A stretch of 64,000 nucleotides of DNA from a virus. Taxonomy: Duplodnaviria; Caudoviricetes. The stretch lies in IMG/VR virus record IMGVR_UViG_3300034375_009028; one strand, 5' to 3'. Under the pieces are notes generated by a model. The model was not told the origin of the DNA and ran no database searches. It worked only from the letters and a program-made list of their open reading frames with translations. This document shows, one piece after another, positions 1-64,000 of this stretch. The translations under genes were made by a program, and so were the position numbers. Numbering within the stretch: position 1 is the stretch's first letter; each line of letters starts with the position of its first letter.

Positions 1-3000
1 CTGTATCATTTATTATATAAGATACTTTATCATTCAATATAAATTTATGATTTGGTAAAAATATTGTATTTGGTATAGTATCTTTTGTTTTTACAGGATC
101 CAGTTCTGGAACATTTACATACAATAGTCCACTCTTACCCTCCGAACGTTGAAGGGTGGAAGCATAATTTTCGTAGTAAAGACTTAAATTTTCTCTCTCA
201 ACTTGAGCTCCCCAAATATAAAATGTTGGAGTTGAATTTAGGGTAAATCCTGCTGGACCGTAAGTACCAACTCTAAAATTGTGTGTCCCCGAAGAAGTAA
301 GTTGCTTAAATGTATATCTTCTATACGTATTTGTTAAAGTTACTAATTGACCATAATATAAAATTCCATCATCAACTATTAAATAGACAGATTCTCCTCC
401 TTCTTCACCCTTCAAAAATACCGAGAATACATTTTCTTCATTCGACAAGCTTACTCCATTATATCCATATAAAAAATAATCAGAGTTTCCTGTAGTATTT
501 GCGATACTAATTTTAGCTGCTTCTTTTTTATTTTCTATAGGAGATTCTTGTAAATAATCAATAGATCCAGTGATATTGGCATCATCTTCCCAAGGAGTTC
601 CTGGTAACTGTGATGATGAAATTGGATAAGAATATTCTAATAAATTCTCAGAATCTATTATAATAGATTCTTTAGGATTAAAATAATATTCAGAATTTGT
701 ATTGTATGATTTATCTGTAGATAATCCAGTATTAACTATTACTTTTCTTGGTAATTCCTCAATAATATCACCAGAAGAATGTGTAGTAGAAATTGATCCA
801 GCATAAGATCTTTCTATTTTTACAGTATAATTTTTACTGTAAATATTCAAAATTTTAAACAATTCTTCATTTGATTTATATATATCACCAATAGATATTA
901 CAGATGTTAAGTCTCCATTGACTTTTAAATATGTGACTATGCCAGTTTGTGAAGAATTTTCTAAATCATTTAAAATAGTTAATCTATTACTCTTCTTAAT
1001 TTCTAATGATTTGACAGGACCAATAAATTTTGTTGATATTATATTACAATTATCAATAATTGGTATATCCTGGTTTGTTATATCTATAAAGTGACTAGAA
1101 ATTCCTAAGTAATTACCATCAGTGTCTAATCTAGAATATTCAAAATCTGGATAAGTATCTTCACTAAATGTAATAGTACCTATTTCCCTACCACTAACCG
1201 ATTTTACAATGGCAAAGGCATTACTTCCAAAAGTTCCTTCATTATTAAAATAAATTTCATCGCCTGCCGCATAATTTTCACCACCTGAGATAATATCTAG
1301 TTTATCTACAGAACCAGAACTAGTATTAGTTATTTTTGGAAGTACATTTTTAAATGTTTCTGGACTTACCAACCCATCATAGAATGTATTATCTTTAGAA
1401 AATCCAAAATATGATGTAAATCTAAACCAATTATCACTATCTACAGATTTTCTAGATAAATTTGAAAAATCTTCAAAATTATATGGTATTGGTTTTGAAT
1501 TAAAAGAATTTCCAATTACATAAGGAAATATTGGTTTTAAAAATCCATTATATGGACCACTAGACTCTTTAGTGGTATTAAAAGTTGAAAAATATGCATA
1601 TACTCCGTTTGGAAACTCTGGAGTTTTACAAAATCTTCCGTTATTAATATCCAAATCTCCAGCATTAGTAAATACATAATCCTCAATAAAATATCCAGTT
1701 GGAAAAATGCTTACTGGTGGTCTATTCTCCACTATTGGTCTTAATTCATATCCACTACTCAACTGTTTAATGGCACCACCTTCAATATTTTCATATCCAT
1801 ATGGACCATATATTGGATTTCCATCATATGCCCATCCAACTATGGGAGAGTGATATTTGATTGTATCCGAATCGTTAAGTAAATCTTGTTTAAATATTGG
1901 ATTTCCTTCATTATCTAAGGATGATGCCAAACACTGCTCTCTAATTCCTCTTGGAGTAAATCCATGACCATAAGATAATTCTTTGGTAATATCTTTTGAT
2001 TCATATATTATTCCATCATCATCATTTATTGATGATGTACTGAAAAGTTTTTCGACCAAATTTAAAGTCCAAGATTGGATATTGACATCAAAAGATACTC
2101 CAAATCCATTAGAAATTACTTCTATGAAAGTATCTTTCGTATATCCAAAACCTCCATTCAGAATAGTAACTGATTGTATTCTTCCATTAATTATAACAGG
2201 AGTTAAAATTGCATTAAATCCATCACCATAAATCTTGATCTCTGGGGCAGAGTTATAATTTGAGCCACCATCAATAACTGTTACTTCAATAATTCTTCCA
2301 TCACTGGAAATAGTTGGTAATAATTTTGCATTTTCTCCATTGTATACATTAATAGTTGGTTTTCTATTATAATTGACAATAGAATTATCACCATATCCAC
2401 TACCAGGATTTTTTACTGAAGTTGAAAAAATTTCTCCAGTAAAGATAGGATTTAATTTTCCAGTAAATGTTTGACTACTAACAGTGTTTATTCCTATAGG
2501 AGCTTCAACTTTTACTATTATTGGTGTATATGATACTCTGTGTTGACCACTTCCAAAATCTGAAAATGGAATACTTAATTTATTGTTGTAATTAAAGTCT
2601 TTATCAAAATCTGTTTGAAGTACTTCATATACTTTAAATTCATCATCATTTACTCTTCTTACAAAGTATTCTGATGTTGATGATAATCCTGTAGGAAGAA
2701 CACCATCACTATTAAAAATTACTACTTCCTTATCTAAAAATCCGTGATTTTTTATTTTAATTGTATCAAAATTCTTATTAATATTGTTTGAATTAAAATA
2801 TAAAATTTTATTTGTATAGTTTTGTCCAGAATCCAAAACATCAACAGAAGATATACTGTTTTTTGCAGTTACTGATGTGATTTTATGGATACCATCTCCA
2901 TAAGATGAAAATGTTATGGTGTTTATTCCAGAAACAGATTCTTCAAAACTATTATACAATTTTGCAGTTATTCCATCATTTGAAGTAATGTAATATATTG

Positions 3001-5512
3001 ATCCATCTACTAATCCACCAACAGCATCTTGATTTAGAGTGTTATAAATAACAGCTTCATAATTTTTAAATCTATTGAACTTTTTAAAGTCTATAGTGCC
3101 AGTAGATAGATTTAATTGATTATATAAGTTAGATGCGTTGAAAAACACTTCATTCTTTTTACTGGATAAATTGCATTTTACTTTTGCACCAAAACCATTT
3201 CCACCACTAATGGTAACAATTGGTTCTGATTCATATCCAAATCCAGGATCGATTACATCAACTCTTTTTAGACCACCTCTAACATTAGCAGTTACCAGAG
3301 CGTCTGTCCCAAATCCAGAAGAACCTCCTTCCCCAACATTATCTACAATTTCTATTTTGGGTGGATTTATAACATCATAATTAGAATCTCCTGGAGAAGA
3401 TACAATAACTTCTACAATTTTCCCATAAAAAACTGTATCGGTAGATTTATAATTTAATAATTCTATTCCATTTAAAAAGCACCCAGTAGACCCAGGACTT
3501 GTAATTTTCTCAGTATCTAGTGCTTCATTTGTTGGAGAATTGTATTTTCTTATTATGTCTTGTGGGTATAAAGTTTTATTATAAAATTTTGTAAATATAA
3601 GCTTATTATTAGTTGCCGTTCCAAATAGACTTAAGAAATTTTCGGATCTAATATTTGATCTACTGGAAGCTAATTTTATAGTGCTATCATTAACTCTCTT
3701 TATAAAATATTGACCTTCTGGTATGTTAAATCCAGAATTTCCATCATAAGTGTAATATATAGAATCACCACTAAGAAATGGATGATTTCCAATTATCAAT
3801 TCTTCAGTTGGGACTGGTAATACCTTTGAAAATTTTATTGTTAGTGTATTATCACCAACATCTCTTGATAGATAACTTGGTAATTGTGAAGAAGTTATAT
3901 AAGTATCATCTTTATCAATATAAACATTTTGAATGTTACTAGAAACTATATTTAAGTTGGAATTGAAAAGAAATTTTGGTTTAGAAATATTTCTTTTGAT
4001 AGTATATTTTTTATTTGTATCCAAAGAAGCAGTAATATTGATATCAAAAACTCTTTTATTTGAAAAACTTATAACAAAATTAGAATACTCTTCTCCAGAA
4101 CTACTGTTTAATGTAAATACATCTCCTGCCCTAAAAAGATTATCATCAAAAGTTTCTACTCTATATTGAGAAATCCCATTTAATTTTTCCGATACTTTAA
4201 ATAAAGACTTAACATTATATGTTGGACCAACATTTAAAAACCAAGTATTGTGGATTTGTTTTGTACTTTCTTTCCCCAATGCTGTAATATTAACATTGTC
4301 ATCTTCCTCATAAAAATAACTTTCTTCTCTATCATAACTAATATCTCCAAGAACACCCCTTACCCTTACTGTTATTATCTCATCATTATCATTGAATGAA
4401 TATGCAAAATGATTATCTAATATATTAGTACCAGATTTTATATCCACTGGTAAAGTTAAGTTAAAAAATTGATTATCATTTTTTCCATTATATTCTACTT
4501 TAGTTAAAACACCATTATCATAAAACTCAATAAAACCAGAGTCATCAAATCCTAAAGTAGAGTCTACATCCAAATATGTTTGTCCAGCAACTGCATTATC
4601 AGTAACTTTTGTTTTGGCATGAACAGAAAAATTGAAGAATTCTATATCTGGATTATAGTCTAATGTTAATGAATAAAATTCTGCACCTTCACTAATAACA
4701 AGCTCTGATGTTATGATAGTAGCAAAAGCACTTTTCTCTACACCATTAACGTCTTCGAACAAGGTTCTACCAGCAAGATCCAGAGGATCTCCCTCATAAG
4801 GTTCAACAACAATTTTTCTTGTTACTCTAAAGTCAGCATCTGATGATTGAATTAGATAATCTCTTGGTTTTATTATTTTACTTTCTACACCCCATACAAT
4901 ATTGAATAATATTTCAAATGATCTATCAGTTCCCCTTGAAGAATAAAAATCCTTAATTCTAGATACTAATATTTTTTCATTTAATTCTTGATAAAAATCA
5001 ATTTCTTCAAATCCAGGTGTGTATTGTGATTTGAATTTTTTATATAACTCAAATAAAAACAGAGCATTTAAATTATATACAACAGTATTTGCTGTATGAT
5101 CTTTTTTAAATGAAGTGGAAAATTTGAAATTGTCTTTGGTATATCCAGTTATACCACTAAATCCTCTTTTACAACCCAAAAATTCAGTCTTTGTTTTTTT
5201 ATCATAAAATATAATTTCATCATCAATTTTAATTAAACCATTTTTAAAAGGAAATCCATCAGTATTTGTAACACTAATTGAATTTGAATTTGCAACAATA
5301 TTAGAAGATAATTCAGTGTAAAATACAAGTTCAGATATATTCTCTAGTTTTGTGTAATCATTAATATTATTGAGAATATTTGTTGGACCACCAGAGGACT
5401 CTAAAGACTTATAATAATCCTTTAAGAGTTGTATGAAGTCCGAATAAGACTCTTTTACGTAAGATGGTTGCTGATCTGTGACTAAATTTTGAATTTGTAC
5501 TCTATTTTTCAT
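1..5512 (-). CDS. gp7: Baseplate wedge initiator gp7-like protein (3' end runs off the window start)
   Basis: Not in the ORF track (no stop in window). ATG at 5512 reads MKNRVQIQNLVTDQQPSYVKESYSDFIQLLKDYYKSLE; frame spot-checked open near 2400 (KLNPIFTGEIFSTSVKNPG) and at the window start (LPNHKFILNDKVSY). Directly downstream of gp6, as in cyanomyoviruses. Confidence 0.8.
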   Translation of the reverse strand, partial: MKNRVQIQNLVTDQQPSYVKESYSDFIQLLKDYYKSLESSGGPTNILNNINDYTKLENISELVFYTELSSNIVANSNSISVTNTDGFPFKNGLIKIDDEIIFYDKKTKTEFLGCKRGFSGITGYTKDNFKFSTSFKKDHTANTVVYNLNALFLFELYKKFKSQYTPGFEEIDFYQELNEKILVSRIKDFYSSRGTDRSFEILFNIVWGVESKIIKPRDYLIQSSDADFRVTRKIVVEPYEGDPLDLAGRTLFEDVNGVEKSAFATIITSELVISEGAEFYSLTLDYNPDIEFFNFSVHAKTKVTDNAVAGQTYLDVDSTLGFDDSGFIEFYDNGVLTKVEYNGKNDNQFFNLTLPVDIKSGTNILDNHFAYSFNDNDEIITVRVRGVLGDISYDREESYFYEEDDNVNITALGKESTKQIHNTWFLNVGPTYNVKSLFKVSEKLNGISQYRVETFDDNLFRAGDVFTLNSSSGEEYSNFVISFSNKRVFDINITASLDTNKKYTIKRNISKPKFLFNSNLNIVSSNIQNVYIDKDDTYITSSQLPSYLSRDVGDNTLTIKFSKVLPVPTEELIIGNHPFLSGDSIYYTYDGNSGFNIPEGQYFIKRVNDSTIKLASSRSNIRSENFLSLFGTATNNKLIFTKFYNKTLYPQDIIRKYNSPTNEALDTEKITSPGSTGCFLNGIELLNYKSTDTVFYGKIVEVIVSSPGDSNYDVINPPKIEIVDNVGEGGSSGFGTDALVTANVRGGLKRVDVIDPGFGYESEPIVTISGGNGFGAKVKCNLSSKKNEVFFNASNLYNQLNLSTGTIDFKKFNRFKNYEAVIYNTLNQDAVGGLVDGSIYYITSNDGITAKLYNSFEESVSGINTITFSSYGDGIHKITSVTAKNSISSVDVLDSGQNYTNKILYFNSNNINKNFDTIKIKNHGFLDKEVVIFNSDGVLPTGLSSTSEYFVRRVNDDEFKVYEVLQTDFDKDFNYNNKLSIPFSDFGSGQHRVSYTPIIVKVEAPIGINTVSSQTFTGKLNPIFTGEIFSTSVKNPGSGYGDNSIVNYNRKPTINVYNGENAKLLPTISSDGRIIEVTVIDGGSNYNSAPEIKIYGDGFNAILTPVIINGRIQSVTILNGGFGYTKDTFIEVISNGFGVSFDVNIQSWTLNLVEKLFSTSSINDDDGIIYESKDITKELSYGHGFTPRGIREQCLASSLDNEGNPIFKQDLLNDSDTIKYHSPIVGWAYDGNPIYGPYGYENIEGGAIKQLSSGYELRPIVENRPPVSIFPTGYFIEDYVFTNAGDLDINNGRFCKTPEFPNGVYAYFSTFNTTKESSGPYNGFLKPIFPYVIGNSFNSKPIPYNFEDFSNLSRKSVDSDNWFRFTSYFGFSKDNTFYDGLVSPETFKNVLPKITNTSSGSVDKLDIISGGENYAAGDEIYFNNEGTFGSNAFAIVKSVSGREIGTITFSEDTYPDFEYSRLDTDGNYLGISSHFIDITNQDIPIIDNCNIISTKFIGPVKSLEIKKSNRLTILNDLENSSQTGIVTYLKVNGDLTSVISIGDIYKSNEELFKILNIYSKNYTVKIERSYAGSISTTHSSGDIIEELPRKVIVNTGLSTDKSYNTNSEYYFNPKESIIIDSENLLEYSYPISSSQLPGTPWEDDANITGSIDYLQESPIENKKEAAKISIANTTGNSDYFLYGYNGVSLSNEENVFSVFLKGEEGGESVYLIVDDGILYYGQLVTLTNTYRRYTFKQLTSSGTHNFRVGTYGPAGFTLNSTPTFYIWGAQVERENLSLYYENYASTLQRSEGKSGLLYVNVPELDPVKTKDTIPNTIFLPNHKFILNDKVSYIINDT

Positions 5513-5516
5513 GTCT

Positions 5517-7424
5517 TTATATTCTTACTAAGTCTTCGTTTAAGTAACTAGATGTAACTATATATCCTGATCCAGAAAGATCAGTTCCTGAACTGATAGT
5601 ATCGTTTATTAAATTTACAGTTGAAGATGTTGTATCTAACTGTAGGTATAGGTCTTGTTTTCCTATAATATCATTTGATTCTGGAGTAGCTGATATTTCT
5701 ATTATTTTATCTCCAGCAGCATTTAATTTTGTGGTTGAGATTATGTTTAAGTAATTTAAATTAATCTCACCAGTTTTATAATTTATATTTCCTACCTTAT
5801 TCTTTACTACTACTGGACTATTTTTTGACTGCAATCGGAATATAAAGAGATCCCCATTAACATCATCTATAGGTTTATCTGCCAGATACACCACTCCAGA
5901 TATGTCACTGACAGTAAATCCACTTGATTTTATGTTATAACCCGTTTTTCTTTTTATATAGAAAGAATTACCAAAGCAAATTTCATACTGTGTAGTTGTA
6001 CCTTCAGTTATTTTTAGATCTCTTCTAATTGAAATTTTTGTAATATTTGATGTTATTGATTCTGACGTATCATCAATCAACTTTAAAAATTTACTGTATT
6101 TGAATCTAGATCCATAACTATTTAATTCTTTAGATTTTGAATATAATTCTAAGTTATTCTGTATCTTGTCCTTAATCGTGTTAGCATAACCTCGATTTAT
6201 ATTATAATAAACTGAAGAATTGTATTCAATATAAAGATATTTTAAATCAATAAATTCTGGTATGATTCCAGCAACCGAATATTTTTTTAATTTTTGTTTT
6301 AATGAGTCTTTTAGTAAATTTGATAGATAAGTTCCATTTCTAGGTTTTACAGTAATAAAGACTTTTCCATATTGTGGAGGATTTAGTTCTTCTCCACCAA
6401 AAACAGCAACTGATTCTGTTTCTGGATAAATTAAAGGAACTATAGTTTCATAATCTGACGCTGTTACTGCCCTATTTTGACTTGCATATAATCTAGGGGC
6501 GAATTTTTTTATTGATGATATTGATTCTATGGGTGATCCATAGTCACTAAATTCTATTGTTGTTAATATAGGAACATCGATATTAAGAGGATTTCCATTA
6601 TTATCTGTTAATATTCCATTAAATTCAAAAGATCTAACTCCATTAGCAAGTTCTCCTTTAGTCTTAATATAAGACACTATAATAAAGTTTTTATCTGAAA
6701 GAGCACTGCCAAATGTCCCATCACCAAATATTAATTCATACTTACTATCTTCAATTTCATTGATAAAGAATACTTTATCTGAAGATTTTACATTTGTAAT
6801 ATTATCTGCAAATTTATAAATTATAGAATTGCTGCTAGTCTTGCTATCCCTTACAGTTACTCTTATTGTATTTGTATCTATGTTATTATTGGATAATATA
6901 AATCTTTGATTCTTACTTAATGAATCTACAGTAAAAGTCTCCTCAATATAGTTACCTTCAAAAATATCAACATCTTTAAATTCTGCTAATTTTCCAGATA
7001 CTCTAGATCTAATATCATCTGGAATTGAATATACAAAACTATTTAAAAGTGATCCATCAGATGAAGAAGCTATAATTCCTTTTTTTACAACAACTGAAAT
7101 CGGATTCTGATCATATTCTGTTAAATCGACATAAAAAGATACCCTTGCTTTAGAGCACCTAACGGATCTTGGCAAATAACCAATATTTCTTGCAATAGAT
7201 ACTACGTTCTCTCTTAGAGTTGCTCCGTCTAAGAATACTTCATTAGTCAACATATTAGCATTATAAGAGCTAATATATGTGTTGTATGCTAAAGTATCTA
7301 AAAGAACTCTAAAATTAGATCCTTCAAAATCATAATCCGTAAATCTACCATCAGCTCTTAAAAAACTTTTGATAGATTCACGTATATCATTGAAGTCTAG
7401 TGATGATACGTTAACTAATGACAT
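5517..7424 (-). CDS. gp6: Baseplate wedge subunit gp6
   Basis: 635 aa; LDFNDIRESIKSFLR..FTDYDFEGSN...LAYNTY...FLDGATLRENVVSIARNIGY and QNRAVTASDYE are typical T4 gp6 motifs. Confidence 0.93.
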   Translation of the reverse strand: MSLVNVSSLDFNDIRESIKSFLRADGRFTDYDFEGSNFRVLLDTLAYNTYISSYNANMLTNEVFLDGATLRENVVSIARNIGYLPRSVRCSKARVSFYVDLTEYDQNPISVVVKKGIIASSSDGSLLNSFVYSIPDDIRSRVSGKLAEFKDVDIFEGNYIEETFTVDSLSKNQRFILSNNNIDTNTIRVTVRDSKTSSNSIIYKFADNITNVKSSDKVFFINEIEDSKYELIFGDGTFGSALSDKNFIIVSYIKTKGELANGVRSFEFNGILTDNNGNPLNIDVPILTTIEFSDYGSPIESISSIKKFAPRLYASQNRAVTASDYETIVPLIYPETESVAVFGGEELNPPQYGKVFITVKPRNGTYLSNLLKDSLKQKLKKYSVAGIIPEFIDLKYLYIEYNSSVYYNINRGYANTIKDKIQNNLELYSKSKELNSYGSRFKYSKFLKLIDDTSESITSNITKISIRRDLKITEGTTTQYEICFGNSFYIKRKTGYNIKSSGFTVSDISGVVYLADKPIDDVNGDLFIFRLQSKNSPVVVKNKVGNINYKTGEINLNYLNIISTTKLNAAGDKIIEISATPESNDIIGKQDLYLQLDTTSSTVNLINDTISSGTDLSGSGYIVTSSYLNEDLVRI

Positions 7425-7826
7425 TTATCTTGTGGGTAGTAATATGAATGATAACTGCTGAGGAGAAGATTCAATGCCAACAATTAAATATTCTATATCC
7501 ACATTTAGTTGGTTTAAATCATAATCTGGTATTACAACTACATCTAAAAGTTTTACTCTAGGTTCGTTATTTTTTATAACAACTTCAATTTCTCTTTTTA
7601 CATCATTAACTAGATCTTGTGAAATATTCTCAAATAGTAAACGACTCAATAAAGACCCTATTTCTGGTTCAAAAAACTTCTCACCCTTTGATGTGAATAC
7701 TAAATTTTTAATAGAGCGTGCTATCGCATCTTGATTTCTCAATACAACAATGTCTTTTGTTAAAGGATTTCTTTTGAGAGAAAGGCTTATATCCTTAAAC
7801 CCAGAACTGACACGCTCTATTGGCAT
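7425..7826 (-). CDS. gp25: Baseplate wedge subunit gp25
   Basis: FKDISLSLKRNPLTKDI...AIARSIKNLVFT..GEKFFEPEIGS...NEPRV; GPW/gp25 family; adjacent to gp6. Confidence 0.93.
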   Translation of the reverse strand: MPIERVSSGFKDISLSLKRNPLTKDIVVLRNQDAIARSIKNLVFTSKGEKFFEPEIGSLLSRLLFENISQDLVNDVKREIEVVIKNNEPRVKLLDVVVIPDYDLNQLNVDIEYLIVGIESSPQQLSFILLPTR

Positions 7827-7848
7827 TGTAGTAGGTATAGTTATGCTT

Positions 7849-7856
7849 TATTTATA
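7849..7856 (-). promoter_or_regulatory. T4-type late promoter TATAAATA
   Basis: Exact TATAAATA on the minus strand about 23 nt upstream of the gp25 start. Confidence 0.85.
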
Positions 7857-7865
7857 CCTATTTTT

Positions 7866-8129
7866 TTACCATTCATGTCCCCAAGTAGGTTCTGTGCCAT
7901 ATGACCAATCATCATAGTCATTATCGTTACGAATTTTTTCGTGAATTTCATTTTGATGTTCAAAGTCATGCTTTTTTGGAGTGATATCATCTTCAACTAT
8001 CTCCCTAAGCATTCTTTTTTCCGTATTTGATTGCAATTTTTTTGCTAATGAACCATAATCTGTTATTAATGCTTCGGTTCCCCACATTTCCATCATGTAT
8101 TCTTGATTACGATCTGCTGGTTGTCCCAT
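7866..8129 (-). CDS. Conserved cyanophage hypothetical protein
   Basis: ORF track; MLREIVEDD..KKHDF..QNEIHEKIRND resembles a small cyanomyovirus family. Confidence 0.65.
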   Translation of the reverse strand: MGQPADRNQEYMMEMWGTEALITDYGSLAKKLQSNTEKRMLREIVEDDITPKKHDFEHQNEIHEKIRNDNDYDDWSYGTEPTWGHEW

Positions 8130-8183
8130 TTTTGCTCCTGATTGTTTAGATCAGAACTTTTTACGGGGTTGCTATCCCGTGAT

Positions 8184-8687
8184 TTATGTCCAGTGATTGT
8201 TTGGTTGTTCCCACCAGTAATGCAAATCTTCTATATTATCATTATAGTATAGTGAAACCATATCACTTTGGAATTTACTATTGATATTTTCACATAATGC
8301 GACTGTATAATAGTTTTTTTCAGTATATTTTTTCATTATCTCTGTAATCCAGGTATAAGTTCCACCTTTAATTACACCTGCTTCTATCAAAACAAAGTTT
8401 TGCCAGTCTAAAACCCATTCAATATAGTTTAATTCAAAATTAATTTGATATTTTTTGGGGTCTTCGTCTGGAAATGGTACGTTTACCGCTTCAATATGAA
8501 AAATCTCCCGCCCCATTGACAATGAGTGCGAGAGATGTTGAGTTACAATACTTGAATAATCAGGAGAAACGCACAAGAAGCAAGTTTTACTTGGATGAAT
8601 GTCCCAATTGGACATTTTAATCTTATACGTTAACTCCTGAATCAGTGCTAATTCTTTGTCTTGAGATATAAACTTCAAATTTTTCAT
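8184..8687 (-). CDS. Phosphoribosyltransferase-fold hypothetical protein
   Basis: FVLIEAGVIKGGTY resembles the PRPP-binding loop (hhhhDDhhxTGxT) with the acidic pair altered. Confidence 0.5.
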   Translation of the reverse strand: MKNLKFISQDKELALIQELTYKIKMSNWDIHPSKTCFLCVSPDYSSIVTQHLSHSLSMGREIFHIEAVNVPFPDEDPKKYQINFELNYIEWVLDWQNFVLIEAGVIKGGTYTWITEIMKKYTEKNYYTVALCENINSKFQSDMVSLYYNDNIEDLHYWWEQPNNHWT

Positions 8688-8715
8688 TCTAATTTAACCC
8701 AAGACTATGTTTTAT

Positions 8716-8856
8716 TTATTTTCCTTGACCCCTATACCGTTTACGTGCTGCATTACGGGATGATGCTGCATATTTGGTATGCTGCCCTTGCCCTTGACGA
8801 GTTTTTTTGGGTTTGGATTCAATTTTAGTGTTACCAGAAGTCCTACGAGTTGCCAT
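8716..8856 (-). CDS. Small basic protein (46 aa)
   Basis: Translated by hand: MATRRTSGNTKIESKPKKTRQGQGQHTKYAASSRNAARKRYRGQGK; resembles a conserved cyanomyovirus peptide. Confidence 0.75.
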   Translation of the reverse strand: MATRRTSGNTKIESKPKKTRQGQGQHTKYAASSRNAARKRYRGQGK

Positions 8857-8861
8857 AATTT

Positions 8862-9029
8862 TTAATCAAATAAAGGATCAAGTTCAATAAGTTCAGGGTC
8901 AATGTCTGCACCTGAATAAAATTGCTCAGATAGATCTTGGATGATATCCGAGCAATCGTCGAATGAGAGGTTTTTGTAAATTACTCGACCATTATAGCAT
9001 AAGTTATAACGGCCTTGTGAATTACTCAT
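8862..9029 (-). CDS. Hypothetical protein (likely start MSNSQG)
   Basis: ORF track 8862..9080; the ATG at 9029 overlaps the upstream stop (ATGA). Confidence 0.65.
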   Translation of the reverse strand: MSNSQGRYNLCYNGRVIYKNLSFDDCSDIIQDLSEQFYSGADIDPELIELDPLFD

Positions 9030-9814
9030 CAAATTACGCGAGTCTTTTCGTGTCCAACACGAATACGAGGATCGCACCAAGTCTCAATACCTGCTTCCTT
9101 TGCATCCAGACAGAAGGACACGTCCTCTCCACACATATCCTGAACTGCTCCAGATTCAAAGACTTGCATCTTAGGTGCGAACCAGGGGTACTCAAGACGC
9201 TCAAAGACGCCATGACGAATCATAACCCATCCAAAACCTGTATAATCAACTGTGAATGGTTTACGACGCTTCGAGATGCTCTCCACAGTCTCGTGATTCA
9301 TCACCCCACCATTACGGCGGAAGTCCTCTTCGTCCAACCAGTGGGCAACCGAGGTGGTTTGCCCATCCTCAGTAGCATACCAACCAGCGACAATCTCTCG
9401 CTCATCCTGAGCATTACCGTCTTTATCTGGTCCAGGTACTGCAAGATCGCACAGTTGCCAGAACTTTTGACTATTAAAAACAATGTCATTATCAATCCAA
9501 AGTTGATAATCATACTTCAATTTGCCGTCCCAGGGAATTTGATTGGGTCCGCGCAACACGTTTGCACCAAGACACTTACAACGTGCAAAGTTAACCATCG
9601 ATGAGTAGTCCTGTGAGATTTGGATACTCATGTTGTTTTGTACAAGGTCAAAGCATAGTTGCACAAAACTCTTTAGGAATGTATAAGAACAACCGCGCCC
9701 AGGCAGACAGAACACAATGCTCTTGCCTTGCATACGCTCTTTAATTGCATCATAATCCCAGTCTTCCTTCGGCGCAGTCGGTGCTGCTGCCTTTACAGTA
9801 AATCCTTTTGCCAT
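9029..9814 (-). CDS. Conserved cyanophage GT-A/GT2-like glycosyltransferase
   Basis: MAKGFTVKA N-terminus; DxD-like WIDNDIVF, TGFGWVMI and GEDVSFC motifs of the GT-A fold. Confidence 0.7.
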   Translation of the reverse strand: MAKGFTVKAAAPTAPKEDWDYDAIKERMQGKSIVFCLPGRGCSYTFLKSFVQLCFDLVQNNMSIQISQDYSSMVNFARCKCLGANVLRGPNQIPWDGKLKYDYQLWIDNDIVFNSQKFWQLCDLAVPGPDKDGNAQDEREIVAGWYATEDGQTTSVAHWLDEEDFRRNGGVMNHETVESISKRRKPFTVDYTGFGWVMIRHGVFERLEYPWFAPKMQVFESGAVQDMCGEDVSFCLDAKEAGIETWCDPRIRVGHEKTRVI

Positions 9815-9862
9815 TTTAGAATAATTCTCTCAGATCAATTTTAACAGTTTATATGTAGCAAG

Positions 9863-10030
9863 TCAATATGAAGATTCTGCCACCATGTCCTTATTTATCT
9901 CTAGTTTCTCATACTCATAATTCTCATCATCAAGATTGTCCCACTTCTCACGGAATTCTTCTTCAGTTAATACTGCATATAAACATTGATTCCTTTTGTT
10001 ATAAATGTGATAAACTGTCTGTGATTCCAT
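9863..10030 (-). CDS. Hypothetical protein (likely start MESQTVYHIY)
   Basis: ORF track 9863..10081, trimmed to the ATG after the upstream gene. Confidence 0.6.
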   Translation of the reverse strand: MESQTVYHIYNKRNQCLYAVLTEEEFREKWDNLDDENYEYEKLEINKDMVAESSY

Positions 10031-10040
10031 ACAAAATTCA

Positions 10041-10184
10041 TTATCGGAACGTATTATATATGACCATAATGAGAATTCCAATGCTAACTAAAAAACCCTT
10101 CGGGTGCTTCGCAATCCAATATGTAAAGATTACTCTCCACATGTTCCAATAAGGTCTTCGGCGGCGCATCATAAAAATTCTCAT
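10041..10184 (-). CDS. Small membrane protein (47 aa)
   Basis: Hand translation MRIFMMRRRRPYWNMWRVIFTYWIAKHPKGFLVSIGILIMVIYNTFR; TGC-TATAAT extended -10 immediately upstream (about 10192-10200). Confidence 0.65.
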   Translation of the reverse strand: MRIFMMRRRRPYWNMWRVIFTYWIAKHPKGFLVSIGILIMVIYNTFR

Positions 10185-10387
10185 TGATTCTATTATAGCA
10201 CCTTTTTACCCGAAAAATTTTCTGCGAGATTTTTTTATATACCTTATAACACACACTCGAATTGTCACCTCTGTAGGTTAGAGGGACCCGCTCATTATAA
10301 ACGCAGGGGGCCGCATTAGTATAACTTATCGATCGAATTAACTGCCATAAGGAATGCTGATCAATGAAATGTGTCCGCACGAACAAT

Positions 10388-10415
10388 AAAAAACCCCCGC
10401 ACGAATGCAGGGGTT
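10388..10415 (-). terminator. Intrinsic terminator
   Basis: Minus strand AACCCCTGC-ATTCGT-GCGGGGGTT followed by a T-run. Confidence 0.7.
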
Positions 10416-10431
10416 AAGTATACCTAACTCA

Positions 10432-10519
10432 CGGGTCGCTGGGTATAAAGAACTCAGCGACTCTAAGTGTTGCTCTCACGCATAAAAGGGTCGCTGAGTT
10501 CTTTATACCCAGCGACCCG
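10432..10519. repeat. Perfect 30-bp inverted repeat with self-complementary arms
   Basis: CGGGTCGCTGGGTATAAAGAACTCAGCGAC (10432-10461) is the exact reverse complement of 10490-10519; 28-nt spacer. Confidence 0.95.
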
Positions 10520-10530
10520 CTAAATGTAAC

Positions 10531-10788
10531 TTAGTGTGCCATTACGATGTAACGGAAGAATGTACCTTCTGCCAATTCTTCATCACTAGCGTCACAAATA
10601 GCAGTCCACGCAGGAACACTATTCGGACAATATACATCAACAGAATCTACAACGTCATCAGGAATAGCGTCAATTGTTGCTCCAAACCGCGCCCATAGTG
10701 TGCGGTTGCTAAGATCAAAATCGAACGATTCATCAATCGCAGCAATCCAATCGGTTTCAGATTGCAGTTCGGAGATGGTAAGTGCCAT
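10531..10788 (-). CDS. Hypothetical early protein
   Basis: ORF track, 85 aa, acidic. Confidence 0.7.
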   Translation of the reverse strand: MALTISELQSETDWIAAIDESFDFDLSNRTLWARFGATIDAIPDDVVDSVDVYCPNSVPAWTAICDASDEELAEGTFFRYIVMAH

Positions 10789-10843
10789 GAGAATTGAAAG
10801 AATCAGGGTGTGAGATAAGGGGGACGATTGTCCCCCGATTGTT

Positions 10844-10978
10844 CTATTCTTCGGGACCGAAAGCGCACTCTAGAGAGTACATTTCCAGTTCCTGATCATC
10901 ATCATAAACTGCCTGCCAATCCTCATCAGTGGGAGTGTAGATTTCTTCAATCTGCTGCTGATCAGTGAAAGGATTCAT
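10844..10978 (-). CDS. Small acidic hypothetical protein (44 aa)
   Basis: Hand translation MNPFTDQQQIEEIYTPTDEDWQAVYDDDQELEMYSLECAFGPEE; TATCAT -10 upstream. Confidence 0.65.
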   Translation of the reverse strand: MNPFTDQQQIEEIYTPTDEDWQAVYDDDQELEMYSLECAFGPEE

Positions 10979-11050
10979 GGGGTTGTCTGTGTGGGACTTG
11001 ATCATGATAGCGACTAGGGGGGCACCCCGTAGGGTGCCCGTTACCTTTGT

Positions 11051-11332
11051 TCACACTACAGCGGCGGCGATCAGATCACGCTTGCGACGGGTGGAGGGCA
11101 TGGAAAACCAGAGGTCCCGCTTGCCAGTTTTCTGATTTCGGGTTGCTGCCAGTTGCCCACGGGTTTCCAGATCCACCAGCACGGCGTGGATGGTGCCCTT
11201 GTGGCGCTTAGGATCAAGACCCATGGCGCGAACTAGGTCGGTGCCTGTCATCGGACCTTTCTTGATCAGGATGCTGCGGGCAGCGATGCGGATCGCGGTG
11301 TGGAAGCAACGGTCGATTGCGGTGATGATCAT
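11051..11332 (-). CDS. Winged helix-turn-helix DNA-binding protein
   Basis: ILIKKGPMTGTDLVRAMGL..KGTIHAVLVDLETRGQL...DLWF has the helix-helix-recognition helix-wing pattern. Confidence 0.6.
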   Translation of the reverse strand: MIITAIDRCFHTAIRIAARSILIKKGPMTGTDLVRAMGLDPKRHKGTIHAVLVDLETRGQLAATRNQKTGKRDLWFSMPSTRRKRDLIAAAVV

Positions 11333-11382
11333 GGTCTGGGTTGGGTTGTGCGGGTGTGTCCCGCGTGATCTAATGATAACGC

Positions 11383-11547
11383 CTAGAGGGTCACCTGCCA
11401 GGTCGTCGGAGCGGGTTTGTCACAATCTGAAATAATGAAAAGTTGTGAGAGAAAGTGTTGCCATTCAGCATCAGTCATCACCACACAATTCTTTTCATCA
11501 AGTTCGCGTTGTGCGCGTTCGGAAAGTTTCAAGCGGAGATCTTTCAT
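11383..11547 (-). CDS. Small hypothetical protein (54 aa)
   Basis: Hand translation MKDLRLKLSERAQRELDEKNCVVMTDAEWQHFLSQLF... Confidence 0.5.
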   Translation of the reverse strand: MKDLRLKLSERAQRELDEKNCVVMTDAEWQHFLSQLFIISDCDKPAPTTWQVTL

Positions 11548-11557
11548 TGTTCTGATG

Positions 11558-11719
11558 TCAGTTTTTTGTGGACTTGAAAGTTACAACCTCAGCAGGAGAT
11601 CCGCAGGAGCGATAGAAATCAACCATACGGTTTGCCTCATCAATAGTGGCAAATGTTTGCTCTCTCCACTCACAAGAATTGTAGGGAGTTTGGTAGCGAA
11701 TAGTGATGCCGATTGCCAT
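11558..11719 (-). CDS. Conserved cyanophage small protein (53 aa)
   Basis: Hand translation MAIGITIRYQTPYNSCEWREQTFATIDEANRMVDFYRSCGSPAEVV. Confidence 0.7.
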   Translation of the reverse strand: MAIGITIRYQTPYNSCEWREQTFATIDEANRMVDFYRSCGSPAEVVTFKSTKN

Positions 11720-11770
11720 GATGTTAAGGTGAAGAATGGGAGGGGGATTGCTCCCCCTAAGTGTTTCAAA

Positions 11771-12016
11771 TCAGGCGGTGATTTCCATCCACTTGATCGG
11801 TTGAATAGTTCCCATTTTCCAGATGGTAACTTTTCTCCCGTGCAGTTCTACACTCCAATCGAATGCAGCATCCCTGGCAGAATCGAAATCAGAAAACATT
11901 TCGATCATTGCCTCGTTAAAGTTGAAATCAGGACCGATTGCCCACATGATGCTCGTTTGGGTTGTGCGAGGTCCGTTGCCTCGCTTGAATGTATATTTGC
12001 ACCGATCGGGGTGCAT
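11771..12016 (-). CDS. Hypothetical early protein
   Basis: ORF track; DSARDAAFDWSVELHG pattern; true start may be downstream. Confidence 0.6.
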   Translation of the reverse strand: MHPDRCKYTFKRGNGPRTTQTSIMWAIGPDFNFNEAMIEMFSDFDSARDAAFDWSVELHGRKVTIWKMGTIQPIKWMEITA

Positions 12017-12024
12017 TTCAAGCG

Positions 12025-12222
12025 TTAGTGTGCGCTTTGCCGATTGGCACGTACCTTTGCAATTGTTTTCTTTATGTTTGCAATTGCGCGATGATCGCTG
12101 ATAGTTTTGGCGGTGACAATTTGCACACCGTCAGCATCACGCCAAACATAATGTTTCTTCTCACGGACTAGTTCAAATCCGCAGGATTTCATGTACTCTT
12201 TTAGAATGTTTTTGGTTTTCAT
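12025..12222 (-). CDS. HicA-like (dsRBD-fold) mRNA interferase, no HicB partner
   Basis: GFELVREKKHYVWRDADGVQIVTAKTISDHRAIANIKK matches the HicA pattern G(F/W)xxxRxxxxH...(T)PSD.RA..N. Confidence 0.6.
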   Translation of the reverse strand: MKTKNILKEYMKSCGFELVREKKHYVWRDADGVQIVTAKTISDHRAIANIKKTIAKVRANRQSAH

Positions 12223-12257
12223 GATAAAGAATGGGGGGCAATCGCCCCCCTGTTAGG

Positions 12258-12872
12258 TTAGATCAAACCCTTGTGAATGCGACGGTATGCAACCCATGTG
12301 ATCGCTTGAATTTGCGATGCTAGGTGTACCTTACCTGTCACCTCAGAGATTAACTTAGCAGCGTCACGGTAAGCATCTTGAATCTTACCGAAAGTCTTGT
12401 CTGACATAGCAGGAACCGCTTTCAGGTTAGAAACACTGCCGTTCCAAACATTGTAGGCGTGACCATCAATGCAAGGCGTGTCACTTTTACCATCAGTGGC
12501 AATACAGAGAAAAAATGCGATAGTTTTGTTGCCACGCAATACTTTCACAATTTGCTCCCTTTTAAGTTGCAAATCAAGAATCATGATCGCCTTATCTTTG
12601 TTTGCAGAGTAACTACAAACAGAGACAGAATTGTAGGGGATTTCATATGCCCAGGCACGCAACATTGCCTCAGCATCCTCTACATTTCTTTCCCACTTAT
12701 TGTTTGGGGAAAGTGCAGCGATCACACCTGCCACGATGTCAGAATCGACACCATACTTTTCGCCAAGGTCAACACAAACGCCATAGGCGTTGCTGTACCA
12801 TTGCAGACCTATTTGGCGATCGAGAGTGTTGCTCTGGAAATACATCGCAACGATCGAATCAGTGTGTGCCAT
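12258..12872 (-). CDS. Phage protein with HhH-GPD/EndoIII glycosylase-like features
   Basis: GLQWY..A, VIAALSPNNKWERN, LRGNKTIAFF and CIDGHAYNVW (cf. glycosylase VDxH), QIQAITWV; widespread phage family. Confidence 0.55.
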   Translation of the reverse strand: MAHTDSIVAMYFQSNTLDRQIGLQWYSNAYGVCVDLGEKYGVDSDIVAGVIAALSPNNKWERNVEDAEAMLRAWAYEIPYNSVSVCSYSANKDKAIMILDLQLKREQIVKVLRGNKTIAFFLCIATDGKSDTPCIDGHAYNVWNGSVSNLKAVPAMSDKTFGKIQDAYRDAAKLISEVTGKVHLASQIQAITWVAYRRIHKGLI

Positions 12873-12898
12873 GTCGTGAAATGAATTTCGACCCTCAA

Positions 12899-12927
12899 AG
12901 TATTGCAGCGATCCGCTGCAAAGTCAA
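12899..12927 (-). promoter_or_regulatory. Sigma70-type early promoter with a palindromic spacer
   Basis: TTGACT-17 nt-AATACT; the spacer region is TTGCAGCG-GAT-CGCTGCAA. Confidence 0.75.
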
Positions 12928-12984
12928 CAGGTTTTAGATCAGCAACGCTTATCAGTGACATCAGAAATACTTATAGCCCAGGGG

Positions 12985-13014
12985 TTGACTTTAGGGGCAC
13001 ACTGCCCCTACGCT
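12985..13014 (+). promoter_or_regulatory. Candidate plus-strand (antisense) sigma70 promoter
   Basis: TTGACT-18 nt-TACGCT; the spacer contains TAGGGGCA-CAC-TGCCCCTA. Confidence 0.45.
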
Positions 13015-13051
13015 AGAGGGCGGGAGGGGTGGGAAGCACAATAAAAAATAT

Positions 13052-13080
13052 AAAAAAATACCACGCCGAAGGCGTGGTAT
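13052..13080 (-). terminator. Intrinsic terminator
   Basis: ATACCACGCC-TTC-GGCGTGGTAT plus a T-run on the minus strand, downstream of the 13139 gene. Confidence 0.85.
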
Positions 13081-13138
13081 GATACAACCCACTTACTTAC
13101 AAATCAATCACACAAACTATACAATAGGCATTCTCCGT

Positions 13139-13327
13139 TTAGTTTAACATCCAATGGGGGTCATTGTTGACATTAACCCAGAAGAAGTTGCGATTGTTTG
13201 CACTTCTTAAGAATAGCATGTCGCCTTTAACCTGTTCAATGATACAGGTTCCGTCACATCCCATTAGATTAGCAAAACGGTTTTTTGCTTTGCTAGATTT
13301 TGGCGTGACGGTTGCCAGGGTGTCCAT
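13139..13327 (-). CDS. Conserved cyanophage hypothetical protein (paralogue of 37766..37960)
   Basis: VTPKSSKAKNRFANLM...LFLRSANNRNFFWV..NDPHW. Confidence 0.75.
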   Translation of the reverse strand: MDTLATVTPKSSKAKNRFANLMGCDGTCIIEQVKGDMLFLRSANNRNFFWVNVNNDPHWMLN

Positions 13328-13500
13328 CAGAATTCAATTGGTTGATCTGTTGGTTGAATTGTAGCACACTTTGTCATGTACTTATGAATCTTCTGATCCA
13401 TTGATGGAGTCTCCTCAGAAGTAAGATTCTCAAGAATCCAGAGGATCTCAGAACCAGTTTGACCTTTCTTCAAAAGAGTAGTCATCATTTCAGTAGACAT
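13327..13500 (-). CDS. Small hypothetical protein (57 aa)
   Basis: Hand translation MSTEMMTTLLKKGQTGSEILWILENL...; TGATG overlap with the next gene. Confidence 0.65.
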   Translation of the reverse strand: MSTEMMTTLLKKGQTGSEILWILENLTSEETPSMDQKIHKYMTKCATIQPTDQPIEF

Positions 13501-13549
13501 AATTGAATCCTTAGATGACGTGAATTTAGTCGAGATTAATTGATTGATA

Positions 13550-13585
13550 CTCGACGAGATAATTTGATGATTACCTCGTCGAGAT
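13550..13585. repeat. Two CTCG(T/A)CGAG palindrome copies
   Basis: CTCGACGAGAT at 13550 and CTCGTCGAGAT at 13575; same core as at 14891 and 16437-16518. Confidence 0.85.
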
Positions 13586-13594
13586 TTTCTACAC

Positions 13595-13855
13595 TCAGGC
13601 AGTCACGATTTGCAGAGTGCCATCCTTGATCTGGCAGTTGATGAAGGAACCAACGCTCTCACCCAGGCGGATCACCTCATTGGCATCCTGTTGGAAGCGA
13701 GCAGGATCCTGCACAGTGTAGTTGTAATTGCGTCCGCCCTTAAAGGTCACGGTCACGTTACCATCATCCATGATGCTCAGGGCATCAAGGGCAGAGGAGG
13801 TGAAGGTGGAGACTTCCAGAGCGGTAGGAGCAACAGGGGTAGCAGTCATGATCAT
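13595..13855 (-). CDS. KTSC-domain-like protein
   Basis: SSALDALSI...VTVTFKGGRNYNY...ESVGSFINCQIK matches the KTSC pattern (SS.I....L.V.F..G..Y.Y...S.G.Y.N..IK). Confidence 0.6.
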   Translation of the reverse strand: MIMTATPVAPTALEVSTFTSSALDALSIMDDGNVTVTFKGGRNYNYTVQDPARFQQDANEVIRLGESVGSFINCQIKDGTLQIVTA

Positions 13856-13963
13856 AAAAAAATAAAGGTTTGAGTGAAGTGTTTTGAGCGGGATGCTTCA
13901 CCCCCGCTGATGCAATCAGTATAGCATGGACTGGTTGGGGGGTGGAACCCCCCTTGTGCCAGT

Positions 13964-14215
13964 TTAGAGATCGGTCAGCATCTCATCCAGGGCAGCGGTG
14001 TCGATGGTGGGATCCATCCAGCGAGCACCATCAGGAGTCATCTGACCCCACATGATTTCCAGACGGGGAATCAGGGAGTCGTAGGAGTCATAACGCTGAG
14101 CGACCCGATAGGTTTCGTAGTCGTTCTGAATCCAGAGGGACACGTTCCAGGTTGCCCAGTTCTTCCAACCGTTGAAGTCGGTGCGCTCAGGGATCAGAGA
14201 AGTGAGGCGGTCCAT
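13964..14215 (-). CDS. Conserved phage protein (NGWxNxxTWNV family)
   Basis: FNGWKNWATWNVSLWIQND; preceded by the TTGACT-17-TATTGT promoter. Confidence 0.75.
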   Translation of the reverse strand: MDRLTSLIPERTDFNGWKNWATWNVSLWIQNDYETYRVAQRYDSYDSLIPRLEIMWGQMTPDGARWMDPTIDTAALDEMLTDL

Positions 14216-14237
14216 GTGTTTGTTTGAACTGAGGTCA

Positions 14238-14266
14238 CAATAGGACGGATGGGGGGCAGAGTCAAC
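14238..14266 (-). promoter_or_regulatory. Sigma70-type early promoter
   Basis: GGGG-TTGACT-CTGCCCCCCATCCGTCC-TATTGT (17-nt spacer). Confidence 0.75.
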
Positions 14267-14277
14267 CCCCTGACTGA

Positions 14278-14460
14278 TTAGTTTTCCTGATCCTCCAACA
14301 GTTCAGGATAATAATCTTTAATCTCAGTGATTAGTTCTTCTTGAGTGTAATCAGTGAGATTTTCTACCAATGTGTCATAAACAAAACATTCCATTGTTTT
14401 CATGTCCATGCTATCCAGCAGTTGCTGAGCATAGGAATGAATCAGATCTTCTTTGTTCAT
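14278..14460 (-). CDS. Hypothetical protein
   Basis: ORF track, 60 aa (YAQQLLDSMDMKTM...YYPELLE). Confidence 0.7.
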   Translation of the reverse strand: MNKEDLIHSYAQQLLDSMDMKTMECFVYDTLVENLTDYTQEELITEIKDYYPELLEDQEN

Positions 14461-14461
14461 G

Positions 14462-14662
14462 TCAGAATGAGAGGTAGGGATGATCAGAGTCTAACTCCTG
14501 ATTGGTGTCGGATGCGGTGAGAAGTGTTGTGATGGGATAATACTCATCAGCATCTGGATCATACACCATAGGAGTGCAGTCTAGTTGCTCTGCTGTCATA
14601 GACTGTAACATGATCAAAAGATCTTTGTAAGTCTGACAACCGTAGGGTGCATTAGGTGTCAT
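14462..14662 (-). CDS. Hypothetical protein (likely start MTPNAPYG)
   Basis: ORF track trimmed to the ATGA overlap with the upstream gene. Confidence 0.65.
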   Translation of the reverse strand: MTPNAPYGCQTYKDLLIMLQSMTAEQLDCTPMVYDPDADEYYPITTLLTASDTNQELDSDHPYLSF

Positions 14663-14874
14663 TTGAGAATAATGCGATAATCTACAGATTTGACGCACCA
14701 TCCTGATGCAGTGCTGATCTCATCCATGAGATCTTCTTCATCATCAGCATCCCAGAATTGACCGACATAAACATCACTAAGACGTTCTTCTGTCATGATC
14801 TGATCTGATTCTGACCAATCATCCTCACAATCGAGAGAACAATCGAATTGAATTGAAGTGATTTGATACTTCAT
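14659..14874 (-). CDS. Hypothetical acidic protein (likely start MKYQITSIQFD)
   Basis: ORF track trimmed to the ATGA overlap. Confidence 0.7.
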   Translation of the reverse strand: MKYQITSIQFDCSLDCEDDWSESDQIMTEERLSDVYVGQFWDADDEEDLMDEISTASGWCVKSVDYRIILK

Positions 14875-15005
14875 GATACTTGCGTGCGCGTCTCGTCGAG
14901 ATTTTCTGAACAAAGAAATTCTAGCATGTAGTAATCTACCGTGACTTCTTTCGCCGCGGCCAATTCCTCAAGAGCAGAGTCAAATGCAGCGTCAAGTTCG
15001 TTCAT
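14871..15005 (-). CDS. Small hypothetical protein (44 aa)
   Basis: Hand translation MNELDAAFDSALEELAAAKEVTVDYYMLEFL... Confidence 0.65.
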   Translation of the reverse strand: MNELDAAFDSALEELAAAKEVTVDYYMLEFLCSENLDETRTQVS

Positions 15006-15073
15006 TGGAGTGGTGTGAACTGAAGTAATTATTGCACCCCCCAGGTGGTTCTGGGGGGATTGGTGGACAGTGC

Positions 15074-15595
15074 TCAGACCGTCACAAGAGATCCTTTGCC
15101 AACAGTCAGTGGTTCCTCTGTAAGGAAGTCATACTCAGCGGTGTTAGTGTCACCCCATCCCAACTTCCAACACTGCCAACCATCACCAGGAGTGAACAGA
15201 TAGCACCACTCTTCTCCACAATTACCACTGAGGAAGTCATCGAAGTCGCCAATCTTAGGGGGAGCATCCTCACCTCGCTCACTGTAATACAGGGGCGAAG
15301 GTGTTGCTTTCACTGGAGAATAGACCCAGTTGTCATCAGCATCACGCATGTAATCGACGGTCTTTGTACCATCAGCATGGTGAATTGTTTGCTTCAACGG
15401 TGCAGATTCCCACATGTGGGTAGAGTGAAGCGAGGACATATCGCCACCGTTGATGAGTTCTTCTACCTGTTCTTTATAAAGGTAGTTGTCAATTAGTTTG
15501 CGACCAGTATACTGAATGTAACCGTCATAATGACAGTAAACACTGATGATCTGATCAGGACCGAGGGCAAGACCGATGCGAGAGCGAGTTCCCAT
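15074..15595 (-). CDS. Conserved phage protein (MGTRSRIG..SVYCHYDGY family)
   Basis: The ATG at 15595 gives the family-typical N-terminus; TACACT -10 with hairpin upstream. Confidence 0.8.
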   Translation of the reverse strand: MGTRSRIGLALGPDQIISVYCHYDGYIQYTGRKLIDNYLYKEQVEELINGGDMSSLHSTHMWESAPLKQTIHHADGTKTVDYMRDADDNWVYSPVKATPSPLYYSERGEDAPPKIGDFDDFLSGNCGEEWCYLFTPGDGWQCWKLGWGDTNTAEYDFLTEEPLTVGKGSLVTV

Positions 15596-15663
15596 GGGTT
15601 GTGAGTGGGGTGAACTGGAATCAGTGTAGCAGATTTGGGGGTGGTGTCCACCCCCTGAGGGAA

Positions 15664-15837
15664 TCAGTAGCGAGAATCCTCCAAGGTCTCCTTGAAGACC
15701 TGACTGACCTCCTCCCAGTGGTAGTCCTTCAGAGGACCGCACTGGTCTTCCATCCAATCATACACCATGCACCAGTCGGCGTCCATTTCTAGGACGAACT
15801 GAGGCAGGGACTGGAGAGCGGACTTAAAAGTGGTCAT
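15664..15837 (-). CDS. Hypothetical protein (paralogue of 18553..18819)
   Basis: MTTFKSALQSLPQFVLEMDADWCMVYDWMEDQC; TTGCCA-17-TAATAT promoter at about 15861-15889. Confidence 0.7.
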   Translation of the reverse strand: MTTFKSALQSLPQFVLEMDADWCMVYDWMEDQCGPLKDYHWEEVSQVFKETLEDSRY

Positions 15838-16132
15838 GACCCGTTGGGTGAACTGCACAAATATTACCAACCCCTCCAACCCCTGGCAACCGCTTCCGAA
15901 CCACCTCACAGACTGTCACAGGCACCTCTCACAGCGTTTTAAAAGTCGTTATAATCTATGGACAATCAGCACCAACGGCAGTGGGGTAACTGCCTGATCA
16001 ATGCATCGTCACTCAACTTGCAATATTTTTTTATAAAAAACATTAAGAAAAAACCCATTAATGTGTGCCATCCCACAAACACACACTAATGGGTTATTAT
16101 AATATGTTAAGAAGTAGTTATGGTGTACCCAC

Positions 16133-16306
16133 TCACCAATTCGTAGCGTCTAGTTCTTCAACATATGCACTCACGGTCTCATCACCCTCCAGTTGGAACA
16201 CGTCATCATAATTGATTTGATGAGCATCAAAATCGTCACGAACTTCGAATTCTAAAGTAACACGAACTTTGCGCTTTTGTGCTGCGTGGTAAACTGAAGA
16301 TGCCAT
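16133..16306 (-). CDS. Conserved cyanophage small protein (57 aa)
   Basis: Hand translation MASSVYHAAQKRKVRVTLEFEVRDDFDAHQINYDDVFQLEGDETVSAYVEEL. Confidence 0.75.
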   Translation of the reverse strand: MASSVYHAAQKRKVRVTLEFEVRDDFDAHQINYDDVFQLEGDETVSAYVEELDATNW

Positions 16307-16330
16307 GAGAACCTTTGTGCGAACAGTGAT

Positions 16331-16359
16331 ATTATACTATGAGATTTAATATCCGTCAA
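16331..16359 (-). promoter_or_regulatory. Strong sigma70-type promoter
   Basis: TTGACG-17 nt-TATAAT. Confidence 0.85.
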
Positions 16360-16408
16360 CGCATGAACGTGACAATCACGATGATATTTAGAATGTTATA
16401 ATGATCTT

Positions 16409-16520
16409 ATGATTGATATTATGATGATTCGCACACATCTCGTCGAGATTTATATGATTGATATATGATTGATGACGCACATCTCGTCGAGATTGTCAAG
16501 TGCGCGTCTCGTCGAGATTT
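16409..16520. repeat. Iteron-like tandem repeats with ATCTCGTCGAGAT palindromes
   Basis: Copies at 16437, 16481 and 16507; the first two sit in ~45-bp direct repeats starting ATGATTGATA. Confidence 0.9.
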
Positions 16521-16553
16521 GTGAGACCCCTCATATATTTTTCTTCGCGGTTC

Positions 16554-16582
16554 TTGTATTTTTTTCGCGGTTGTGCTATAAT
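16554..16582 (+). promoter_or_regulatory. Plus-strand sigma70 promoter with extended -10
   Basis: TTGTAT-17 nt-TATAAT with TGC before the -10; no plus-strand ORF downstream. Confidence 0.7.
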
Positions 16583-16654
16583 ACGCGGTCCAAGATCACA
16601 AGGATCTAGAGGATCTAGAAGATTTATAAGAGATTTTAGATCATATTTATAACA

Positions 16655-16705
16655 TTATCCACAGTAATTCATACCTTTTCCACAGAATACGCAGAGTTTT
16701 CCACA
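16655..16705 (+). promoter_or_regulatory. Three DnaA-box consensus sites at 21-bp spacing
   Basis: TTATCCACA (16655), TTTTCCACA (16676), TTTTCCACA (16697), each followed by G; all fit TT(A/T)TNCACA. Confidence 0.75.
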
Positions 16706-16818
16706 GTATGTCAGCAAAAGAACAAACAACACATATACATTTATTTTAACATTTATAAGTTAAAAAAGCATTAAAAACAGGTAATTTCAGGTTAAATCTG
16801 CATATTATCAAATAGAAT

Positions 16819-17013
16819 TTAAAATCCCTTATTCTTCTTACTCACTGGTTCAATCACTTCAATATGACTTAACCATTTTGACTCAGTAATAAACCAATGA
16901 TTCTGAGTATCCTCCCAGTTATCAAAAACAACTTTTTTTCCATTCTGATGAATTACCACATAATGATGGCGATCATACGGAAGATGACTTGTTTGCTCAA
17001 ATACTTTAGTCAT
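16819..17013 (-). CDS. Conserved cyanophage hypothetical protein
   Basis: ORF track; PYDRHHY...FDNWED....WF pattern. Confidence 0.7.
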   Translation of the reverse strand: MTKVFEQTSHLPYDRHHYVVIHQNGKKVVFDNWEDTQNHWFITESKWLSHIEVIEPVSKKNKGF

Positions 17014-17018
17014 AACAA

Positions 17019-18029
17019 TTAAACAGTTACAATGTTTGCCGATGCAGTGCCAATCTTCAATGCAGTCTCAGAGAATGCAGAGATTGCTGGTGCAGTAATT
17101 GGTTTTAAGATTAAAATCTCTCTACAGTATAATAAGACAAACCAATCAAGCATTTGGTATAGCATCTTATACTTCTTTGGTTTCTTTAGAATCTCATCAC
17201 CATAATATCTTACAAAAATTTCTTTCACCTCGTCTATTATATCATGGCGCGTAACTACTCGTCCAGGTAGAACACTCTTCCAATATTTGAGATAATACCT
17301 ATCTGGTAAATCAGTAGAGACATAAAACACTGTATCATGAGAGTATTTCTTCATCTCTCGAAGATACACATCATCTGGTATATACTTCCATGTATCAGAT
17401 ACTGACTTCCATGGACAATACTTTATAAAATCTTCCTTTTGACTTGGAGTTAAATGATTTAAATCATCCTCTGTCCAGTTGATACCATAATATCTTCTAA
17501 CATGTACTCCAACATACTTCTTAAATACATTCTCTAAATCAACACGAAGACCATCATAATGTAATGTAATTAATGATAATGGATTCTTTCCATAAGGATA
17601 ATAACCTGTTCCTATTGGCGCACTGTTGATGAACATTAAATCACTTAACTCATATGATGCAAATTCACGATTTAATAACCGATTAAACATTCCATTATCA
17701 ACATGCCTAAAATGACCAATTCCAGTGAGGAACTTCTCTTTACTCATAAAATATGTTTTAGGGAATTTTAAAAAATATGTCTCTGGATATTGATCTAAAC
17801 AATAAACAATCTTATAATTCCATCCAGTAAATCGACCAATTAAAAATCCATGATGCCAAAAGTGTAAACGACTTCCAAATCCTGTATCTTGTATATCATT
17901 CTGATTATGAGATTCTAAATTGCTAAATGGTGAATTTTGACAATTATAAAATGAATAATTAGGAATCTTCCATGCTTCTGGCATACCAGAGAATTGATAT
18001 AACTCCATTAAAAATCGAATCTGTTTCAT
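17019..18029 (-). CDS. Fucosyltransferase-superfamily (NodZ/GT23/O-FucT-like) glycosyltransferase
   Basis: GFGSRLHFW, VGVHVRR, YVSTDLP and DWFVLLYC motifs of GT-B fucosyltransferases; TAAATA late-type site at about 18058-18063. Confidence 0.6.
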   Translation of the reverse strand: MKQIRFLMELYQFSGMPEAWKIPNYSFYNCQNSPFSNLESHNQNDIQDTGFGSRLHFWHHGFLIGRFTGWNYKIVYCLDQYPETYFLKFPKTYFMSKEKFLTGIGHFRHVDNGMFNRLLNREFASYELSDLMFINSAPIGTGYYPYGKNPLSLITLHYDGLRVDLENVFKKYVGVHVRRYYGINWTEDDLNHLTPSQKEDFIKYCPWKSVSDTWKYIPDDVYLREMKKYSHDTVFYVSTDLPDRYYLKYWKSVLPGRVVTRHDIIDEVKEIFVRYYGDEILKKPKKYKMLYQMLDWFVLLYCREILILKPITAPAISAFSETALKIGTASANIVTV

Positions 18030-18069
18030 TCAATCTATAACTTACTTACTTTTACATTATTTAAGCACA

Positions 18070-18099
18070 TAAAAAAACTTCCCCATTGAAGAGGAAGTT
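18070..18099 (-). terminator. Intrinsic terminator
   Basis: AACTTCC...GGAAGTT stem with a T-run on the minus strand. Confidence 0.6.
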
Positions 18100-18109
18100 A
18101 GGATCAATC

Positions 18110-18226
18110 TCATCTAATTTGAATTAAAATGATTGCTGCAATCACTAAACATACAACTGCAACATGACTCAATAATCCTAGATGATGTAAAACCAAAAGA
18201 ATCGCAAGAGTTAAAATTAAATTCAA
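18110..18226 (-). CDS. Small hydrophobic membrane peptide (TTG start)
   Basis: Hand translation (M)NLILTLAILLVLHHLGLLSHVAVVCLVIAAIILIQIR. Confidence 0.5.
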   Translation of the reverse strand: MNLILTLAILLVLHHLGLLSHVAVVCLVIAAIILIQIR

Positions 18227-18369
18227 TTGGACATCACCTTTTCATACAATGAATCAAATGCTTCTGCATCCATGTCATCAGGTGGATCACCCTCAAACAT
18301 CCTCATTATCAGTTGCTCTAATACAACTAACTCATCCTCAGTAAAATGAAAGATATACTCATGCGCCAT
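18223..18369 (-). CDS. Hypothetical protein (likely start MAHEYIF)
   Basis: ORF track 18223..18522 trimmed to avoid overlap with the upstream gene. Confidence 0.6.
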   Translation of the reverse strand: MAHEYIFHFTEDELVVLEQLIMRMFEGDPPDDMDAEAFDSLYEKVMSN

Positions 18370-18556
18370 AGTCAAATCGCTCCTGCCATAATTCAGTAAG
18401 TTTTTCACGTACACTCTTGAGCGCACATACTTTGTCTGGATCTTCTTCACGATAGTCGTAAAGTGCATAGTATGCATCCAACATTTGAACGACTGAAGAG
18501 ATAAGAATTTCATGTTCTTCACATGTCATCTCAAGATTCATTTTATCTTCATTCAT
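18359..18556 (-). CDS. Hypothetical protein
   Basis: ORF track trimmed to MNEDKMN (ATGA overlap). Confidence 0.65.
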   Translation of the reverse strand: MNEDKMNLEMTCEEHEILISSVVQMLDAYYALYDYREEDPDKVCALKSVREKLTELWQERFDYGA

Positions 18557-18819
18557 GCTGCTACCTCCACAACATATGCACTCTCCCATACATTATAAAA
18601 CATATCCCATGCCCATTCATCAGCAACAAAACTCAATAGATCACATTGATCACATACCCAATCATAGGCAGCATCACAATCTGCATTGGTGTCTGCTACA
18701 AACTCATACAGTTGTGCAATCGTACTGCGGAACTTTGGATCCTCTACATTGCTGATGAAGAACTTACCTTCATCCATCATGATGTGCTTACCAGTGATGC
18801 TGAATGATTTGGTGTACAT
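18553..18819 (-). CDS. Hypothetical protein (paralogue of 15664..15837)
   Basis: FRSTIAQLYEFVADTNADCDAAYDWVCDQC. Confidence 0.7.
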   Translation of the reverse strand: MYTKSFSITGKHIMMDEGKFFISNVEDPKFRSTIAQLYEFVADTNADCDAAYDWVCDQCDLLSFVADEWAWDMFYNVWESAYVVEVAA

Positions 18820-18861
18820 GGTGTTTTTTGAAGAAGAGAACGTGTGTCCTGTACAAATGAA

Positions 18862-19083
18862 TTATAGAGTATCGAACAATGCTCGCAACTGCTCCTGTGC
18901 CACCTTGCTCGGTGGCATACGGTCGAACTTGCTCAACTGATACCCCTCCTTCAATGCTTGCATAATAATGTTGTCATATGAATGAGAATGAAGAGGAATG
19001 TGACGATGATTCAAATAATCCTCACAATCCTCTGCAAGTTCCTCCTTTAACTCATGTGACAGCAAATTTAAATTAATGTTCAT
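18862..19083 (-). CDS. Conserved cyanophage hypothetical protein
   Basis: EELAEDCEDYL.HRHIPL.SHSYDNII.QAL.EGYQ. Confidence 0.7.
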   Translation of the reverse strand: MNINLNLLSHELKEELAEDCEDYLNHRHIPLHSHSYDNIIMQALKEGYQLSKFDRMPPSKVAQEQLRALFDTL

Positions 19084-19358
19084 AGTGACAATGATGCCCA
19101 ACGATCAATGTTACTATTATAATACACATTGATGACATCTGTCACACATTGGTTACATTCTGAATCACTAAATCCCCATTCACGATGATTCTCATACAAA
19201 TAATTGTATGCATACTTCTGTGCAATGATGGGATTGTCGTGGCGATTCAAAATACACAACAAACGTGTATTCACACGATCAATCACTTTGTCAGGAGTGT
19301 CAGTGTAACACTCCCACTCACTGCGCTTGATGACCAGTTGCTTCTCAGATACAATCAT
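19080..19358 (-). CDS. Hypothetical protein
   Basis: ORF track, 92 aa. Confidence 0.65.
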   Translation of the reverse strand: MIVSEKQLVIKRSEWECYTDTPDKVIDRVNTRLLCILNRHDNPIIAQKYAYNYLYENHREWGFSDSECNQCVTDVINVYYNSNIDRWASLSL

Positions 19359-19361
19359 GAC

Positions 19362-19511
19362 TCAAAACTCCCGAACAATCGAAGGCAGTTCTTCAGTGGG
19401 GAACTCACTGTCAATGTCCAGATCATTCCAATCCATAAAGTTTTCTTCCATCAACTGCTGAAGTTTCCATTCGTTGTAACTGTCAGCACCATCAAACAAA
19501 AGAGTTGCCAT
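19362..19511 (-). CDS. Small acidic hypothetical protein (likely start MATLLFD)
   Basis: ORF track trimmed to the ATG after the hairpin at 19524-19552. Confidence 0.6.
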   Translation of the reverse strand: MATLLFDGADSYNEWKLQQLMEENFMDWNDLDIDSEFPTEELPSIVREF

Positions 19512-19611
19512 GAGAACCTCAATAAAAAAGGTGTGTGGTCTTCCCACACACCTAATCTACATGCCACTCTCAACCCCATCAACCAGTGCTGTGACACCTG
19601 ATCAACTGTCC

Positions 19612-20715
19612 TTATTGTACAACCGTAATTGTTCGATCATCTGGATTCTCAACTGGATAATAATGATCTTGCCCCACAATTACCCCACAACCACTAAGTG
19701 TTTGATTAAAACCATTAAGATCTCTAAGAACATTTGGAATATCATCCTCTGGATGTCCTTGCATCCAGTACATTGGATAAATCACCTTTGTTGGATTTCC
19801 TAAAACTGTCGCCCACAAACTGTATGTACTATTACCCATAATAATATACTCACACATTGACATTAAACAAAGATCATATGAATAATTATATTGTCCAGTT
19901 ACAATCTTAGTTCTTGATGGTTCGTCCAAACTATTTAAAATTTTCTTTAATTCCTCATTCAACTGTTCTTGACTTGGATTTGTAATATCTACTGAATTTA
20001 GATTATTAATTGCAGTATCTAGTAAAAATGCATTATAGTTGAATCGATATGTTCCATCATAATCAAGTACCCTATCAATACTTTCCATCGTACTATCAAA
20101 ACCTTGATTGTTTTGATAAATGTCCTTAATAATGGTAAATCTGGATCTATCATAACTCAAATTATCTAAGATATACTCTGCTCTTTCTTTATTATTTGAA
20201 AATACTAGAACAGGTAGATCTTCTGGTAATTGTGCTAGAGCATTCTCATAATAATCATAATTACATAAAAACATTCCACTGACAATATCTTCAAAATCAC
20301 CAGCACGAATGTGCATCGCAATTACTTCACTACCAAATTGATTCTTAAATTCTTCACATTTATTCCTAATGTTCTCTTTAAAAACTAACTCACTCTTGAT
20401 TTGATCAAAAATATCAGAGATATAGTTGTTTGGAGTTGGATATACTGATATAGTGTGATCATCAAGAACTCCATTGCAGATTGTATCAAATCCAGCATCA
20501 TCATCAAATTCAAGATAACTTGTCCGTTCTTCAAAATTAGGATCAATGTTTAAAGTCAAATTATCAAATGTATTTCTAAGTGCCTTTAAATCTGAATTCT
20601 TAAGAACCCAATCAAATCCCCTCTTTGTTGAGATAGTTCTCATCATTACATAAGAGGATATTTGATATCCTAATCCTGTCGCAGAATCGTTAATTTGTTG
20701 TTGATAGGTAATCAT
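19612..20715 (-). CDS. Alpha-1,2-fucosyltransferase (GT11 family)
   Basis: GLGYQISSY, IAMHIRAGDF, YYENAL, VLVFSNN and DLCLMSMCEYIIMGNSTYSLWA are the GT11 motifs. Confidence 0.8.
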   Translation of the reverse strand: MITYQQQINDSATGLGYQISSYVMMRTISTKRGFDWVLKNSDLKALRNTFDNLTLNIDPNFEERTSYLEFDDDAGFDTICNGVLDDHTISVYPTPNNYISDIFDQIKSELVFKENIRNKCEEFKNQFGSEVIAMHIRAGDFEDIVSGMFLCNYDYYENALAQLPEDLPVLVFSNNKERAEYILDNLSYDRSRFTIIKDIYQNNQGFDSTMESIDRVLDYDGTYRFNYNAFLLDTAINNLNSVDITNPSQEQLNEELKKILNSLDEPSRTKIVTGQYNYSYDLCLMSMCEYIIMGNSTYSLWATVLGNPTKVIYPMYWMQGHPEDDIPNVLRDLNGFNQTLSGCGVIVGQDHYYPVENPDDRTITVVQ

Positions 20716-20780
20716 GAATCTTGTGTATAAATGTCTCTGTAAGGTGTCTAGAATCGCCTGTAATGCCCTTTAAATATTGT

Positions 20781-20993
20781 TTAGTGTAGTTTATCCATCT
20801 CTTCTGCAATTTCCAACAATTCCATAGATCCTTTGTAACTTATGGAATCACAATCTTCAACTAGTTCCTTAATCAAATATGCCAGAGACTTTGCTCCTAT
20901 TTGATCTTTTTTATATGAAGTTACTTTAGTTAAACGAGCGGCATATACTAAAAACTTTCTTTCTAATTCAATTGCTTTACTCTTTGCTGACAT
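20781..20993 (-). CDS. Hypothetical protein
   Basis: ORF track, 70 aa. Confidence 0.6.
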   Translation of the reverse strand: MSAKSKAIELERKFLVYAARLTKVTSYKKDQIGAKSLAYLIKELVEDCDSISYKGSMELLEIAEEMDKLH

Positions 20994-20998
20994 GATTT

Positions 20999-22075
20999 CT
21001 AATTAATAGTAAAAGAACGATGATCTGGATTATCTACACCTATATATGTCTCTTTATCCATTACCTTACCTTCCTCAACTCTTGTTTGATCAAATCCTTC
21101 CAGATCTCTAACAATTTTCTTTATATTATTTTGCTTCCAATACTTTGGATAAACTACTTTTTTACTGTCTCCAAGTATGGTTGCCCACATGCTATAATAA
21201 CTATTTGACATTATGTGATAATCACACATTGACATCAAACACAAATCAAAAGAATAATTATAGAGGTTGTTCTTTACTTTATCAACATACTTGGGATGCA
21301 ACTCTCTCACAAGTTCATCAATCTTCATTTTAATAGACTTTTTATTAATTGCTATGTCATTGGAGGCAAGATTGTCCGATGCCATTTTAATTAATGCAGT
21401 TTTATAATTATATTTGCACGTTGGATCAGTATCAATCAATCTATCCAATTCTTGTCCAACATCACAATTAATATATTCATTGTCATTGAATATATCAACG
21501 ATTAGTTCAAATCTACTATCAAATAAAAAATAAGGATCATTTAAATGTTGATCCTTATCATTTGTAAACAATAGTACTTTTACATCTTTTGGTAGTTCTT
21601 CCAATGCATATTCATAATAATCTACATTTGCTTCAAATCTAATTGATTTGGCACCCCTTTTGGGAACATGCATCGCAATAAATTGGTTCTCCTCAAACTT
21701 ATCTAAAAAGTCTTTACACTTTTGATATACCTCATCCCTAAACTCTAACTCACTAACAATATCATAAAAGTAATTGTCATCTTTAAAGATATTAGATGTT
21801 AGATTTAAAGATAAAATAGAATTGTCATTTAAGAATCGAACCACATTATCAAACTTATCAACATGATTTAGTTTTAATTCTTCAAATTCTTTATTACTAT
21901 CATCAATCTTCACATCAATATTTGAGAATGTATTCTTTAGTGCTAGTAAGTCACCATTATCAATACAATACTCAAATCCAGTAGTTTTTGATAGAGACTT
22001 CATCAATGTGTAGATTGACAACTGATGACCAAGACCAGTTCCATATGTATTATATCTTTGCTTGTACTTGATCAT
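20999..22075 (-). CDS. Alpha-1,2-fucosyltransferase (GT11 family), paralogue of 19612..20715
   Basis: GLGHQLSIY, IAMHVPKRG, YYEYAL, VLLFTND, DLCLMSMCDYHIMSNSYYSMWA. Confidence 0.75.
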   Translation of the reverse strand: MIKYKQRYNTYGTGLGHQLSIYTLMKSLSKTTGFEYCIDNGDLLALKNTFSNIDVKIDDSNKEFEELKLNHVDKFDNVVRFLNDNSILSLNLTSNIFKDDNYFYDIVSELEFRDEVYQKCKDFLDKFEENQFIAMHVPKRGAKSIRFEANVDYYEYALEELPKDVKVLLFTNDKDQHLNDPYFLFDSRFELIVDIFNDNEYINCDVGQELDRLIDTDPTCKYNYKTALIKMASDNLASNDIAINKKSIKMKIDELVRELHPKYVDKVKNNLYNYSFDLCLMSMCDYHIMSNSYYSMWATILGDSKKVVYPKYWKQNNIKKIVRDLEGFDQTRVEEGKVMDKETYIGVDNPDHRSFTIN

Positions 22076-22310
22076 CGTCGTAAATTGATTTTCTACTTTT
22101 TATGTATTTTAATTCATCCCATTGATGTTGATAACATAGAACAAGAACTCTGTCATTCTTATGTAGATTACAATCTATAAAGTTTTGTTCGTCTTTTGGT
22201 TTTACTAACAATTCAATGGTAATGTATTCACTACATTTAAAATAAACCCAACCTTGAACGTATTCATCCCAAATAACGTAATCATTTACTTTGGGGGTAT
22301 AGTTACTCAT
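22050..22310 (-). CDS. Conserved cyanophage hypothetical protein
   Basis: YTPKVNDYVIW..EGWVYFKC.EYITIE...VLCY..QW.EL.Y pattern. Confidence 0.7.
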   Translation of the reverse strand: MSNYTPKVNDYVIWDEYVQGWVYFKCSEYITIELLVKPKDEQNFIDCNLHKNDRVLVLCYQHQWDELKYIKSRKSIYDDDQVQAKI

Positions 22311-22509
22311 ATGATGTTAAATCTTCCATGAACATCCATTCTATAGCGTCATAACCATCAATCCTAAACTCATCATGCATAGAATCTGCATCTACAAGTT
22401 TACCTTGATCAATTAGACTAACAATGCGATTCATAAAATGTTCTTCCATTCTCACAATAGAGTCCGCCTGGACTTTATCTTGATCATATCCTCTTGGGTG
22501 AGTATTCAT
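22303..22509 (-). CDS. Hypothetical protein
   Basis: ORF track, 68 aa. Confidence 0.6.
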   Translation of the reverse strand: MNTHPRGYDQDKVQADSIVRMEEHFMNRIVSLIDQGKLVDADSMHDEFRIDGYDAIEWMFMEDLTSYE

Positions 22510-22624
22510 TCAAAAACTCCTGAATTGTTTTCATCTCTTTTACAATCTTTTCCAAATCTTTCTGAAGACTTGAGAGTCTATCTTGTTGTGCTTTAATGAA
22601 TTCGGGGTCATGAATGACAATCAT
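22484..22624 (-). CDS. Small coiled-coil hypothetical protein (46 aa)
   Basis: Hand translation MIVIHDPEFIKAQQDRLSSLQKDLEKIVKEMKTIQEFLNEYSPKRI; ATGA overlap. Confidence 0.5.
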   Translation of the reverse strand: MIVIHDPEFIKAQQDRLSSLQKDLEKIVKEMKTIQEFLNEYSPKRI

Positions 22625-22863
22625 GTAGTAAACTCCTCAACAACTTCAGAGGTAAGTCCTTCCTCTGCTAGCAAAAATGTAAGAGACTTTTGAATGTTTT
22701 CACGAAGATGACCATAAAATTGCTGATTGAATCCTTCATCTTTTTCTGCAATAAGATCGAAGCACTCTTCATCATTTTCAGCAATCACATTCCAAATTCC
22801 ACCATATTCAGATTGGGGGAAGGGAATGAAGTGCTCAACAACGTAAAGGAATTTGTCTGCCAT
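22621..22863 (-). CDS. Conserved cyanophage hypothetical protein
   Basis: KFLYVVEHFIPFPQSEYGGIWNVIAENDEEC; TTGACA-17-TAAAAT promoter at 22887-22915. Confidence 0.75.
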   Translation of the reverse strand: MADKFLYVVEHFIPFPQSEYGGIWNVIAENDEECFDLIAEKDEGFNQQFYGHLRENIQKSLTFLLAEEGLTSEVVEEFTT

Positions 22864-22911
22864 TGTTTCTTGTAATTTACCTCTTAATTTTAGAACAAAT
22901 TAAACTGAGTG

Positions 22912-23049
22912 TCAAGAATCATGCATGGGATGTTCATTCATAAGAATTGCCATCATGAACTCATTGTAGTCTGAAACTTCATTGAGATCCTCTTCTTCAC
23001 AAGATTGGTGCAGAAGAGCAAGACGCTGTTCAAACTCTTGATCAGTCAT
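22912..23049 (-). CDS. Small hypothetical protein (likely start MTDQEF)
   Basis: ORF track trimmed to the ATG downstream of the TATAAT at 23075-23080. Confidence 0.5.
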   Translation of the reverse strand: MTDQEFEQRLALLHQSCEEEDLNEVSDYNEFMMAILMNEHPMHDS

Positions 23050-23119
23050 TAGAATACCTGTTTGGTACATACTCATTATAGGGGTGGTTCCACCCCCATT
23101 GGGGTGGTCGTGTGCCAGT

Positions 23120-23560
23120 TTACAGACCTGTCCAGACCCTGCCACTATCGCACATGTAGTGAAGAAGGTATTTTTCTTCATTTCCATGCGCTTCTACCTC
23201 ATGTGGTGCATCGACACCACCACTGCTACAATCAATCCCTTTGTACACAAGAGAACCCTTTTTGAGTTTAAGACTACCATCAACCCACTGCTTCACATGA
23301 ATCAATTCATGCATGAGAGTGGTTGCATACAAACGTTTATCAAGATTGGATTGAATCTCAATCAAGAAGGTTCTTGGATTCCGTTCATTGCTCATGATGT
23401 CACACCAACCATAAACACCCTCTCGCTTCAATCCACGATGGTGTACTGTGATGTCAATAGTGTGTCGTGGATAAAATGTGGTAGAGAACCAAGTCAGTAT
23501 ATCTTCACAGAGATACTTTGGATACCCATACCCAGTGGTCTCAAAATAGAGCATGATCAA
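23120..23560 (-). CDS. Zinc metallopeptidase-like protein (HExxH)
   Basis: TLMHELIHVKQW ... PHEVEA zincin motif. Confidence 0.75.
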   Translation of the reverse strand: MIMLYFETTGYGYPKYLCEDILTWFSTTFYPRHTIDITVHHRGLKREGVYGWCDIMSNERNPRTFLIEIQSNLDKRLYATTLMHELIHVKQWVDGSLKLKKGSLVYKGIDCSSGGVDAPHEVEAHGNEEKYLLHYMCDSGRVWTGL

Positions 23561-23586
23561 ACTGAGGTTCTATCCCATTGTAGCAT

Positions 23587-24513
23587 CTATCTCAAACCTA
23601 TGACTTCACATTTTCTAAAGTGATTTGGTCGATTGTTAAGTCTTACTGATGATTGCCCCCATTGAGAGTCTGAGGACAATATAAATTTATAACAATTGCT
23701 TAAAGCAAAAAGATCAAACAGATCCCGAACTACTGTTCTTAAAGGAGCATTTACTACATTGGTAGTATTATTCAAATCTAAAGAATATTCTTCATTAACC
23801 AATTCTTCAAATTCATTAACATAATCACTTATACAATACAAATTATCATACCTATTCCTATAATATTGATACAATTCTTCTGGCAAATCAGTACTCATAT
23901 ACACATTTGAATCAACTTTATCCAAGACACTAAAATATTGTTTATCAGTAATCCAAGGAGGATCTGTTGATATTTTTTCTCTAAGCATGGTGGGTGTATT
24001 CCACAATTTATAATATTCAAGTCTTATTTTTGCATTTGGTAAAGATCTCAATTTTTTATTCCAGTCTTTTTTGGGAACTCTGACACCATGCCATCTCCTC
24101 AAATGAAAACCCACAAAATTATTAAATTTGGTAAAAAATGAGTTTACTTTATCGGATTTAAATTTTATATTCCATAAAGGATCCTTAAATTTTTGTGCAA
24201 ATTGATCATTAATAGCACACATACCAAAGATTCTCCAATATGGATAATGTTTTAAATGATTCCCATAATAATGAAGAGGTTTCCATTTTATTTTGGAAAT
24301 CTCTTCAGCATTCATTACAATTGTATTTGGTAAATGTAAAAATTCATATTCCGCCCATTCATAATCAGGTATTACTATGGTAAGAGAATAATCCTGGGCA
24401 CATATTGATGCCTGTGCCCAGGCAAATAATCTACTACCCAAACCTAAATCAAAACTATGGGCAGAACAGTTGCCCTCTGTCAGAATATAACCCACCCTAT
24501 CCCAAACAATCAA
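23587..24513 (-). CDS. Fucosyltransferase-superfamily glycosyltransferase, paralogue of 17019..18029
   Basis: GLGSRLFAW, VGFHLRRWHG, YMSTDLP, DLFALSNCYKFILSSDSQWG; likely TTG start at 24513. Confidence 0.65.
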   Translation of the reverse strand: MIVWDRVGYILTEGNCSAHSFDLGLGSRLFAWAQASICAQDYSLTIVIPDYEWAEYEFLHLPNTIVMNAEEISKIKWKPLHYYGNHLKHYPYWRIFGMCAINDQFAQKFKDPLWNIKFKSDKVNSFFTKFNNFVGFHLRRWHGVRVPKKDWNKKLRSLPNAKIRLEYYKLWNTPTMLREKISTDPPWITDKQYFSVLDKVDSNVYMSTDLPEELYQYYRNRYDNLYCISDYVNEFEELVNEEYSLDLNNTTNVVNAPLRTVVRDLFDLFALSNCYKFILSSDSQWGQSSVRLNNRPNHFRKCEVIGLR

Positions 24514-24611
24514 TAAACAGCAATATTTATTAATCCATATACAACTCGTGTTCCCCAATGCATGAACCAAACGAATGATCCAACAAAGATAAGTTTGTCA
24601 ATTCTTGTCAT
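24510..24611 (-). CDS. Small membrane peptide (33 aa)
   Basis: Hand translation MTRIDKLIFVGSFVWFMHWGTRVVYGLINIAVY. Confidence 0.55.
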   Translation of the reverse strand: MTRIDKLIFVGSFVWFMHWGTRVVYGLINIAVY

Positions 24612-24705
24612 GTTTTTTGTGCTCATCTAGATGATTGAACCAAGGAGAAAAAAGTGCTAGCATTGCCCACGCAACACCAGCACTTATGATAATGAAGTAC
24701 ATCAT
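24598..24705 (-). CDS. Small membrane peptide (35 aa)
   Basis: Hand translation MMYFIIISAGVAWAMLALFSPWFNHLDEHKKHDKN. Confidence 0.55.
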   Translation of the reverse strand: MMYFIIISAGVAWAMLALFSPWFNHLDEHKKHDKN

Positions 24706-25142
24706 TTTGCATAGAGATAAGAACCTGCCCAGTCAGCGTGCTCAAACAACCACTCACGTTGCTCAATCAATCGCAGGTCATAACGAACACCTTTGGCAGG
24801 TGACTTGATGCTGGCAGGTTTATACACTTCACCAGTCTTCTTATCAACAAAAGCATGAACAGATCGAGAACCATTAGCACTCATCATGATTTTGTGATAC
24901 TTACGTCCACTCTCAACAGTGAACTCATAACCACACTGACCATTGCGAAGATCTTGAATGCAGGCAATGTGGTAGTGAGCGTTCTCACCACGCACCACAC
25001 TGCGATTATGTGCTTTGATGCTGTAATCAATGTAGTTCTTCAGCAGAGCATCACACAGCATATAGCACCACTTTGTAACATTCAGTTGGATGGTGTTGCG
25101 GGCATCCTGCTGGGAAGCGTAGTCAGCGAAGGTGGCAGTCAT
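24702..25142 (-). CDS. Conserved phage early protein (GRKYHKI..VHAFVDKKTGEVYKPAS family)
   Basis: Motif as named; TATAAT at 25165-25170 with an upstream GGGTCTCCA/TGGAGACCC hairpin. Confidence 0.8.
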   Translation of the reverse strand: MTATFADYASQQDARNTIQLNVTKWCYMLCDALLKNYIDYSIKAHNRSVVRGENAHYHIACIQDLRNGQCGYEFTVESGRKYHKIMMSANGSRSVHAFVDKKTGEVYKPASIKSPAKGVRYDLRLIEQREWLFEHADWAGSYLYAK

Positions 25143-25203
25143 GGGGTTGATTGCGTATGAGACTATTATAAGGGGTCTCCATTGGTTTGGAGACCCTCAG
25201 TGG

Positions 25204-25629
25204 TCAGTCTTTAAACTGGGCGAACCCAGTTCCAGAGTTCCATCCACCAGGACCACTCTGGAACATCTCAGATCCTCCACCAAGTTCAGGCATAGGATCA
25301 AGTTGAGTGGTAGTGTTACCACCATTTGTTGCCATTTGATACATCACCTCATGAATGTTATCAACTTCTACAGTAATACTATTAGGAGTAGAATTGTTAT
25401 GATGTTCGACATGAATGTTGTTTTCATGTTGATCAAGGTACTCTTGACCCTTTTCAGTAATGATCGGAGGTTCAAACCATGGATCATATGGAGCAATTAC
25501 AGGTGCAGGAACACCCACATATGGTTCTGGTTCTGGAATTGATTTGAGTTCTGTACAATCAACTACTTTATCGTCGATTGTACAAGTTACTTCTTCTTTT
25601 TTAAAAGGTTTGAGAATCATAAGAATCAA
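25204..25629 (-). CDS. Hypothetical protein
   Basis: ORF track; C-terminal GGSE.FQ.GP.GW motif. Confidence 0.65.
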   Translation of the reverse strand: MILMILKPFKKEEVTCTIDDKVVDCTELKSIPEPEPYVGVPAPVIAPYDPWFEPPIITEKGQEYLDQHENNIHVEHHNNSTPNSITVEVDNIHEVMYQMATNGGNTTTQLDPMPELGGGSEMFQSGPGGWNSGTGFAQFKD

Positions 25630-25635
25630 AGCAAT

Positions 25636-25809
25636 TTAATTATATCCCATGCCAGTAAGAATGGCACGTCGAGCACCCATTGCTACAAACTCATTTGGGA
25701 AGGTGCCAATTTTAATCCAATCTTCTTTCCAGTACAATGCCCATTTGGTGCTTCCCCAAACCGCCTTAACTGCGATAGGATTGTCAATGCCCAATGGATA
25801 GGGTTTCAT
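25636..25809 (-). CDS. Conserved cyanophage small protein (57 aa)
   Basis: Hand translation MKPYPLGIDNPIAVKAVWGSTKWALYWKEDWIKIGTFPNEFVAMGARRAIL. Confidence 0.7.
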   Translation of the reverse strand: MKPYPLGIDNPIAVKAVWGSTKWALYWKEDWIKIGTFPNEFVAMGARRAILTGMGYN

Positions 25810-25833
25810 GGTTGTTTTATTGGAACACAGTAA

Positions 25834-26217
25834 TTATACCACAGGATCAGCATTTAGGTAATACCCCTTCCAATCAGCAACTCTTATGCATTGATCAATG
25901 TCCCATGATAAATTCTTATTTGGATAACCATTTGAGTTTGGTTTATAAACTGTTCCAGTATCACTGTCTATGACAGCATGTAGAATGTGTCCATCTTCAT
26001 TATAGTGATAAATTCTATAATATTTTGTTCCTGAAGTATCAAGCAAAAATGAACCCAAATCAAGATTTTTATTGAGTTGCTTCTTTCTCAATTTAACTTC
26101 AAGAGTCTCACCTTCTGCTTGTTCTTTTCTACTCAATATAAACTTAGTTTGATTTCTATAGTGTGAAGTCAATTTCAAACAAAGCAGACCAGATTTGTTG
26201 AGAACATTTGAGTTCAT
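25834..26217 (-). CDS. Divergent paralogue of 24702..25142
   Basis: KYYRI..LHAVIDSDTGTVYKP...ADWKGYYL versus KYHKI..VHAFVDKKTGEVYKP...ADWAGSYL. Confidence 0.65.
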   Translation of the reverse strand: MNSNVLNKSGLLCLKLTSHYRNQTKFILSRKEQAEGETLEVKLRKKQLNKNLDLGSFLLDTSGTKYYRIYHYNEDGHILHAVIDSDTGTVYKPNSNGYPNKNLSWDIDQCIRVADWKGYYLNADPVV

Positions 26218-26245
26218 TTTCTTTATGCTTTACTGTATGTACTAT

Positions 26246-26467
26246 TTAATCTATAGTTGGTCCCCAAGCACCAGAATCTCCTGGTTTACGATTCTCAAGT
26301 TTATCCAAAAGAGAATCTGTAGTCATGATCGTATCAATTTTACCAATCATATCTGCTATACAAACACATACCATTGGTCGTTCTTGTCTAGCAGCAAATG
26401 CAAGTGCGTTGCGAAGTGATTGATTTGCCTCCTTTAGAGACTCTTCTACAGATTTTGATAATGCCAT
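26246..26467 (-). CDS. Conserved cyanophage hypothetical protein
   Basis: MALSKSVEESLKEA...LRNALAFAARQERP. Confidence 0.75.
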   Translation of the reverse strand: MALSKSVEESLKEANQSLRNALAFAARQERPMVCVCIADMIGKIDTIMTTDSLLDKLENRKPGDSGAWGPTID

Positions 26468-26485
26468 AATAATTAAGTAATAATT

Positions 26486-27652
26486 TTAAATAAACCAAGT
26501 AACGATAGAGTATCTAATACCCTCAAGAACTTTCATTATTTCATGTGGATACATGAAGTTTGAGGGGAACACTATTACAGATCCTGGTGCTGTTCTAATT
26601 TGAATTTCCCTATCAAAGAATGCCATCTCACCACCAATATAATCATCATTTAGATTGATTGACATTGATAGTGTTCTTGGATTTGCTTTGTAACTATCGG
26701 TATGTTGTCGGTAGAATCCACCAACGTTATACCTTAAAAGATCATATCCACTATCTGATTCTAGTGTAAGAGTTGGGAATTCGTCAACATATTTTTTTGC
26801 TGCAATAAATGACTTCTTAAATAACAAATCATCAATACTTTTTCTAACTTCTTGATTATTTGATATTACATCAGGTCGTGATACATTTAAAATATCACAA
26901 TTTCTTACTGTCGTAGACTCTTGACCAGTTCCTACCAATGCAGTTGTCCACTCATCACTATTACAGTATTCTTTAATAATACTGTCACATTCTTCTTTAG
27001 TAAGAATGTCATCATAGACTCTAATAAAGTCAGCAAGTGGATTTGTACTTGTAAATACTATTGTTTTCTCTGGTGGTTCTTCTCTTTGTGGTGGTTTAAT
27101 TGCATCCTCAACGTATTTGTTTTGTTTGCAAAAGTACTTTAACTTATGTGGTCCATTGACATTAACGTAATGTAAGAACAACTGAGTGCAATATTCACCA
27201 TCAAAAGCATCTCTACCATGTCTAGCAATTGTCCCCAGATAGATCATTGCATCGCCTGGTTCTAAAGAGACATGAGTTCTTGTATTATCTGGAGATTCAA
27301 TCCAAATATCCCAAGGTTTATCACAATCAAGGTTCAAGGTCAAAGATATTTCACATTCACCCTTATCAACATGACCATCTAATACATTACCATTTTGGTA
27401 TATCCTTGCATAGGAATATGTGGGAAGAACTTGCTCCCCAACCAATTGACCCACTTGTGTGTTTTTTTCTACAAGTAACTGTACAAATGGTATATGATCA
27501 AACTTAGATACACAACCCTGAACTTGAGGATCATCCTCCAAATTATGAGTTTTACTATAATGTTTGAATTCTTCTGCTAATTCTTTTGCCCGTTCCGATG
27601 ATATAAAATTGGGAATAACTAAGTAATTTTTGTCAATCAATTGTTGGTTCAT
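26486..27652 (-). CDS. Tandem two-domain 2OG-Fe(II) oxygenase (prolyl 4-hydroxylase-like C domain)
   Basis: Domain 1: PTYSYARIY..HVD..CEISLTL..HGR. Domain 2: LLRY..FYRQHTD..RTLS..LNDDY.GGE..FPSNFMYPHE..RYSIVTW. Confidence 0.85.
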   Translation of the reverse strand: MNQQLIDKNYLVIPNFISSERAKELAEEFKHYSKTHNLEDDPQVQGCVSKFDHIPFVQLLVEKNTQVGQLVGEQVLPTYSYARIYQNGNVLDGHVDKGECEISLTLNLDCDKPWDIWIESPDNTRTHVSLEPGDAMIYLGTIARHGRDAFDGEYCTQLFLHYVNVNGPHKLKYFCKQNKYVEDAIKPPQREEPPEKTIVFTSTNPLADFIRVYDDILTKEECDSIIKEYCNSDEWTTALVGTGQESTTVRNCDILNVSRPDVISNNQEVRKSIDDLLFKKSFIAAKKYVDEFPTLTLESDSGYDLLRYNVGGFYRQHTDSYKANPRTLSMSINLNDDYIGGEMAFFDREIQIRTAPGSVIVFPSNFMYPHEIMKVLEGIRYSIVTWFI

Positions 27653-27654
27653 AT

Positions 27655-28455
27655 TTAATCAGGAATTTCTGCATTTGGTACATCTTCTTCAGAAGAATCT
27701 GATATCAATTCTTCAATTTCTGGAACGATTTGTTCCGTAGGATCTTCATCAAAAAGCAATTCTAACTTAAATTCATCTTCTAGTAAAGATAAATCAATAC
27801 TACTAAAATCATCTGTCAACATCGTTTCCATTAACTCATCATCACCATCATCATCATCAAAATTTTCTTCATCAAGTTCAACTTCTTCAATAACATCTTC
27901 AAATAGACCAGGATCAACTTCAGCATCAAAGACTACTAAACTTGGACTATTTTCATCCTCAAAGACAACTTCATTTTCATCGTTTACTTCTTGTACTTTT
28001 GGTACTGAATAGAATAAACTTTCATGTGCTTCTGCTATCCTTCTATGCGCTTCATCTACTTGCCTGTCTGCATCTAATTGTGCTTGCCTTAAAGAATCCT
28101 CATGTCTCTGTTGCATTGATTCCATTCTTTCTTCAAGTTCTTGCATTACTTGTTGCCAAGAACCAACATTATTTGCTTCCTCTTCTTCTTGTCTCCTTTT
28201 TGCTTCAAGTTGAAGTTGATGCTCTTCATTAAAATGCTCAACATAACGTGTGAGCATATCCTTAGTTGCTGGAGTATTTGGAACTGGAGAATCGTACTCT
28301 ACTTCACCAGTTCCTTCAGGTGTTCCATCATCTTTCCATTGAATTGCCCACAAATGCTCAATATCAGCAAAAGGCCACTTATCTTCGGGAAAGAATATAC
28401 CTACACCATCAATACTGATATATCTATCTGCTTCAATTAAAGTGAACTTCTTCAT
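27655..28455 (-). CDS. Tail-fibre-associated (assembly chaperone-like) protein with coiled coil and acidic tail
   Basis: N-terminal ISIDG..WAIQW..GEVEY pattern seen next to phage fibre genes; D/E-rich C-terminus. Confidence 0.4.
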   Translation of the reverse strand: MKKFTLIEADRYISIDGVGIFFPEDKWPFADIEHLWAIQWKDDGTPEGTGEVEYDSPVPNTPATKDMLTRYVEHFNEEHQLQLEAKRRQEEEEANNVGSWQQVMQELEERMESMQQRHEDSLRQAQLDADRQVDEAHRRIAEAHESLFYSVPKVQEVNDENEVVFEDENSPSLVVFDAEVDPGLFEDVIEEVELDEENFDDDDGDDELMETMLTDDFSSIDLSLLEDEFKLELLFDEDPTEQIVPEIEELISDSSEEDVPNAEIPD

Positions 28456-28787
28456 TGATCGGAGACCTCTTCTACGTTTGCTTTAAGTATTTTATAATCT
28501 TGTGTATTTTGAAGCATTTGTGCTGCGGCAGACAATATATTAATATTGTTCTCATTTGCTTTTACCATCTCATTCCTGAATGACTCAACAGCAGAACTTG
28601 TAGATCTTTGCTGTTGGGAATTCTCAATCATAAGCATAGGTAACCAATTAACTGCACATTGCCACTCATCAACTGGTTCACCAGTGTTAGGATTTACTCC
28701 TCTAATTTGAGTATACCAAGAACACTCAATGCCTTTGCATTTATCCTGAATCAAAGGACAAAAATCACCCGATTTGATCTGTGCCAT
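28452..28787 (-). CDS. Cys-rich conserved phage protein
   Basis: FCPLI..KC...C.W...RG.NPNTGE.VDEW.CA..WLP.L.IENSQQQRST..AVESFRNEMV. Confidence 0.7.
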   Translation of the reverse strand: MAQIKSGDFCPLIQDKCKGIECSWYTQIRGVNPNTGEPVDEWQCAVNWLPMLMIENSQQQRSTSSAVESFRNEMVKANENNINILSAAAQMLQNTQDYKILKANVEEVSDQ

Positions 28788-28822
28788 ATTTTAAAATACA
28801 TTCAATAAAATTATAACAGTAT

Positions 28823-29458
28823 TTAGTCTATTGAGCAAAGTATAACATTAATATATTGCACTTCCATAGCAACAGTAGCACTACTTGCAATATTAGTAAA
28901 TGTAACAGTTCCACTAAATGGATGTCTATGAGCACCACCTCCTGTAGACTCAACCATTCCACCAGTGGCAACAGTTCCACTTCTAACTCTTGCACCAGCA
29001 TTACTAAATGGAGTAGCGTTAGAACCAGATGTTCCCGCAAGTGTTCCTGTATGTGTGTGATTTGGTATTTGACTTAAAGCAAGAGTTGTATTTCCAACAT
29101 TGGCAGCAAGTGGAACAGGAATACTTACAGGAAATGTTCCACTATAAGTTTGGAATAAATTTGGAGAAGTTCCCCCCAATATTGTACTGAATGATGAACC
29201 TAATGTTCCTTGAACTCCACCAGTTCCCCAACTACCACCAGTAGTTGTGCTGTTTACAACTCTCAAAGCAAGATCATTGATGTTAGTATTAACTGGTCCT
29301 GGAGCAGTTGCAGTAGTAACTTGTGTCCATCCAGTTGGAGCAGATGCCTGATAGAATAGTTTTTTAGTTCCTTGTGGATACAACCAATAATAACTGTTAA
29401 TAGAATTAGCAGGATCTGCCAGATCAAATTGTATCCCAGTGTTTGTTAATCTTGCCAT
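28823..29458 (-). CDS. Tail-collar/short fibre tip-like protein
   Basis: FYQASAPTGWTQ..ALRVV..TTLALSQIPNHTH..AHRHPFSG..YINVILCS; HxH metal motifs of fibre tips. Confidence 0.7.
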   Translation of the reverse strand: MARLTNTGIQFDLADPANSINSYYWLYPQGTKKLFYQASAPTGWTQVTTATAPGPVNTNINDLALRVVNSTTTGGSWGTGGVQGTLGSSFSTILGGTSPNLFQTYSGTFPVSIPVPLAANVGNTTLALSQIPNHTHTGTLAGTSGSNATPFSNAGARVRSGTVATGGMVESTGGGAHRHPFSGTVTFTNIASSATVAMEVQYINVILCSID

Positions 29459-29465
29459 GATACTA

Positions 29466-30005
29466 TCAATTAAAACTGCAGATAATTACATCAATATATT
29501 GCAAATTCATATTCATAGTACCAGTACCAGTGGTTGTAAAATTTATCTCTCCTGAGAATGGGTGATCATGAGATTGACCGATTGTAGGAGAAACAACACC
29601 ACCAGTTGCATTTGTTCCTGATATTCTAAACGTGCCCGTTCCACCTGCTGCACTAGCAGTTCCACCAGTTAAAGAATCGTGAGTGTGATCTGGAATTTCA
29701 CTTACAGCAAGAGTATGTCCACCAACAGTACCACTAACTGGAACTATTGCACTAAAATTAAGAGTAACTGTTCTAGCAGCATTTGGAAATATTGACGAGA
29801 ATACAGTAGCACCACCAAATCCACCTCCAGGTCCACTTACAACTCTTAACGCTCTATCATTATAAGAGGTATCCTGAGTCCATCCAGTTGGAGCAGATGC
29901 TTGAAAAAACACTCCTACAGTACTCTGAGGTATTACATCATATTTTGTAGTTAATGACGTACCATCAGGAAATGTTATCCCCGTAGACGTTAATATTGCA
30001 GCCAT
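29466..30005 (-). CDS. Tail-collar/short fibre tip-like protein (paralogue of 28823..29458)
   Basis: FFQASAPTGWTQ..ALRVV..HTLAVSEIPDHTH..SHDHPFSG..YIDVIICS. Confidence 0.7.
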   Translation of the reverse strand: MAAILTSTGITFPDGTSLTTKYDVIPQSTVGVFFQASAPTGWTQDTSYNDRALRVVSGPGGGFGGATVFSSIFPNAARTVTLNFSAIVPVSGTVGGHTLAVSEIPDHTHDSLTGGTASAAGGTGTFRISGTNATGGVVSPTIGQSHDHPFSGEINFTTTGTGTMNMNLQYIDVIICSFN

Positions 30006-30033
30006 CTTTTAAATAATAACCTTTTAATATTCT

Positions 30034-30041
30034 TATTTATA
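30034..30041 (-). promoter_or_regulatory. T4-type late promoter TATAAATA
   Basis: Exact match 29 nt upstream of the 30005 start. Confidence 0.85.
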
Positions 30042-30048
30042 GATGCTG

Positions 30049-30402
30049 TTATTCTTTAAACCAAAAACCATCAGCACTCATAGTCCAACCATCAGCAACC
30101 ATTTCATCATAAGTTTTATTCCTATCAGGTTGCCAGTAGTGCTCAGACTTCTCAGACTTCTCTTCCAAACACTTACCGTCGTTCTTTTTATACAGTTTAC
30201 GGCACTTTTTTACTTCTTTTAATTCGTCTTTGATACGTTGATATGATTCTTCTGGAGTAATCTTGCGGGACATTTCCATAGCAATAATCACATCAACTCT
30301 TGTTCCAAAGTGCTTTAATGCTTCTTCAAAGCAATTTAGTTCTTCGTACATTTTATCTGTAGATGTAAGGATCTCTGTTTTTATTTTTAAGTCTTTGAAC
30401 AA
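30049..30402 (-). CDS. Conserved cyanophage hypothetical protein
   Basis: MYEELNCFEEALKHFGTRV..I.AME....I..E..YQ.IK.E pattern; start may be downstream. Confidence 0.7.
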   Translation of the reverse strand: MFKDLKIKTEILTSTDKMYEELNCFEEALKHFGTRVDVIIAMEMSRKITPEESYQRIKDELKEVKKCRKLYKKNDGKCLEEKSEKSEHYWQPDRNKTYDEMVADGWTMSADGFWFKE

Positions 30403-30434
30403 AATTTCTAATTCTATTCAAAATCTTTTTTATC

Positions 30435-30662
30435 TTATTCTTCATTTTGTTTTTTATTGAATCCAAATGGTTGATTTTCTATCTCTTTTTGAACGCGAAG
30501 TTTTTGTGCTAATCCACAAATTTGTTCCATAGATTTAAGAACATCTTCTGCTTTACATTCCAAACCTTGATCATAAAGATCTTCTTTTACAATAGAAAAC
30601 AGTTCAAAGAACTGTTTAGATGCTGCTGTTACTTCTTCAGGAGTCAGTGGTTTGTTGTTCAT
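30435..30662 (-). CDS. Conserved cyanophage hypothetical protein
   Basis: KPLTPEEV...F.ELF..V...K.ED.LK.ME...LA.KLR..PFGFNK. Confidence 0.7.
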   Translation of the reverse strand: MNNKPLTPEEVTAASKQFFELFSIVKEDLYDQGLECKAEDVLKSMEQICGLAQKLRVQKEIENQPFGFNKKQNEE

Positions 30663-30771
30663 TTGCTTTACTCACAGTTTCATGTAGTTGCTTCAATGCT
30701 TCAATAGTTTCTGGGGTCTCTTCCCATTCCCAAGTATCTCCAGACTTGGTTACAAATTGTCTAGTAGTCAT
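30637..30771 (-). CDS. Small conserved hypothetical protein (44 aa)
   Basis: Hand translation MTTRQFVTKSGDTWEWEETPETIEALKQLHE. Confidence 0.65.
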   Translation of the reverse strand: MTTRQFVTKSGDTWEWEETPETIEALKQLHETVSKANEQQTTDS

Positions 30772-30800
30772 AAATCCCAATCATTGACAAATCAATTTTA

Positions 30801-31532
30801 TCACAAACTCATAGATTCTGCAATATACTTTGCAATCTTCTCATTAGTAACAGTTCCAGAATGAACACAATCTCTTGCAGAATCAACCTTCTTAATAAAC
30901 TTACATTCTGGTATTATATTCTTATTTGACGGGAATAATGTAAAATCAGAATACCTTATTTTATTCCATAATTGAATTGCATTAATCCTAGTCAACTTTA
31001 AAAACGATTCTGCATGAGAATCAAATAATCTCCAAGATTTGCCCAAACTAGCAATATCGTCATTCCAACTACCACAATGAACTACCTTATCATTCAAATA
31101 CAATGGACATCTTAGATAGGAAGACCAACCAAAAACAACACCAATAGGATTTGGTAAAGACTCTAACATCATTAAAGAATTGTGCAATGAGAACATTGGA
31201 GAAGAACCAGGAACTCCCATATTTACAACATTCACTTTTGACATATCAGAAAGATGATAAGATATTGTCTCATCTTCAGATACCCCAACCCCAAAAACAT
31301 GAGAGCAACCAAATATAACTATTGATTTTGCCCAGTTTATATCTTTAAATTCTTTAGTCCTATACCCATGAGAATTTGTAAAGTATCTAACTATTTTATT
31401 CCTATAAGTCCAATTTGTTGGTTGAGTCTTTAAATTCTTTTTATATAATGCTTTACTATCCTGATCAAACCAATTTGCATCTTCAACCTTATCTTCTATC
31501 GGAAAGAATTTTAAATCCTCTATATTTTTCAT
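30801..31532 (-). CDS. SGNH/GDSL hydrolase-fold protein
   Basis: NSHGYR, IFGCSHVFGVG (block I), NMGVPGSS (block II), RDCVHSG (DxxH). Confidence 0.7.
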   Translation of the reverse strand: MKNIEDLKFFPIEDKVEDANWFDQDSKALYKKNLKTQPTNWTYRNKIVRYFTNSHGYRTKEFKDINWAKSIVIFGCSHVFGVGVSEDETISYHLSDMSKVNVVNMGVPGSSPMFSLHNSLMMLESLPNPIGVVFGWSSYLRCPLYLNDKVVHCGSWNDDIASLGKSWRLFDSHAESFLKLTRINAIQLWNKIRYSDFTLFPSNKNIIPECKFIKKVDSARDCVHSGTVTNEKIAKYIAESMSL

Positions 31533-32953
31533 GAAAATATCTTTACTTTATTTTCCTTTGACCATCTGATACAATCATCTTCATCATTTAATATTGGTTC
31601 ACCCTTAATGTTCAAACTAGTATTTAAGAGGATTGGATGACCAGTTTGCTTTCCCCAACGTAAAAGAAGATCATGTAACCTTGGAGCATCAGACTTTTTA
31701 ACTGTTTGTACTCTACTAGTATTATCAACATGAACAATGCCAGGGAACTTTTCTGGCATCTTACACTTTACAGCATATTGCATAAAAGGACTCTCAACCA
31801 TATCCTCATGCATGTCAAAATACTTCGATGCATACTCAATTGGAACTACTGGTGAGAATGGTCTAAAAGGTTCCCTTTTCTTTATTCTATTTGCAACATC
31901 TTTTATATTTCTAAATGTAGCATCTCCAATTAAACTCCTAGCACCTAATGCCCTAGGTCCAAACTCTGCTCTACCTCTAGCAACACCACAAATTCTATGC
32001 TTAGTTAAGTAATTAACAATATCGGCATTAGTATCTTTGTGCAATATCTTATAACCAATATAGGGAGTAAAGTTAATCTTTACCTTTTTATGTGCAAGAA
32101 CGGCACCTATTGCAGAACCAGCGTCTCCTGGTGCGGGAATGATCCAAACGTTTTTATAATAATCATATGCATTGATATTTGCTACACAGTTTAAAGCACA
32201 ACCACCAACCAATGTAAGATTATCAGATTTTATGAGTCTTTTTGCCTTTGTCAGTATAGTTTTAAATAACAATTCATAAACCTCTTGGGTTGCAGCAGCA
32301 ATATCTTCAACAGACTCTTCAGGTCTCCAATCCAAACAACCTTTATGAAAATTTCTTTTACAGTTAAAGTTTAAGTCTATCAGCTCATCTATAATTGCAT
32401 CTTTTAATTTATTTTTATCTCCAAATGCAGATAATGCCATTAAGATATACTCTTCTTCATTTGGTTTAAATCCACAACGTTGCGTCATTGCAGAATACCA
32501 AAGACCTATACTATTTGGATATGTAAGTTTATACTTTAATTTTAACTCTTTTTTATATGCTTCCCAAATACTTAAAGTAGTAAATTCACCAATAGCATCA
32601 ATAACAACTACGGCAGAATGATGGAATTTACTGGTAAAATGACCAGCAGATGCATGACTATAGTGATGATCTATAAACTTATGCTTACATTCAAAATATT
32701 TTTTAAAATTTTGAATGCCAAATCCTTGTCCTGCGGTTACCTGTCTTAGTTTTTTCTTAAGTGGGTTTTCGTACCAACAAACTAATTCAGGTTTACCATA
32801 TGCAAGAGCATGATGTATTAATGACTCTGGTATATCAGGGTCATTTTTTATTTTACTAAATCTTTCACTCTCACTAGCAAAAACTAATGTATCATTAGAA
32901 AAAACAGATAATGCTGCATTGTGACTATTTGCAGATATTCCCCAGGTAATCAT
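31529..32953 (-). CDS. Carbamoyltransferase (NodU/CmcH/TobZ family)
   Basis: DHHYSHA, VIDAIGE, GGCALNCVAN, PAPGDAGSAIGA, GRAEFGPRALGARS, IKKREPFRPFSP, LLNTSLN; both domains present. Confidence 0.92.
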   Translation of the reverse strand: MITWGISANSHNAALSVFSNDTLVFASESERFSKIKNDPDIPESLIHHALAYGKPELVCWYENPLKKKLRQVTAGQGFGIQNFKKYFECKHKFIDHHYSHASAGHFTSKFHHSAVVVIDAIGEFTTLSIWEAYKKELKLKYKLTYPNSIGLWYSAMTQRCGFKPNEEEYILMALSAFGDKNKLKDAIIDELIDLNFNCKRNFHKGCLDWRPEESVEDIAAATQEVYELLFKTILTKAKRLIKSDNLTLVGGCALNCVANINAYDYYKNVWIIPAPGDAGSAIGAVLAHKKVKINFTPYIGYKILHKDTNADIVNYLTKHRICGVARGRAEFGPRALGARSLIGDATFRNIKDVANRIKKREPFRPFSPVVPIEYASKYFDMHEDMVESPFMQYAVKCKMPEKFPGIVHVDNTSRVQTVKKSDAPRLHDLLLRWGKQTGHPILLNTSLNIKGEPILNDEDDCIRWSKENKVKIFS

Positions 32954-32966
32954 AATTTACCTCCTT

Positions 32967-33218
32967 TTACAATTTACCTCCAACATAACTATCCCCAACC
33001 ACTCTTGTATATTGATCAAGAGTTCCTTCCTGTTCACATTTAAGATGCCAGCGTGTCATATGAATCACTGCCTCTTTAGTAACACCAAACAAAAAGTCTT
33101 TGCCAGTATCTTTACGAACACTCTTCCACATGAATCTGGTTTGTTCTACATAGAATGCATCATCAATCCATTCTACTTCAGCGATTTCAGGATGTTCATT
33201 TTTAATATCTTCACTCAT
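32967..33218 (-). CDS. Conserved cyanophage hypothetical protein
   Basis: WIDDAFYVEQTRFMWKSV..LFG.TK..V..MTRWHLKC.QEG. Confidence 0.75.
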   Translation of the reverse strand: MSEDIKNEHPEIAEVEWIDDAFYVEQTRFMWKSVRKDTGKDFLFGVTKEAVIHMTRWHLKCEQEGTLDQYTRVVGDSYVGGKL

Positions 33219-34044
33219 TTAAATTCTCCCAATAACTAACAGGTAATGTTGGATCTTTTTTAATATAGGGTTCTAATGTATTTGCTGGGCACATAGAACA
33301 GAATAATTCATCTTCTTTTGATAGAAATTCGATTAATTCTTTATCAGTACAGTTGTAATCGAGTGGTTTATATTTTAGATAGTAATTCCACTTTGAGTTC
33401 AATTTGTATTTATTGGATTGCATTGGTAAGTATGCCAAAGGTGGACACTTCCATAACTTACCTTCATGAAGTTGTATAGCATGTTTTGATATACATTTTT
33501 CCCAACTTAACCTTGGATTATCATCTTCATATGGCATCATATTACTGCCATATCCTTTGTATTGGGGTATCCAATGTTTGTTTGTAAAATCCCAAAATTC
33601 AACATGAACTCCCAAATCATGTCTCCATGACTTAGCAAGTTCATAACCTCTTTTGAATTTTTTAGCGTAATTTTTATCCTTAATACTGTGGATAGATATT
33701 GCTAAGTTTGTTTTTGTTGCCAATAATGCTTGAGGGAGTCTAGGGTGTTTATGTAAAAAACTAGCATTTGATACTAAATCTATTTTAATTGATGGATCAG
33801 GATATATCATCCTGATCAAGTATATAATGTCTGTTAAGTCGTTGTTTAATGTTGGTTCTCCACCTAAGATGACAAATGTATCAGGCACCACCCTTTGACC
33901 CCAATTATATAGCCATTCTCTAGCAGTATCTAATGACAAGTTGCCAAAGTGTCCATGATTAGAATAATGAGAGCAACCCTCACAAGTAAAATTACATGCA
34001 TGAGTAACATGCAATTCTATTTGTCTGGTCTTAATCTGATTCAT
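33211..34044 (-). CDS. Radical SAM protein
   Basis: CNFTCEGC (CxxxCxxC), LGGEPTLN, and C-terminal KC...KCP...CSMC auxiliary-cluster cysteines. Confidence 0.9.
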   Translation of the reverse strand: MNQIKTRQIELHVTHACNFTCEGCSHYSNHGHFGNLSLDTAREWLYNWGQRVVPDTFVILGGEPTLNNDLTDIIYLIRMIYPDPSIKIDLVSNASFLHKHPRLPQALLATKTNLAISIHSIKDKNYAKKFKRGYELAKSWRHDLGVHVEFWDFTNKHWIPQYKGYGSNMMPYEDDNPRLSWEKCISKHAIQLHEGKLWKCPPLAYLPMQSNKYKLNSKWNYYLKYKPLDYNCTDKELIEFLSKEDELFCSMCPANTLEPYIKKDPTLPVSYWENLNE

Positions 34045-34222
34045 TTTTCTTTTTTCTTGGTTTGGATAATTTATATTCCCTTTTTGTTAGTCCATACCTT
34101 TTGATATACTTATCTGCATGAGATATATCAGCAAAAAAACATAGTTCTGTAGTTATCTTTTTAGATTTAATATCAAGTCTGATTGGCATAGATTTATAAG
34201 GAAATTTAGATTCACCCATCAA
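34031..34222 (-). CDS. Hypothetical protein
   Basis: ORF track; FPYKSMPIRL..LCFF....H..KYIKRY.L. Confidence 0.65.
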   Translation of the reverse strand: MMGESKFPYKSMPIRLDIKSKKITTELCFFADISHADKYIKRYGLTKREYKLSKPRKKKNESD

Positions 34223-34760
34223 TAAGTCCTCGATTAATCAAATGTTCAGAAACTTGCTCAAAAGATTTATCTTTGATTTGTAAGGATAAAAACTTTCTAT
34301 CAATCACATCACTGTCAAAAAAGGACTTTACAGAGTGTGGTTTAGTGACATCTAATAAAACAATATCACCAATTTTTGCAATGAATTTATCTACTTTTTT
34401 AAAGTAATCGTGAAAAAATAACGCATTTTCAACATCATCACTTAGATTTTTTGTGTCAACATCATGTCTCATTTCATAAAAATGCGTAACACATCTATCA
34501 GTTTTTAAATAAAAATTTATTGAGCATTTAACATCCAAATCTACATGAACTGGAATAGATGTGTTGATTTCAACTAGTGACCATCTAATTTTTGAATCTT
34601 CTGGAATATATGATGCAAATGAGTCGCTATCCACATTTACATCATAGTATATCATACCCCTCAATCCCGATGGAGTATCAATACAGTAGTCCATTCTAGA
34701 ATTTAGTTTTCTATAGTATGGATCATAATCAAGTTTTTTATTTAATTTGCGGTAAAACAT
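34212..34760 (-). CDS. Probable 2OG-Fe(II)/cupin-fold oxygenase
   Basis: IPVHVD (HxD), CSINFY, VLLDVTKPHSV (distal His), RKFLSL. Confidence 0.55.
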   Translation of the reverse strand: MFYRKLNKKLDYDPYYRKLNSRMDYCIDTPSGLRGMIYYDVNVDSDSFASYIPEDSKIRWSLVEINTSIPVHVDLDVKCSINFYLKTDRCVTHFYEMRHDVDTKNLSDDVENALFFHDYFKKVDKFIAKIGDIVLLDVTKPHSVKSFFDSDVIDRKFLSLQIKDKSFEQVSEHLINRGLIDG

Positions 34761-34762
34761 AA

Positions 34763-35236
34763 TTAGTAACTAAATTGCTCCCACTCAGAAACTTTTGAGT
34801 TCATAAGTTCAAAAGTTATTTTATTCCATGGTGCTCTTGGTTTTCTCATTAACTTCATAGTAGTATGTTCAAGTAATTTATCACTTTTTTTGATGTTACA
34901 TGAACTACATGCAACAACTAGATTTTCCCAACTATCTTCTCCTCCTTTGCTACGAGGAATTACATGATCCAATGTCAATTTTGATTTTGAACCACAATAC
35001 TGGCAGGTATTATTATCTCTCTTATAAATTCCTGTTTTTGTTGGTCTTTCTCTTGATGACATACTCAATGGAATTTTAATGTAGTTAACAAGTCTAACAA
35101 CTCTTTCTGAAATTACTTGGACTTTTTGCTTTAAAATCAAAACCACTGCCCTCTTCCAACTTGTAAAATTTATTGGAATATATGAGGAATTAAGTACCAA
35201 TATAGTATGATGTGGTTTTATTTTTAGATGTTCCAT
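34763..35236 (-). CDS. HNH endonuclease (McrA-like)
   Basis: RDNNTCQYCG..LTLDHVIPRSKGGEDSWENLVVACSSCNIKKS. Confidence 0.92.
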   Translation of the reverse strand: MEHLKIKPHHTILVLNSSYIPINFTSWKRAVVLILKQKVQVISERVVRLVNYIKIPLSMSSRERPTKTGIYKRDNNTCQYCGSKSKLTLDHVIPRSKGGEDSWENLVVACSSCNIKKSDKLLEHTTMKLMRKPRAPWNKITFELMNSKVSEWEQFSY

Positions 35237-35273
35237 AAAACCTTTAGAGTAGTGCTTAGTGGATACTATTATA

Positions 35274-35522
35274 TCACCTAATCAATCTATCTGACAAATT
35301 TAACTTACATAACATTTTTTCCAAATCAGCATTTCTAGAACTATGAGATGCAATATATGTCAAAAACTTCTTCCTTATATTGTTAAATATGTTTTTATTA
35401 TTCTTCATCCACATAAATTCATCTCTAGTGAAGTGAGAAAAATCATTGTAGTCAATTTTTTCTTGATGTTTGCTTATTTTTCTTATTATACTTAGTAGAA
35501 TAATTCTATCTGGTGCTATCAT
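35274..35522 (-). CDS. Hypothetical protein
   Basis: ORF track, 82 aa. Confidence 0.55.
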   Translation of the reverse strand: MIAPDRIILLSIIRKISKHQEKIDYNDFSHFTRDEFMWMKNNKNIFNNIRKKFLTYIASHSSRNADLEKMLCKLNLSDRLIR

Positions 35523-36166
35523 ATTGCACCTCCACGAATATAATGATCCATTTTTGATGGATGCATAAAATCAACAACTATAACGCATCTATAGTAATCT
35601 TCAGCAACTATTGGTGGAGGCATAGCTGGTTGATGATTGATATGAGAGTGATGTATTAATAAAGAATTTTCATCTCCAGGTACGATAATTTCTCTACCAC
35701 CATTTTCAATTAAGGTTCCATATATTCTAGATGGATTCTTAAGATAAAATATCATTCCCAAATCAAAATATTCATGCTTATGAGTATTACCGTAATTTAT
35801 ATATAATTCTTCATTATAGTTTTCTATTTTTGTTCCCTTGAATCTTTTTGCCCAATAAGATTGTACTTCAAGTTGAGAATACCATGGATTGTCCGAAATT
35901 GCAGCATAGTTATATAAGTGCGATTTGACTAATCTAAAGAAATTAGTCCAACTTACTTTATGCTGCAAAGTTCTATTTGGAAGCTCATGTGTTGCCTCAA
36001 CAGACATATCCCATTTATTTACAGACACCTCCAACTCATTATCAATTTCATCAAGTAAATTATGAATATCATATTTACTGAGTAAATTGTATGCTTTATA
36101 GATTAAATTGCCACAAAAATAGAAGGATTCAAAATTTCTTGGATCATCAGGATATTGTAATTCCAT
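35519..36166 (-). CDS. Putative 2OG-Fe(II) oxygenase
   Basis: SYWAKR..THKH..LGMIFYL..LLIHHSHINH..RCVIVVDF. Confidence 0.6.
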   Translation of the reverse strand: MELQYPDDPRNFESFYFCGNLIYKAYNLLSKYDIHNLLDEIDNELEVSVNKWDMSVEATHELPNRTLQHKVSWTNFFRLVKSHLYNYAAISDNPWYSQLEVQSYWAKRFKGTKIENYNEELYINYGNTHKHEYFDLGMIFYLKNPSRIYGTLIENGGREIIVPGDENSLLIHHSHINHQPAMPPPIVAEDYYRCVIVVDFMHPSKMDHYIRGGAI

Positions 36167-36171
36167 ATTCT

Positions 36172-36729
36172 TTAAAAATTTGCAGACAGTATTATCCTTT
36201 GATCTTCAGTAGTATTTGTGGGGGCATAATGAGACAAGGCAGATGGAAAAAAGATGATGGTTCCCTCATCAACTCCCTCTGGTTCATATTCCAATACATT
36301 ACCATCAATCATAGAAACAAATGGGGCAATAAAAGTAGTTGGTAAATGACTTGACGGATTATAGTTTATATAACAAACCATACTAAATCCACCAAGTCCA
36401 TGATTATGAACTCCATGGTAATGTGCTTTATTATATGCTTGGAACCAAGCAGATTTAATTTTAGTTTGATTAAGATTTAGGGAATCAAAAAATTTTTTTA
36501 TATCATCATATAAGATAGATTCAACAAATTGTGTGTAATTATTCGTCTTTTCAACATCATAATCACTAAATTGTTCATCAAATTTTTGTTTTGTTAATTT
36601 TGCCGAGTTATTATATATTTTCAGTAAATATTGTTTCTTTTTCTCCCAACTAATTACTTTAGACTGATAGAATGGGATTGCGAACTCTTTAATAAAAAAA
36701 TCAGTTGAACTCGGCATTTCTCCTTCCAT
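36172..36729 (-). CDS. Putative 2OG-Fe(II) oxygenase
   Basis: SAWFQAY..HGVHNH..FSMVCYI..EGTIIFFPSALSH..RIILSANF. Confidence 0.8.
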   Translation of the reverse strand: MEGEMPSSTDFFIKEFAIPFYQSKVISWEKKKQYLLKIYNNSAKLTKQKFDEQFSDYDVEKTNNYTQFVESILYDDIKKFFDSLNLNQTKIKSAWFQAYNKAHYHGVHNHGLGGFSMVCYINYNPSSHLPTTFIAPFVSMIDGNVLEYEPEGVDEGTIIFFPSALSHYAPTNTTEDQRIILSANF

Positions 36730-36880
36730 CTAGATGAAATAAAACCTCACTTCTCCACTCCATCAATTCATAAAAGCATTCTTGTTCATGTGCCACTTGA
36801 CGTAGTTCGTGATCTGGTTTTAAAACGCTCTCATAAAAAAGATTAAATGCATCGCGGCGTTTTTGTAGTTTATCGTCCAT
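36701..36880 (-). CDS. Conserved cyanophage small protein (59 aa)
   Basis: Hand translation MDDKLQKRRDAFNLFYESVLKPDHELRQVAHEQECFYELMEWR. Confidence 0.7.
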   Translation of the reverse strand: MDDKLQKRRDAFNLFYESVLKPDHELRQVAHEQECFYELMEWRSEVLFHLDGRRNAEFN

Positions 36881-37391
36881 AAGATTCTCTCTTAATTTTT
36901 AATCCACCAACAAGTACTTTTTTAGAGTTCGAATAATTTGAACTATGTACTATCTCTGAGGAAAACAGTAAAACTTTACTTTTAACAGGTTTTACTTCTT
37001 TGGTGGTATGTGTGTATTTTAACACGGTTTCCCCATCAGTACATGTATTTAGATATAAAATGTAACTAAAATCTTCTGCATGTTTATGACTATGGGGAGA
37101 CATAATCCCACCATTACTGTAATCTACAAGATGTAGATAAGTATATTCTAATTCAGATTCTAGAATCTTTGAGCATATTAGTTGAAGTTCTGCTACTAAT
37201 TCATAGAATATTTCTTCTTGTTGATACTTAAGAAGATTTACTGTAGCAAAGCAGTTTTTACTCAAGGAACTAAGTTTTGTTTCTTCTAAAAACTCAAGTG
37301 AATATGCAGAATGAAAGTATTCATTAAAAAAATCAACAAACTTAGAATCTACAAAAAATTCTTTATTCATCAATATATCCATCAAATTCAA
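36870..37391 (-). CDS. 2OG-Fe(II) oxygenase
   Basis: HLVDYSNGG..PHSH..EDFSYILYLN..GET..LLFSSEIVHS..KVLVG. Confidence 0.75.
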   Translation of the reverse strand: MNLMDILMNKEFFVDSKFVDFFNEYFHSAYSLEFLEETKLSSLSKNCFATVNLLKYQQEEIFYELVAELQLICSKILESELEYTYLHLVDYSNGGIMSPHSHKHAEDFSYILYLNTCTDGETVLKYTHTTKEVKPVKSKVLLFSSEIVHSSNYSNSKKVLVGGLKIKRESYGR

Positions 37392-37557
37392 ACTCTTCTA
37401 TGTCGCTAACAGGAACTTCGTATTCATTAGCAACCAAATACCAATGTTCTCCGTCACGGATACCAAGGTACTTCATTTGATCTTCATCAAAATGATTCTC
37501 TCGCATCGCTGCTTGTATTTTTAAATGAATTAGTTCTGATTGACTAGGAACCTCCAT
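37363..37557 (-). CDS. Conserved cyanophage hypothetical protein
   Basis: ELIHLKIQAAMRE..F....MKYLG..GEHWY...EVPVS.IE. Confidence 0.7.
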   Translation of the reverse strand: MEVPSQSELIHLKIQAAMRENHFDEDQMKYLGIRDGEHWYLVANEYEVPVSDIEEFEFDGYIDE

Positions 37558-37784
37558 TAAAACTCTCCATAAACTTCTTCGTATTTTGCCATGAGAGCAT
37601 CCTTCATTTCATGATACGGACCAACATCCGTATCGTACTCATCACCCATGTTAAAGTCATTTGACCACTGAATAGCAGCAGTTGCTGCTTGTATCATAAT
37701 TCGCAATCCTTCACGATCACATGTAATTTGTACAAGTGTCTTTGGATCTGTCATTGTTCCAATTTTCATCGAATAATCCTCCAA
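37557..37784 (-). CDS. Hypothetical protein
   Basis: ORF track, 75 aa. Confidence 0.6.
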   Translation of the reverse strand: MEDYSMKIGTMTDPKTLVQITCDREGLRIMIQAATAAIQWSNDFNMGDEYDTDVGPYHEMKDALMAKYEEVYGEF

Positions 37785-37960
37785 TTAGAGTCCTTTTCTT
37801 TGTTAACTGAGAAATAATATTCTTTATTGAGAGATTCTAGGTAATAAACATCATTCTCTTCATGCTTTACCCTACAAGAATGAAGACCCATCATGTCAAA
37901 TTCAAAGTCAATTTTTGCCTTTGAACTAATGGGAGATACACAGACAAATTTAGTTTTCAT
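37766..37960 (-). CDS. Hypothetical protein (paralogue of 13139..13327)
   Basis: VSPISSKAK..F...M..L.S.N..Y.F.V....D.NW. Confidence 0.7.
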   Translation of the reverse strand: MKTKFVCVSPISSKAKIDFEFDMMGLHSCRVKHEENDVYYLESLNKEYYFSVNKEKDSNWRIIR

Positions 37961-38178
37961 TGTACAAAAATAGTTCCAGATTTGGGTTTGGTACGATGCT
38001 TTTTAATGAAGTTCATCGCAGATGATTGAGTTCTACATTGTTTAAGATGCTCGCCATAGTATACTACCATATATCCTTTTTGACAAGGTACAGCAGCGTA
38101 TCCATCTTTAGTTACAAAACCATCACTACAATCCTTGTAAAAATTGTAAATTTCCTTTAGTTCTTTATCAGTAGTCAT
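37957..38178 (-). CDS. Conserved cyanophage hypothetical protein
   Basis: GFVTKDGYAAVP...GYMV.Y.G......RT..SA..FI..HR. Confidence 0.7.
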   Translation of the reverse strand: MTTDKELKEIYNFYKDCSDGFVTKDGYAAVPCQKGYMVVYYGEHLKQCRTQSSAMNFIKKHRTKPKSGTIFVQ

Positions 38179-39422
38179 CGTTTGATAGTGGAGATTGCTG
38201 GTTGACCTTTTACAAATACGGTATCTACAACGTCCTGAAGACGCTTAATAGTAGAGATACCCACGTTGTCGTAGACAGGGACATGGACAAGACCAAATGA
38301 TTTAGTGTAATCTTCCAGTTTGCCAGGAGTAAGAGTTCCATTCTGAATCCTCTTGATGTCATCAAGATGAAGGCGAATAACCCTACCAACAGACTGACAC
38401 ATCTCAATAACATTCATCTGACGCATGAGGATCAGAGAAGTGAGACCAGGAACAGAGATGCCTTCACTGAGAATAGAATAGTGCATAACAATGAACTTCT
38501 TGTCTGGATCTGCACCAAACTCTTGAATCAGACTAAAGAATTCTTCGCGGGTAATCTTCCTATCGTTTAAGAAGGCACCATGCTTGCTAGTGATCCAAAG
38601 AAGGTCATACCCCATAGACTGCACTTCTGTCATGAAGTCTGTCTCAGCAAGCATCCGCAGCATTACCTTTGTGTTTGGTGCTGCGATCAGAACCTTCTCC
38701 ATATGATCTTCATTGTAGATGGTATCAAGCAGGGTCATACAGTCCCTCTCTGCCGCCTCCTCGCCCTTCAGACGGTCGGAACCGACGCGAATGGTGTTGA
38801 TCTTAGGAGGAAGGATTGAACCGTCGTTAATGAGGCGTGGAGCGGGCACGTTGTAAATGATACGGTTGTAAACCTCAGTATCATTCATGCCAGGTTTGGA
38901 AGAAGTGTGAGAATACTTAGGAGTAGCAGTGAAGAAATAGCAGCGGTTAGAATTAAGAGAGAGATTCCTGGTAGCACCAAAGAAGTTTTTCTTGATTGAG
39001 TTGTGCGATTCATCAAAGTAAACTGTGTCAACATGAATATTGGAATCTACAACTTTATGAAGAGAGTTGTAGGTGGTAAAGATTATACAGGACTCTGATG
39101 CTGCACGGGCAGTATTGTTAAAAAGTGCAATCTTTTCTGGTTTAGTGGTATTGAAGTAAACGGTCTCTCCCGTATGAACATGACAAACATGGACCCAGGT
39201 AGAGGGAAGAAACTTCATAAAGTCTTCACGCAATTGCTTTGCTAGAAGAATGCGAGGAGCAACAACAACGATAGTCTTAGGACCAGACTTAAGTTGCTCA
39301 AGTGCATCTGCAACCATCGTGAAGGACTTACCTGCCCCAGTGGGCATAACGATGATTCCTTTGCGAACTCGATCCATGATGGATCGTGCTTCTGCCTGTG
39401 TCGGTCGGAGGTTAAGGGTCAT
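38175..39422 (-). CDS. Superfamily II DExH helicase (restriction-subunit-like)
   Basis: MPTGAGKS (Walker A), FDESHN (Walker B), FTATP, LSEGISVPGL, QSVGRVIR; own TG-TATAGT promoter at about 39443-39451. Confidence 0.9.
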   Translation of the reverse strand: MTLNLRPTQAEARSIMDRVRKGIIVMPTGAGKSFTMVADALEQLKSGPKTIVVVAPRILLAKQLREDFMKFLPSTWVHVCHVHTGETVYFNTTKPEKIALFNNTARAASESCIIFTTYNSLHKVVDSNIHVDTVYFDESHNSIKKNFFGATRNLSLNSNRCYFFTATPKYSHTSSKPGMNDTEVYNRIIYNVPAPRLINDGSILPPKINTIRVGSDRLKGEEAAERDCMTLLDTIYNEDHMEKVLIAAPNTKVMLRMLAETDFMTEVQSMGYDLLWITSKHGAFLNDRKITREEFFSLIQEFGADPDKKFIVMHYSILSEGISVPGLTSLILMRQMNVIEMCQSVGRVIRLHLDDIKRIQNGTLTPGKLEDYTKSFGLVHVPVYDNVGISTIKRLQDVVDTVFVKGQPAISTIKR

Positions 39423-39480
39423 GGGTCGTGTGCGTTGAACATACTATACAGCAAAATCCCCCCGTTTGGGGGGGATGCGA

Positions 39481-39897
39481 TCAATCCATAAATTGGTCTA
39501 ATGTGATTGGTCCCATTGTACCATCAAAACGATAATGATATTCTAAAGCATTTGCACAAACATAATGATGATGGTCTGTTGGGACACCCAACCTCCTACA
39601 CAACTCCTTGTGGTTATCTTCCATGAGTTCAACTGCATAAAGCATGTTATTGAGCACATGCTCTTCAGAATGGTATTTTGTCAGGACTTCAAACAGTTCA
39701 ACTAAGAAGTTACCATCACCAGCACAGTTGTCGATAAAGGAAGATTCTGGATCTTTAAGAACTTTTTCTGGAAGATCACCAATCATCTTCCGAATAAGTG
39801 CAGGAGGAGTAAATACCTCCTGCGTTTGCTTGATACGCTCATCTGAGCGTTCAAGTTTAGATCCATGCTCCTTGTTGTGACTGTTCTTAGATGACAT
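39481..39897 (-). CDS. SAM-binding half (motifs X, I, II, III) of an N6-adenine DNA methyltransferase
   Basis: EVFTP (X), FIDNCAGDGNFL (I), LYAVEL (II), CANALE (III); no NPPY. Confidence 0.75.
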   Translation of the reverse strand: MSSKNSHNKEHGSKLERSDERIKQTQEVFTPPALIRKMIGDLPEKVLKDPESSFIDNCAGDGNFLVELFEVLTKYHSEEHVLNNMLYAVELMEDNHKELCRRLGVPTDHHHYVCANALEYHYRFDGTMGPITLDQFMD

Positions 39898-42800
39898 TCT
39901 TTTCCTCCAAATATTTTACCTCCTCTTCAGTAAAATTGAATTGATCAACAAGGTTGTTATAGTCCTTAATGTGAGGTACTTCCGCATTCTTAATAGCAGC
40001 AGTATATCCCGCAGTTTTTTTATAGTTATCAATATAAAACTGAATGAGTTTATTATCAAAAATCTTACTAAGGGCATTCCCCTCTTCTTCTGAAGTAATA
40101 GGACACCAAACATTAAGCATACCAACATATCCATTTGAGATAAACTTGTGCTTTTTGTACGTGCGGGAGTATCCTACAATAAACTTCAACACTTCACCAG
40201 TAGTAGGAATGACATTTGTACGAGCAATAAAATTACCAGATTGATAAACCTCATACTTACCATCAGGAACATATTCACTCTTGGCAATGTCCTGACCCAT
40301 CTTCAAGGGAATGCGAGGATGCATTGAATTGGCAATTTTGTTGAGAATAGAATGCTTAAGTGCAGCATCTCCAATGAGAGGAAGACCATCTCGCAAATCC
40401 CAAGTAAAAGAACCATCATGAGTAATAACATGAGTTTTACCTTGATATGGTTCATTTGTAAGATGCCAACGGCAAATGGCAACACCTTCGACAAAATAAT
40501 CATTTGCAGTATAATCGATCAGTTTTAGATTATACTTTGTAGAGAACAATTTAAGGAACTTCTTACCTTTACCAGTTGTACCCAGAACAGAGGAAGGAGT
40601 AACCTCACACATGTCTCCACCAGGAGCAGTAAGTTCAAGATGTTGCTCTACAATAATTGGCCAAAGTTTATTGTTTTTTGCCTTCTTAGTGGGATCTTTA
40701 TAGGGTGGATTAGCAATAATAGCAGTGAACTTCATATCAGGATTCGAATCAACAATATCTACAACATCATTTATATATTTTACACGATTACGGTGACTAT
40801 CACAACTCTCCCAAACAGTAATACTATTTGGATCCAGGTCCCTTTCAAGAAGGCGAGCAGTATGAGATCCACTAGGATCTCCAAACATATAAATTTTAGA
40901 TAGATCTTTACAATCATCAAGCATAGAATCCAAAAGATCTGTGGGAATATGCCTTTGCATTTGTGAAGACACACTGTACTTATCTAATGTTTTTGCCTTA
41001 GACTCTTTAAACTGCATTTTTATAGAAGAACTAAGCATCAGGATTTTGCCATTGATTGCATTCTTACCACTAGGATTTTTGGCAATAACTTTTTCAAGAA
41101 TTTTATAATGATCGCTAGTAATATTTTTATAAACTTCAGTTTCAATAATAGAGTTAATTGTACACACTTTAATGTCTTCAGAAATAAGATAAGTCATAAC
41201 AAGAGGAATAGACTCTAAAAGTGCCTTAACCGTCTTTACCCGTTGTGTTTCTGGATTGTCCGATTTTTCTTTATTTTCTTTTTGCCTGGATTCACAACTT
41301 TTATTATTAACACCCACATTATTAGTATTAAGTTGACTGTTATCAATCTCATCGATTAGATTTGTTTCCAAAGCAAAATCGGAAAAATCAATATCATTAA
41401 GATCAAGTCTACTTACAATATTAGCAAAACTAGAATTTGTATCATCACAAATTGTACACAAAATTTCATCAATCTTATTCTGATCTAATTGGATAAACCC
41501 ATTCATCCAATCATTAATACTATCAACAAAGTCTAGCATTTCATATTGTGCCAATTCTGGTTCAATATCAGTTGCTTTTTGATAGGATTCGCAAATAACA
41601 CGAAGTCCACGTTCTGCATCAAAATCAATAACATCCCAATCATGATCTGCAGATCCTCCACGAAAAGAAAATTGCTCCCAAAACTCTTTTGATTCTCCTC
41701 CACGGCAATTGATAACAGTATCAATGTATTTGCAAGTCATACCAAGAACATTAGCACTACATGTAAGAATAAGTGCTTTAGAATTGCGGGCACAAAAATT
41801 ATTGATCGTATCTTGATCTTCATTAGTATCTCCAGTAACCACAAGAGTTGGAATGTAACATTCTACAATTTTTTTAAAGGCATGACACTCACCAACTCCT
41901 TTCATCGCCATCATTTGATAGTTACCTTGAAACAAACGATTATTAAGTCGAAGTCTAGATGTTTCTGGTCCATAAAATTTTACAGCGTAAGCACGAGGAA
42001 GAGAATCATAAAGAAACTCAGAATCTTTTCCTTTTTTCTTTTCTTTCAGAGTAAAAATATTACTCATGGCATCTGGATCATCACCAAAAATCTTTTTATA
42101 TTCTTCACATTCATACTTAGCAAAATGAATCCTCATCTTAGGACGAGGTTTTTCAAAAAGTCCCTTACGAACATCCAATTGCTCATGCCAATACGAATAT
42201 ACAAAACTATTTTCATTGTTAAAATCAGGAGACAGTTTATCTGCTGTGCCAGTGATTAAAAGAAGTTTAACTGTCTCACCATTGGCAGCATTGAGTTTTT
42301 CATGCACAGTTGTAAATTGTTCTGCCCTACCACCAACATGTGCCTCATCAAGTGCAATGAAGTCAATTTTATAGTTACAAATGGTATTAATACGATTAGA
42401 GATGCTTTGAACTGTTCCCCAAAGAACAATATTTACACCATCATGTTCCATCCAGAACTCAAGTTCCTCTTCCCATTTACTGTCTTGAACATTAATAAGT
42501 TTAACAGATGGAAAATATTCTTGATCATCAATCCAACCTTCTTCTGGAGAAGTTGTCCGACAACAAAGAAGAGTCAACTTATAATTAGCACTTACGATAT
42601 GACTGAGTGTCATGATACATTTCCCAGAACGACATTTAGCGTTCAGGAGAAACTCTTTCCAAATTTCCCATGCAGATTTAATTTTTACAAGAAATTTTTC
42701 TTGAAAATGCATAAGATTGAGTTCTTTTGCAGGTTCAACAAAAACTTCATCAAATAATTTACGAACAATAAAAGAACAAGTTTGCACAATTTGATCTACA

Positions 42801-43138
42801 GAATACCCAGTGAGAATAAAACATTCATTTGACCCCCTACCAGGATTTGAAACGCAATTTGGGAACAATTTAAGATCTTTATGACATTTTTTATCACAAC
42901 CAGATCCAGTTGCAGAAATTCCAAACCAAAAAGTTGTATGTTTTTCACCAATAAGATTCCAATATCCAATGAGTTTTGTATACTCTACATCATTATGCCG
43001 CTTTTCTTTCCTAGAATCTTTAGTTTGTCCAAAAAAGAATGCTTTACTATCCAAATTAATTAGCAAATAAATCCAAGTATTAATCTTGCCACCACTAAGG
43101 TCAAACTCTGTTTGATTTTGAAGAAGAGAAGTAATCAC
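39887..43138 (-). CDS. GIY-YIG-like nuclease + SF2 helicase + methyltransferase catalytic half (NPPY) and TRD fusion
   Basis: WIYLL..FFGQT..R at the N-terminus; LNAKCRSGK, LDEAHVG, ITGT helicase motifs; IIANPPY and PGG..CEVTP at the C-terminus. Start moved from the track's 43192 to the GTG at 43138 because the track start lies inside the promoter. Confidence 0.75.
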   Translation of the reverse strand: MITSLLQNQTEFDLSGGKINTWIYLLINLDSKAFFFGQTKDSRKEKRHNDVEYTKLIGYWNLIGEKHTTFWFGISATGSGCDKKCHKDLKLFPNCVSNPGRGSNECFILTGYSVDQIVQTCSFIVRKLFDEVFVEPAKELNLMHFQEKFLVKIKSAWEIWKEFLLNAKCRSGKCIMTLSHIVSANYKLTLLCCRTTSPEEGWIDDQEYFPSVKLINVQDSKWEEELEFWMEHDGVNIVLWGTVQSISNRINTICNYKIDFIALDEAHVGGRAEQFTTVHEKLNAANGETVKLLLITGTADKLSPDFNNENSFVYSYWHEQLDVRKGLFEKPRPKMRIHFAKYECEEYKKIFGDDPDAMSNIFTLKEKKKGKDSEFLYDSLPRAYAVKFYGPETSRLRLNNRLFQGNYQMMAMKGVGECHAFKKIVECYIPTLVVTGDTNEDQDTINNFCARNSKALILTCSANVLGMTCKYIDTVINCRGGESKEFWEQFSFRGGSADHDWDVIDFDAERGLRVICESYQKATDIEPELAQYEMLDFVDSINDWMNGFIQLDQNKIDEILCTICDDTNSSFANIVSRLDLNDIDFSDFALETNLIDEIDNSQLNTNNVGVNNKSCESRQKENKEKSDNPETQRVKTVKALLESIPLVMTYLISEDIKVCTINSIIETEVYKNITSDHYKILEKVIAKNPSGKNAINGKILMLSSSIKMQFKESKAKTLDKYSVSSQMQRHIPTDLLDSMLDDCKDLSKIYMFGDPSGSHTARLLERDLDPNSITVWESCDSHRNRVKYINDVVDIVDSNPDMKFTAIIANPPYKDPTKKAKNNKLWPIIVEQHLELTAPGGDMCEVTPSSVLGTTGKGKKFLKLFSTKYNLKLIDYTANDYFVEGVAICRWHLTNEPYQGKTHVITHDGSFTWDLRDGLPLIGDAALKHSILNKIANSMHPRIPLKMGQDIAKSEYVPDGKYEVYQSGNFIARTNVIPTTGEVLKFIVGYSRTYKKHKFISNGYVGMLNVWCPITSEEEGNALSKIFDNKLIQFYIDNYKKTAGYTAAIKNAEVPHIKDYNNLVDQFNFTEEEVKYLEEKNVI

Positions 43139-43162
43139 AAGAGAATGATTCAGAACACCGTC

Positions 43163-43192
43163 ACTATAACCCATAAAAAAGGGGGGTGTCAA
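43163..43192 (-). promoter_or_regulatory. Sigma70-type early promoter
   Basis: GGGGGG-TTGACA-CCCCCC..., 18-nt spacer, TATAGT. Confidence 0.85.
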
Positions 43193-43207
43193 CCCCCCTG
43201 TTCCACC

Positions 43208-46200
43208 TCAAAGACTGTCCAATCGCGCCTTGAGTTCATTGATTTGCTCTTGTTGCTCCTTGATTGCCTCAATTAAGACAGCAACCATGTTCTGATATGC
43301 AACAGACTTGACACCATCTGGTCCCTCATGTATCACTTCTGGAAGAATCTTCTCAACTTCTTGTGCAATAACACCAATCTCACGTTCTGGTTGACCAATA
43401 CGATTGAAGTATACACCTCTCATACCAAGAACCTTACTGAGAGCATTGCCAATTCCAACAACATTCTCCTTCAATCTAGCATCAGAATTTGCAGTAACTG
43501 ATTGTGCAAATATAGCAGTACCAGTATGGGTAATTCTGAATCTTTCTGTAGCTACTCCAGCACCCGAAGATTGAGTACCAAAAGATATTCCAAATTGTCC
43601 AGCAGAACCTTCAGATACGCCTTTAATGAATCCCCTAATTCCATCATTACCAACATCATTACCTTCAAATTGAAGTCCACCGTAGAAATATGCTGATGTC
43701 AGTGCCGTATCTGTTTGCCTAAACGTTATATATTGTCCAGGTTCATTAAGTGCTCCACTTATCAGTGGATTGGTAGTTACAATAACCTCATTTACAAATG
43801 TCGAGACACCTGTATGATTTGTGGTATTAAAATTAACCTGTTGATTAAATGTACTAATACCAGTCTCAACAATCCAACCATTAGGAATGTTCCAAGTTAG
43901 AGAATCAGTTCTAAACTCTACATTATTCTCAAACAATACAGGACCACTTGCATATAGAGAATACCCTGGTTTTGCAGATGTAGTTTCAATACCAACATTT
44001 GTTGTAGTAGAGATTCCTACCCCATCAAATACCCAAACATCAGAGACGTTTGCTAATCCAGAACCATCACCTCTAAAAGTACCACTCCAAAGACCAACAT
44101 AATAGTTATCAGAAGTCGATTTTATTGGACCAAATTCATTCCAATTATTGTCTTCAGTGTATACCCATCCAAAAGTTCCACCAGATTGTGGTTCTGCATT
44201 TATTTTAGAATCACCAATATTACCAGCAATCTCTGGTGTTCCAACACCTACACTTATTTCCCTAGCAATTGTTTCTTCACCTTGAATAAGAATACTATTA
44301 CTTTCAATTGCATCATTGATCGTTACTTTTTCATTAAAAATAGCTGGTCCATTAAATTCTGAGATAATATTATTATCTTTACCACCATCTACTTTAATTC
44401 CTCTATTAACAGTTAATTGTTCTGTGGATAAAATATCATATCCAACTGAAGAATTATCACTGGTTATATCTTCACCTCTAACGGTAGGAACAGGTGCATT
44501 AGTAAGTAAATCAACACCAGTAGAACCACTAGTAAACTTATTGACCGTATATGCATTTCCCTTATCATCTAGTCCATTGTAGAATGGAGTACCACCATTA
44601 ATAGCAGATGATTGAGATAGAATCCTCTCAATATTCTTAAATTGTCTATCTTGTCTAGAAGGAAGAGCAGTAGAGTAGTTTCCAGGACCATATCCAAGAT
44701 ATTCAAAAGTATGACCAGATGCACGAATAATAGAATTTCTTCTAAGTTCAGTTGGTATAAATTTAACTCTTCTAATTACAGATCCTACTGGGTGAGTTTC
44801 TTTTCTTGTCCCAAAAAGTCCACGGAATACACTCAAAGAATTGTCATTTAGAACACTTTGATTAATACGCATTATCTCTTTATTGACAATAATATAGTCA
44901 CCAACGTTCCAACCTCTATGAGTTGCATTAGTCACTGCAATAGTGTTAATTGCAGGATCGTCCAATAAAATAGTTGAAGTAGTGGTTATGCCAGCATATC
45001 TTGCAACAAGTCTTGATGAATCATATTCTCTATCAAAATCAATAATATCTTTTTGGTCATCAAAACCTACAGGATAGATATATCCACCTTGAGCTGGTGA
45101 TAGTACAGTATTTCCTGCTCCAGCAACAACATTAATAGTATTATTGTCAATTACACTTCTAACATAATAAGTTCTATTATATTGACCAACTAACTCCACA
45201 TCACTCACAACTATCTTATTACCAGCAGACAATCCATGAGAATTGAATGTTGTTATAGTTGTAATTCCTGTTACATTATTATAATATGTTGAATTGATTC
45301 CAATAGATGCTCCAGTTTGATACAAAGTAACATCAGAAAGAATCGCTGAATTGATAGCATTCAATCCATTAGTATTGATTCCACTTATGACTTCAGGAGT
45401 TCCATAATCAGGTTTGGAATAAATTGTAGTCGCAGAAGAAACATTTACAATATGATCATTTCCATTTACTACCGAAGTAATTCTGTATAGATTGTTATAT
45501 TCAGAGAATCTAGAATCTCGTATTCCCTCTATTCTAAGTACATCACCAACATTATTATAAATTTGATCTACTTGAACATATCCAGCAACCCAACCAGTTG
45601 TAGTTCCAACACCGACTACCGTGAGTGTATTACCTATACCATAAGCAGATCCACCATCTACTATTTTAACATCAGTAATACTTCCATTTACATCAACCTC
45701 CACATTTGCTGTTGCATGTTTACCAACAACAGATCCAGCAGATCCAACTAAAGTTGCATTATATAAAACTTGAACACCCCCAGATCCATCACCATAATTA
45801 AGTCCTGGATTAATAACAGATACTTTAGTAACTGGATTTAATCCATGATCTGGTTTTGTGGTAATAGTATGAGATGTTCCAGATTGAGAATGTATATCTA
45901 ATATACCAATATTATAATTAAAAGAACTAATTTTATTTTCAATGACTTCTCTAGTCAAACTATGTTGAGGATCATCAATCTCAGTTAATCCAATTGGAGA
46001 AGGTAGTGCAAAAGTTCTAGTTTTGTCTGGATTATTTTCTGGATTGTCTCTGTCTAGTTGAGGATATAAGTTTTTTAATGGTTGGGAGAACTTTAAATCT
46101 GTAAATGGATTTACTGTAGGTGAACTAGAAGAATCAATTATAGTTAAATGGTATACACCATCTCTAGAACCTGGAATATAGTCTTGTATTTCTTCTGTCT

Positions 46201-49024
46201 TATAAATCCAGAATGTTTTATTTAATTCTTTTGTTTTAAAATTAGGTAAATCTAGATTTCTTATATTAATAGGAGATCTAAACAATCCAGTATTAGTGGT
46301 TATACCAATACTAAAGGACTTTCTTGTTGGTGTATCTAATACTTCATAAACACCATTATATCCAGTATTAGCAATTCCAGTAGTATTTTCGGTAGAAATA
46401 ATATTTTGAATTTCTACTTTAGATCCAATAGATAATGAGTGAGGAATATCTGTATATACTGTCGCAACTCCAACACTAGAATCATGAACTGCATTACTAA
46501 TAAATTTTGGATTCCTAAGTTCTGAAGTATTGCTCAAAGTTACTGATCCAATATTCATGAATTTTGCAACTTCCGAATCACTAAACCCAGTAGTTGTGTT
46601 TGACTCTTGAATAACAAAAGAATCCTCAGGAGGTCTAGCAGTAACAGTACTGTCCTTAGGTATTACATATCTTACCTTATAAATTTTACTATCTAAAGAT
46701 CTATTGTCTGGTGTTCTAGAAATATATGATTTTGAGGTTGCTTTACCTAGAGCAGGAAATCCTAGTCCTACAATAGTGCTGTAAATATCATTTTCAGTAG
46801 AACTTACAGTAACATACCACTGACCTCTAGATTCATCATATTGGATTGGATGACCAATATCTCCAGATTTTTTATCAGAAACTCTAGATTCTATTCTTAA
46901 AATTCCACCTTTGTTATTAACAGTTATAGAAGATTCACTAGTGCTATCATCAAGTGTTCTTGCTAACTTAATTTGATCTGTATTAATACCAGATGTAATA
47001 GCATAATATACATTATTATTAGAGATTCCATCAGGAAGTTCACCATCATCACTTAAAATACGAATAGTTTCTCCAGTATCAAATAAATGAGGTTCTGTTA
47101 AAGTAAGAATATTTGAACTTATACTATTAATACCAATATTAGTTCTTCCAACCGTTGATACTTTAATAGAACTAGACTCAAATATGCCAGATCCTTGAGT
47201 ATCTGGCATTATTATTTTGGCAAGTCTTTCCTGATTAGCAATTACAACTTTAAGTTTATCATTAAACTTAGATCCTATTCTATATCCCTCAATGACAGAT
47301 TTTGGTGGTATATCTTGGTTTAACTCATTATAAAGGTATAACCTAGTAGGATCTGCCTGTCCTATTGTGCTCTCAACATCAATTGCACCATATTCAACAG
47401 TTACTTCTTCAGAATCTATTGTTTGTGGGGGCAAAATATGGGTAATATATCCAGTATCGTCCCTTGGGAATGCATCTCTCCTAAAACCTTTACAAACTAA
47501 AGCTTTTGCACCAAAGTTTGAGTTTGAGTTTGTAATTGATAGGTCACCACCAGACTCAGAAATATAATGATTACCGAATCCAATTGAGAATACAGATACT
47601 AACTGTAAGAATGCATTATTAGATGCTTTAATATGGAACGTATCATAATCTGGTTTATATATTGCTAGAGAATTTGTATGTAAATTTGTTACACTAACAG
47701 AATCCTCATATGCACCAGAAATAGAATTATATTTTACAAAGGCATTATCATCTTTTTGAAGTCCAATTGCAGTAAATTGTGCAACAACCATGGATCTAAA
47801 TCCATCAGCTTTAGATCCATCTGCATGTAGACCATTCATACCATAAACTGATCTCAATGAACAGTTAAAGATATATGGAGAAGCAGAAGTTACAGTATCT
47901 ACAGTAATGTTTAATGTTGGTGATCCAGAAATAATTGTTGGTAAAGGATCTACTGGTGGGTTTGATACCCTATATGTAATTGTTGTTGGATCTTCAACAC
48001 TTCTAATAACAAAAGAACCATTATACCCAGATGCTGGAATTCCTTCGATTCTTATTGGAGTATCTACATCAAGACCATTAATAGGTTCTAAAATATCTAC
48101 TGTAATTACATTTGATGTGTTAACACCATCACCAGATTTAATGCTAGTTATACCGATATTTTGTCCCGTTGAACCAACAATACGATATTCATCAATTTTT
48201 GACTGAATATCAACATTAGCACTTGGAAATACTGGTGTAATTTCTCTTCCGCTAGAAGGACCATAAACTAGAGCAATTTTTTCATAATATAAATCTAGGT
48301 CAGTTTTTGTTGTATTATAATTTAAATCATCATTATCAAATCCTACAGGATTAACACCATCAGCATATTCAAAACAAGTAAGCTTATGGTGAGAATAATT
48401 TGGTACTGATAGATTCAATCCATAGTTTTTATATACTACACTATTTGGATCAGCATCAAAGAAAGTAAATTGATTAAAGTAACAAGTTCCTGTTACCCTA
48501 AACAAACAAGTTGAATCAACAGAATCATCCTCTGGATCGGGAACAAATTTGGGTCTGATTTTTGTTTTACGAAGATCCAATCCAACAATAGATGTTCCAC
48601 GAGGAATAATTACTCCACCGTAAACAGAATTCATTTTATAGAGAGAATTATTCTCGCTATTTACATCAAAATTAGTTTCTAAATTAAATCCTTCAAGAGC
48701 ATTTGAATAAGATCCTCCTCTAGTTAACCAATTATTCCCACTAACAGGAGCATCATGAATGGGTATCCATCCAGGTCTATTATCAATTAAATGCTCACCT
48801 GGGTAAACAATAATTGTTGTTCTACTAAACCTATCATTATCTAAACCAACTTGATAAGAAAATCTGGCAGCTTCAATTAATGCCCTTTGAATTGTCTTAA
48901 AAGGTCTAACCAAAGAGTTACCTTGATTTTCAATACTATCTGTGGAATCAATACTTGAGGGATCTACGTAAAGAATGTCCCCTCTACTATTCTTTAGAAA
49001 ATTATCTAAGCGACTAAGACCCAT
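43208..49024 (-). CDS. Large tail-fibre-like structural protein with C-terminal S74 intramolecular chaperone
   Basis: MGLSRLDNFLKN..ILYVDP..ENQGNSL.RPFKTIQRAL cyanophage fibre N-terminus; SDARLKENV...GVIAQEV...YQNMVAVLIEAIKEQQ at the C-terminus; AATAAATA late site at 49055-49062. Confidence 0.85.
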   Translation of the reverse strand: MGLSRLDNFLKNSRGDILYVDPSSIDSTDSIENQGNSLVRPFKTIQRALIEAARFSYQVGLDNDRFSRTTIIVYPGEHLIDNRPGWIPIHDAPVSGNNWLTRGGSYSNALEGFNLETNFDVNSENNSLYKMNSVYGGVIIPRGTSIVGLDLRKTKIRPKFVPDPEDDSVDSTCLFRVTGTCYFNQFTFFDADPNSVVYKNYGLNLSVPNYSHHKLTCFEYADGVNPVGFDNDDLNYNTTKTDLDLYYEKIALVYGPSSGREITPVFPSANVDIQSKIDEYRIVGSTGQNIGITSIKSGDGVNTSNVITVDILEPINGLDVDTPIRIEGIPASGYNGSFVIRSVEDPTTITYRVSNPPVDPLPTIISGSPTLNITVDTVTSASPYIFNCSLRSVYGMNGLHADGSKADGFRSMVVAQFTAIGLQKDDNAFVKYNSISGAYEDSVSVTNLHTNSLAIYKPDYDTFHIKASNNAFLQLVSVFSIGFGNHYISESGGDLSITNSNSNFGAKALVCKGFRRDAFPRDDTGYITHILPPQTIDSEEVTVEYGAIDVESTIGQADPTRLYLYNELNQDIPPKSVIEGYRIGSKFNDKLKVVIANQERLAKIIMPDTQGSGIFESSSIKVSTVGRTNIGINSISSNILTLTEPHLFDTGETIRILSDDGELPDGISNNNVYYAITSGINTDQIKLARTLDDSTSESSITVNNKGGILRIESRVSDKKSGDIGHPIQYDESRGQWYVTVSSTENDIYSTIVGLGFPALGKATSKSYISRTPDNRSLDSKIYKVRYVIPKDSTVTARPPEDSFVIQESNTTTGFSDSEVAKFMNIGSVTLSNTSELRNPKFISNAVHDSSVGVATVYTDIPHSLSIGSKVEIQNIISTENTTGIANTGYNGVYEVLDTPTRKSFSIGITTNTGLFRSPINIRNLDLPNFKTKELNKTFWIYKTEEIQDYIPGSRDGVYHLTIIDSSSSPTVNPFTDLKFSQPLKNLYPQLDRDNPENNPDKTRTFALPSPIGLTEIDDPQHSLTREVIENKISSFNYNIGILDIHSQSGTSHTITTKPDHGLNPVTKVSVINPGLNYGDGSGGVQVLYNATLVGSAGSVVGKHATANVEVDVNGSITDVKIVDGGSAYGIGNTLTVVGVGTTTGWVAGYVQVDQIYNNVGDVLRIEGIRDSRFSEYNNLYRITSVVNGNDHIVNVSSATTIYSKPDYGTPEVISGINTNGLNAINSAILSDVTLYQTGASIGINSTYYNNVTGITTITTFNSHGLSAGNKIVVSDVELVGQYNRTYYVRSVIDNNTINVVAGAGNTVLSPAQGGYIYPVGFDDQKDIIDFDREYDSSRLVARYAGITTTSTILLDDPAINTIAVTNATHRGWNVGDYIIVNKEIMRINQSVLNDNSLSVFRGLFGTRKETHPVGSVIRRVKFIPTELRRNSIIRASGHTFEYLGYGPGNYSTALPSRQDRQFKNIERILSQSSAINGGTPFYNGLDDKGNAYTVNKFTSGSTGVDLLTNAPVPTVRGEDITSDNSSVGYDILSTEQLTVNRGIKVDGGKDNNIISEFNGPAIFNEKVTINDAIESNSILIQGEETIAREISVGVGTPEIAGNIGDSKINAEPQSGGTFGWVYTEDNNWNEFGPIKSTSDNYYVGLWSGTFRGDGSGLANVSDVWVFDGVGISTTTNVGIETTSAKPGYSLYASGPVLFENNVEFRTDSLTWNIPNGWIVETGISTFNQQVNFNTTNHTGVSTFVNEVIVTTNPLISGALNEPGQYITFRQTDTALTSAYFYGGLQFEGNDVGNDGIRGFIKGVSEGSAGQFGISFGTQSSGAGVATERFRITHTGTAIFAQSVTANSDARLKENVVGIGNALSKVLGMRGVYFNRIGQPEREIGVIAQEVEKILPEVIHEGPDGVKSVAYQNMVAVLIEAIKEQQEQINELKARLDSL

Positions 49025-49071
49025 TTTTATACACTAGTTGCTGTTATTATAATTTATTTATTCATAAGAAA

Positions 49072-49212
49072 CTACTGATTATTATTTTCTAACATATATT
49101 CTACAGTGTTTGCAATATCATTCATTGCATCTCTTAAATCTGGTCTTTGTCCAGATTCTTGGCGATTTATTGGTCTCTTATCATCACTAAGAGTCCAACG
49201 CCACATTTTCAT
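49072..49212 (-). CDS. Small conserved hypothetical protein (46 aa)
   Basis: Hand translation MKMWRWTLSDDKRPINRQESGQRPDLRDAMNDIANTVEYMLE. Confidence 0.7.
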   Translation of the reverse strand: MKMWRWTLSDDKRPINRQESGQRPDLRDAMNDIANTVEYMLENNNQ

Positions 49213-49231
49213 GCCACTACAATACCAGAGT

Positions 49232-50332
49232 TTAATGTTCATAAGATGGGTTACTCCAATCAGACGTGAAACTTCTCAAATGTTCTATCTTATGTAGTAT
49301 ACTCTCATCATACAAAACAAACTCTTCATTTGCAAAATGCAATTTACAATTATTTTTCAAAGCAAGTTTTAAGAGATACATACGCCTATCATAATCATCA
49401 GGTAAAGAGTATATACTAAACATCAAAATATGATCTAAATTTTTTTCTTTTAAAAGATATTCAAGATAAGAGTGATTTCTACCTTCATTATCTCCAGTTT
49501 GATGGGGGAATATATACCCCATCCTAGTACAATAATCCTTAACGGTTAACGTCTGAAAATGGAGATCTATATTTTTAGTTTTAAATCCTTCATATTCAGC
49601 ATAAGTAACTACATTTTCATAGTCCTCTATCTTTATTTTTCTAGATGATATTTTACTATCTCCCAAAATTCTAAAATAAGATCCAGGCCACTTCCTATGA
49701 GGTTGACCATTTTTAAGCAAAACCCTAACATCTATACTTATTCTAGTTTTTCCAGTTCTATTAGGAACTCCACCATGAATATTTTCTTGAGTGAATAATA
49801 AATATTGACCCTTCTTTATATTTACTGGGTAACTGTTATCAATACAAACATTTTGAAGTCTTTCATAATTCCAATTCTCTTCTGTAGATTTTTTTGTAAT
49901 TTCTCTACTTTTTTCTATTCCAATTATTTGAAGAGAATTTGAAGAATATGCATCAGTAAATGGAACCCAAATAGTTCTTAATCCAAGACCATTACCAACC
50001 CATCTTCCTTGATGATATGGTAAGACAGTTCCTGTTTTATCTTGATCTGGTATTGTTATTCTAATATTACCAAATTTTTGTATAAGAACTTCAGTATTTA
50101 ATGATGGGAGAATACATTCTTCAACCAATTCATCAAATATTGAATAAAAATTAGTGTCTGCAAGATCTTTACCCACAAGTTTTACAAGTTCACCTATTTT
50201 TTTGGGATGAACATCCTCATGTAAAACAGAAAGATCTTTAACAGTTGGGTAGTACTTTTGGATACAACTTATAATATAATGATCTAAGTTGTACTTCTTA
50301 ATATCATAATCGTATACATTTGCATCAAACAT
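49232..50332 (-). CDS. StrG-like 2OG-Fe(II) oxygenase fused to a sporadic-carbohydrate-cluster-type C-terminal domain
   Basis: IRITIP..LPYHQG..TIWVPFT..FTQENIHG..NRTGKTRISIDVR; C-terminal Q.LTVKDYC...MFSIYSLP..R..LHFANE. Confidence 0.65.
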   Translation of the reverse strand: MFDANVYDYDIKKYNLDHYIISCIQKYYPTVKDLSVLHEDVHPKKIGELVKLVGKDLADTNFYSIFDELVEECILPSLNTEVLIQKFGNIRITIPDQDKTGTVLPYHQGRWVGNGLGLRTIWVPFTDAYSSNSLQIIGIEKSREITKKSTEENWNYERLQNVCIDNSYPVNIKKGQYLLFTQENIHGGVPNRTGKTRISIDVRVLLKNGQPHRKWPGSYFRILGDSKISSRKIKIEDYENVVTYAEYEGFKTKNIDLHFQTLTVKDYCTRMGYIFPHQTGDNEGRNHSYLEYLLKEKNLDHILMFSIYSLPDDYDRRMYLLKLALKNNCKLHFANEEFVLYDESILHKIEHLRSFTSDWSNPSYEH

Positions 50333-50335
50333 ACT

Positions 50336-50620
50336 TTAATCAAGTTCAGCAAGAAGTTCTTCGTTTTCTAATTCCATCTCAAAAAAACAGGGGTGGCATT
50401 CTTCCATTACCAAATATCCAGATGCTCTAAACATATATTCATTATCAAAGATTCTTCCATAATCATTTGCCCATGCCTGAAAGTATGCTATATTATCTTC
50501 CTCATCATCAGTCAAATCATCCCATGTAAAAGGAACATTGTTTATAAAATACATCTTCACAACTCTTTTCATTGATTCAACTTCTAACCAACAATAAGAT
50601 TTTGTGAGTTTGTATTTCAT
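50336..50620 (-). CDS. Conserved cyanophage hypothetical protein (likely start MKYKLTK)
   Basis: YCW...VVKMYFINNVPFTWD...YLVMEECHPCFF. Confidence 0.7.
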   Translation of the reverse strand: MKYKLTKSYCWLEVESMKRVVKMYFINNVPFTWDDLTDDEEDNIAYFQAWANDYGRIFDNEYMFRASGYLVMEECHPCFFEMELENEELLAELD

Positions 50621-50699
50621 ACTACTAAATCCGTTTTTAATATTTAGTTTTGTAGGAGGGCGCTCCCATATAAGAAAGACCTTTAATATTCCCCCCAAG

Positions 50700-50783
50700 T
50701 GCGAGTAGGGAGACTTGAACTCCCACGGGATTACTCCCAACAGATTTTAAGTCTGGTGCGTCTACCGATTCCGCCATACTCGC
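50700..50783 (-). tRNA. trnL: tRNA-Leu (UAA), no encoded CCA
   Basis: GCGAGTA/TACTCGC acceptor stem, CT-TAA-AA anticodon loop, long variable arm, GTTCAAGTC T-loop. Confidence 0.92.
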
Positions 50784-50787
50784 ATTT

Positions 50788-50862
50788 TGGTAGGACTGGA
50801 GGGAATTGAACCCTCTTCACACCGTTATAAGCAGTGGGCCTTAACCAATAGGCGACAGTCCC
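50788..50862 (-). tRNA. trnI: tRNA-Ile (UAU) with encoded CCA
   Basis: GGGACTG/CAGTCCT acceptor stem, CACTG-CT-TAT-AA-CGGTG anticodon arm, GGTTCAATTCC, ACCA end. Confidence 0.9.
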
Positions 50863-50865
50863 GTT

Positions 50866-50953
50866 TGGTAGGAGTAGGGAGACTTGAACTCCCACGGGCG
50901 TAATGCCCAACAGATTTTAAGTCTGGTGTGTCTACCGATTCCACCATACTCCC
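50866..50953 (-). tRNA. trnL: tRNA-Leu (UAA) with encoded CCA
   Basis: GGGAGTA/TACTCCT acceptor stem, same anticodon arm as 50700..50783, ACCA end. Confidence 0.93.
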
Positions 50954-50970
50954 GTGAAGTTGACTTGACT

Positions 50971-50999
50971 ATCATAGGATAGGATCTTACGATTGTCAA
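50971..50999 (-). promoter_or_regulatory. Sigma70-type promoter for the tRNA cluster
   Basis: TTGACA-17 nt-TATGAT, 17 nt upstream of the first tRNA. Confidence 0.85.
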
Positions 51000-51008
51000 G
51001 TCATTGTA

Positions 51009-51215
51009 TCATTCCTCGTATGTGGGTGGATGATACTTCAAGTATTCCCAGAAGGTCAACTTCATTTCCTTATGGGTCATTCCACAATGTTTTGCGGCAG
51101 CAGGTAAAGTCATTGTGCAGTTGAACAATGACTCATTTGCCTCTTGAACGTTTTGTGGTGTTGTTTTTACCTTTTGTTCAATTAGTGAACTTTTGTCAAT
51201 TCTTTGATACATCAT
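51009..51215 (-). CDS. Conserved cyanophage hypothetical protein
   Basis: VKTTPQNVQEANE.LF...MTLPAAAKHCGMT.KEMKLTF.EYLKYHP. Confidence 0.75.
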   Translation of the reverse strand: MMYQRIDKSSLIEQKVKTTPQNVQEANESLFNCTMTLPAAAKHCGMTHKEMKLTFWEYLKYHPPTYEE

Positions 51216-51391
51216 AGTGGAGCATAGGCAAGGACATCTTCTTCCACTGTAGCACGAACAAATTGTAGGACATTCATGAACTGATCTGTGGTTTCACACA
51301 CAAGTTCCTGTTCTGTACCTTCATTAGAATAGATGTAAATTGTTTTGCGGGTTGGATCTACTACACATCGTGTCAGGTACTCATCTTGCAT
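51212..51391 (-). CDS. Conserved cyanophage small protein (59 aa)
   Basis: Hand translation MQDEYLTRCVVDPTRKTIYIYSNEG...CETTDQFMNVLQFVR. Confidence 0.7.
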   Translation of the reverse strand: MQDEYLTRCVVDPTRKTIYIYSNEGTEQELVCETTDQFMNVLQFVRATVEEDVLAYAPL

Positions 51392-51445
51392 TTGGAGTGC
51401 TTTGCGTTGAATGCCCTGTCATTGTAGCAGACCTTTGAGCGGTAG

Positions 51446-54400
51446 TCAACCACCCAGTTTTTCCATGAGTGCCTCGACTTGCTTGGTCAACAAATCTATT
51501 TTAGCATTTTGTTCTTCAATTGTCTTCTGTTGCTCTTTAAATGCTTCAATAAAAACACCAGCGAAATTACCATATGCAACAGATTTAATTTCATCACCTT
51601 GCCCATTTACTAACTCAGGGAATACTTTTTCAACTTCCTGTGCAATCACACCAATTTGGTGTGGATTATCTTCTAAATCATTTCTATCATATTCAACACC
51701 TCTTAAAGATAAAACTTTATCAAGAGCATTGTCAATTTGTTTTACATTATCCTTAAGTCTAGCGTCAGAGTTTGCAGTAACACTACCACCAACATTTAAG
51801 TTACCAGTTGATGGATTAATTGTATAATTTACATTGGTAAAGTAAGACTCCGCTGTTCCTGGTGCTGCATTATTACTATTAACAAAGGTAGGATAAAAAG
51901 TTGCATTTGTTGTAGTTAGTTGGGTTAATAGTGCATCTGAAGTCTGTGAATTAGATGGAGTAAATGTATTTACAGATACTGCAGTAACTCTTCCCTTTGT
52001 ATCAACAGTAATTGTTGGAATTTCCGTTGCAGAACCATAATTACCAGCGGCTAATCCTGCAAAAGTGGGAAGACTCACTGCCAAATTAACATCGGCAGTT
52101 CCATCAAAAGATACTGGACTTGCTGTAGATACGTCACCACTAACACTGAAGTTCCTAGCAGTTTGTAATTTTGTTGCACTATCAGCATTTCCAGTAATTG
52201 GCGCTGATATATTTGTTGCTGTTATATTATCAGCGTAGATATGATTCCATCTTATTGTATTTGTTCCCAAGTCAAACGTAGAATCTGCAGATGGTCTAAC
52301 TCCAGATTCATTGATCCTCATAATTGAAGTGAGTTGTCCTGCGGTAACTGCAGAAGCACCAGTTTTTAGATAAAAGTCCAAATAAACTGGATTAGACAAA
52401 TCATCAGTATTACAAACTATTCTTGCAGAGTTTCCAGTCTGACCAGTATTAGTAGGATCTTCAGCTAAACCATCTTTATGATTAAAGGTGATGTTTGCAT
52501 TACCATATCCATCATTAATTGTAAGGGCAACTCCACGATTATTTCTTCCAGCAACTAAATCACCATAACATATTAAGTCATCTCCACTGGGATTCCATCT
52601 GAGACCAGTATCTACTTTTATATCTTGATAATTTCCACCACCACCATCCGTAAAACAAAGATATCTTTCTGTTGTTCCAGTGCTTTCCGTGGTTACCTTT
52701 ACTTTATCTGCCTGAGCAACAGTAGCAGTACCAAAATTAACACCAACAGCTGTTACTCCAGTAATTCTTCCCTTTGCATCAACAGAAAAAGTAGGAATTT
52801 GTGTTGAAGATCCATAACTAGCAGAAGTAACTCCAGTATTTGTTAAACTTCCATTCAATACAACAGGACCAGTACCATCAAAAGATACTGTTGGAGATGT
52901 TAAATCATTACCAAGACTAAAGTTCTGAGCATTAGTTAATGCATCAGCAAAAGCAACTGTAGCAGCAGAGAAATTAATATCTAACTCTTGAGCACTTGTA
53001 ATTCTTCCTTTAGCATCTACGGAAATTTGAGCAACTTTTGATGTTGTTCCATAAGTTGCAGATGTAACACCAGTAGTAACTAAATTACCCTGCAATACAA
53101 CAGGACCAGTACCATCAAAAGATACTGTTGGAGATGTTAAATCATTACCAAGACTAAAGTTCCTAGCAGTTTCTAATGCTGTTGCTGTATCAGCATTTCC
53201 AGTAATTTGTCCACTAAATGTAGTTGCATATACAGTTGCCCACTTAGCACTAGAAGTTCCAAGATCTAAAGCATTATTACTTAGCGGTCTAAAAGCATCA
53301 TTATTAGAATCTAATCTGACTCCTTGAGTGTATGCTACTGCATCATTAGCATTAGCACCTTGTCCAGCTACTTGAATGTCAACTAAACCACTACTTCCAT
53401 CAGAGGTTAAAGTAATTTTTGCCGCACCATCATTGGCAAGAACGTATTTATCTCCTCCCGAATTATAATAAGATCCAGATCTAAGTGTTAAATTTCCACC
53501 ACCATCATTCCAAGAAAGTCTTTTTTGTCCAACATTATCTAACAACAATGCTCCAGATATACCATTTAACCAGATAGCAGCTTCATCCTTTTGTCTGGCA
53601 TCTGTATTGCTAAGTATTAAAGTATCTTTAGATGGATTATATGTAATCCCACTATCAGTATATAAAGCCTCATAAACGGCAGGACTAGCTGCATTATTAC
53701 CATCAACAAAAGTTATATTAAAACTAGCATCTGTTGCAATAGATTGTGTTCTTATATTATCTGCATTATTAACAGTAGCAGTGCCAAAATCAATAAGAGT
53801 ATCAGTTACACCAGTTATTCTTCCTTTTGCATCAACATCAAATACGGGAACTTGTGTGGAAGATCCATAAGTTGCAGATGTAACTCCACTAGTAACTAAA
53901 TTACCCTGCAACACAACATCACCAGTTCCATTAAAGGATACTACAGGAGAAGTTAAATCATTACCAAGACTAAAACTTCTAGATGTTGTTAATGCATCAG
54001 CAAAAGCAACTTGTGCTTGAGTTACATCAAGAAGAGTTTCAGTTACTCCAGTAATTCTTCCCTTTGCATCAACATCAAACACAGGGATTTGTGTTGATGA
54101 TCCATAGGTATCAGATGTAACTCCAGTATTGACAAGATTTCCATTCAAAACAACATCATCAGTACCATTAAATGATACTATAGGAGAAGTTAAATCATTA
54201 GCAAGACTAAAGTTTCTCGATGTTGTTAAAGAATCTGCTTTTGCAACTTGAGATTCTGCAAAGTTTACTAAAGTATTTGTTACACTAAGAATTCTTCCTT
54301 TTGCATCGACATCAAATACTGGTATTTCAGTTTGTGATCCATAGGTAGCAGACGTAACACCAGTGTTATCTAAAGTTGCAACTAACTGTACATTATCAGT

Positions 54401-57400
54401 TCCGTCAAAAGATACTGATGGAGCATCAACATCACCAATAATACTGAAGTTTCTAGCAACACTCAAAGAATTTGCAGTTGCTACACTTGCGGTTCCAAAA
54501 TCAATTGCAACATTTATTGCACTAGTAATTCTTCCCTTTGCATCAACAGAAAATTGTGGTATTGCAGTAGATGTACCATATGTATCAGATGTAACGCCAG
54601 TAGTAACTAAATTACCATTCAAAACAACATCATCAGTACCATTAAATGATACTATAGGAGAAGTTAAATCATTAGCAAGACTAAAGTTTCTTGATGTTGT
54701 TAATGAATCTGCTCTTGCAACTTGAGATTCTCCAAAATTAATATTAGTGTTAACTACATTTGTTATTCTACCTTTTGCATCGACATCGAATACAGGAACA
54801 ATAGTAGCAGAACCATAACTAGCAGAAGTAACTCCACTATTAACAAGATTAGCATTTAATATAACATTATCAGTTCCATCAAAAGATACTGTTGGAGATG
54901 TTAAATCATTAGCAAGACTAAAATCTCTTGCATTCTTTAATGAATCTGCAGTTGCAACATTTGCTTCACTAAAATCAATAGCAACGTCTACTGCACTAGT
55001 AATTCTTCCCTTTGCATCAACAGAAAAGGTAGGAATTTGTGTTGAATTTCCATAACTACCTGATGTAACTCCAGTATTAACCAGATTAGCATTTAATATT
55101 ACATCATCAGTACCATTAAATCCAACTGCTGGAGAAGTAAGATCATTAGCAAGACTAAAGTTTCTTGATGTTGTTAAAGAATCTGCTCTGGATACTTCTG
55201 TAGTGGATACATTTGTTATTCTACCTTTTGCATCAACAGTAATTATTGGTATAGATATTGGATTACCATAAATTGCAGATGTAACCCCAGTATTAACTAG
55301 ATTAGCATTTAATATGACATTAGCAGTTCCATCAAAAGATACTACTGGGGATGTTAGATCATTAGCAAGACTAAACTCTCTTGCAGTCTCTAATTTAGTT
55401 GCAGAATCAGCATTTCCAACGAGATCACCATCTAAAGTTTCTGCCCAAACAGTATTCCATTTAAGCGCCGAAGTTCCTAAAGTATAAGTTCCAGGAATGG
55501 ATGGTGTTACAGTACCAGCAATAGTTACTATTGAAGAGGAATCAATTACTGTTGTTCCAATTCCAACCTTACCATCAGTTCTATTAACTATTAAATATGG
55601 ATCATTACTTAAATCAGAATCACCATCAATTGCCCACCAATCAGCAAAATTGACAAGTCCTGCCCACATAGATCCAGAACTGTTTTTATATTCAATTGCC
55701 GATACACCAGTATTTTTTCTTTCTAAGACTAATGGAATACTGTCTGGAGATATAATATTTACTTCTCCCGTAGATGGATTAAATGTTATACCACCATCAG
55801 ATGCTCCATCTGCAGTATATAAATTTTCATACTGAGCTGGACTATTATCACTATCAACAAATGTAATATAATGTGTGGCATTATCAGATCTTCTTTGCGT
55901 TCTTATTTGATTTGCAGTTCCTGCTGCAAGTTGATCCTGATCCGTCCAGTTTGTGCCAGTTATTGTCGATAATAAAACTTGCCCATTACCACCAGAATCA
56001 AAAGTAGAATCAATAAAAGCACCACGAATAGATATGTCACCTTCAAAAGTAGCATTACCAGTTACTCTTGATGTTCCACCAACAAAAAATCTATCAGTAG
56101 GATCTATACTATTAATTCCAACATTACCATCTCCACGTAAAGTTAATACTCTACTTGCCTGATTTGTAGTTCCATTATGAACATCAAATCCCATATAATT
56201 ACCACCTGGAGCGGAATCATTATATGTTCTAATATAAAAAGGTCTTGATGTCGTATCCTGTCTATCAAATCTTATTGAACCTTCATCCTGGAAGGTTGTC
56301 ATAATATCGAATCTTGGTTCTCCAGATACATGTAATTTTGCTGCAGGTTCTGACTTACCTATACCAAAATTTCCAGTGCTAGGTTGATATGCCAGAAAAG
56401 CATTAGTATATAACTGCTCAAAATCTGGTGTATCATTATTAGAATCTAAAAAGCTAGGATAAAAATAAGCAGCATTTGATGTAGATTGACTTAATACCCT
56501 ATTTGCCTGTGCTACGGTTGCGTTTGCAAAATCAATACCAACATTTACTGCTGTAGTAATTCTTCCCTTTGCATCAACAGTAATTTGTGGTACATTGGTA
56601 GAAGAACCATAAGTATTTGGAGTAACTCCAGTATTATTTAAAGTAAGTGCTAATCCAACATTAGCAGTACCATCAAATAATACTGAAGAAGCAACAGCAT
56701 CACCACTAATGCTAAATTCTCTTGCAGTTTCTAATTGAGTTGCAGTATTTGAATTTCCAGTAAAAGAAATTCCATAAACAGTTGCCCACTGAGATCCAGT
56801 TGCTCCAATATCTCTAGATGCATCACCAGTAGGAATTAAATTTGTATCAATTTTTGACAGTATATTTACGGTATCATTTATATCATCACCAATAAGTACA
56901 TTTCCTCTAAAAGTTGTTACACCAGTGATTATTGTATTTGGTAAAAATATTGTTTGTGATCCTGGGTTATAGTATAGGTTATTATTAGTATAATATGATT
57001 CATATGGATTTAGTGCAGTAGTAGGATTATTACTATCAACAAAAGTCAAAAACCTATTAACGTTAGTAATATCTGTTACTGTTTTTAGTGTATCAGCTTT
57101 TAAAGATACTCCATCAATAGTATTTGCATAGACTACATCCCACTTTAAAAGAGCATTACCAAGATCAAATTGACCTGGAGATTTGGGAATTATATCACTA
57201 TTAATTTTGGAATTAAACTCTACTATTTTATTATTATCTGTACCAAAACCAACATCCCCATAAAATGTCGCATTTGTTGCATGGATTGTATTCCACCTAA
57301 TACTATCCTTTCCCAGATCGTAATTATTATCAAGAGATGGTACTAATGCACCTTGAATACTAGTAATTCCAGATAAAGTGACAATACCATTAATATCTAA

Positions 57401-58417
57401 GGTGTTTGTATCTACATCAGTAAATAAAGCATTAACACCATAAACATTATTCCAAGTATTAATATTAGAACCCAAATCATATGTGGATGCTACTGAAGGT
57501 ATAAAATTACTTTGTATATTAGACTGAAATTCTACATTATTATTAAATGTTGCAATACCAGATACAAAAATATTCCCTTCTAATAAAGCGTCTCCTCTAA
57601 GATCAAAGGTTTGTCTTGGAGTTGAAGTACCCACACCAACCCTTTCAGTCAGTGGATTATAGTAAAAAGTCTCTGCACTAACTACAGTTCCTGTTGCGCT
57701 CTTATACTGAACACCATAAACTGGGCCCACACTAAAGAAGCTTAGTTCATCATTGGGTAACCACTCAACCCCACCAAAAGTATTAGAAACTAGAACACTT
57801 GGTTCGGCAGTTCCATTATTATTATAATAATCATATATTGTTCCAGTCAATCTCATATCCCCATTAATATGGAGAGTTCTTTCTGGTTGTGTTGTTGCTA
57901 TTCCAACTCTTGCATCATCAAGTGCTGTTATAATAGTTCCACCAGCACCTACTTTTAATTCTGCTTCTATAGTTAAAAGGGGATCTAATGGATCAAACGT
58001 GAATCCAGAAGAAGTTGCAAAATCACCATTATTTTTAAATAGAACTTCAGTATCATTACCTGGGGGAGATACTGTAATTGTAGATATATTACTAAAATTC
58101 TCTGCTGTTGCTACAATAGAATTTCCTTTAAAGTTTAATCTAGTAATACTATTACCAGTACCTACAATAAAATTTTCATCAAATATACTCAAACCAATTG
58201 AGTTAAATCCGATGGGAGGAACCTGCCAATATCTATCATAGGTATCCCCATCATCAAAAGTAACCAATTGATAATAATTTGGTTTTAATGGCAAAGTTTT
58301 TTCTGTAGGAAACCCAAGATTTGGTTCCGCTTCTTCGATTCTTAATTGTCTATATCTACCAGTACTAAGACCAGAGAATCTGGCAATTCTTTGTCTTCCA
58401 GATATATGCTTTGCCAT
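51446..58417 (-). CDS. Giant repeat-containing tail fibre with C-terminal S74 chaperone
   Basis: 2323 aa, G/T/S/N/V-rich; 11 copies of a VD(A/T)KGR(I/V) repeat; SDARLKDNV...GVIAQEVE...KEQQ at the C-terminus. Confidence 0.85.
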   Translation of the reverse strand: MAKHISGRQRIARFSGLSTGRYRQLRIEEAEPNLGFPTEKTLPLKPNYYQLVTFDDGDTYDRYWQVPPIGFNSIGLSIFDENFIVGTGNSITRLNFKGNSIVATAENFSNISTITVSPPGNDTEVLFKNNGDFATSSGFTFDPLDPLLTIEAELKVGAGGTIITALDDARVGIATTQPERTLHINGDMRLTGTIYDYYNNNGTAEPSVLVSNTFGGVEWLPNDELSFFSVGPVYGVQYKSATGTVVSAETFYYNPLTERVGVGTSTPRQTFDLRGDALLEGNIFVSGIATFNNNVEFQSNIQSNFIPSVASTYDLGSNINTWNNVYGVNALFTDVDTNTLDINGIVTLSGITSIQGALVPSLDNNYDLGKDSIRWNTIHATNATFYGDVGFGTDNNKIVEFNSKINSDIIPKSPGQFDLGNALLKWDVVYANTIDGVSLKADTLKTVTDITNVNRFLTFVDSNNPTTALNPYESYYTNNNLYYNPGSQTIFLPNTIITGVTTFRGNVLIGDDINDTVNILSKIDTNLIPTGDASRDIGATGSQWATVYGISFTGNSNTATQLETAREFSISGDAVASSVLFDGTANVGLALTLNNTGVTPNTYGSSTNVPQITVDAKGRITTAVNVGIDFANATVAQANRVLSQSTSNAAYFYPSFLDSNNDTPDFEQLYTNAFLAYQPSTGNFGIGKSEPAAKLHVSGEPRFDIMTTFQDEGSIRFDRQDTTSRPFYIRTYNDSAPGGNYMGFDVHNGTTNQASRVLTLRGDGNVGINSIDPTDRFFVGGTSRVTGNATFEGDISIRGAFIDSTFDSGGNGQVLLSTITGTNWTDQDQLAAGTANQIRTQRRSDNATHYITFVDSDNSPAQYENLYTADGASDGGITFNPSTGEVNIISPDSIPLVLERKNTGVSAIEYKNSSGSMWAGLVNFADWWAIDGDSDLSNDPYLIVNRTDGKVGIGTTVIDSSSIVTIAGTVTPSIPGTYTLGTSALKWNTVWAETLDGDLVGNADSATKLETAREFSLANDLTSPVVSFDGTANVILNANLVNTGVTSAIYGNPISIPIITVDAKGRITNVSTTEVSRADSLTTSRNFSLANDLTSPAVGFNGTDDVILNANLVNTGVTSGSYGNSTQIPTFSVDAKGRITSAVDVAIDFSEANVATADSLKNARDFSLANDLTSPTVSFDGTDNVILNANLVNSGVTSASYGSATIVPVFDVDAKGRITNVVNTNINFGESQVARADSLTTSRNFSLANDLTSPIVSFNGTDDVVLNGNLVTTGVTSDTYGTSTAIPQFSVDAKGRITSAINVAIDFGTASVATANSLSVARNFSIIGDVDAPSVSFDGTDNVQLVATLDNTGVTSATYGSQTEIPVFDVDAKGRILSVTNTLVNFAESQVAKADSLTTSRNFSLANDLTSPIVSFNGTDDVVLNGNLVNTGVTSDTYGSSTQIPVFDVDAKGRITGVTETLLDVTQAQVAFADALTTSRSFSLGNDLTSPVVSFNGTGDVVLQGNLVTSGVTSATYGSSTQVPVFDVDAKGRITGVTDTLIDFGTATVNNADNIRTQSIATDASFNITFVDGNNAASPAVYEALYTDSGITYNPSKDTLILSNTDARQKDEAAIWLNGISGALLLDNVGQKRLSWNDGGGNLTLRSGSYYNSGGDKYVLANDGAAKITLTSDGSSGLVDIQVAGQGANANDAVAYTQGVRLDSNNDAFRPLSNNALDLGTSSAKWATVYATTFSGQITGNADTATALETARNFSLGNDLTSPTVSFDGTGPVVLQGNLVTTGVTSATYGTTSKVAQISVDAKGRITSAQELDINFSAATVAFADALTNAQNFSLGNDLTSPTVSFDGTGPVVLNGSLTNTGVTSASYGSSTQIPTFSVDAKGRITGVTAVGVNFGTATVAQADKVKVTTESTGTTERYLCFTDGGGGNYQDIKVDTGLRWNPSGDDLICYGDLVAGRNNRGVALTINDGYGNANITFNHKDGLAEDPTNTGQTGNSARIVCNTDDLSNPVYLDFYLKTGASAVTAGQLTSIMRINESGVRPSADSTFDLGTNTIRWNHIYADNITATNISAPITGNADSATKLQTARNFSVSGDVSTASPVSFDGTADVNLAVSLPTFAGLAAGNYGSATEIPTITVDTKGRVTAVSVNTFTPSNSQTSDALLTQLTTTNATFYPTFVNSNNAAPGTAESYFTNVNYTINPSTGNLNVGGSVTANSDARLKDNVKQIDNALDKVLSLRGVEYDRNDLEDNPHQIGVIAQEVEKVFPELVNGQGDEIKSVAYGNFAGVFIEAFKEQQKTIEEQNAKIDLLTKQVEALMEKLGG
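53770..55420 (-). repeat. Seven tandem ~237-bp (79-aa) coding repeats
   Basis: Unit ADSLTTSRNFSLANDLTSP.VSF.GT..V.L...LV.TGVTS..YG....IP.F.VDAKGRIT; boundaries approximate. Confidence 0.85.
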
Positions 58418-58419
58418 AA

Positions 58420-59073
58420 TTATACAATACTATTTTCTAGGATGCTACAAATAAATTCTAATTCTATAGGAGAAACTTTTCCTCCCTGAACATATGTATG
58501 GGTAATGCCTGCGCCAACACCAGTATTAGTTATAAACACATTTGCTGCATCTATTTGCTCAACAGTAAAAGTACTTTGTGGTGCTGGGAATATAGTTGTA
58601 GTTATTCCAGAGGAGTATCCAGCACAAGTAAATTCTAATCCACTCATCGTAATTTCATCACCAGCAACAAAATTATGATTTTGCAAAGTCGTAACGGTTG
58701 CAATTCCACTAATATGATCATAAACACAATTTGTTATGGTGACTACTCCAGGATTAGAATCACTCTTAACAACAAGAGAATCGGAATATAATGCTGTTCT
58801 TTCCAGAATCAATCTACCATCAAGAACAACTAAAGAATCATTGGGAAATACTTCTGCTTCTTTAATAATTCTAACATCCCTAACATTACCAAATCTAGAT
58901 TTTCTCCTTTGTACCACAGTAACTTTTGGGTATGCAACTTCTTTTGCAACGTTTGAGACCTGAGCATACAAAACAATAGAAGCTACTCCAGTTGGTGTAG
59001 TATAAACTACTTGTTCTCCAGGAGCAACTGGAACAGATATATTAAGAAACTTATTAAGTGGTGCTACTGCCAT
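58420..59073 (-). CDS. Tail/baseplate-associated structural protein
   Basis: MAVAPLNKF..VYT.PTGV.SIVLYAQV.N; internal YD..SGIATVTT..HNF..GD.I.MSGL beta-domain. Confidence 0.6.
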   Translation of the reverse strand: MAVAPLNKFLNISVPVAPGEQVVYTTPTGVASIVLYAQVSNVAKEVAYPKVTVVQRRKSRFGNVRDVRIIKEAEVFPNDSLVVLDGRLILERTALYSDSLVVKSDSNPGVVTITNCVYDHISGIATVTTLQNHNFVAGDEITMSGLEFTCAGYSSGITTTIFPAPQSTFTVEQIDAANVFITNTGVGAGITHTYVQGGKVSPIELEFICSILENSIV

Positions 59074-59077
59074 ATTA

Positions 59078-61591
59078 TTATCTTGCGGAACTGCTTAATG
59101 CTAGGATTAGTGGTGTTAATTCTGCCTGAATTGCTTTACTGAATGACCTTCCACGAATAGTAGATGTTGGTTGATTAATTTGGAATCCTTCACCAATATC
59201 AAAATTACCTTTTTGGTCCGTACTCGTAAAAGGAATTTGTGCTCCAGCAAGAGCAACTATTTCATTCTCCTTGATAGGAACAGCTCCTTGAAGGGGAGTC
59301 ACTGTATTTATACTAGTACCAGCACCAACATATTCAAATGAATGAGAACTGGTCAAAATCCTAGAAATTCTTTTTATGTCAACATCAACTCCAGCATCAA
59401 TCAAATATGGAACAAATTCGTTAAAAGTTACAGTAGTAGTTCCAGATCCATCTGGTTCTGTTGCTTCAGACACTGTATAATATATTGGTTCCATATTAAC
59501 TTTTATAAGAGAAGGATCAATAATGGTTCCGTTTATCTGAACTCTCATATTTTCAACTTGAGTTGGAAGATAATTTCTACCACTATTAATAATATCAATA
59601 GCAACTAGTCTTCCACTGATTGGATCTATAGTGGGACTAACTTCTGCAGTAATACCTTCTGGACCTAAAGGAGTTGTACTTCCATTAGTTGCATCTACAA
59701 GAAGTACACTTGGTGGAGCAGTAGCACTAAACTGATTTATACTCCCAAATGCACCAGAAGGAATAGTCACACTACTAACAAGTTGTAATGGTGCTGTCAA
59801 TATACCAGCAACTGTATTAATTTTAAAGAATAATGCTTGACCATCATAAGGTCTTTTATATTGACCAAAAGTATCTATGGTATTTGTAAGAATAACAGTA
59901 TCAGTTTGATCCGTAGTTGCTTGACTTACAGTTGCAGTAAATTCTGTTCTTCCAAGTCCAACAGCATATAAACCAAAATTACCAAAAGACGTGTTTGAGT
60001 TTGTTAAATCACAAGAACCTCCAGTATCACAATATATTCCAATATTAGAATTAATTGTAAAAATTGAAACTAATTGTGCGTATCCACTATTGGTAATAGA
60101 AACTCCAATTCCAGCTTCGTTATATTGTGTGAACGAATCACAGACCATGGATTTTAAGTCTGCTCCCGAACCTGGAATAGATGCGCTTGCATGATCACCA
60201 TTTATTTTCATACCAATACTTTTTGGCATAAAATTAGTACAATTTCTTACGTATGGACTTCTCCATCTACCAGTTTCACCCTCAAATGTGGGTCCAAGAC
60301 CAATAAATCCACTATTTGCTTGCTCAGTAACTGAAGTTGGAGGAAAAGCTACAGCAGCTCCTCCTGGATTATCGACAAATCCACCAAAACCGTCTGATTC
60401 ACAAGTAAAAGACAAATTCTCAACTAGACATCCTCTTCTTACATGGAAAAAATCTAGTCCTTTATTATCTGGAATTAAATTCACCAATCTAAGATCTTGT
60501 CCAGTAACTGACACATCACTACGGAGACCAATTGGATTGTTTTCAGTGTAAGTTCCAGACCTTATGAATATAGTATCTCCAGGTTGTGCTATTTCTGCTG
60601 CTGCACCTATAGTTCTTTTAGCATCACCTTCCAATAATCCAGTATTGGCATCATCACCATCCATAGTGACCCAGATAGTGTTTTCTGTCTCTACACCTGC
60701 AGGTCTCCATGATACGCCAGTTCCTACAGAAGACAATCTATAATCTTTATTAGTTGGTCCAACACTATCATTTATATCTTGTAGTGTTGACCTAACTTCA
60801 ATTCTTTGATTAAAAGTAGATATTCCACCAACACTTAATCCACTATTAATCCCAACTTCATTATCAAAATCGGCTCTACCAATAACTCTAAGTGGTCCTA
60901 TAGTGGATATTCCACTCACTGTAAAGTTACTGCCTATACCAACTTCGGCATAAAAAGTCGATATACCAGAAACAGTAAAATTACTAGCAAGTGTAGCGAT
61001 ACCAAGAACTTCAAGATCCTTTTCTATTATCAGATCATCCTTAAATGTTGATAATCCAATAACCTCTGCACCTTCAGTAATACGAACATTGCCAATAACA
61101 TCTAATGATGTTTGGGGAAATTGGGTATTAATTCCAACATTACTATCTCTATAGATATTATTTCCACTTAATGCCCATCTATCAGATATTGTAATAGTAG
61201 CAACTCTACTTGTTTCAGATACTGCTGCAGATACTAAGTTATTTTGATCATTGCCATCATAAAAATCAAGTCTATTTGCCAGTCCTTGCTCTACTCCCTC
61301 ATCATAAATATCGATTGCAAGAATAGGAGTAGATGCAGATCCAACATTTCCCCAATATACACCGTTGACATCAGCAATGAGTACGTCACCAGGATTACCA
61401 GTATTACCAAACTGGTCAGTCAAATATGCATCAACAAAGAGATTATCTATTGCCTTCAAATTATCTGCCTGAAGATCTATCAAAACTTCTGGTACAGAAT
61501 AGGCAACATCAAAATTTGTATCCGCTACTGATACAAACTCTATTTCATTAGATACAGAATATTTTTTAGTATACTGGAAAGTATGTGGCAT
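59078..61591 (-). CDS. Beta-helix-containing tail structural protein
   Basis: IWVTMDGDDANTG...AKRTIGAA...QPGDTIFIRSGTY.E; RWRSPYVRNCTNF; SHSFEYVGAG. Confidence 0.65.
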   Translation of the reverse strand: MPHTFQYTKKYSVSNEIEFVSVADTNFDVAYSVPEVLIDLQADNLKAIDNLFVDAYLTDQFGNTGNPGDVLIADVNGVYWGNVGSASTPILAIDIYDEGVEQGLANRLDFYDGNDQNNLVSAAVSETSRVATITISDRWALSGNNIYRDSNVGINTQFPQTSLDVIGNVRITEGAEVIGLSTFKDDLIIEKDLEVLGIATLASNFTVSGISTFYAEVGIGSNFTVSGISTIGPLRVIGRADFDNEVGINSGLSVGGISTFNQRIEVRSTLQDINDSVGPTNKDYRLSSVGTGVSWRPAGVETENTIWVTMDGDDANTGLLEGDAKRTIGAAAEIAQPGDTIFIRSGTYTENNPIGLRSDVSVTGQDLRLVNLIPDNKGLDFFHVRRGCLVENLSFTCESDGFGGFVDNPGGAAVAFPPTSVTEQANSGFIGLGPTFEGETGRWRSPYVRNCTNFMPKSIGMKINGDHASASIPGSGADLKSMVCDSFTQYNEAGIGVSITNSGYAQLVSIFTINSNIGIYCDTGGSCDLTNSNTSFGNFGLYAVGLGRTEFTATVSQATTDQTDTVILTNTIDTFGQYKRPYDGQALFFKINTVAGILTAPLQLVSSVTIPSGAFGSINQFSATAPPSVLLVDATNGSTTPLGPEGITAEVSPTIDPISGRLVAIDIINSGRNYLPTQVENMRVQINGTIIDPSLIKVNMEPIYYTVSEATEPDGSGTTTVTFNEFVPYLIDAGVDVDIKRISRILTSSHSFEYVGAGTSINTVTPLQGAVPIKENEIVALAGAQIPFTSTDQKGNFDIGEGFQINQPTSTIRGRSFSKAIQAELTPLILALSSSAR

Positions 61592-61602
61592 TTAGATTCT
61601 CC

Positions 61603-62286
61603 TTAAGATCTTATATCATAATTCCAACCAACCACAGAATATTGACTATCATCTCCAGGGTAATCTGCAGGAGACTCACCTTCATATTCAACAATTAATT
61701 TTTCACCATCTTTTCTTTCACCTTGAACTAAGTAGCTACAATTAATAGTACTTCCAGCATTATTAGATACTTTAATCTTTGTTCCCCACTCTACAATTTC
61801 ATAAAAAAGTTCCTGATAATGACCTATGGATGTTAGTTGTACTGTTATTGATTCTGGATCAACCAACCCACTCCAGTATTCTGGAAGAGTTATGTATGAT
61901 TCTTCCTTTATTTTACCTCTAACATAAACACCATTTTCTGGACCCTCTAAGCAAGTATGTCTAAGTCTCCAACCTTTTTTAGTTGGGTGCGGGATATCAA
62001 AATTTTTCTTAGCGGATAACCTATGGGCTCCACCACCAGAATATACTTCAGAAGCCAAGACCCTACCTAAAGCAGTTACATTTTCCTGAACCTGAAGATC
62101 ACCAACTTTCATATAATAATACTTATACTGATCACACTTTACAAATGGGATATCTGCTGGAAGAGGATCAGAATCCTGATTTTCAAACTTAACTACCCAA
62201 TCATAAAAAGTATTATTTACACCAGATACTGGTTTTTCCGCACAATCAATTTTACCGCTGCTTTTAGGTTGTAATGAATATGCCAT
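61603..62286 (-). CDS. Tail-tip-associated protein (paralogue of 62291..63070)
   Basis: KNFDIPHPTKKGWRLRHTCLEGPE..RG..LPEYW.GLVD..SITV. Confidence 0.55.
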   Translation of the reverse strand: MAYSLQPKSSGKIDCAEKPVSGVNNTFYDWVVKFENQDSDPLPADIPFVKCDQYKYYYMKVGDLQVQENVTALGRVLASEVYSGGGAHRLSAKKNFDIPHPTKKGWRLRHTCLEGPENGVYVRGKIKEESYITLPEYWSGLVDPESITVQLTSIGHYQELFYEIVEWGTKIKVSNNAGSTINCSYLVQGERKDGEKLIVEYEGESPADYPGDDSQYSVVGWNYDIRS

Positions 62287-62290
62287 AATT

Positions 62291-63070
62291 TTAATCTCTT
62301 AAGTCGTAATTCCATCCAACAATAGATCTTTGATTATTATCTCCAGGATAATCTTCAATATCTCCCTCATATTCAACTATAAGTTTTTCAGTATCAATCC
62401 TTTCGGCATAAACATGGTAATAACAATTTATGTCTAAACCTTCTTTTTCACTCAAATAAATTATATTATTTTCTATTTTAGTAACAATTATATTTTGATG
62501 ATACTTTTTGGGAGTGATGTTAACTGTAATACTATCTTCGTCAACTAATTTTGTCCAATATTCTGGAAGATGTATTTGATTATTATTTATCAGAGATCCT
62601 CTATGATACACTGCAGCTTCTGGTCCTTCGACACAAGCATGTGTTAATCTCCACCCTTCTTTTGTTGGGTGAGCAATATCAAAATCTTTCTTAATTGATA
62701 GAATATGTGGTCTTCCCAATACTCTGGCAACAACTTCTCCCTGAGCAATCAAATTGGATCCAACTTCTACCTGCTGATTAACTGTAAGATTATTAAATAT
62801 ACATGCATCACCGTCTACAGCAAGAGAATATGGACTATGATTGAATCCAGCAATTGCTCCAGGAATAAATGGTGGTTGAATAACGTCACTATTTTTTAAT
62901 TTTGCAATAGCAACATTTGCCACCGTAAATGGTGGTGGTGCTCCAAAAACAGCAGGACCTTCTAAATAAGCTCCACCTCTAACTTGAGTTGGTCCCTTAC
63001 CCAAAGTAAGAGTTGGATCTCCAATACCAACATATAATGTTTTTTTAACTTCCAAATCAGGTACTTTCAT
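62291..63070 (-). CDS. Tail-tip-associated protein
   Basis: KDFDIAHPTKEGWRLTHACVEGPE..RG..LPEYW..LVD..SITV. Confidence 0.55.
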   Translation of the reverse strand: MKVPDLEVKKTLYVGIGDPTLTLGKGPTQVRGGAYLEGPAVFGAPPPFTVANVAIAKLKNSDVIQPPFIPGAIAGFNHSPYSLAVDGDACIFNNLTVNQQVEVGSNLIAQGEVVARVLGRPHILSIKKDFDIAHPTKEGWRLTHACVEGPEAAVYHRGSLINNNQIHLPEYWTKLVDEDSITVNITPKKYHQNIIVTKIENNIIYLSEKEGLDINCYYHVYAERIDTEKLIVEYEGDIEDYPGDNNQRSIVGWNYDLRD

Positions 63071-63657
63071 TAAAGTAGTCCTCCAGTTTTTTGCTGTCCC
63101 TCAAATAAAGATACACCTTTAGATGGTTTTAATGTTGTGCAAGAATCTGCACAATCGATTAATCCACCAAAAAAATTCAATGTTCCATTACCAACAATTT
63201 CACATACACCAGACGATATAAATTTAGCAACAGAATCACCATTAACTTCTATATTTTTTGATCTAATATTAATTTTTTCATTAGATTCAATATTAATATA
63301 TCCAGTTTTATTATTGGATCCAGTAGCAATTAAATCAATATCTCTTGCTTCTATTCTAACTCTTCCAAGAGGTGCCTGTAAGATAATATCACCATCTGAG
63401 GCTCTCAAAACAAATGATGTATTATTTACTGGACTTTCTCCACAATGTATTTGATATACTCCAGGACAACGATTTATAGTTCCACCATTCATTATACCAC
63501 TAGACATGAACATTGAATAATGCTCTGATGGTTTTCCTGGATCACCATTTCTTAGTAACATCCCCGCAAGGGTATTATTTGGATTTATGTGACCAAATTT
63601 TATATGACCAAAATCGTTACCCAGTTCTACTGGATTATGTACTCTAGGTTTTGCCAT
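63070..63657 (-). CDS. Baseplate hub/gp5-associated protein
   Basis: GNDFGHIKFGHI; beta-strand repeats (GDIILQAP.G.VRIEARDIDL) resembling gp5 C-terminal spikes. Confidence 0.45.
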   Translation of the reverse strand: MAKPRVHNPVELGNDFGHIKFGHINPNNTLAGMLLRNGDPGKPSEHYSMFMSSGIMNGGTINRCPGVYQIHCGESPVNNTSFVLRASDGDIILQAPLGRVRIEARDIDLIATGSNNKTGYINIESNEKINIRSKNIEVNGDSVAKFISSGVCEIVGNGTLNFFGGLIDCADSCTTLKPSKGVSLFEGQQKTGGLL

Positions 63658-64000
63658 TAATTAAACTTCCCCACACAATCTACAACCGTAATTAAACCTT
63701 CTTTTTCATCATCAGTCAATTCTCTTTGATCAGATCCCAATCCATCACTGTCACCATCACCAACACTACTTACACAGAATATTGGATATAGTTTAGCATT
63801 ATATCCTGTTTCTGACTGGATATAAATTATTGGAGTTTCAGTAAATCCACTACCAGAATTCACAATTTTTAATCTATCTACTACACCAAATGGTCCATAT
63901 TCAACTTCAATCTCAGCTCCAAAATTTGGTTCTATAACTACTTTATCTCCAGGAGAATAATTAATACCTCTATTTTTTATATAAACATCACAAAGATATA
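63657..64000 (-). CDS. C-terminal part of a baseplate hub/gp5-region structural protein (5' end outside the window)
   Basis: Frame open to the window end: ..LCDVYIKNRGINYSPGDKVVIEP..GVVDRLKIVNSGSGFTETP..VDCVGKFN. Confidence 0.6.
   Translation of the reverse strand, partial: YLCDVYIKNRGINYSPGDKVVIEPNFGAEIEVEYGPFGVVDRLKIVNSGSGFTETPIIYIQSETGYNAKLYPIFCVSSVGDGDSDGLGSDQRELTDDEKEGLITVVDCVGKFN

Follow-up and report, generated by a model that had tools for sequence, protein, structure and literature searches.

Putative operator palindromes clustered at the early genes of some T4-like cyanophages

The 64-kb stretch of DNA analysed here (the window) comes from a freshwater T4-like cyanomyovirus. One region of it carries copies of a short palindrome, ATCTMGWCKAGAT, in three groups (A, B and C) among small early genes, promoters and DnaA boxes, with the following layout:

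13139–13500, minus strand: two small genes downstream of cluster A, encoding 57 aa (13327–13500) and then 62 aa (13139–13327)
13524–13536: site A0, degenerate (ATTTAGTCGAGAT), 24 nt ahead of the ATG at 13500 and differing from the relaxed consensus at one position
13548–13560: site A1, central base inverted relative to the other copies
13573–13585: site A2, third member of cluster A (A0, A1, A2)
14659–14876, minus strand: acidic 72-aa gene downstream of site B
14890–14902: site B, standing alone, 14 nt ahead of the ATG at 14876
16052–16095, minus strand: intrinsic terminator closing the transcription unit of the 57-aa gene at 16133–16306
16133–16306, minus strand: acidic 57-aa early gene, downstream of the main cluster (C)
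16331–16359, minus strand: sigma70-type promoter of this 57-aa gene, TTGACG-N17-TATAAT, 11 of 12 consensus positions
16437–16449: site C1, perfect 13-mer, centre at about −119 from the transcript start of the 57-aa gene
16481–16493: site C2, perfect 13-mer, with TTGACA (16499–16494) directly before it on the gene strand
16506–16518: site C3, 21 nt identical to site B, centre at about −77 from the predicted start of the plus-strand promoter
16554–16582, plus strand: divergent promoter, TTGTAT-N17-TATAAT with a TG, predicted to fire into an ORF-free DnaA-box cassette

Two 6-bp arms flanking one central base make up the palindrome. Its core, CTCGWCGAG, matches six times in the 64 kb (starts at 13550, 13575, 14892, 16439, 16483 and 16508), all inside 13550–16516 and nowhere else, against an expectation of 0.03; none of 100 shuffled sequences reached six. 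An earlier note on this DNA had reported the six cores, a partial copy and the absence of the core from the rest of the window, all of which hold, the partial copy being the unit at 13524–13536 with two mismatches to the full 13-mer, ATCTCGTCGAGAT. That 13-mer occurs without mismatch at 16437 and 16481, with one mismatch at 13573, 14890 and 16506, and with two at 13548 and in the degenerate copy. When the motif is relaxed to TCTMGWCKAGA with at most one mismatch, the same seven places are recovered together with three scattered ones (1125, 44649 and 60418), which is about the chance level of 2.2. Neighbouring 13-bp units lie 24, 25 or 44 bp apart. Cluster A, with spacings of 24 and 25 bp, sits between the stop of the ORF at 13595–13855 and the start of the gene at 13327–13500, and site B falls within the final codons of a 44-aa ORF in the window and is intergenic in relatives. 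The 21-nt identity between B and C3, 14884–14904 with 16500–16520, is exact, as described before, whereas the two direct repeats of about 45 bp reported at the main cluster are present in a looser form, as 31 nt at 81% identity placed 44 bp apart (16420 and 16464). The sites occupy the most variable part of the genome, which in the window is a GC-rich island.

The main cluster lies between two divergent promoters. The minus-strand promoter stands as first proposed, with its 11 matched positions. The plus-strand one falls below the threshold of our promoter scan because its −35 element is TTGTAT; it nevertheless has TGcTATAAT, and at the homologous place S-SM2, S-SRM01 and P-SSM2 carry promoters of the type TTGACA-N17-TAGAAT in the same arrangement. 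Beyond it, 140–250 bp from site C3, are DnaA boxes (TTATCCACA and TTTTCCACA, 16657–16707) and an AT-rich tract. Neither intact promoter in the window is overlapped by a site, the site centres being at about −77 or further upstream. Site C2 follows a TTGACA, which matches the arrangement of the P-SSM2 promoter, yet the window has no −10 element after it.

In two lake metatranscriptomes the 57-aa gene at 16133–16306 is a discrete RNA unit, with contig depths of 211 and 49 against 3–24 for its neighbours; the contigs end at the terminator and, on the other side, at 16297 and 16315, slightly short of the predicted start near 16324. Continuous RNA-contig coverage runs across cluster A and site B, which delimit no obvious transcript, a point against the control of transcription proposed below. 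Such coverage would fit palindromes that act at the RNA level, as hairpins that terminate, process or stabilize transcripts. Against this, the predicted minimum free energies, 0 to −4.2 kcal/mol, are not better than those of shuffled sequences and make the hairpins too weak to work in RNA, a terminator-type T-run does not consistently follow, and an Rfam search gave no match. Across four metatranscriptomes, 16316–16529, with the main cluster, has no RNA contig, which in assembled contigs is a weak hint only. A role in RNA is already weakly refuted and, in our view, extremely improbable.

Within the window's own lineage (the window, L089, L112, L036 and L034) the sites leave a footprint: they are kept while the spacers between them diverge with insertions and deletions. 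Sites A and B are retained at the same genes, the pair of cluster A, 24 bp apart, is retained in L089 and L112, and the position equivalent to A0 is a CTAG-variant site in L036. The 22-nt unit of site B, AAAATCTCGACGAGACGCGCAC, is conserved in L112, L089 and L034. Relative to its relatives, the window holds a reduced module: a tiny acidic gene and the −10 element that goes with it are missing, and there are fewer sites. These losses, together with a C2 that has kept its −35 hexamer and lost the −10, would also fit decaying, functionless leftovers of sites that work in phages with the tiny acidic gene and its promoter. We regard such decay as very unlikely, however, since the three cluster-C copies are perfect over 11–13 bp and the A, B and C positions persist in five diverged lineage members as neighbouring bases change.

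The comparison with L089 and L112 also reveals a deletion in the window with sites at its borders. This observation, the variable and GC-rich setting, the identical 21-nt unit repeated 1.6 kb away and an S-SRM01 cluster that abuts an HNH gene are compatible with the sites being short stretches of homology, or targets of an endonuclease, by which gene cassettes of the hyperplastic early region are reshuffled, much as with the PeSL elements of T4-type phages. A PeSL consists of a stable stem-loop terminator and a sigma70 early promoter (PMC2839356, PMC4122927). The cyanophage sites resemble these elements in being short regulatory repeats concentrated in hyperplastic early regions among tiny ORFs, but differ in that they fold weakly and that most units are promoterless, with about one per array in a promoter; the pairing of stem-loop and promoter is thus not found. 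Moreover, the 21-nt unit stands at the same gene in three relatives and is therefore old rather than a recent copy, and HNH genes do not track the motif, since S-SCSM1, which has no sites, has one and a carrier contig that is 81% complete has none. The nicking or recombination substrate suggested in the earlier note has found no direct support, and we consider shuffling a decidedly unlikely function.

Beyond this lineage, paired copies of ATCTMGWCKAGAT occur in at least 119 IMG/VR contigs, in clusters of 2–9. These contigs contain 623 core motifs in 1.06 Mb, mostly intergenic and 0–150 nt upstream of small ORFs. Genome-wide counts were made on the complete genomes of relatives rather than on the window's own genome. 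In S-SRM01 all 11 copies lie at 85571–91005, 5.4 of 241 kb, and in P-SSM2 all four lie at 66030–66169, 140 bp of 252 kb; both are single early regions, and the one in S-SRM01 has three separate clusters ahead of small early genes. Given this confinement and the conservation in relatives, the motif shows neither the even scatter over the genome nor the lack of conservation that had been named as evidence against a dedicated site family. Eleven other cyanomyovirus isolates have no sites, though they retain the cassette and the 57-aa gene, so the function of the array is dispensable. A megablast search with the region against an isolate phage collection gave no match, and literature searches found no published description of the element. 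A scan of genome contigs for paired sites returned mostly high-GC bacteria in about the number expected by chance, which is uninformative on hosts, and two misbinned phage contigs.

The main cluster has the same surroundings throughout, always lying between the conserved divergent promoter cassette and an early gene of 50–60 aa, which in the window is 16133–16306; in relatives, the family of this 57-aa gene is found downstream of the array (62 clusters; 81 of 120 loci). Orientation within a cluster is mostly uniform, and over the 119 loci spacings range from 21 to 67 bp with peaks at 24, 32 and 42 bp. In 68 of the 119 loci a sigma70-type promoter has one of the sites as its spacer. P-SSM2 has this arrangement as well, TTGACA, site and TATAAT following one another with a 17-nt spacer, then a second site and PSSM2_098. 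Strict −10 hexamers peak 7–8 nt past the core, and inverted copies are enriched in the promoter position (41% versus 16% overall); a −10 at the fixed distance accompanies only about 12% of non-redundant sites, roughly one per array being in a promoter. Other small early genes are preceded by sites too: in other phages the family of the 62-aa protein has 2–3 sites directly before the gene, and the S-SRM01 cluster at 88165–88252 precedes a homologue of that gene at 88259. Some copies in relatives form part of the coding frame of the tiny acidic gene, where they encode Asp-Leu-Asp-Glu and where synonymous variants preserve the peptide, so that part of the conservation in relatives could be protein-coding. 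Pfam assigns no family to the genes downstream of the arrays, which encode acidic proteins of 45–68 aa and of 50–60 aa.

On balance, we think it somewhat more likely than not that the ATCTMGWCKAGAT copies are operator-like sites on double-stranded DNA for one sequence-specific, dimeric protein of two-fold symmetry that controls a small early regulon in some T4-like cyanophages. We infer that such a protein binds, that it acts on transcription and in which direction it does so; the symmetry of the sites, the weakness of their hairpins, their conservation amid diverging spacers and the copy in the promoter spacer of relatives speak for the regulator in the earlier proposal of a dimeric initiator or regulator, and the initiator half of that proposal is not supported. 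The ancestral and commonest layout, read in the direction of the gene, would begin with the divergent promoter cassette and several upstream sites, continue with a single, frequently inverted site that takes up the spacer of a sigma70-type promoter right after its −35 element and one more just ahead of the start codon of the tiny acidic gene, and end with the promoter and gene of the 50–60-aa protein. An occupied row of sites would then cover the promoter and its flanks, and the simplest effect would be the shut-off or timing of very strong early units. Several palindromic sites in the 11–21 bp range, as expected of an operator array, are found in the window, and a site over a core promoter is found in the 68 loci and in P-SSM2 but not at either intact promoter of the window. 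Since the window has no site on an intact core promoter, simple occlusion cannot be the mechanism there. With three cluster-C sites upstream of both the promoter of the 57-aa gene and the divergent promoter, and four more before two other early genes, a bound factor in the window would act from upstream, by looping, by activation, by insulating the divergent promoters or as a roadblock in polycistronic early transcripts.

The position of cluster C, which adjoins both the divergent promoter and the DnaA-box cassette without ORFs, also suits iterons of a replication origin. The array would then bind the initiator, and the origin would further comprise the DnaA boxes of host type, an AT-rich stretch and a promoter reading into them, on the model of T4 oriE or of iteron plasmids. 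Sites of mostly one orientation with an inverted copy in the downstream promoter recall iterons plus an autoregulatory inverted repeat, and the DnaA boxes and AT-rich stretch that an origin calls for do lie beside the repeats. In T4, oriE has evenly spaced direct repeats of 12 nt whose role is unknown, and it requires an early promoter (PMC3016281). Like oriE, the arrays belong to T4-type phages, form a repeat cluster by an early promoter and a candidate origin, and are conserved in syntenic regions of relatives. There are also differences: the cyanophage units are palindromes with variable spacing and no fixed period rather than regular direct repeats, they stand before genes at several loci, they are missing from many relatives that keep the cassette, and there are no counterparts of repEA and repEB. 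In S-SM2, Bellamy, SynMITS9220M01 and S-SCSM1 the DnaA-box and divergent-promoter cassette is free of any palindromes. Conversely, sites occur away from the DnaA-box locus, 1.6–5 kb off and before unrelated small genes, in both the window (13.5 and 14.9 kb) and the three S-SRM01 clusters. Nor is there a Rep-like gene next to the array: the genes downstream encode the small acidic proteins described above, and a fold search with the model of the 57-aa one gave no match. An iteron role therefore appears unlikely to us. A bolder reading, to which we likewise give little credence, is that a host (picocyanobacterial) factor binds the array and assembles on it a nucleoprotein switch that would couple the shut-off of the strongest early units to the firing of the neighbouring DnaA-box and promoter-primed element.

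Candidates for the protein that would bind the operator-like sites were compared with the distribution of the sites over a presence/absence panel of carriers (two complete genomes and 12 long contigs with the sites) and non-carriers (11 complete genomes without them), and all six failed these co-occurrence tests. The winged helix-turn-helix protein (wHTH) at 11051–11332, which the earlier note had put forward, has no detectable homologue in either complete carrier, P-SSM2 or S-SRM01, is found in only four of the 12 carrier contigs and has no sites in its own upstream regions. The 62-aa protein (13139–13327) occurs in four non-carriers, a 73-aa protein (37957–38178) in three, and the HNH protein (34763–35236) in the non-carrier S-SCSM1, while it is missing from the 81%-complete carrier contig. 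An AbrB-like 58-aa family (PSSM2_102; S-SRM01 93311) was found in both complete carriers and in none of the 11 non-carriers; it is acidic with no Pfam match, is absent by HMM search from the window and from the flanks of L036, L089 and L112, as well as from G004, the 102-kb contig of L036, and in 11 of its own 25 IMG/VR loci has no array within 9 kb. The family of the 57-aa protein (16133–16306) is common to non-carriers and its N-terminus is alike in carriers and non-carriers; its AlphaFold model (mean pLDDT 81) has hardly any regular secondary structure, and a fold search with it gave no PDB match. A comparison of the P-SSM2 and S-SRM01 proteomes with those of five non-carriers yielded no additional plausible DNA-binding protein that the window also encodes. 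The binder may be host-encoded.

Operator arrays at early phage promoters are well known: OR and OL of lambda with CI and Cro, the Arc and Mnt sites of P22, and the p4 and p6 sites of phi29 at A2c, A2b and A3. The cyanophage arrays share with these the placement of multiple short palindromes between divergent promoters controlling early transcription and, in relatives, a copy within or abutting the core promoter and further copies on either side of it. They differ in that no cognate DNA-binding gene was found alongside, that the sites are spaced apart (24–65 bp) rather than adjacent, that no intact core promoter is overlapped in the window, and that these phages are strictly lytic and T4-like.

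Few viruses that infect the picocyanobacteria of oceans and lakes are as abundant as the T4-like cyanophages. The timing of their early genes is poorly understood; to our knowledge they lack MotA and AsiA, the factors by which T4 reprograms transcription. The palindrome is a short, sharply defined site present in growable model phages (P-SSM2 and S-SRM01) and in more than 100 environmental contigs, and it is wired into strong early promoters adjoining the best candidate origin region. Its presence at such promoters in phages that can be grown makes it a direct biochemical handle, and the pattern of carriers and non-carriers among similar phages is a natural experiment on what the module contributes. 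If the arrays did prove to be a nucleoprotein switch, they would be the first defined replication-origin control element in T4-like cyanophages, one that only a subset of these phages uses.

The palindrome array is a real, conserved and lineage-restricted cis-element. First, the core CTCGWCGAG of the 13-bp site has six exact matches in the 64-kb window, all within 13550–16516, against 0.03 expected, in agreement with the count in an earlier note on this DNA. Two copies of the full 13-mer palindrome are perfect and four further copies near-perfect, and the partial copy described previously, at 13524, departs from the 13-mer by 2 mismatches; a relaxed consensus, TCTMGWCKAGA, recovers the same seven places and three matches elsewhere in the window, at chance level. 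The sites form cluster A (A0, A1 and A2, 13524–13585), site B (14890–14902) and cluster C (C1, C2 and C3, 16437–16518). The 21-nt identity between 14884 and 16500 was verified; of the proposed ~45-bp direct repeats, the repeat itself stands, with copies 44 bp apart, but it is looser, at 31 nt.

Second, the sites recur in the complete genomes of S-SRM01 and P-SSM2 and, as pairs, in at least 119 IMG/VR contigs, scanned with a pattern of two copies 5–35 nt apart (24 fixed bases, so that chance occurrence is essentially nil). Both complete carriers confine them to one region: S-SRM01 (240.8 kb) has 11 exact copies in three clusters, all in 85571–91005, and P-SSM2 (252 kb) has four relaxed copies in 66030–66169 and none outside. 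Eleven complete isolate genomes have no site or one stray copy (S-SM2, P-TIM68, Bellamy, SynMITS9220M01, S-B05, S-SCSM1, DSL-LC03, Syn9, S-PM2, P-SSM4 and S-RSM4). Across these contigs and isolates, then, the motif is not spread evenly over genomes, nor is it limited to the window's phage, so that neither of the two outcomes named as refuting in the earlier note was seen. The nearest record, G001, has identical motif spacings and, being the same phage, is not independent evidence.

Among the IMG/VR carrier loci listed, GC content is 0.35–0.49 and small early genes are held in common with the window. Their 1.06 Mb contain 623 core motifs in clusters of 2–9, with the logo (A/T)TCTCGWCGAGAT(T), preferred spacings of 24, 32 and 42 bp, CTAG as a common replacement for CTCG or CGAG, and a mostly uniform orientation, judged by the central base, within a cluster. 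Two contigs from Rhodobacteraceae and Bacteroidetes MAGs (L141 and L159, with 7 and 9 sites) also carry cyanophage early genes, including wHTH homologues, and look like misbinned cyanophage DNA.

The window, whose DNA is present in many freshwater metagenomes, has all its genes on the minus strand, among them a gp6-type baseplate wedge gene (5517–7424) and three clustered tRNA genes (Leu-TAA, Ile-TAT and Leu-TAA, 50699–50953). The closest named relatives are the Prochlorococcus phage P-TIM68 and the Synechococcus phage S-SM2, at ~52% amino-acid identity. A GC-rich island at 10200–16000 (GC 0.42–0.59 versus ~0.30 for the genome) contains small early genes, many followed by G5...C5 hairpins; cluster A and site B fall within it, and cluster C is just past its right edge.

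Most carrier loci share one order. In gene direction, a conserved promoter directed the opposite way is followed by several sites, a sigma70-type promoter whose 17-nt spacer starts with a site, a further site just 5′ of an ATG that starts a tiny ORF, very acidic and rich in Tyr and Asp, a second promoter overlapping the end of that ORF and, last, a 50–60-aa gene. P-SSM2 is a clean example, with TTGACA, a site and then TATAAT, and an additional site before PSSM2_098. Exactly one promoter-embedded site occurs in 68 of the 119 listed loci; copies at this position are inverted in 41% of cases versus 16% overall, and strict −10 hexamers peak 7–8 nt downstream of the core. None of the 36 distinct variants (45–68 aa) of the tiny ORF is interrupted, and its start (MYDDYDLDY) and end (LAYRHYA) are conserved; the palindrome within the ORF reads Asp-Leu-Asp-Glu in frame, and its last codons are overlapped by the next promoter.

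Tiny acidic ORF in the complete carriers
L259:6125–6280: PSSM2_098 of P-SSM2
L130:2326–2463: S-SRM01

Homologues of the window's 57-aa gene lie downstream of the largest clusters (62 clusters), and 81 of 120 loci contain a member of the family. A few other early genes, notably those of a 62-aa and a 53-aa family, have smaller clusters before them.

The module in the window is a reduced form of this arrangement. The tiny acidic ORF is absent, and TTGACA is kept directly before C2 with no −10 after it. As described earlier, all three cluster C sites lie between divergent promoters, the minus-strand one being near-consensus.

Elements flanking the 57-aa gene (16133–16306, minus strand)
16359–16331, minus strand: near-consensus sigma70 promoter
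16095–16052, minus strand: strong terminator, closing the 57-aa gene

Relative to the transcript start of the 57-aa gene, the site centres lie at about −119, −163 and −188; relative to the start from the plus-strand promoter, they lie at about −146, −102 and −77. The sites overlap neither intact core promoter. Cluster A lies 24–85 nt upstream of an ATG at 13500, whose gene precedes the 62-aa gene, and site B 14 nt upstream of an ATG at 14876. Site positions are retained in four diverged relatives (L089, L112, L036 and L034); in the cluster C alignment the sites are conserved, and the spacers vary and carry indels. Three relatives conserve the 21-nt unit common to B and C3 at the same gene, and it is therefore an old extended site variant rather than a recent duplication. 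A second recurring element, TGGACAGT...ACTGTCCA / GTGGACAGT..GTGGCACAA, adjoins site B in L112, L089 and L034 and also stands upstream of wHTH genes; it may represent the early-promoter element that these phages use generally. The −35 region of the plus-strand promoter lies within a tandem 20-nt repeat (TTTT.TTCGCGGTT.T, 16539–16578).

An iteron-type replication origin, in which cluster C and the neighbouring DnaA-box cassette would act together and an initiator would bind the sites, had been suggested and is improbable. The cassette, an ORF-free stretch into which the plus-strand promoter (16554–16582) fires, does adjoin cluster C, one point in favour of an origin, and T4 oriE, where unexplained repeats adjoin an early promoter (PMC3016281), is a precedent; however, several phages have the cassette without palindromes, further clusters lie upstream of unrelated genes, site spacing is irregular and no initiator-like gene adjoins the sites. 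A non-coding string that lies downstream of these DnaA-type boxes (AACAACACATATACATTTA; window 16715–16745, and loci L006:4070–4090 and L007:4001–4035) is conserved at the DNA level between the window and S-SM2 and P-TIM68, despite proteins only ~50% identical. Two further readings were rejected: as RNA hairpins the palindromes reach 0 to −4.2 kcal/mol and do not surpass shuffled sequences, and the stem-loop plus promoter architecture of PeSL cassettes (PMC2839356, PMC4122927) is not that of the palindrome units. An Rfam search with the palindrome region gave no match, and a literature search found no published description of the array.

In contigs from four lake metatranscriptomes, which cover the region unevenly, the 57-aa gene is by far its most strongly represented stretch in two: it forms a separate short contig in each, with depths of 211 and 49 against 3–24 for its neighbours, although such contigs show neither strand nor true ends and may include DNA carry-over. 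These contigs end at 16297/16315 and 16129/16072, consistent with the start predicted near 16324 and with the terminator. No RNA contig in the four covers 16316–16529, which weakly suggests that the array is a control region, not itself transcribed, beside a very active gene. The 57-aa protein has no Pfam family or structural match.

Six candidate binders were compared by presence or absence across carriers and non-carriers, and all failed. The wHTH protein (11051–11332) suggested earlier is absent from both complete carriers, P-SSM2 and S-SRM01, and the 57-aa protein, also examined by a structure model, failed as well. An AbrB-like 58-aa family follows the array among complete genomes (2 of 2 carriers versus 0 of 11 non-carriers) but is missing from the window's lineage and often present without arrays. 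This family, small acidic proteins of AbrB/MazE-like sequence pattern (PSSM2_102 type), occurs in at least 524 IMG/VR stretches and, in many carriers, lies a few kb from the array on its downstream side.

Small acidic proteins with an AbrB/MazE-like pattern
L259:9223–9414: PSSM2_102 of P-SSM2
93311–93487: S-SRM01

Because all six phage candidates failed, the binder is possibly a host factor. Most likely, the palindromes are an operator array for a putative dimeric protein that controls a handful of early genes, present in the window in trimmed form.

Follow-up and report, generated by a model that had tools for sequence, protein, structure and literature searches.

The question raised by this locus is what a T4-like cyanophage would do with a tight array of DnaA boxes of the cyanobacterial type. 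The window (the whole 64-kb stretch of DNA analysed here) comes from an uncultured, divergent T4-like cyanomyovirus, whose gp6 baseplate protein shares ~52% identity with its counterparts in Prochlorococcus phage P-TIM68 and Synechococcus phage S-SM2, and whose DNA is found in many freshwater metagenomes. T4-like cyanophages are among the most abundant viruses of oceans and lakes. To our knowledge, no replication origin has been mapped for any of them, and we know of no precedent in T4 biology for the use of host DnaA. Searches of the literature turned up nothing relevant on DnaA boxes or replication origins in either T4-like phages or cyanophages, and when the 9-mer by itself was sought in full texts, the only results were primer lists with no bearing on the subject.

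Nearly all genes in the window are on the – strand, including those flanking the region of interest, a 512-bp gap without a supported gene (16307–16818). On one side of it is a 64-aa gene (16819–17013, – strand; DUF7441, PHROG 897), past whose stop codon the element described below begins, and on the other a 57-aa gene (16136–16306, – strand; PHROG 12516). Two + strand frames of 46 and 50 aa (16469–16652) have no support, and the initial annotation's description of the stretch as free of ORFs holds to the extent that no gene in it was judged real. The three boxes reported there (TTATCCACAG, TTTTCCACAG, and TTTTCCACAG again) were found as described, at 16655, 16676, and 16697 on the + strand (array 16655–16706), in the same orientation and exactly 21 bp apart, start to start. 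All three are exact matches to the DnaA-box consensus (TTWTNCACA; cyanobacterial form TTTTCCACA, PMC4674748), one as TTATCCACA and two as TTTTCCACA, and all three are oriented towards a neighboring AT-rich block. The 10-mer TTWTCCACAG occurs four times in the 64-kb window, where 0.36 would be expected, and the looser TTWTNCACA just five times, where 12.4 would be expected, with three of these five inside 51 bp; boxes are therefore scarce elsewhere in the window and concentrated at 16655–16706.

Several lines of evidence bear on whether these are sites for the host protein. TTTTCCACA is the DnaA box of the cyanobacterial oriC, where it forms dnaN-linked arrays (PMC4674748, PMC8287927), and it is shifted in vitro by DnaA domain IV (PMC4674748). 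Across the phage family described below, the boxes are flanked as G-box-GG, so that the match extends over 10–12 nt of the high-affinity site; an E. coli high-affinity box oligonucleotide, GTTATCCACAGGG, has the same extended G-box-GG site (PMC4674748). When phased TTTTCCACAG pairs were sought in bacterial genomes, ~53 of the 80 matches listed were cyanobacterial, and the commonest near neighbors among the matches listed were dnaN (16 loci, at a median of 277 bp) and dnaA (15 loci). DnaA domain IV is encoded in 143 of 151 sampled cyanobacterial genomes. A search for the same domain (PF08299) in phages S-SM2, P-TIM68, Syn9, S-PM2, and P-SSM2 found none, which makes host DnaA the likely binder. 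The T4 genome has five dispersed boxes and no cluster. Since boxes occur in both orientations across the family and also outside the transcribed part of the locus, they are better read at the level of DNA than as an RNA motif. The initial view that the boxes are of the host (cyanobacterial) type is thus supported by the exact 9-mer, its flanks, and the helical spacings, and judging from the sequence it is quite probable that host DnaA binds them.

The resemblance to a cyanobacterial oriC goes only so far. The same 9-mer and flanks, boxes in direct orientation at 11- or 21-bp phasing, and their aim at an AT-rich stretch are all shared with it; unlike it, the phage locus has only three boxes, lies between phage promoters, has small phage genes beside it rather than dnaN or dnaA, and shows no skew switch. 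In the basal unwinding system, a DnaA box is followed by a spacer of no more than 16 bp, at least three NAN trios, and AT-rich DNA (PMC8287927). Past the third box in the window there is a spacer of 6–7 nt, then CAG CAA AAG AAC AAA CAA CAC (seven NAN trios), then the AT block, although the stretch is A-rich and such a pattern comes cheaply in it. None of these trios matches GAT/TAG.

Because blastn with the intergenic region as query matched none of 50,697 phage records, relatives were located through the motif and the neighboring proteins. In IMG/VR, a scan for box pairs with 21-bp spacing gave more than 116 contigs, ~28 of them from T4-like cyanophages, and in these the boxes keep to one side of gp6, of gp25, and of a conserved 261-aa gene (9029–9814 in the window). 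Arrays homologous to the boxes of the window are found in S-SM2, in L368, L382, L391, L444, and L445, and in others. Among named phages, boxes are located at 58064 and 58085 in S-SM2 (which has four boxes in 190 kb, two of them here), at 58194 and 58208 in P-TIM68, at 52565 and 52589 in Syn9, and at 19231, 19244, and 19256 in S-PM2, in every case 2–8 kb upstream of gp25. Conservation in related cyanomyoviruses, which the initial annotation had proposed as a check, is accordingly partial: box clusters occur at the syntenic place in these four phages, but no box cluster was found in P-SSM2 or P-SSM4, and about half of the cassettes described next have no exact box.

Reading the window, S-SM2, P-TIM68, and dozens of contigs side by side gives a shared layout, referred to here as the cassette. 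In order, it consists of a divergent 57-aa gene, a sigma70-type promoter, the sequence AAGATCAC-N11-CATTTA, one to four iteron-like units, a protein-binding slot, and an AT block. The cassette is non-coding, is common to T4-like cyanomyoviruses, and lies 2–8 kb upstream of gp25/gp6; among named isolates it is complete in S-SM2 and P-TIM68, in one copy each. A census independent of the boxes, in which IMG/VR was searched with the promoter and AAGATCAC and the results filtered by the unit motif, yielded 69 distinct cassettes. In 67 of these, exactly 11 nt separate AAGATCAC from (a)CATTTA, and a homologue of the 57-aa gene adjoins 53 of the 69, on the opposite strand every time. In the window, by comparison with the family, the conserved start AAGATCAC and the first iteron-like unit occupy 16592–16631 on the + strand; relatives have one to four such units of ~35–40 nt each. 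The unit cores read TATAAAT(G), resembling a late promoter, on the gene strand.

In the 50 promoter-found cassettes with at least 300 nt of downstream sequence, at least one exact box was present in 24 and at least two in 19, where, as estimated from base composition, ~0.02 boxes per 800 bp would be expected by chance. These downstream arrays take the forms ++, +++, ++-, or +-, with the leading (forward) boxes aimed at the AT block. Arrays upstream of the promoter were seen in 10 of 58 cassettes, in patterns such as ++++-. Boxes in the same orientation are spaced 11–12, 21–22, 42–43, or 53–55 bp apart (41 clusters); the 21-bp class is inflated by the way the first set was found, but the other classes are not. 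The slot may hold something else: a 16-bp palindrome (GATACGAATTCGTATC and variants) was found there in eight cassettes, palindrome and boxes together in none, and neither in 23. In a second, unbiased sample of 80 relatives chosen by the neighboring 261-aa protein, an exact cluster was present at 8 of 59 loci, and exact boxes were eightfold denser upstream (0.113/kb) than downstream (0.014/kb). From the figures of 24/50 and 8/59, the boxes are best described as a frequent but optional component.

The AT-rich block, a candidate unwinding element, extends over 16725–16824 in the window. It is 81% AT (over 16724–16823) and ranks among the least stable 1% of 100-bp segments, so the very AT-rich tract originally noted after the boxes is real, but it is not unique, nor is it the least stable DNA of this AT-rich window. 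It contains a conserved core, CACATATACATTTA, at 16730–16743, a second ACATTTATAA at 16749–16758, and a late-promoter-like TATAAATG on the – strand at 16750–16757. The core is common to S-SM2, P-TIM68, L099, L325, L338, and L359, and in relatives takes the form CATATACATTTA followed by A- and T-runs. Across 56 cassettes the most AT-rich 50 bp start at a median of +105 and are 85% AT, compared to 72% upstream of the promoter, and in 22 of the 27 that have boxes this maximum begins between -7 and +28 bp from the last box. Past the AT block, most relatives have an A-run and a GC hairpin, a terminator for transcripts in the gene direction.

The cassette promoter in the window (16554–16582, + strand) was read from the sequence as TTGTAT at -35 (three of six positions), a 17-nt spacer, and an extended -10, TGcTATAAT, and is directed away from all of the neighboring genes. 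With so weak a -35 it falls below the threshold of a simple promoter scan; in relatives the corresponding sequence is TTGACA-N17-TGnTAnnnT followed by a GC-rich discriminator. On the other strand, a T4-type late promoter, TATAAATA, adjoins the first box (16644–16651, – strand) and faces the 57-aa gene. It is a perfect match, and a second such octamer is located 22 nt upstream of gp25 (7849–7856). Neither the + strand promoter nor this – strand late promoter figured in the earlier reading of the locus. In typical cassettes TATAAATA sits in the spacer between the divergent promoters, that is, between the ATG of the 57-aa gene and AAGATCAC, together with the gene's own early promoter. The latter is of sigma70 type, TTGACG-N17-TATAAT, in the window (16331–16359, – strand), agrees with the consensus at 11 of 12 positions, and has an equivalent throughout the family alignment.

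The 57-aa product of this early gene, the conserved divergent partner of the cassette, is small and acidic. It belongs to no Pfam family, and searches of Pfam, of PDB folds, and of the Atlas returned no named relative. Its AlphaFold (AF2) model is confident (pLDDT 80) and has no match in the PDB, and neither Pfam nor the fold comparison gives any mark of DNA binding. Both the gene and the region upstream are represented in RNA libraries. One contig, at a depth of 211, covers 16129–16297, over the 57-aa gene, and four of low depth (16203–16720, 16530–16823, 16599–16932, and 16660–16905) jointly cover 16203–16932; being contigs, these carry neither strand nor transcript start or end, and DNA carry-over is possible. 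A rightward transcript from the cassette promoter would contain no conserved small ORF, the sole frame in the window being one of 13 codons that is missing in S-SM2. A search of the whole window with Rfam 15 at the gathering score found three tRNAs only, and relaxing it to E values up to 1 in 16250–16900 added one chance-level hit (E = 0.72). RNA folding of either strand was only slightly better than that of shuffled sequences (z of -2.4 and -2.1), which is not decisive and is attributable to pairing between distant arms of an AT-rich inverted repeat and to the GATC palindromes.

What such a cassette might do is suggested by known origins. In T4, oriF and oriG combine a promoter with an AT-rich unwinding element within ~100 bp, and the transcript forms a priming R-loop, while oriE has an early promoter and direct repeats, evenly spaced 12-mers (PMC3016281). 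The cassette likewise belongs to a T4-type genome and lies in a late-gene-dominated region at a local switch of transcription direction. As in oriE, there is an early promoter suited to unmodified host polymerase, with direct repeats adjoining it, and as in oriF and oriG, there is an AT block within ~100 bp downstream of the promoter (the median of +105 and 85% AT given above). The differences are also clear: the sequences are not similar; DnaA boxes are absent from T4 origins; the cassette promoter is a plain sigma70 one, TTGACA-N17-TGnTAnnnT, where those of oriF and oriG are MotA middle promoters; and in place of the 12-mers of oriE there are one to four units of ~35–40 nt, the window having one unit with a private 9-bp duplication. 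Positional homology with oriF was considered and rejected, since oriF directly follows gene 25 and lies where uvsY starts, and the cassette is kilobases upstream of gp25.

Because this layout matches the defining features of T4 origins, the reading favored here is that the cassette could be an early replication origin with host DnaA as an optional helper. We regard this as plausible while stopping somewhat short of calling it probable. We infer DnaA binding, unwinding, R-loop formation or priming, and a replication start at the cassette each in turn, as follows. The promoter for host RNA polymerase (sigma70-type) would fire against the gene flow, and its transcript would cross the one to four iteron-like units into the easily opened AT block ~100 bp downstream. 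Host DnaA, stacked on one face of the DNA and aimed at the AT block, might help to open it; alternatively, it might stall the polymerase so that the RNA remains annealed. The phage helicase loader and helicase could then enter, and the RNA would prime synthesis. With about half of the cassettes lacking boxes, these would be an optional accessory, and since in addition P-SSM2 and P-SSM4 have no cluster, DnaA would not be the obligatory opener.

Origins of this mixed kind exist elsewhere. Host DnaA assists at the iteron origins RK2 oriV, P1 oriR, pSC101, and F, and there is a DnaA box in the R-loop origin of pBR322 as well. The cassette shares with these the succession of direct repeats, consensus boxes, and AT region, to which many relatives add a GC-rich hairpin, and by the same analogy DnaA would be a helper rather than the sole initiator. 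Unlike iteron origins, it has longer and fewer units, boxes that are optional across the family, and its own promoter transcribing the element, and no Rep-type initiator was recognized beside it. Cumulative GC skew, which the initial annotation had put forward as an indicator of an origin, rises monotonically through the complete S-SM2 genome without an inflection at the cassette, and has no inflection in the window either; with nearly all genes on one strand, it is uninformative. A more inclusive proposal is that this is the single conserved, promoter-driven origin of T4-like cyanophages, to which DnaA is recruited through oriC-type boxes in about half of the lineages and of which the 57-aa protein is a part. 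That is possible, but it is offered more hesitantly. Against the origin reading, some of the conservation of the cassette may simply reflect promoters of the 57-aa gene, since the units carry TATAAAT(G) on the gene strand. The cassette is in any case the best candidate found for an origin, or for a switch sensing host DnaA, in T4-like cyanophages.

A purely transcriptional role is the main competitor, and a possible one, if rather doubtful. In such a scheme there would be no replication start, and the locus would be a hub of divergent and convergent promoters: early ones driving the 57-aa gene and a non-coding RNA, and late ones as well. DnaA or the palindrome protein bound in the slot would act as a roadblock, repressor, or activator, setting the 3' end or level of the rightward RNA or gating the late promoter, and so tracking host DnaA status. 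DnaA-box complexes do block RNA polymerase in E. coli, in the regulation of asnC and dnaA. The best-conserved parts of the cassette are the promoters and the 5' end of the transcript (the AAGATCAC-N11-CATTTA arrangement kept in 67 of 69), and the boxes lie within the transcribed stretch that separates the promoter from the upstream gene, well placed to halt antisense read-through. That the first box of the window adjoins a perfect late promoter, and that the slot holds boxes or the 16-bp palindrome but never both, as might be expected of interchangeable DNA-binding regulators, fit the same idea, as do L014, L055, L087, and L097, in which two phased boxes lie right over the ribosome-binding region of a small gene. 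Transcriptional control alone, however, leaves unexplained why the boxes regularly abut the AT block, are helically phased, and point towards it. It also leaves the rightward RNA, with no conserved ORF or Rfam match and folding barely above that of shuffles, without a defined purpose, and the upstream arrays of four to six boxes (as in L011) are more than a simple operator needs.

It is improbable that the 9-mers are read by some factor other than DnaA, whether a phage protein copying its specificity or, as a repeated motif, by way of a non-coding RNA. The boxes do lie in a transcribed stretch, and phage cassettes often evolve private operators, such as the palindrome variants and the ATCTCG-N-CGAGAT repeats of the window. 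Against this, the match spans 10–12 nt of the high-affinity site, flanks included, and the same word marks the cyanobacterial oriC; a purely RNA motif is ruled out, since boxes face either way and some lie upstream of the promoter; and a homologue of DnaA domain IV was found in none of the five phage genomes searched.

The initial annotation had offered a second function, a sink like datA, the E. coli locus that titrates DnaA by a cluster of high-affinity boxes outside the chromosomal origin. Multiplying phage boxes would soak up host DnaA and shut down initiation on the host chromosome. The window does resemble datA in having such a cluster outside the chromosomal origin; its consensus boxes have optimal flanks, their copy number may well reach hundreds per cell in infection, and there is no competing DnaA-like phage protein. 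The fit is nevertheless poor, and we consider this quite unlikely. Most of these genomes have only two or three boxes and many relatives none, and the boxes are neither spread nor amplified but fixed in one slot between promoter and AT block. A sink of the datA kind has an IHF site, which promotes hydrolysis of DnaA-ATP; unlike datA, the locus has no IHF-type site (the consensus WATCAANNNNTTR was sought in 16300–16900 and not found). Titration would also act late, after early replication, and T4-like cyanophages already degrade host DNA. Lastly, a chance cluster without function, for which a short motif in an AT-rich genome might be cited, is effectively refuted by the shuffles, none of 100 of which reached the observed box count, and by the recurrence of boxes at the syntenic site in many lineages although the spacers between them have diverged.

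If the origin reading is correct, the T4 superfamily would gain its first origin assisted by DnaA and the cyanomyoviruses their first defined origin of any kind, and the start of phage replication would be coupled to the DnaA status of the host and, through it, to light, growth, and the state of the cell cycle. More generally, should DnaA act at the cassette, phage replication or early/late switching would be tied to host replication licensing, which could help to explain the dependence of cyanophage DNA replication on light and host state. If its role is merely regulatory, the cassette would still be a widespread non-coding element, apparently not described before, whose conserved partner encodes a small protein. 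The cassette is short and easily recognized, which gives experiments an exact place to begin, and the culturable phages S-SM2, P-TIM68, Syn9, and S-PM2 carry syntenic clusters.

Some features of the locus are peculiar to the window's phage. The GATC/GATT units of the initial annotation do occur at 16594, 16603, 16612, 16621, and 16639, but they are not a conserved feature. AGGATCTAG is tandemly duplicated, standing twice in the first iteron-like unit, and this produces their 9-bp periodicity. The nearest relative, G001, is 99% identical and lacks one of the AGGATCTAG copies; its single unit, AAGATCACAAGAATCTAGAAGATTTATAAG, is the canonical first unit of the family. The array is therefore strain-specific, and the periodicity is a recent duplication private to this phage. 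For the same reason, the array was rejected as an origin feature of the SeqA/Dam type. A second private feature is a 13-bp palindrome, ATCTCG-N-CGAGAT (repeat family D1), with three copies between the two divergent promoters (16437–16518) and five sites in the window overall (seven hits over both strands, against 0.11 hits expected). It is not present in the spacer of typical cassettes, and the insertion of these three copies accounts for the distance from the ATG of the 57-aa gene to AAGATCAC, which is 285 bp in the window compared to 165–170 bp in most copies. The cassette also marks the border of a hypervariable island in which metagenome assemblies habitually break.

The slot between the repeat units and the AT-rich block of the cassette, the conserved non-coding element of T4-like cyanomyoviruses, is filled in alternative ways. 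DnaA boxes occupy it in 29 cassettes and a 16-bp palindrome, GATACGAATTCGTATC and variants, sits where the boxes would be in eight; none has both, and 23 have neither. Loci with this type of palindrome in the slot are L315, L332, L352, L354, L408, L413, L469, L470, and L475.

Outside the cassette, the box pattern TTWTNCACA has two sites in ~64 kb, against a whole-window expectation of ~12, an under-representation that may indicate avoidance of stray boxes. The IMG/VR scan for two boxes 21 bp apart (L003–L118) also returned ~85 other viral contigs, ranging over 23–67% GC, most with arrays of two to eight consensus boxes with G...GG flanks. Judging from these sequences, such arrays appear to be a common feature of uncultured phages and prophages. 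In another cyanomyovirus lineage (L014, at 8820–8860, and also L055, L087, and L097) there are two boxes 21 bp apart in the same orientation as the genes, with a strong promoter ~190 bp upstream; the pair directly covers the ribosome-binding region of a gene that encodes 72 aa and has no functional assignment.

The cassette has a conserved neighbor, a gene for an acidic 57-aa protein (16136–16306, minus strand, in the window), at a distance fixed at 165–170 bp in most copies. Alignments A2 and A3 of 53 related loci give the consensus MSVxYxQAQKxRYRITLELEV..DFDPHQIDWEKLF.LEG.E.V..YVEDLS.P..W, for which Pfam and PDB fold searches gave neither a fold nor a function. The gene is predicted from sequence to have an early as well as a late promoter, and it is abundant in contigs of one metatranscriptome, where DNA carry-over is possible. 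The 13-bp palindrome ATCTCG-N-CGAGAT, which looks like the operator of a dimeric regulator, is found at five window sites (seven hits counting both strands, vs. 0.11 expected), with three copies (16438, 16482, and 16507) between the divergent promoters of the 57-aa gene and the cassette and two (13574 and 14891) within a GC-rich island.

This island (9000–16500; 43–48% GC vs. 28–37% elsewhere in the window) has the cassette as its end point. Within it, the product of the 261-aa gene (9029–9814) is 82–92% identical to many IMG/VR cyanophage proteins, while the adjoining baseplate protein gp6 has a best identity to any isolate of only ~50%. Together with the GC contrast, this suggests recent exchange of the block, which the cassette borders. 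A hotspot for assembly breaks also lies here, in the cassette and island: of 80 IMG/VR metagenome loci (L292–L371), 49 have a contig end no more than 2.5 kb upstream of the 261-aa gene, as against 10 with one that close downstream. Several contigs stop inside the cassette proper (L303, L306, L313, and L323).

In phage S-PM2 (NC_006820, 17.4–19.4 kb), RefSeq tRNA features overlap protein-coding genes and the box cluster, tRNA-Asn (19177–19249) and tRNA-Leu (19252–19333) being annotated on the cluster region; these coordinates look unreliable. Three clustered tRNA genes (Leu-TAA, Ile-TAT, and Leu-TAA) lie at 50699–50953 on the minus strand of the window.

Follow-up and report, generated by a model that had tools for sequence, protein, structure and literature searches.

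The window analysed here, a stretch of 64,000 nt, contains a large and a small gene that overlap on the minus strand, are flanked by two hairpins and constitute one early bicistronic unit of a freshwater T4-like cyanophage. The features of the locus are:

43180–43199, minus strand: GC-rich hairpin whose stem pairs six G with six C around the loop TTGACA, which holds the −35 hexamer; six consecutive T come next
43163–43192, minus strand: sigma-70-type early promoter (TTGACA at 43192–43187, 18-nt spacer, TATAGT at 43168–43163; 11 of 12 matches)
39887–43138, minus strand: large gene, an open reading frame of 1083 aa from GTG at 43138 to the stop at 39887
42743–43081, minus strand: T5orf172/MUG113-like (GIY-YIG clan) nuclease-like domain, residues ~38–150, with WIYLL, FFGQT, R65-H66 and E123
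41513–42730, minus strand: SF2 helicase-like ATPase with two RecA lobes, residues ~155–560, identified from its motifs and phrog_16
40961–41512, minus strand: helical linker or ‘coupler' from motor to methylase, residues ~561–744, partly a low-confidence prediction (pN/pS 0.43)
40733–40960, minus strand: N-terminal half of the methylase carried by the large protein itself (cis N-half), residues ~745–820, defined by AF2 fold and pN/pS
39890–40732, minus strand: catalytic half (β4/NPPY through motif VIII) and C-terminal target recognition domain (TRD), with matches to Pfam Eco57I and phrog_3689
39904–39908, minus strand: Shine-Dalgarno GGAGG, 6 nt 5′ of the small-gene ATG and within the end of the large gene, by direct reading
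39481–39897, minus strand: small gene, an open reading frame of 138 aa (P0002) with motifs X, I, II and III
39456–39476, minus strand: terminator-like hairpin directly 3′ of the small gene, with equivalents in relatives

Both open reading frames are present as the original prediction described them. The large frame is open from a TTG at 43192, giving a version of 1101 aa (P0001) whose numbering is used here for residues of the large protein. GTG 43138 is most likely the true start, because the −35 and −10 elements lie upstream of it and the homologue in locus L016 begins at the aligned GTG; this start also agrees with the end coordinate and the length of ~1080 aa given previously. The single early promoter said to head both genes is borne out as well: it is the top match of a 6-kb scan, and hairpin and promoter together are kept 5′ of the homologous gene in L008, L009, L010, L014 and L016. 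As promoter-like sites overall are not enriched (25 found against 20.7 expected), the case for this promoter rests on its position and its conservation in relatives. The hairpin in which it is embedded acts as the terminator of the upstream gene, which encodes a 1938-aa structural protein, while the hairpin at 39456–39476 is followed by a TATAGT that heads the next gene (helicase, 38175–39422). The two genes share an 11-nt overlap, with the small gene in the +1 frame, and a GGAGG and an ATG belonging to the small gene couple its translation to that of the large one. Contigs of 100% identity from four freshwater metatranscriptome libraries span both genes, and three bridge the junction, which shows presence in RNA libraries only.

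The nuclease-like domain of the large protein has the AF2 secondary structure β-β-α-α-β-α, and G55, R65 and E123 are invariant in the alignment of this domain (A3). Its earlier description as GIY-YIG-like holds at the level of the clan, but T5orf172/MUG113 is the better name, and even these families (Pfam T5orf172, 2.5e-5; MUG113, 2e-3) match homologues of the large protein and not the window's own copy. The motor's motifs I and II read AKCRSGK and DEAH, and its motif VI, QFSFRGGS, contains only one Arg. The SF2 helicase assignment is upheld by phrog_16 (1.2e-7), by ResIII matches to 9 of 14 homologues, the strongest at 2e-11, and by Foldseek matches to Chd1, Mot1, RadD, EcoR124I HsdR, SauUSI and ZorD at E values of 1e-9 to 1e-12. 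Full-length homologues of 37% identity occur in the Synechococcus phages MA01, MA10, ME01 and MC09, where automatic annotation labels them ‘type II R-M restriction subunit' or ‘Eco57I'; the large protein matches none of the restriction models of PADLOC and NCBIfam. Type ISP enzymes such as LlaGI and LlaBIII combine in one chain a nuclease of the Mrr/PD-(D/E)xK type, an SF2 dsDNA-translocase-like ATPase, a linker or coupler, a gamma-class N6-adenine methylase and a TRD. The large protein shares this domain order, and the Type ISP-like layout of nuclease-like domain, motor, methylase and TRD proposed for it stands. The window's module differs from Type ISP in that its nuclease-like domain belongs to the T5orf172/GIY-YIG clan, the chain of ~1083 aa is much shorter, its own motif I is non-consensus and a separate, coupled gene encodes a 138-aa AdoMet-binding subunit; moreover, it comes from a lytic phage and has an early promoter.

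The large protein does end with motif IV onward and a TRD-sized tail, as anticipated. Pfam Eco57I matches at 31.7 bits (cut-off 25.3) over profile positions 60–171 only, that is, from motif IV onward, and IIANPPY occupies residues 825–831, of which NPPY is 828–831 (nt 40700–40711). Foldseek relates the catalytic half to CamA, M.TaqI, M.BseCI and HsdM. It shares NPPY, the Rossmann core and the C-terminal TRD with gamma N6-adenine methylases of the Eco57I/TaqI/CamA type (PF07669; PDB 2ADM, 7LNI; Foldseek E 1e-9 to 1e-12), but here, unlike in these enzymes, the canonical X-I-II-III half is made as a polypeptide of its own from a gene 3′ of the catalytic half.

What precedes NPPY in cis had been regarded as a decayed SAM-binding segment. 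Its elements (HIPTDLL, FGDPSGSH and ITVWE) are indeed present, in the order motif X-like HIPTDLL, β1 IYMF, the loop GDPSG, ITVWE and VDIVDS, and the segment is non-canonical, its loop being ~3 residues shorter than D-P-x-x-G-x-G by sequence reading and AF2. No Pfam model covers it, and neither the small-family HMM nor hhalign matches it. It is, however, not decayed. AF2 predicts a motif X helix and β1-αA-β2-αB-β3 docked on β4 at pLDDT 78–95, and its pN/pS is 0.27 at an amino-acid identity of 0.74 (0.22 and 0.80 for the catalytic half); the cis N-half is thus under purifying selection in its clade and a decayed relic is ruled out. The acidic residues at the motif I and II positions, D772 and E795, are kept, while L018, L019 and L026 have Ala in place of the motif III Asp. 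Across the alignment of the methylase region (A1) all invariant columns lie at or after NPPY, and the cis N-half varies (DPSGSH, DPKGTH, KEPGxG, DAHGHF, or missing). M.TaqI has a non-consensus motif I (EPACAHG) and yet binds AdoMet, so the non-consensus cis loop is no proof of lost AdoMet binding.

The small protein carries only motifs X, I, II and III, in accordance with the earlier description: EVFTP (residues 27–31), FIDNCAGDGNFL (54–65), YAVEL (87–91) and CANAL (114–118). It stops where β4/NPPY would start. E27, F29, P31, G60, G62 and N95 are invariant in a 21-sequence alignment of the small family, the pN/pS is 0.21, and profile matches are to phrog_4376 (5e-59) and phrog_21201, ‘DNA methyltransferase' (1e-12). 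As read from these motifs, the protein is a free-standing canonical AdoMet-binding half of a gamma-class adenine methylase. Since the window holds a single small-type ORF and a single NPPY module, the latter is the only possible partner of the small protein there. The family comprises 1005 representatives at E<1e-3 and takes three forms: stand-alone proteins (95 of the best 150 representatives), the N-half of ordinary gamma enzymes (15 of the best 150), and the C-terminal domain of chains that start at motif IV (two representatives, P0019 and P0097, the latter type being found on 12 contigs). In 25 of the best 150 the half-domain is fused to unknown non-NPPY sequence, and it may accordingly have an independent role. 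In P0022 and P0080, NPPY follows within ~10–15 residues past the point where the small protein ends. Residues ~6–100 of P0071, P0121, P0120 and P0080 match the small protein and residues ~106–410 cover the window's catalytic/TRD half from end to end (E 7e-15 to 6e-5), alignments showing that each of the two phage proteins is homologous to one half of these single-chain enzymes.

A survey of gene co-occurrence across cyanophages, suggested with the original prediction, covered 80 IMG/VR loci (37 clusters at 90% identity). The small gene is accompanied by an NPPY catalytic gene in 73 of them, usually with an overlap: the NPPY ORF is adjacent or overlapping upstream in 69 and one gene away in four more, and five loci are cut by the contig end. 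Cultured isolates show the same pairing, namely P-SSM2 (036/037), S-SKS1 (215/214), S-CAM7 (two pairs), Bellamy, ACG-2014f and MA01. The frame relation varies, being +1 in the window and in pairs of P-SSM2 type, and −1 in S-CAM7 056/057, L092 and L094, where the overlap is ATGA. In 27 of the 69 loci the NPPY ORF starts at motif IV and has no N-half; these include L028–L034 (279–284 aa), close homologues of the window's catalytic half whose small proteins form a clade sister to that of the window's own (support 100/98) and whose methylase pair stands without nuclease or motor. None of the 73 paired loci has D/E-P-x-x-G-x-G in cis. The pair recurs, with or without a helicase, beside one of two unrelated kinds of neighbour: a T5orf172-like nuclease domain, as in the window, or a phrog_7683 protein (Bellamy, ACG-2014f), which appears nuclease-like from its motifs. 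In the distant loci L088, L092 and L094 the small gene overlaps the end of a gamma methylase gene that is complete and canonical, and hence the small protein is not always a substitute for a missing half; in these loci it is no recent copy of its neighbour's N-half. Our literature search found no paper describing a nuclease-like/motor/methylase fusion paired with a small AdoMet-half gene.

The predicted complex of the two proteins scored 0.40 (runs 0.40, 0.57 and 0.23) against 0.01 for the best of three controls, and the runs share at least 78% of contacts with a partner pLDDT of at least 80. Of 80 solved complexes, 58 attained the mark applied, as did 2 of 110 mismatched pairs; at scores of ≤0.60 only 7 of the 80 did so, along with both passing mismatches, counts that are rough here as own alignments were used and SAM was included in the prediction. 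Modelling of the pair thus separates it from the controls, but at a score in the range where predictions are wrong more often than they are right unless binding is likely beforehand, and lends the pairing slight support. In the model of the large protein the small protein's would-be site is already occupied, since AF2 docks the complete cis N-half beside β4.

The anatomy of the pair, its operon structure, its co-occurrence and its complementary motif content are observed, and on balance the best overall explanation is a methylase module split into two subunits. The small protein would be a stoichiometric subunit that brings an intact AdoMet pocket to the NPPY half, its own β1 edge pairing with β4, and the cis N-half, its consensus glycine loop lost, would serve mainly as a structural element or linker, or be displaced. 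Binding of the small to the large protein is probable. A two-subunit enzyme with SAM supplied in trans, as first envisaged, is favoured by the pairing and the shared origin of the parts; the conserved, folded cis N-half, the counter-examples L088, L092 and L094 and the weak complex score leave the supply of AdoMet in trans no more than plausible for the window's enzyme. A restriction system that marks self and cuts host DNA, as first envisaged, would be a possible output; the chance that the holoenzyme both methylates phage DNA and cleaves unmodified DNA is judged at slightly less than even.

The same cis N-half invites a different assignment, in which the large protein is a self-sufficient gamma methylase whose own N-half binds AdoMet. 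The small protein would then be either an accessory, such as a switch or regulator, which might compete for the catalytic half or dock next to it and, for instance, set the timing of modification versus restriction, or a fragment retained from a second tandem methylase gene. The complete and confident AF2 fold, the purifying selection with D772 and E795 kept, and the loci that combine a complete methylase with the small gene all fit this reading. The vestigial motif IV of ‘YHYRFDGTPPY'-type small proteins is as expected of a truncated second gene, and the lack of recent copying in complete-methylase loci also speaks for it. We nevertheless regard it as rather unlikely: partners have no N-half at all in 27 of the 80 loci, the consensus loop occurs in no cis N-half of the 73, the cis loop is ~3 residues short of canonical and the motif III Asp is lost in three clade members, while invariant AdoMet motifs and a pN/pS of 0.21 are unexpected for a mere relic. 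That the small protein is an anti-defence decoy, which would disable host systems by binding the catalytic halves of host methylase or R-M enzymes or by soaking up AdoMet, would suit its early expression and the many family members that are stand-alone or fused to unknown domains; its tight translational coupling to a phage NPPY gene in nearly every locus and the match of both parts to two halves of the same enzymes make this highly improbable. Least credible is a single permuted chain (IV–VIII, TRD, X-I-III) produced by programmed frameshifting or split by sequencing error. Fused permuted chains exist (P0019, P0097) and the ORFs overlap by 11 nt, but the small ORF is equipped with a GGAGG, an ATG and an N-terminus conserved from its first residues, the overlap has no visible slippery heptamer, the frame relation varies, and the split is kept in 69 loci from many assemblies and also in cultured isolates, with the exact small protein on 41 contigs.

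The function of the module is a separate matter, on which either view of the small subunit is admissible. DarB of phage P1, a virion protein, is a methylase-helicase fusion that acts in anti-restriction. By analogy with what is proposed for DarB, the module could be a motor-driven processive adenine methylase that marks phage DNA early for self-protection, with the T5orf172 domain engaged in DNA binding or recombination rather than cleavage. The early promoter, the single Arg of motor motif VI, the unmatched restriction models, the abundance of orphan methylases in phages, the L028–L034 pair that lacks nuclease and motor, and the recombination role proposed for the T5orf172 family (PMC7824862) are consistent with such a role. 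It is nonetheless doubtful, as catalytic-type residues of the GIY-YIG clan (R65, E123 and the IY tyrosine) are invariant across 14 homologues, nuclease-type partners recur and the domains follow one another just as in Type ISP enzymes. Although both proteins join adenine-methylase and SF2 helicase domains, DarB differs from the window's protein in domain order and in the early promoter of the latter, and tblastn detected no similarity to it, all hits being in Synechococcus phages.

Division of a DNA methylase between two polypeptides has a precedent in M.AquI, a naturally split cytosine-5 methylase whose alpha and beta subunits must assemble, according to the part of PMC5944983 that cites Karreman & de Waard (1990) and Pinarbasi (2002). 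Compared with M.AquI as portrayed there, the window's enzyme is an N6-adenine methylase, is cut between motifs III and IV (β3/β4), has the reversed gene order and keeps, in cis, a degenerate version of the half that has become detached. Circularly permuted EcoKI-like adenine methylases are also known from phages (PMC7824862), and the single chains P0019 and P0097 have the corresponding motif order, IV–VIII, TRD, X-I-III. In the permutation-by-duplication model tested on M.HaeIII (Peisajovich et al. 2006, doi 10.1038/ng1717), as that same part of PMC5944983 presents it, intermediates with two N-halves are expected to work; the two N-halves of the window type, by contrast, are not recent duplicates of each other. 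Relatives of the window's genes form a graded series of a complete methylase with the small gene, a non-canonical N-half with the small gene (the window), a catalytic-only gene with the small gene, and a fused permuted single chain. Taken without direction, the series looks like natural intermediates of circular permutation, of which, unlike permuted single chains, the window-type states occur in natural phage populations as distinct genes coupled in translation.

The window comes from a T4-like cyanomyovirus, and its closest cultured relatives are P-SSM2, P-SSM5, S-SKS1, S-CAM7, Bellamy, ACG-2014f and MA01. The exact window DNA is present in freshwater metagenomes, and a megablast search of the locus against GenBank phages returned zero matches. 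The two open reading frames of the original prediction are real: a large frame (P0001) and an overlapping 138-residue gene (P0002), at the coordinates given below. The elements of the locus, in order of transcription, are as follows.

43199-43180, minus strand: hairpin of six G and six C around a loop that is itself the −35 hexamer TTGACA, with a run of six T after it; it comes right behind the stop codon of the 1938-aa structural gene upstream.
43163-43192, minus strand: promoter, TTGACA and TATAGT with 18 nt between them, heading the large gene.
39887-43192, minus strand: large-gene open frame (P0001), 1101 aa from TTG.
Within the large gene, 6 nt ahead of the small-gene ATG: Shine-Dalgarno sequence GGAGG.
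39481-39897, minus strand: small gene (P0002), 138 aa, in the +1 frame and overlapping the large frame by 11 nt.
39476-39456, minus strand: second hairpin, 3′ of the small gene, after which a TATAGT opens the next gene.
38175-39422: the next gene, a ResIII/DEAD helicase, headed by that second TATAGT.

The same hairpin and promoter are kept ahead of the homologous gene at five other viral loci (L008, L009, L010, L014 and L016). Because the start codon lies 3′ of the −10 element in the L008 and L010 homologues, and the GTG start of the L016 homologue aligns with the GTG at 43138, the large gene is taken to start at that GTG (1083 aa), the coordinate given in the original prediction; residue numbers below follow the 1101-aa frame. 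The hairpins, the promoter and the small gene's own GGAGG indicate that the two genes are a discrete early bicistronic unit, in agreement with the proposal that one early TTGACA/TATAGT promoter heads both. Promoter-like sites are not enriched (25 in the scan vs 20.7 in shuffles). Contigs from four freshwater metatranscriptome libraries, identical to the window, span the two genes, with three of them running across the junction; one RNA-library contig reaches over the hairpin and promoter upstream as well. These contigs document presence in RNA libraries, give no transcript ends and could stem from carried-over DNA, and are not taken as proof of an operon. A frameshift fusion of the two frames was weighed and rejected.

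The boundaries at 43163-43199 and 39440-39476 both consist of a GC hairpin and T-run that is at once reused as a promoter. In the upstream regions of L008-L017 the stem is kept and TATAAT is constant, while the loop varies (ttgaca, cactg, tacta, cattg). An RNA-library contig of run X17 carries one extra base at window position 43174, within the T-run that separates the hairpin from the −10 element, which suggests that the length of the T6 tract is polymorphic in the population. G+C content is 0.42 at 38001-40000 vs ∼0.32-0.36 on either side, a rise that spans the helicase gene (38175-39422) and the small gene.

Residues 745-1101 of the large protein are predicted to be a gamma-class adenine methylase with its TRD. 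The IIANPPY sequence of motif IV occupies residues 825-831; in the methylase-domain alignment its NPP residues are invariant and its Y almost so. Pfam Eco57I (PF07669) scores 31.7 bits (cut-off 25.3) for residues 808-900, covering positions 60-171 of its 171-position profile, a match that begins at motif IV, and phrog_3689 spans the entire domain. The AlphaFold2 (AF2) model of the domain (pLDDT 74) displays a gamma-type Rossmann fold, with β1-β3 ahead of β4, and a C-terminal TRD. The strand order of the Rossmann fold in gamma enzymes is 3-2-1-4-5-7-6. A PDB sequence search with the domain gave no usable match; Foldseek matched it to the solved enzymes CamA, M.TaqI, M.BseCI and HsdM with probability 1.00. 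The earlier placing of motif IV onward, and of a TRD-sized tail, in the large protein is confirmed. Motif IV, PF07669, fold and TRD are thus shared with gamma-class (Eco57I/TaqI-like) enzymes, but the canonical motif I, D/E-P-x-x-G-x-G N-terminal to motif IV, is absent from the large chain.

The region ahead of motif IV (residues ∼745-820, hereafter the cis N-half) carries the loop F-G-D-P-S-G-S-H, which has one Gly and is ∼3 residues shorter than the canonical loop. In the AF2 model β1 comprises domain residues 53-56 and helix A starts at 62, so that just three residues separate the Asp from the helix, compared with six in the canonical loop and in the small protein. Neither Pfam models, nor the small-family HMM, nor comparison of profiles between the small family and the methylase-domain alignment recognised the cis N-half, and its homology to the small protein therefore rests on predicted fold, not sequence. 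Across 17 homologues there are zero invariant columns before NPPY and the loop reads DPSGSH, DPKGTH, KEPGxG or DAHGHF, or is missing; the homologues at L018, L019 and L026 have Ala in place of the motif III Asp. The original prediction saw a decayed AdoMet-binding segment here. That description is not sustained: the pN/pS of the cis N-half is 0.27 (0.22 for the catalytic/TRD part; window's clade, 10 sequences) and AF2 folds it with a pLDDT of 78-95 as helix X and β1-αA-β2-αB-β3, beside β4. The cis N-half is constrained, not decaying.

The motifs X, I, II and III attributed to the 138-aa protein are indeed read there, as EVFTP, FIDNCAGDGNFL, YAVEL-MEDN and CANAL, respectively, with the C-terminus ∼20 residues further on. 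A consensus-type AdoMet loop, D-N-C-A-G-D-G, sits on this protein, which by its motifs is predicted to bear the sole consensus AdoMet site of the module. Pfam N6_Mtase matches it at profile positions 21-89 of 311 only, a PDB sequence search gave no usable match, and it forms its own PHROG family, phrog_4376. E27, F29, P31, G60, G62 and N95 are invariant in a 21-row alignment of the family, and pN/pS is 0.21 (window's clade, 10 sequences). An exhaustive search returned 1005 representative clusters at E<1e-3. Among the best 150 of these representatives, 95 are stand-alone forms (median 146 aa), 15 are found as the N-half of an ordinary gamma-class enzyme, 25 place the half-domain beside unknown non-NPPY sequence, 13 are fragments of <100 aa and two (P0019 and P0097) are permuted chains with NPPY at the start and the small-type domain at the end, P0097-type proteins being seen on 12 contigs. 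In P0022 and P0080, two chains of the N-half group, FDVIVGNPPY comes exactly where the small protein would end. Seven proteins (P0024, P0034, P0039, P0045, P0014, P0023 and P0110) fuse the half-methylase domain to a further 100-350 aa, C- or N-terminal to it, with neither NPPY nor a Pfam family, and there are hints that the AdoMet-binding half is also used outside methylases.

Outside the cyanophages, the window's catalytic/TRD half has its best homologues in four single-chain gamma enzymes (P0071, P0121, P0120 and P0080), which match it end-to-end at E values of 7e-15 to 6e-5 and whose N-halves belong to the small-protein family. As single chains match both parts, the small protein and the C-terminal half of the large protein correspond to the two halves of a single type of enzyme. 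No second small-type open reading frame and no second NPPY module occur in the window.

Scanning IMG/VR by pattern with the small-family alignment yielded 80 loci (37 clusters at 90% identity). A gene encoding an NPPY partner was found in 73 of the 80; in 69 it lies immediately upstream, adjoining or overlapping the small gene (typical overlap 4-20 nt), and in four a phrog_7683 or helicase gene intervenes. Five of the remaining loci are ended by the contig edge and two have no partner. Together with the cultured phages, these counts bear out the expected co-occurrence of the two genes across cyanophages, and every member of the window's clade has a coupled 138-aa-type half-methylase gene beside the large gene. 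In 27 of the 69 loci the partner frame begins at motif IV (NPPY at ∼residue 8; 186-284 aa), and in the other 42 it has a non-consensus N-half. D/E-P-x-x-G-x-G in cis was found in none of the 80 surveyed loci; at L075 and L077 the loop is TaqI-like, E-P-E-C-A-G-A, and its length is normal. The 279-284-aa frames at L028-L034 are closely homologous to the catalytic/TRD half of the window's large protein; they begin directly at motif IV, lack nuclease, motor and N-half, and are paired with small proteins that form the sister group to that of the window (100/98). An active methylase in the L028-L034 phages would require the small protein, and for catalytic-only relatives it is nearly unavoidable that AdoMet binding would be supplied in trans.

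Among cultured phages, P-SSM2 036, which starts MKFTLAIGNPPY, is followed by 037, S-SKS1 215 by 214, and the genes are 86-87-88 in Bellamy and 051-052-053 in ACG-2014f; MA01 has a full-length homologue of the large protein with the small gene 580 nt beyond. S-CAM7 (L005, NC_031927) has two separate small-gene pairs, at 9010-12561 and 18462-19477. The first consists of a split motor gene, a methylase gene and the small gene (gp055, gp056 and gp057), and the second of a 205-aa catalytic-only gene and the small gene (gp076 and gp077). The ACG-2014f isolate Syn7803C16 (L006:5067-6080, gene 53) encodes a methylase with a GDPSG/ITVWE N-half and NPPY, followed by two tandem phrog_5172-type C-terminal domains (TTHPDFEF twice). 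Marine and freshwater viromes commonly contain the gene pair, which is annotated as hypothetical protein in P-SSM2 (036/037; T4-GC 33/34), S-SKS1, S-CAM7 and Bellamy, genes that thereby gain a testable function. No paper describing this module was found in the literature.

The original prediction was of a two-subunit enzyme in which the small protein supplies SAM binding in trans. The subunit is supported by co-occurrence and by homology to the halves of one chain, and the small protein is, on its sequence relationships, very likely a true subunit of a phage Eco57I-family methylase module. The idea of a simply missing half fares less well, given the conserved cis N-half and three more distant loci (L088, L092 and L094) that complicate this simple picture, encoding a complete gamma methylase with a textbook motif I (e.g. 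FLDPACGRGTF) followed by an overlapping small gene. Compared with a split methyltransferase, conserved pairing with translational coupling and homology to halves of one chain are both present, and the motif sets are complementary in 27 of 80 relatives, but the window's large chain keeps its non-canonical N-half. That this half is conserved and well folded is what would be expected if the large chain were self-sufficient and the small protein modulated it, a reading we consider rather unlikely. On balance, the best single explanation, and one slightly more likely than not, is that AdoMet binding would be supplied in trans in the window's enzyme as well. Prediction of the complex, run from author-built alignments on the methylase domain together with the small protein and SAM, lends weak support to binding. 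The score was 0.40 (runs 0.40, 0.57 and 0.23; best of three controls 0.01), contacts agreed between runs by at least 78%, the partner's pLDDT was at least 80, and no interface was given in the output. Of 80 solved complexes 58 attain the mark, as do 2 of 110 mismatched pairs, and at scores of ≤0.60 it is attained by only seven of the 80 and by both passing mismatches, counts that hold only roughly here because the alignments were author-built and a ligand was in the run.

The complete methylases accompanied by a small gene extend the range of architectures. Small proteins at L088/L092/L094-type loci have YHYRFDGTPPY at the C-terminus, apparently a vestigial β4/motif IV, and by the tree they are not recent copies of the neighbouring methylase's N-half; L091 is catalytic-only again. 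P0152 (444 aa), with two tandem canonical N-halves (WFDPAVGKGAF and WFDPAVGIGNF) ahead of one NPPY, reads as the fused counterpart of an arrangement of two N-halves and one catalytic half. With N and C the AdoMet-binding and catalytic halves, and N* the cis N-half, these and the other forms make up a series: [N-C]+[N]; [N*-C]+[N], as in the window; [C]+[N]; and fused [C-N]. A path of this kind has been proposed for methylase circular permutation (Peisajovich 2006, as cited in PMC5944983), and permuted EcoKI-like adenine methylases are known in phages (PMC7824862). In the tree of N-halves the cyanophage small proteins are one clade (99/99), and the tree, having long branches and only a midpoint root, sets no order of events in the series. 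Rather unlikely, and offered as speculation, is the wider picture in which the AdoMet-binding half of an adenine methylase is a free, exchangeable subunit in abundant T4-like cyanophages, swaps, in Type ISP-like enzymes such as the window's, with a degenerate built-in pseudo-half so that one machine switches between cutting and self-marking, and leaves living intermediates of circular permutation in the coexisting architectures. If supply in trans holds true, we know of no earlier natural adenine methylase divided at the β3/β4 seam, and the module would also be a rare case in which successive circular-permutation states are all extant. A detachable cofactor subunit is also of interest for engineering split methylases.

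Ahead of the methylase, the large protein has a nuclease-like domain and a motor. Residues 38-150 align with homologues that match Pfam T5orf172 (2.5e-5; one of 14 aligned homologues) and MUG113 (2e-3; two of 14), matches that the window's own sequence does not give; G55, R65 and E123, at the places of the active-site Gly (xIG), Arg and Glu of the clan, are invariant, and the tyrosine of IY is present in 14 of 14 rows of the alignment. The domain probably belongs to the GIY-YIG clan, so the earlier label of GIY-YIG-like was close as to clan, with T5orf172/MUG113, reached via homologues, as the family. The SF2 helicase that had been recognised is likewise present: residues 155-560, between the nuclease-like and methylase parts, carry the ATPase motifs AKCRSGK, DEAH and QFSFRGGS (one Arg), ResIII is matched in nine of 14 homologues, and Foldseek matches the motor to Chd1, Mot1, RadD, EcoR124I HsdR, SauUSI and ZorD. 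PADLOC and NCBIfam found no family for the large protein. The order nuclease, SF2 motor, methylase and TRD is that of Type ISP enzymes. In contrast, the N-terminal nuclease of Type ISP is Mrr-like PD-(D/E)xK, whereas the window's aligns with T5orf172/MUG113 homologues. Type ISP enzymes have all functions in a single polypeptide; here a coupled 138-aa half-methylase gene, whose product may be required, accompanies the large gene.

Restriction is suggested as the function of the module by the Type ISP-like domain order, the invariant GIY-YIG-type residues and the recurring nuclease-type neighbour, T5orf172-like in the window and phrog_7683, read as nuclease-like, elsewhere. A DarB-like role in self-protection, rather than restriction, is a fair alternative. 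Should the large chain cleave DNA, a lytic phage would be carrying a Type ISP-like enzyme whose nuclease is of the GIY-YIG clan, which would bear on host-DNA breakdown, phage competition and the reading of phage methylomes.

The phrog_7683 protein (∼190-200 aa) lies between the methylase and the small gene at L003:6482-7084 (ACG-2014f gp052) and L007:4896-5459 (Bellamy gp87), and likewise in L043, L045 and L072. Its D...Q-x-K pattern is read, from motifs alone, as PD-(D/E)xK/Mrr-like; Pfam and PDB sequence searches gave no confirmation, the latter nothing usable, and 'Mrr-like' is therefore a motif reading. In S-SKS1 215 (L002:4665-6044), P0179 and P0184 a T5orf172-like domain is joined straight to the methylase without an SF2 motor, a layout that appears Type IIG-like and is again followed by the small gene.
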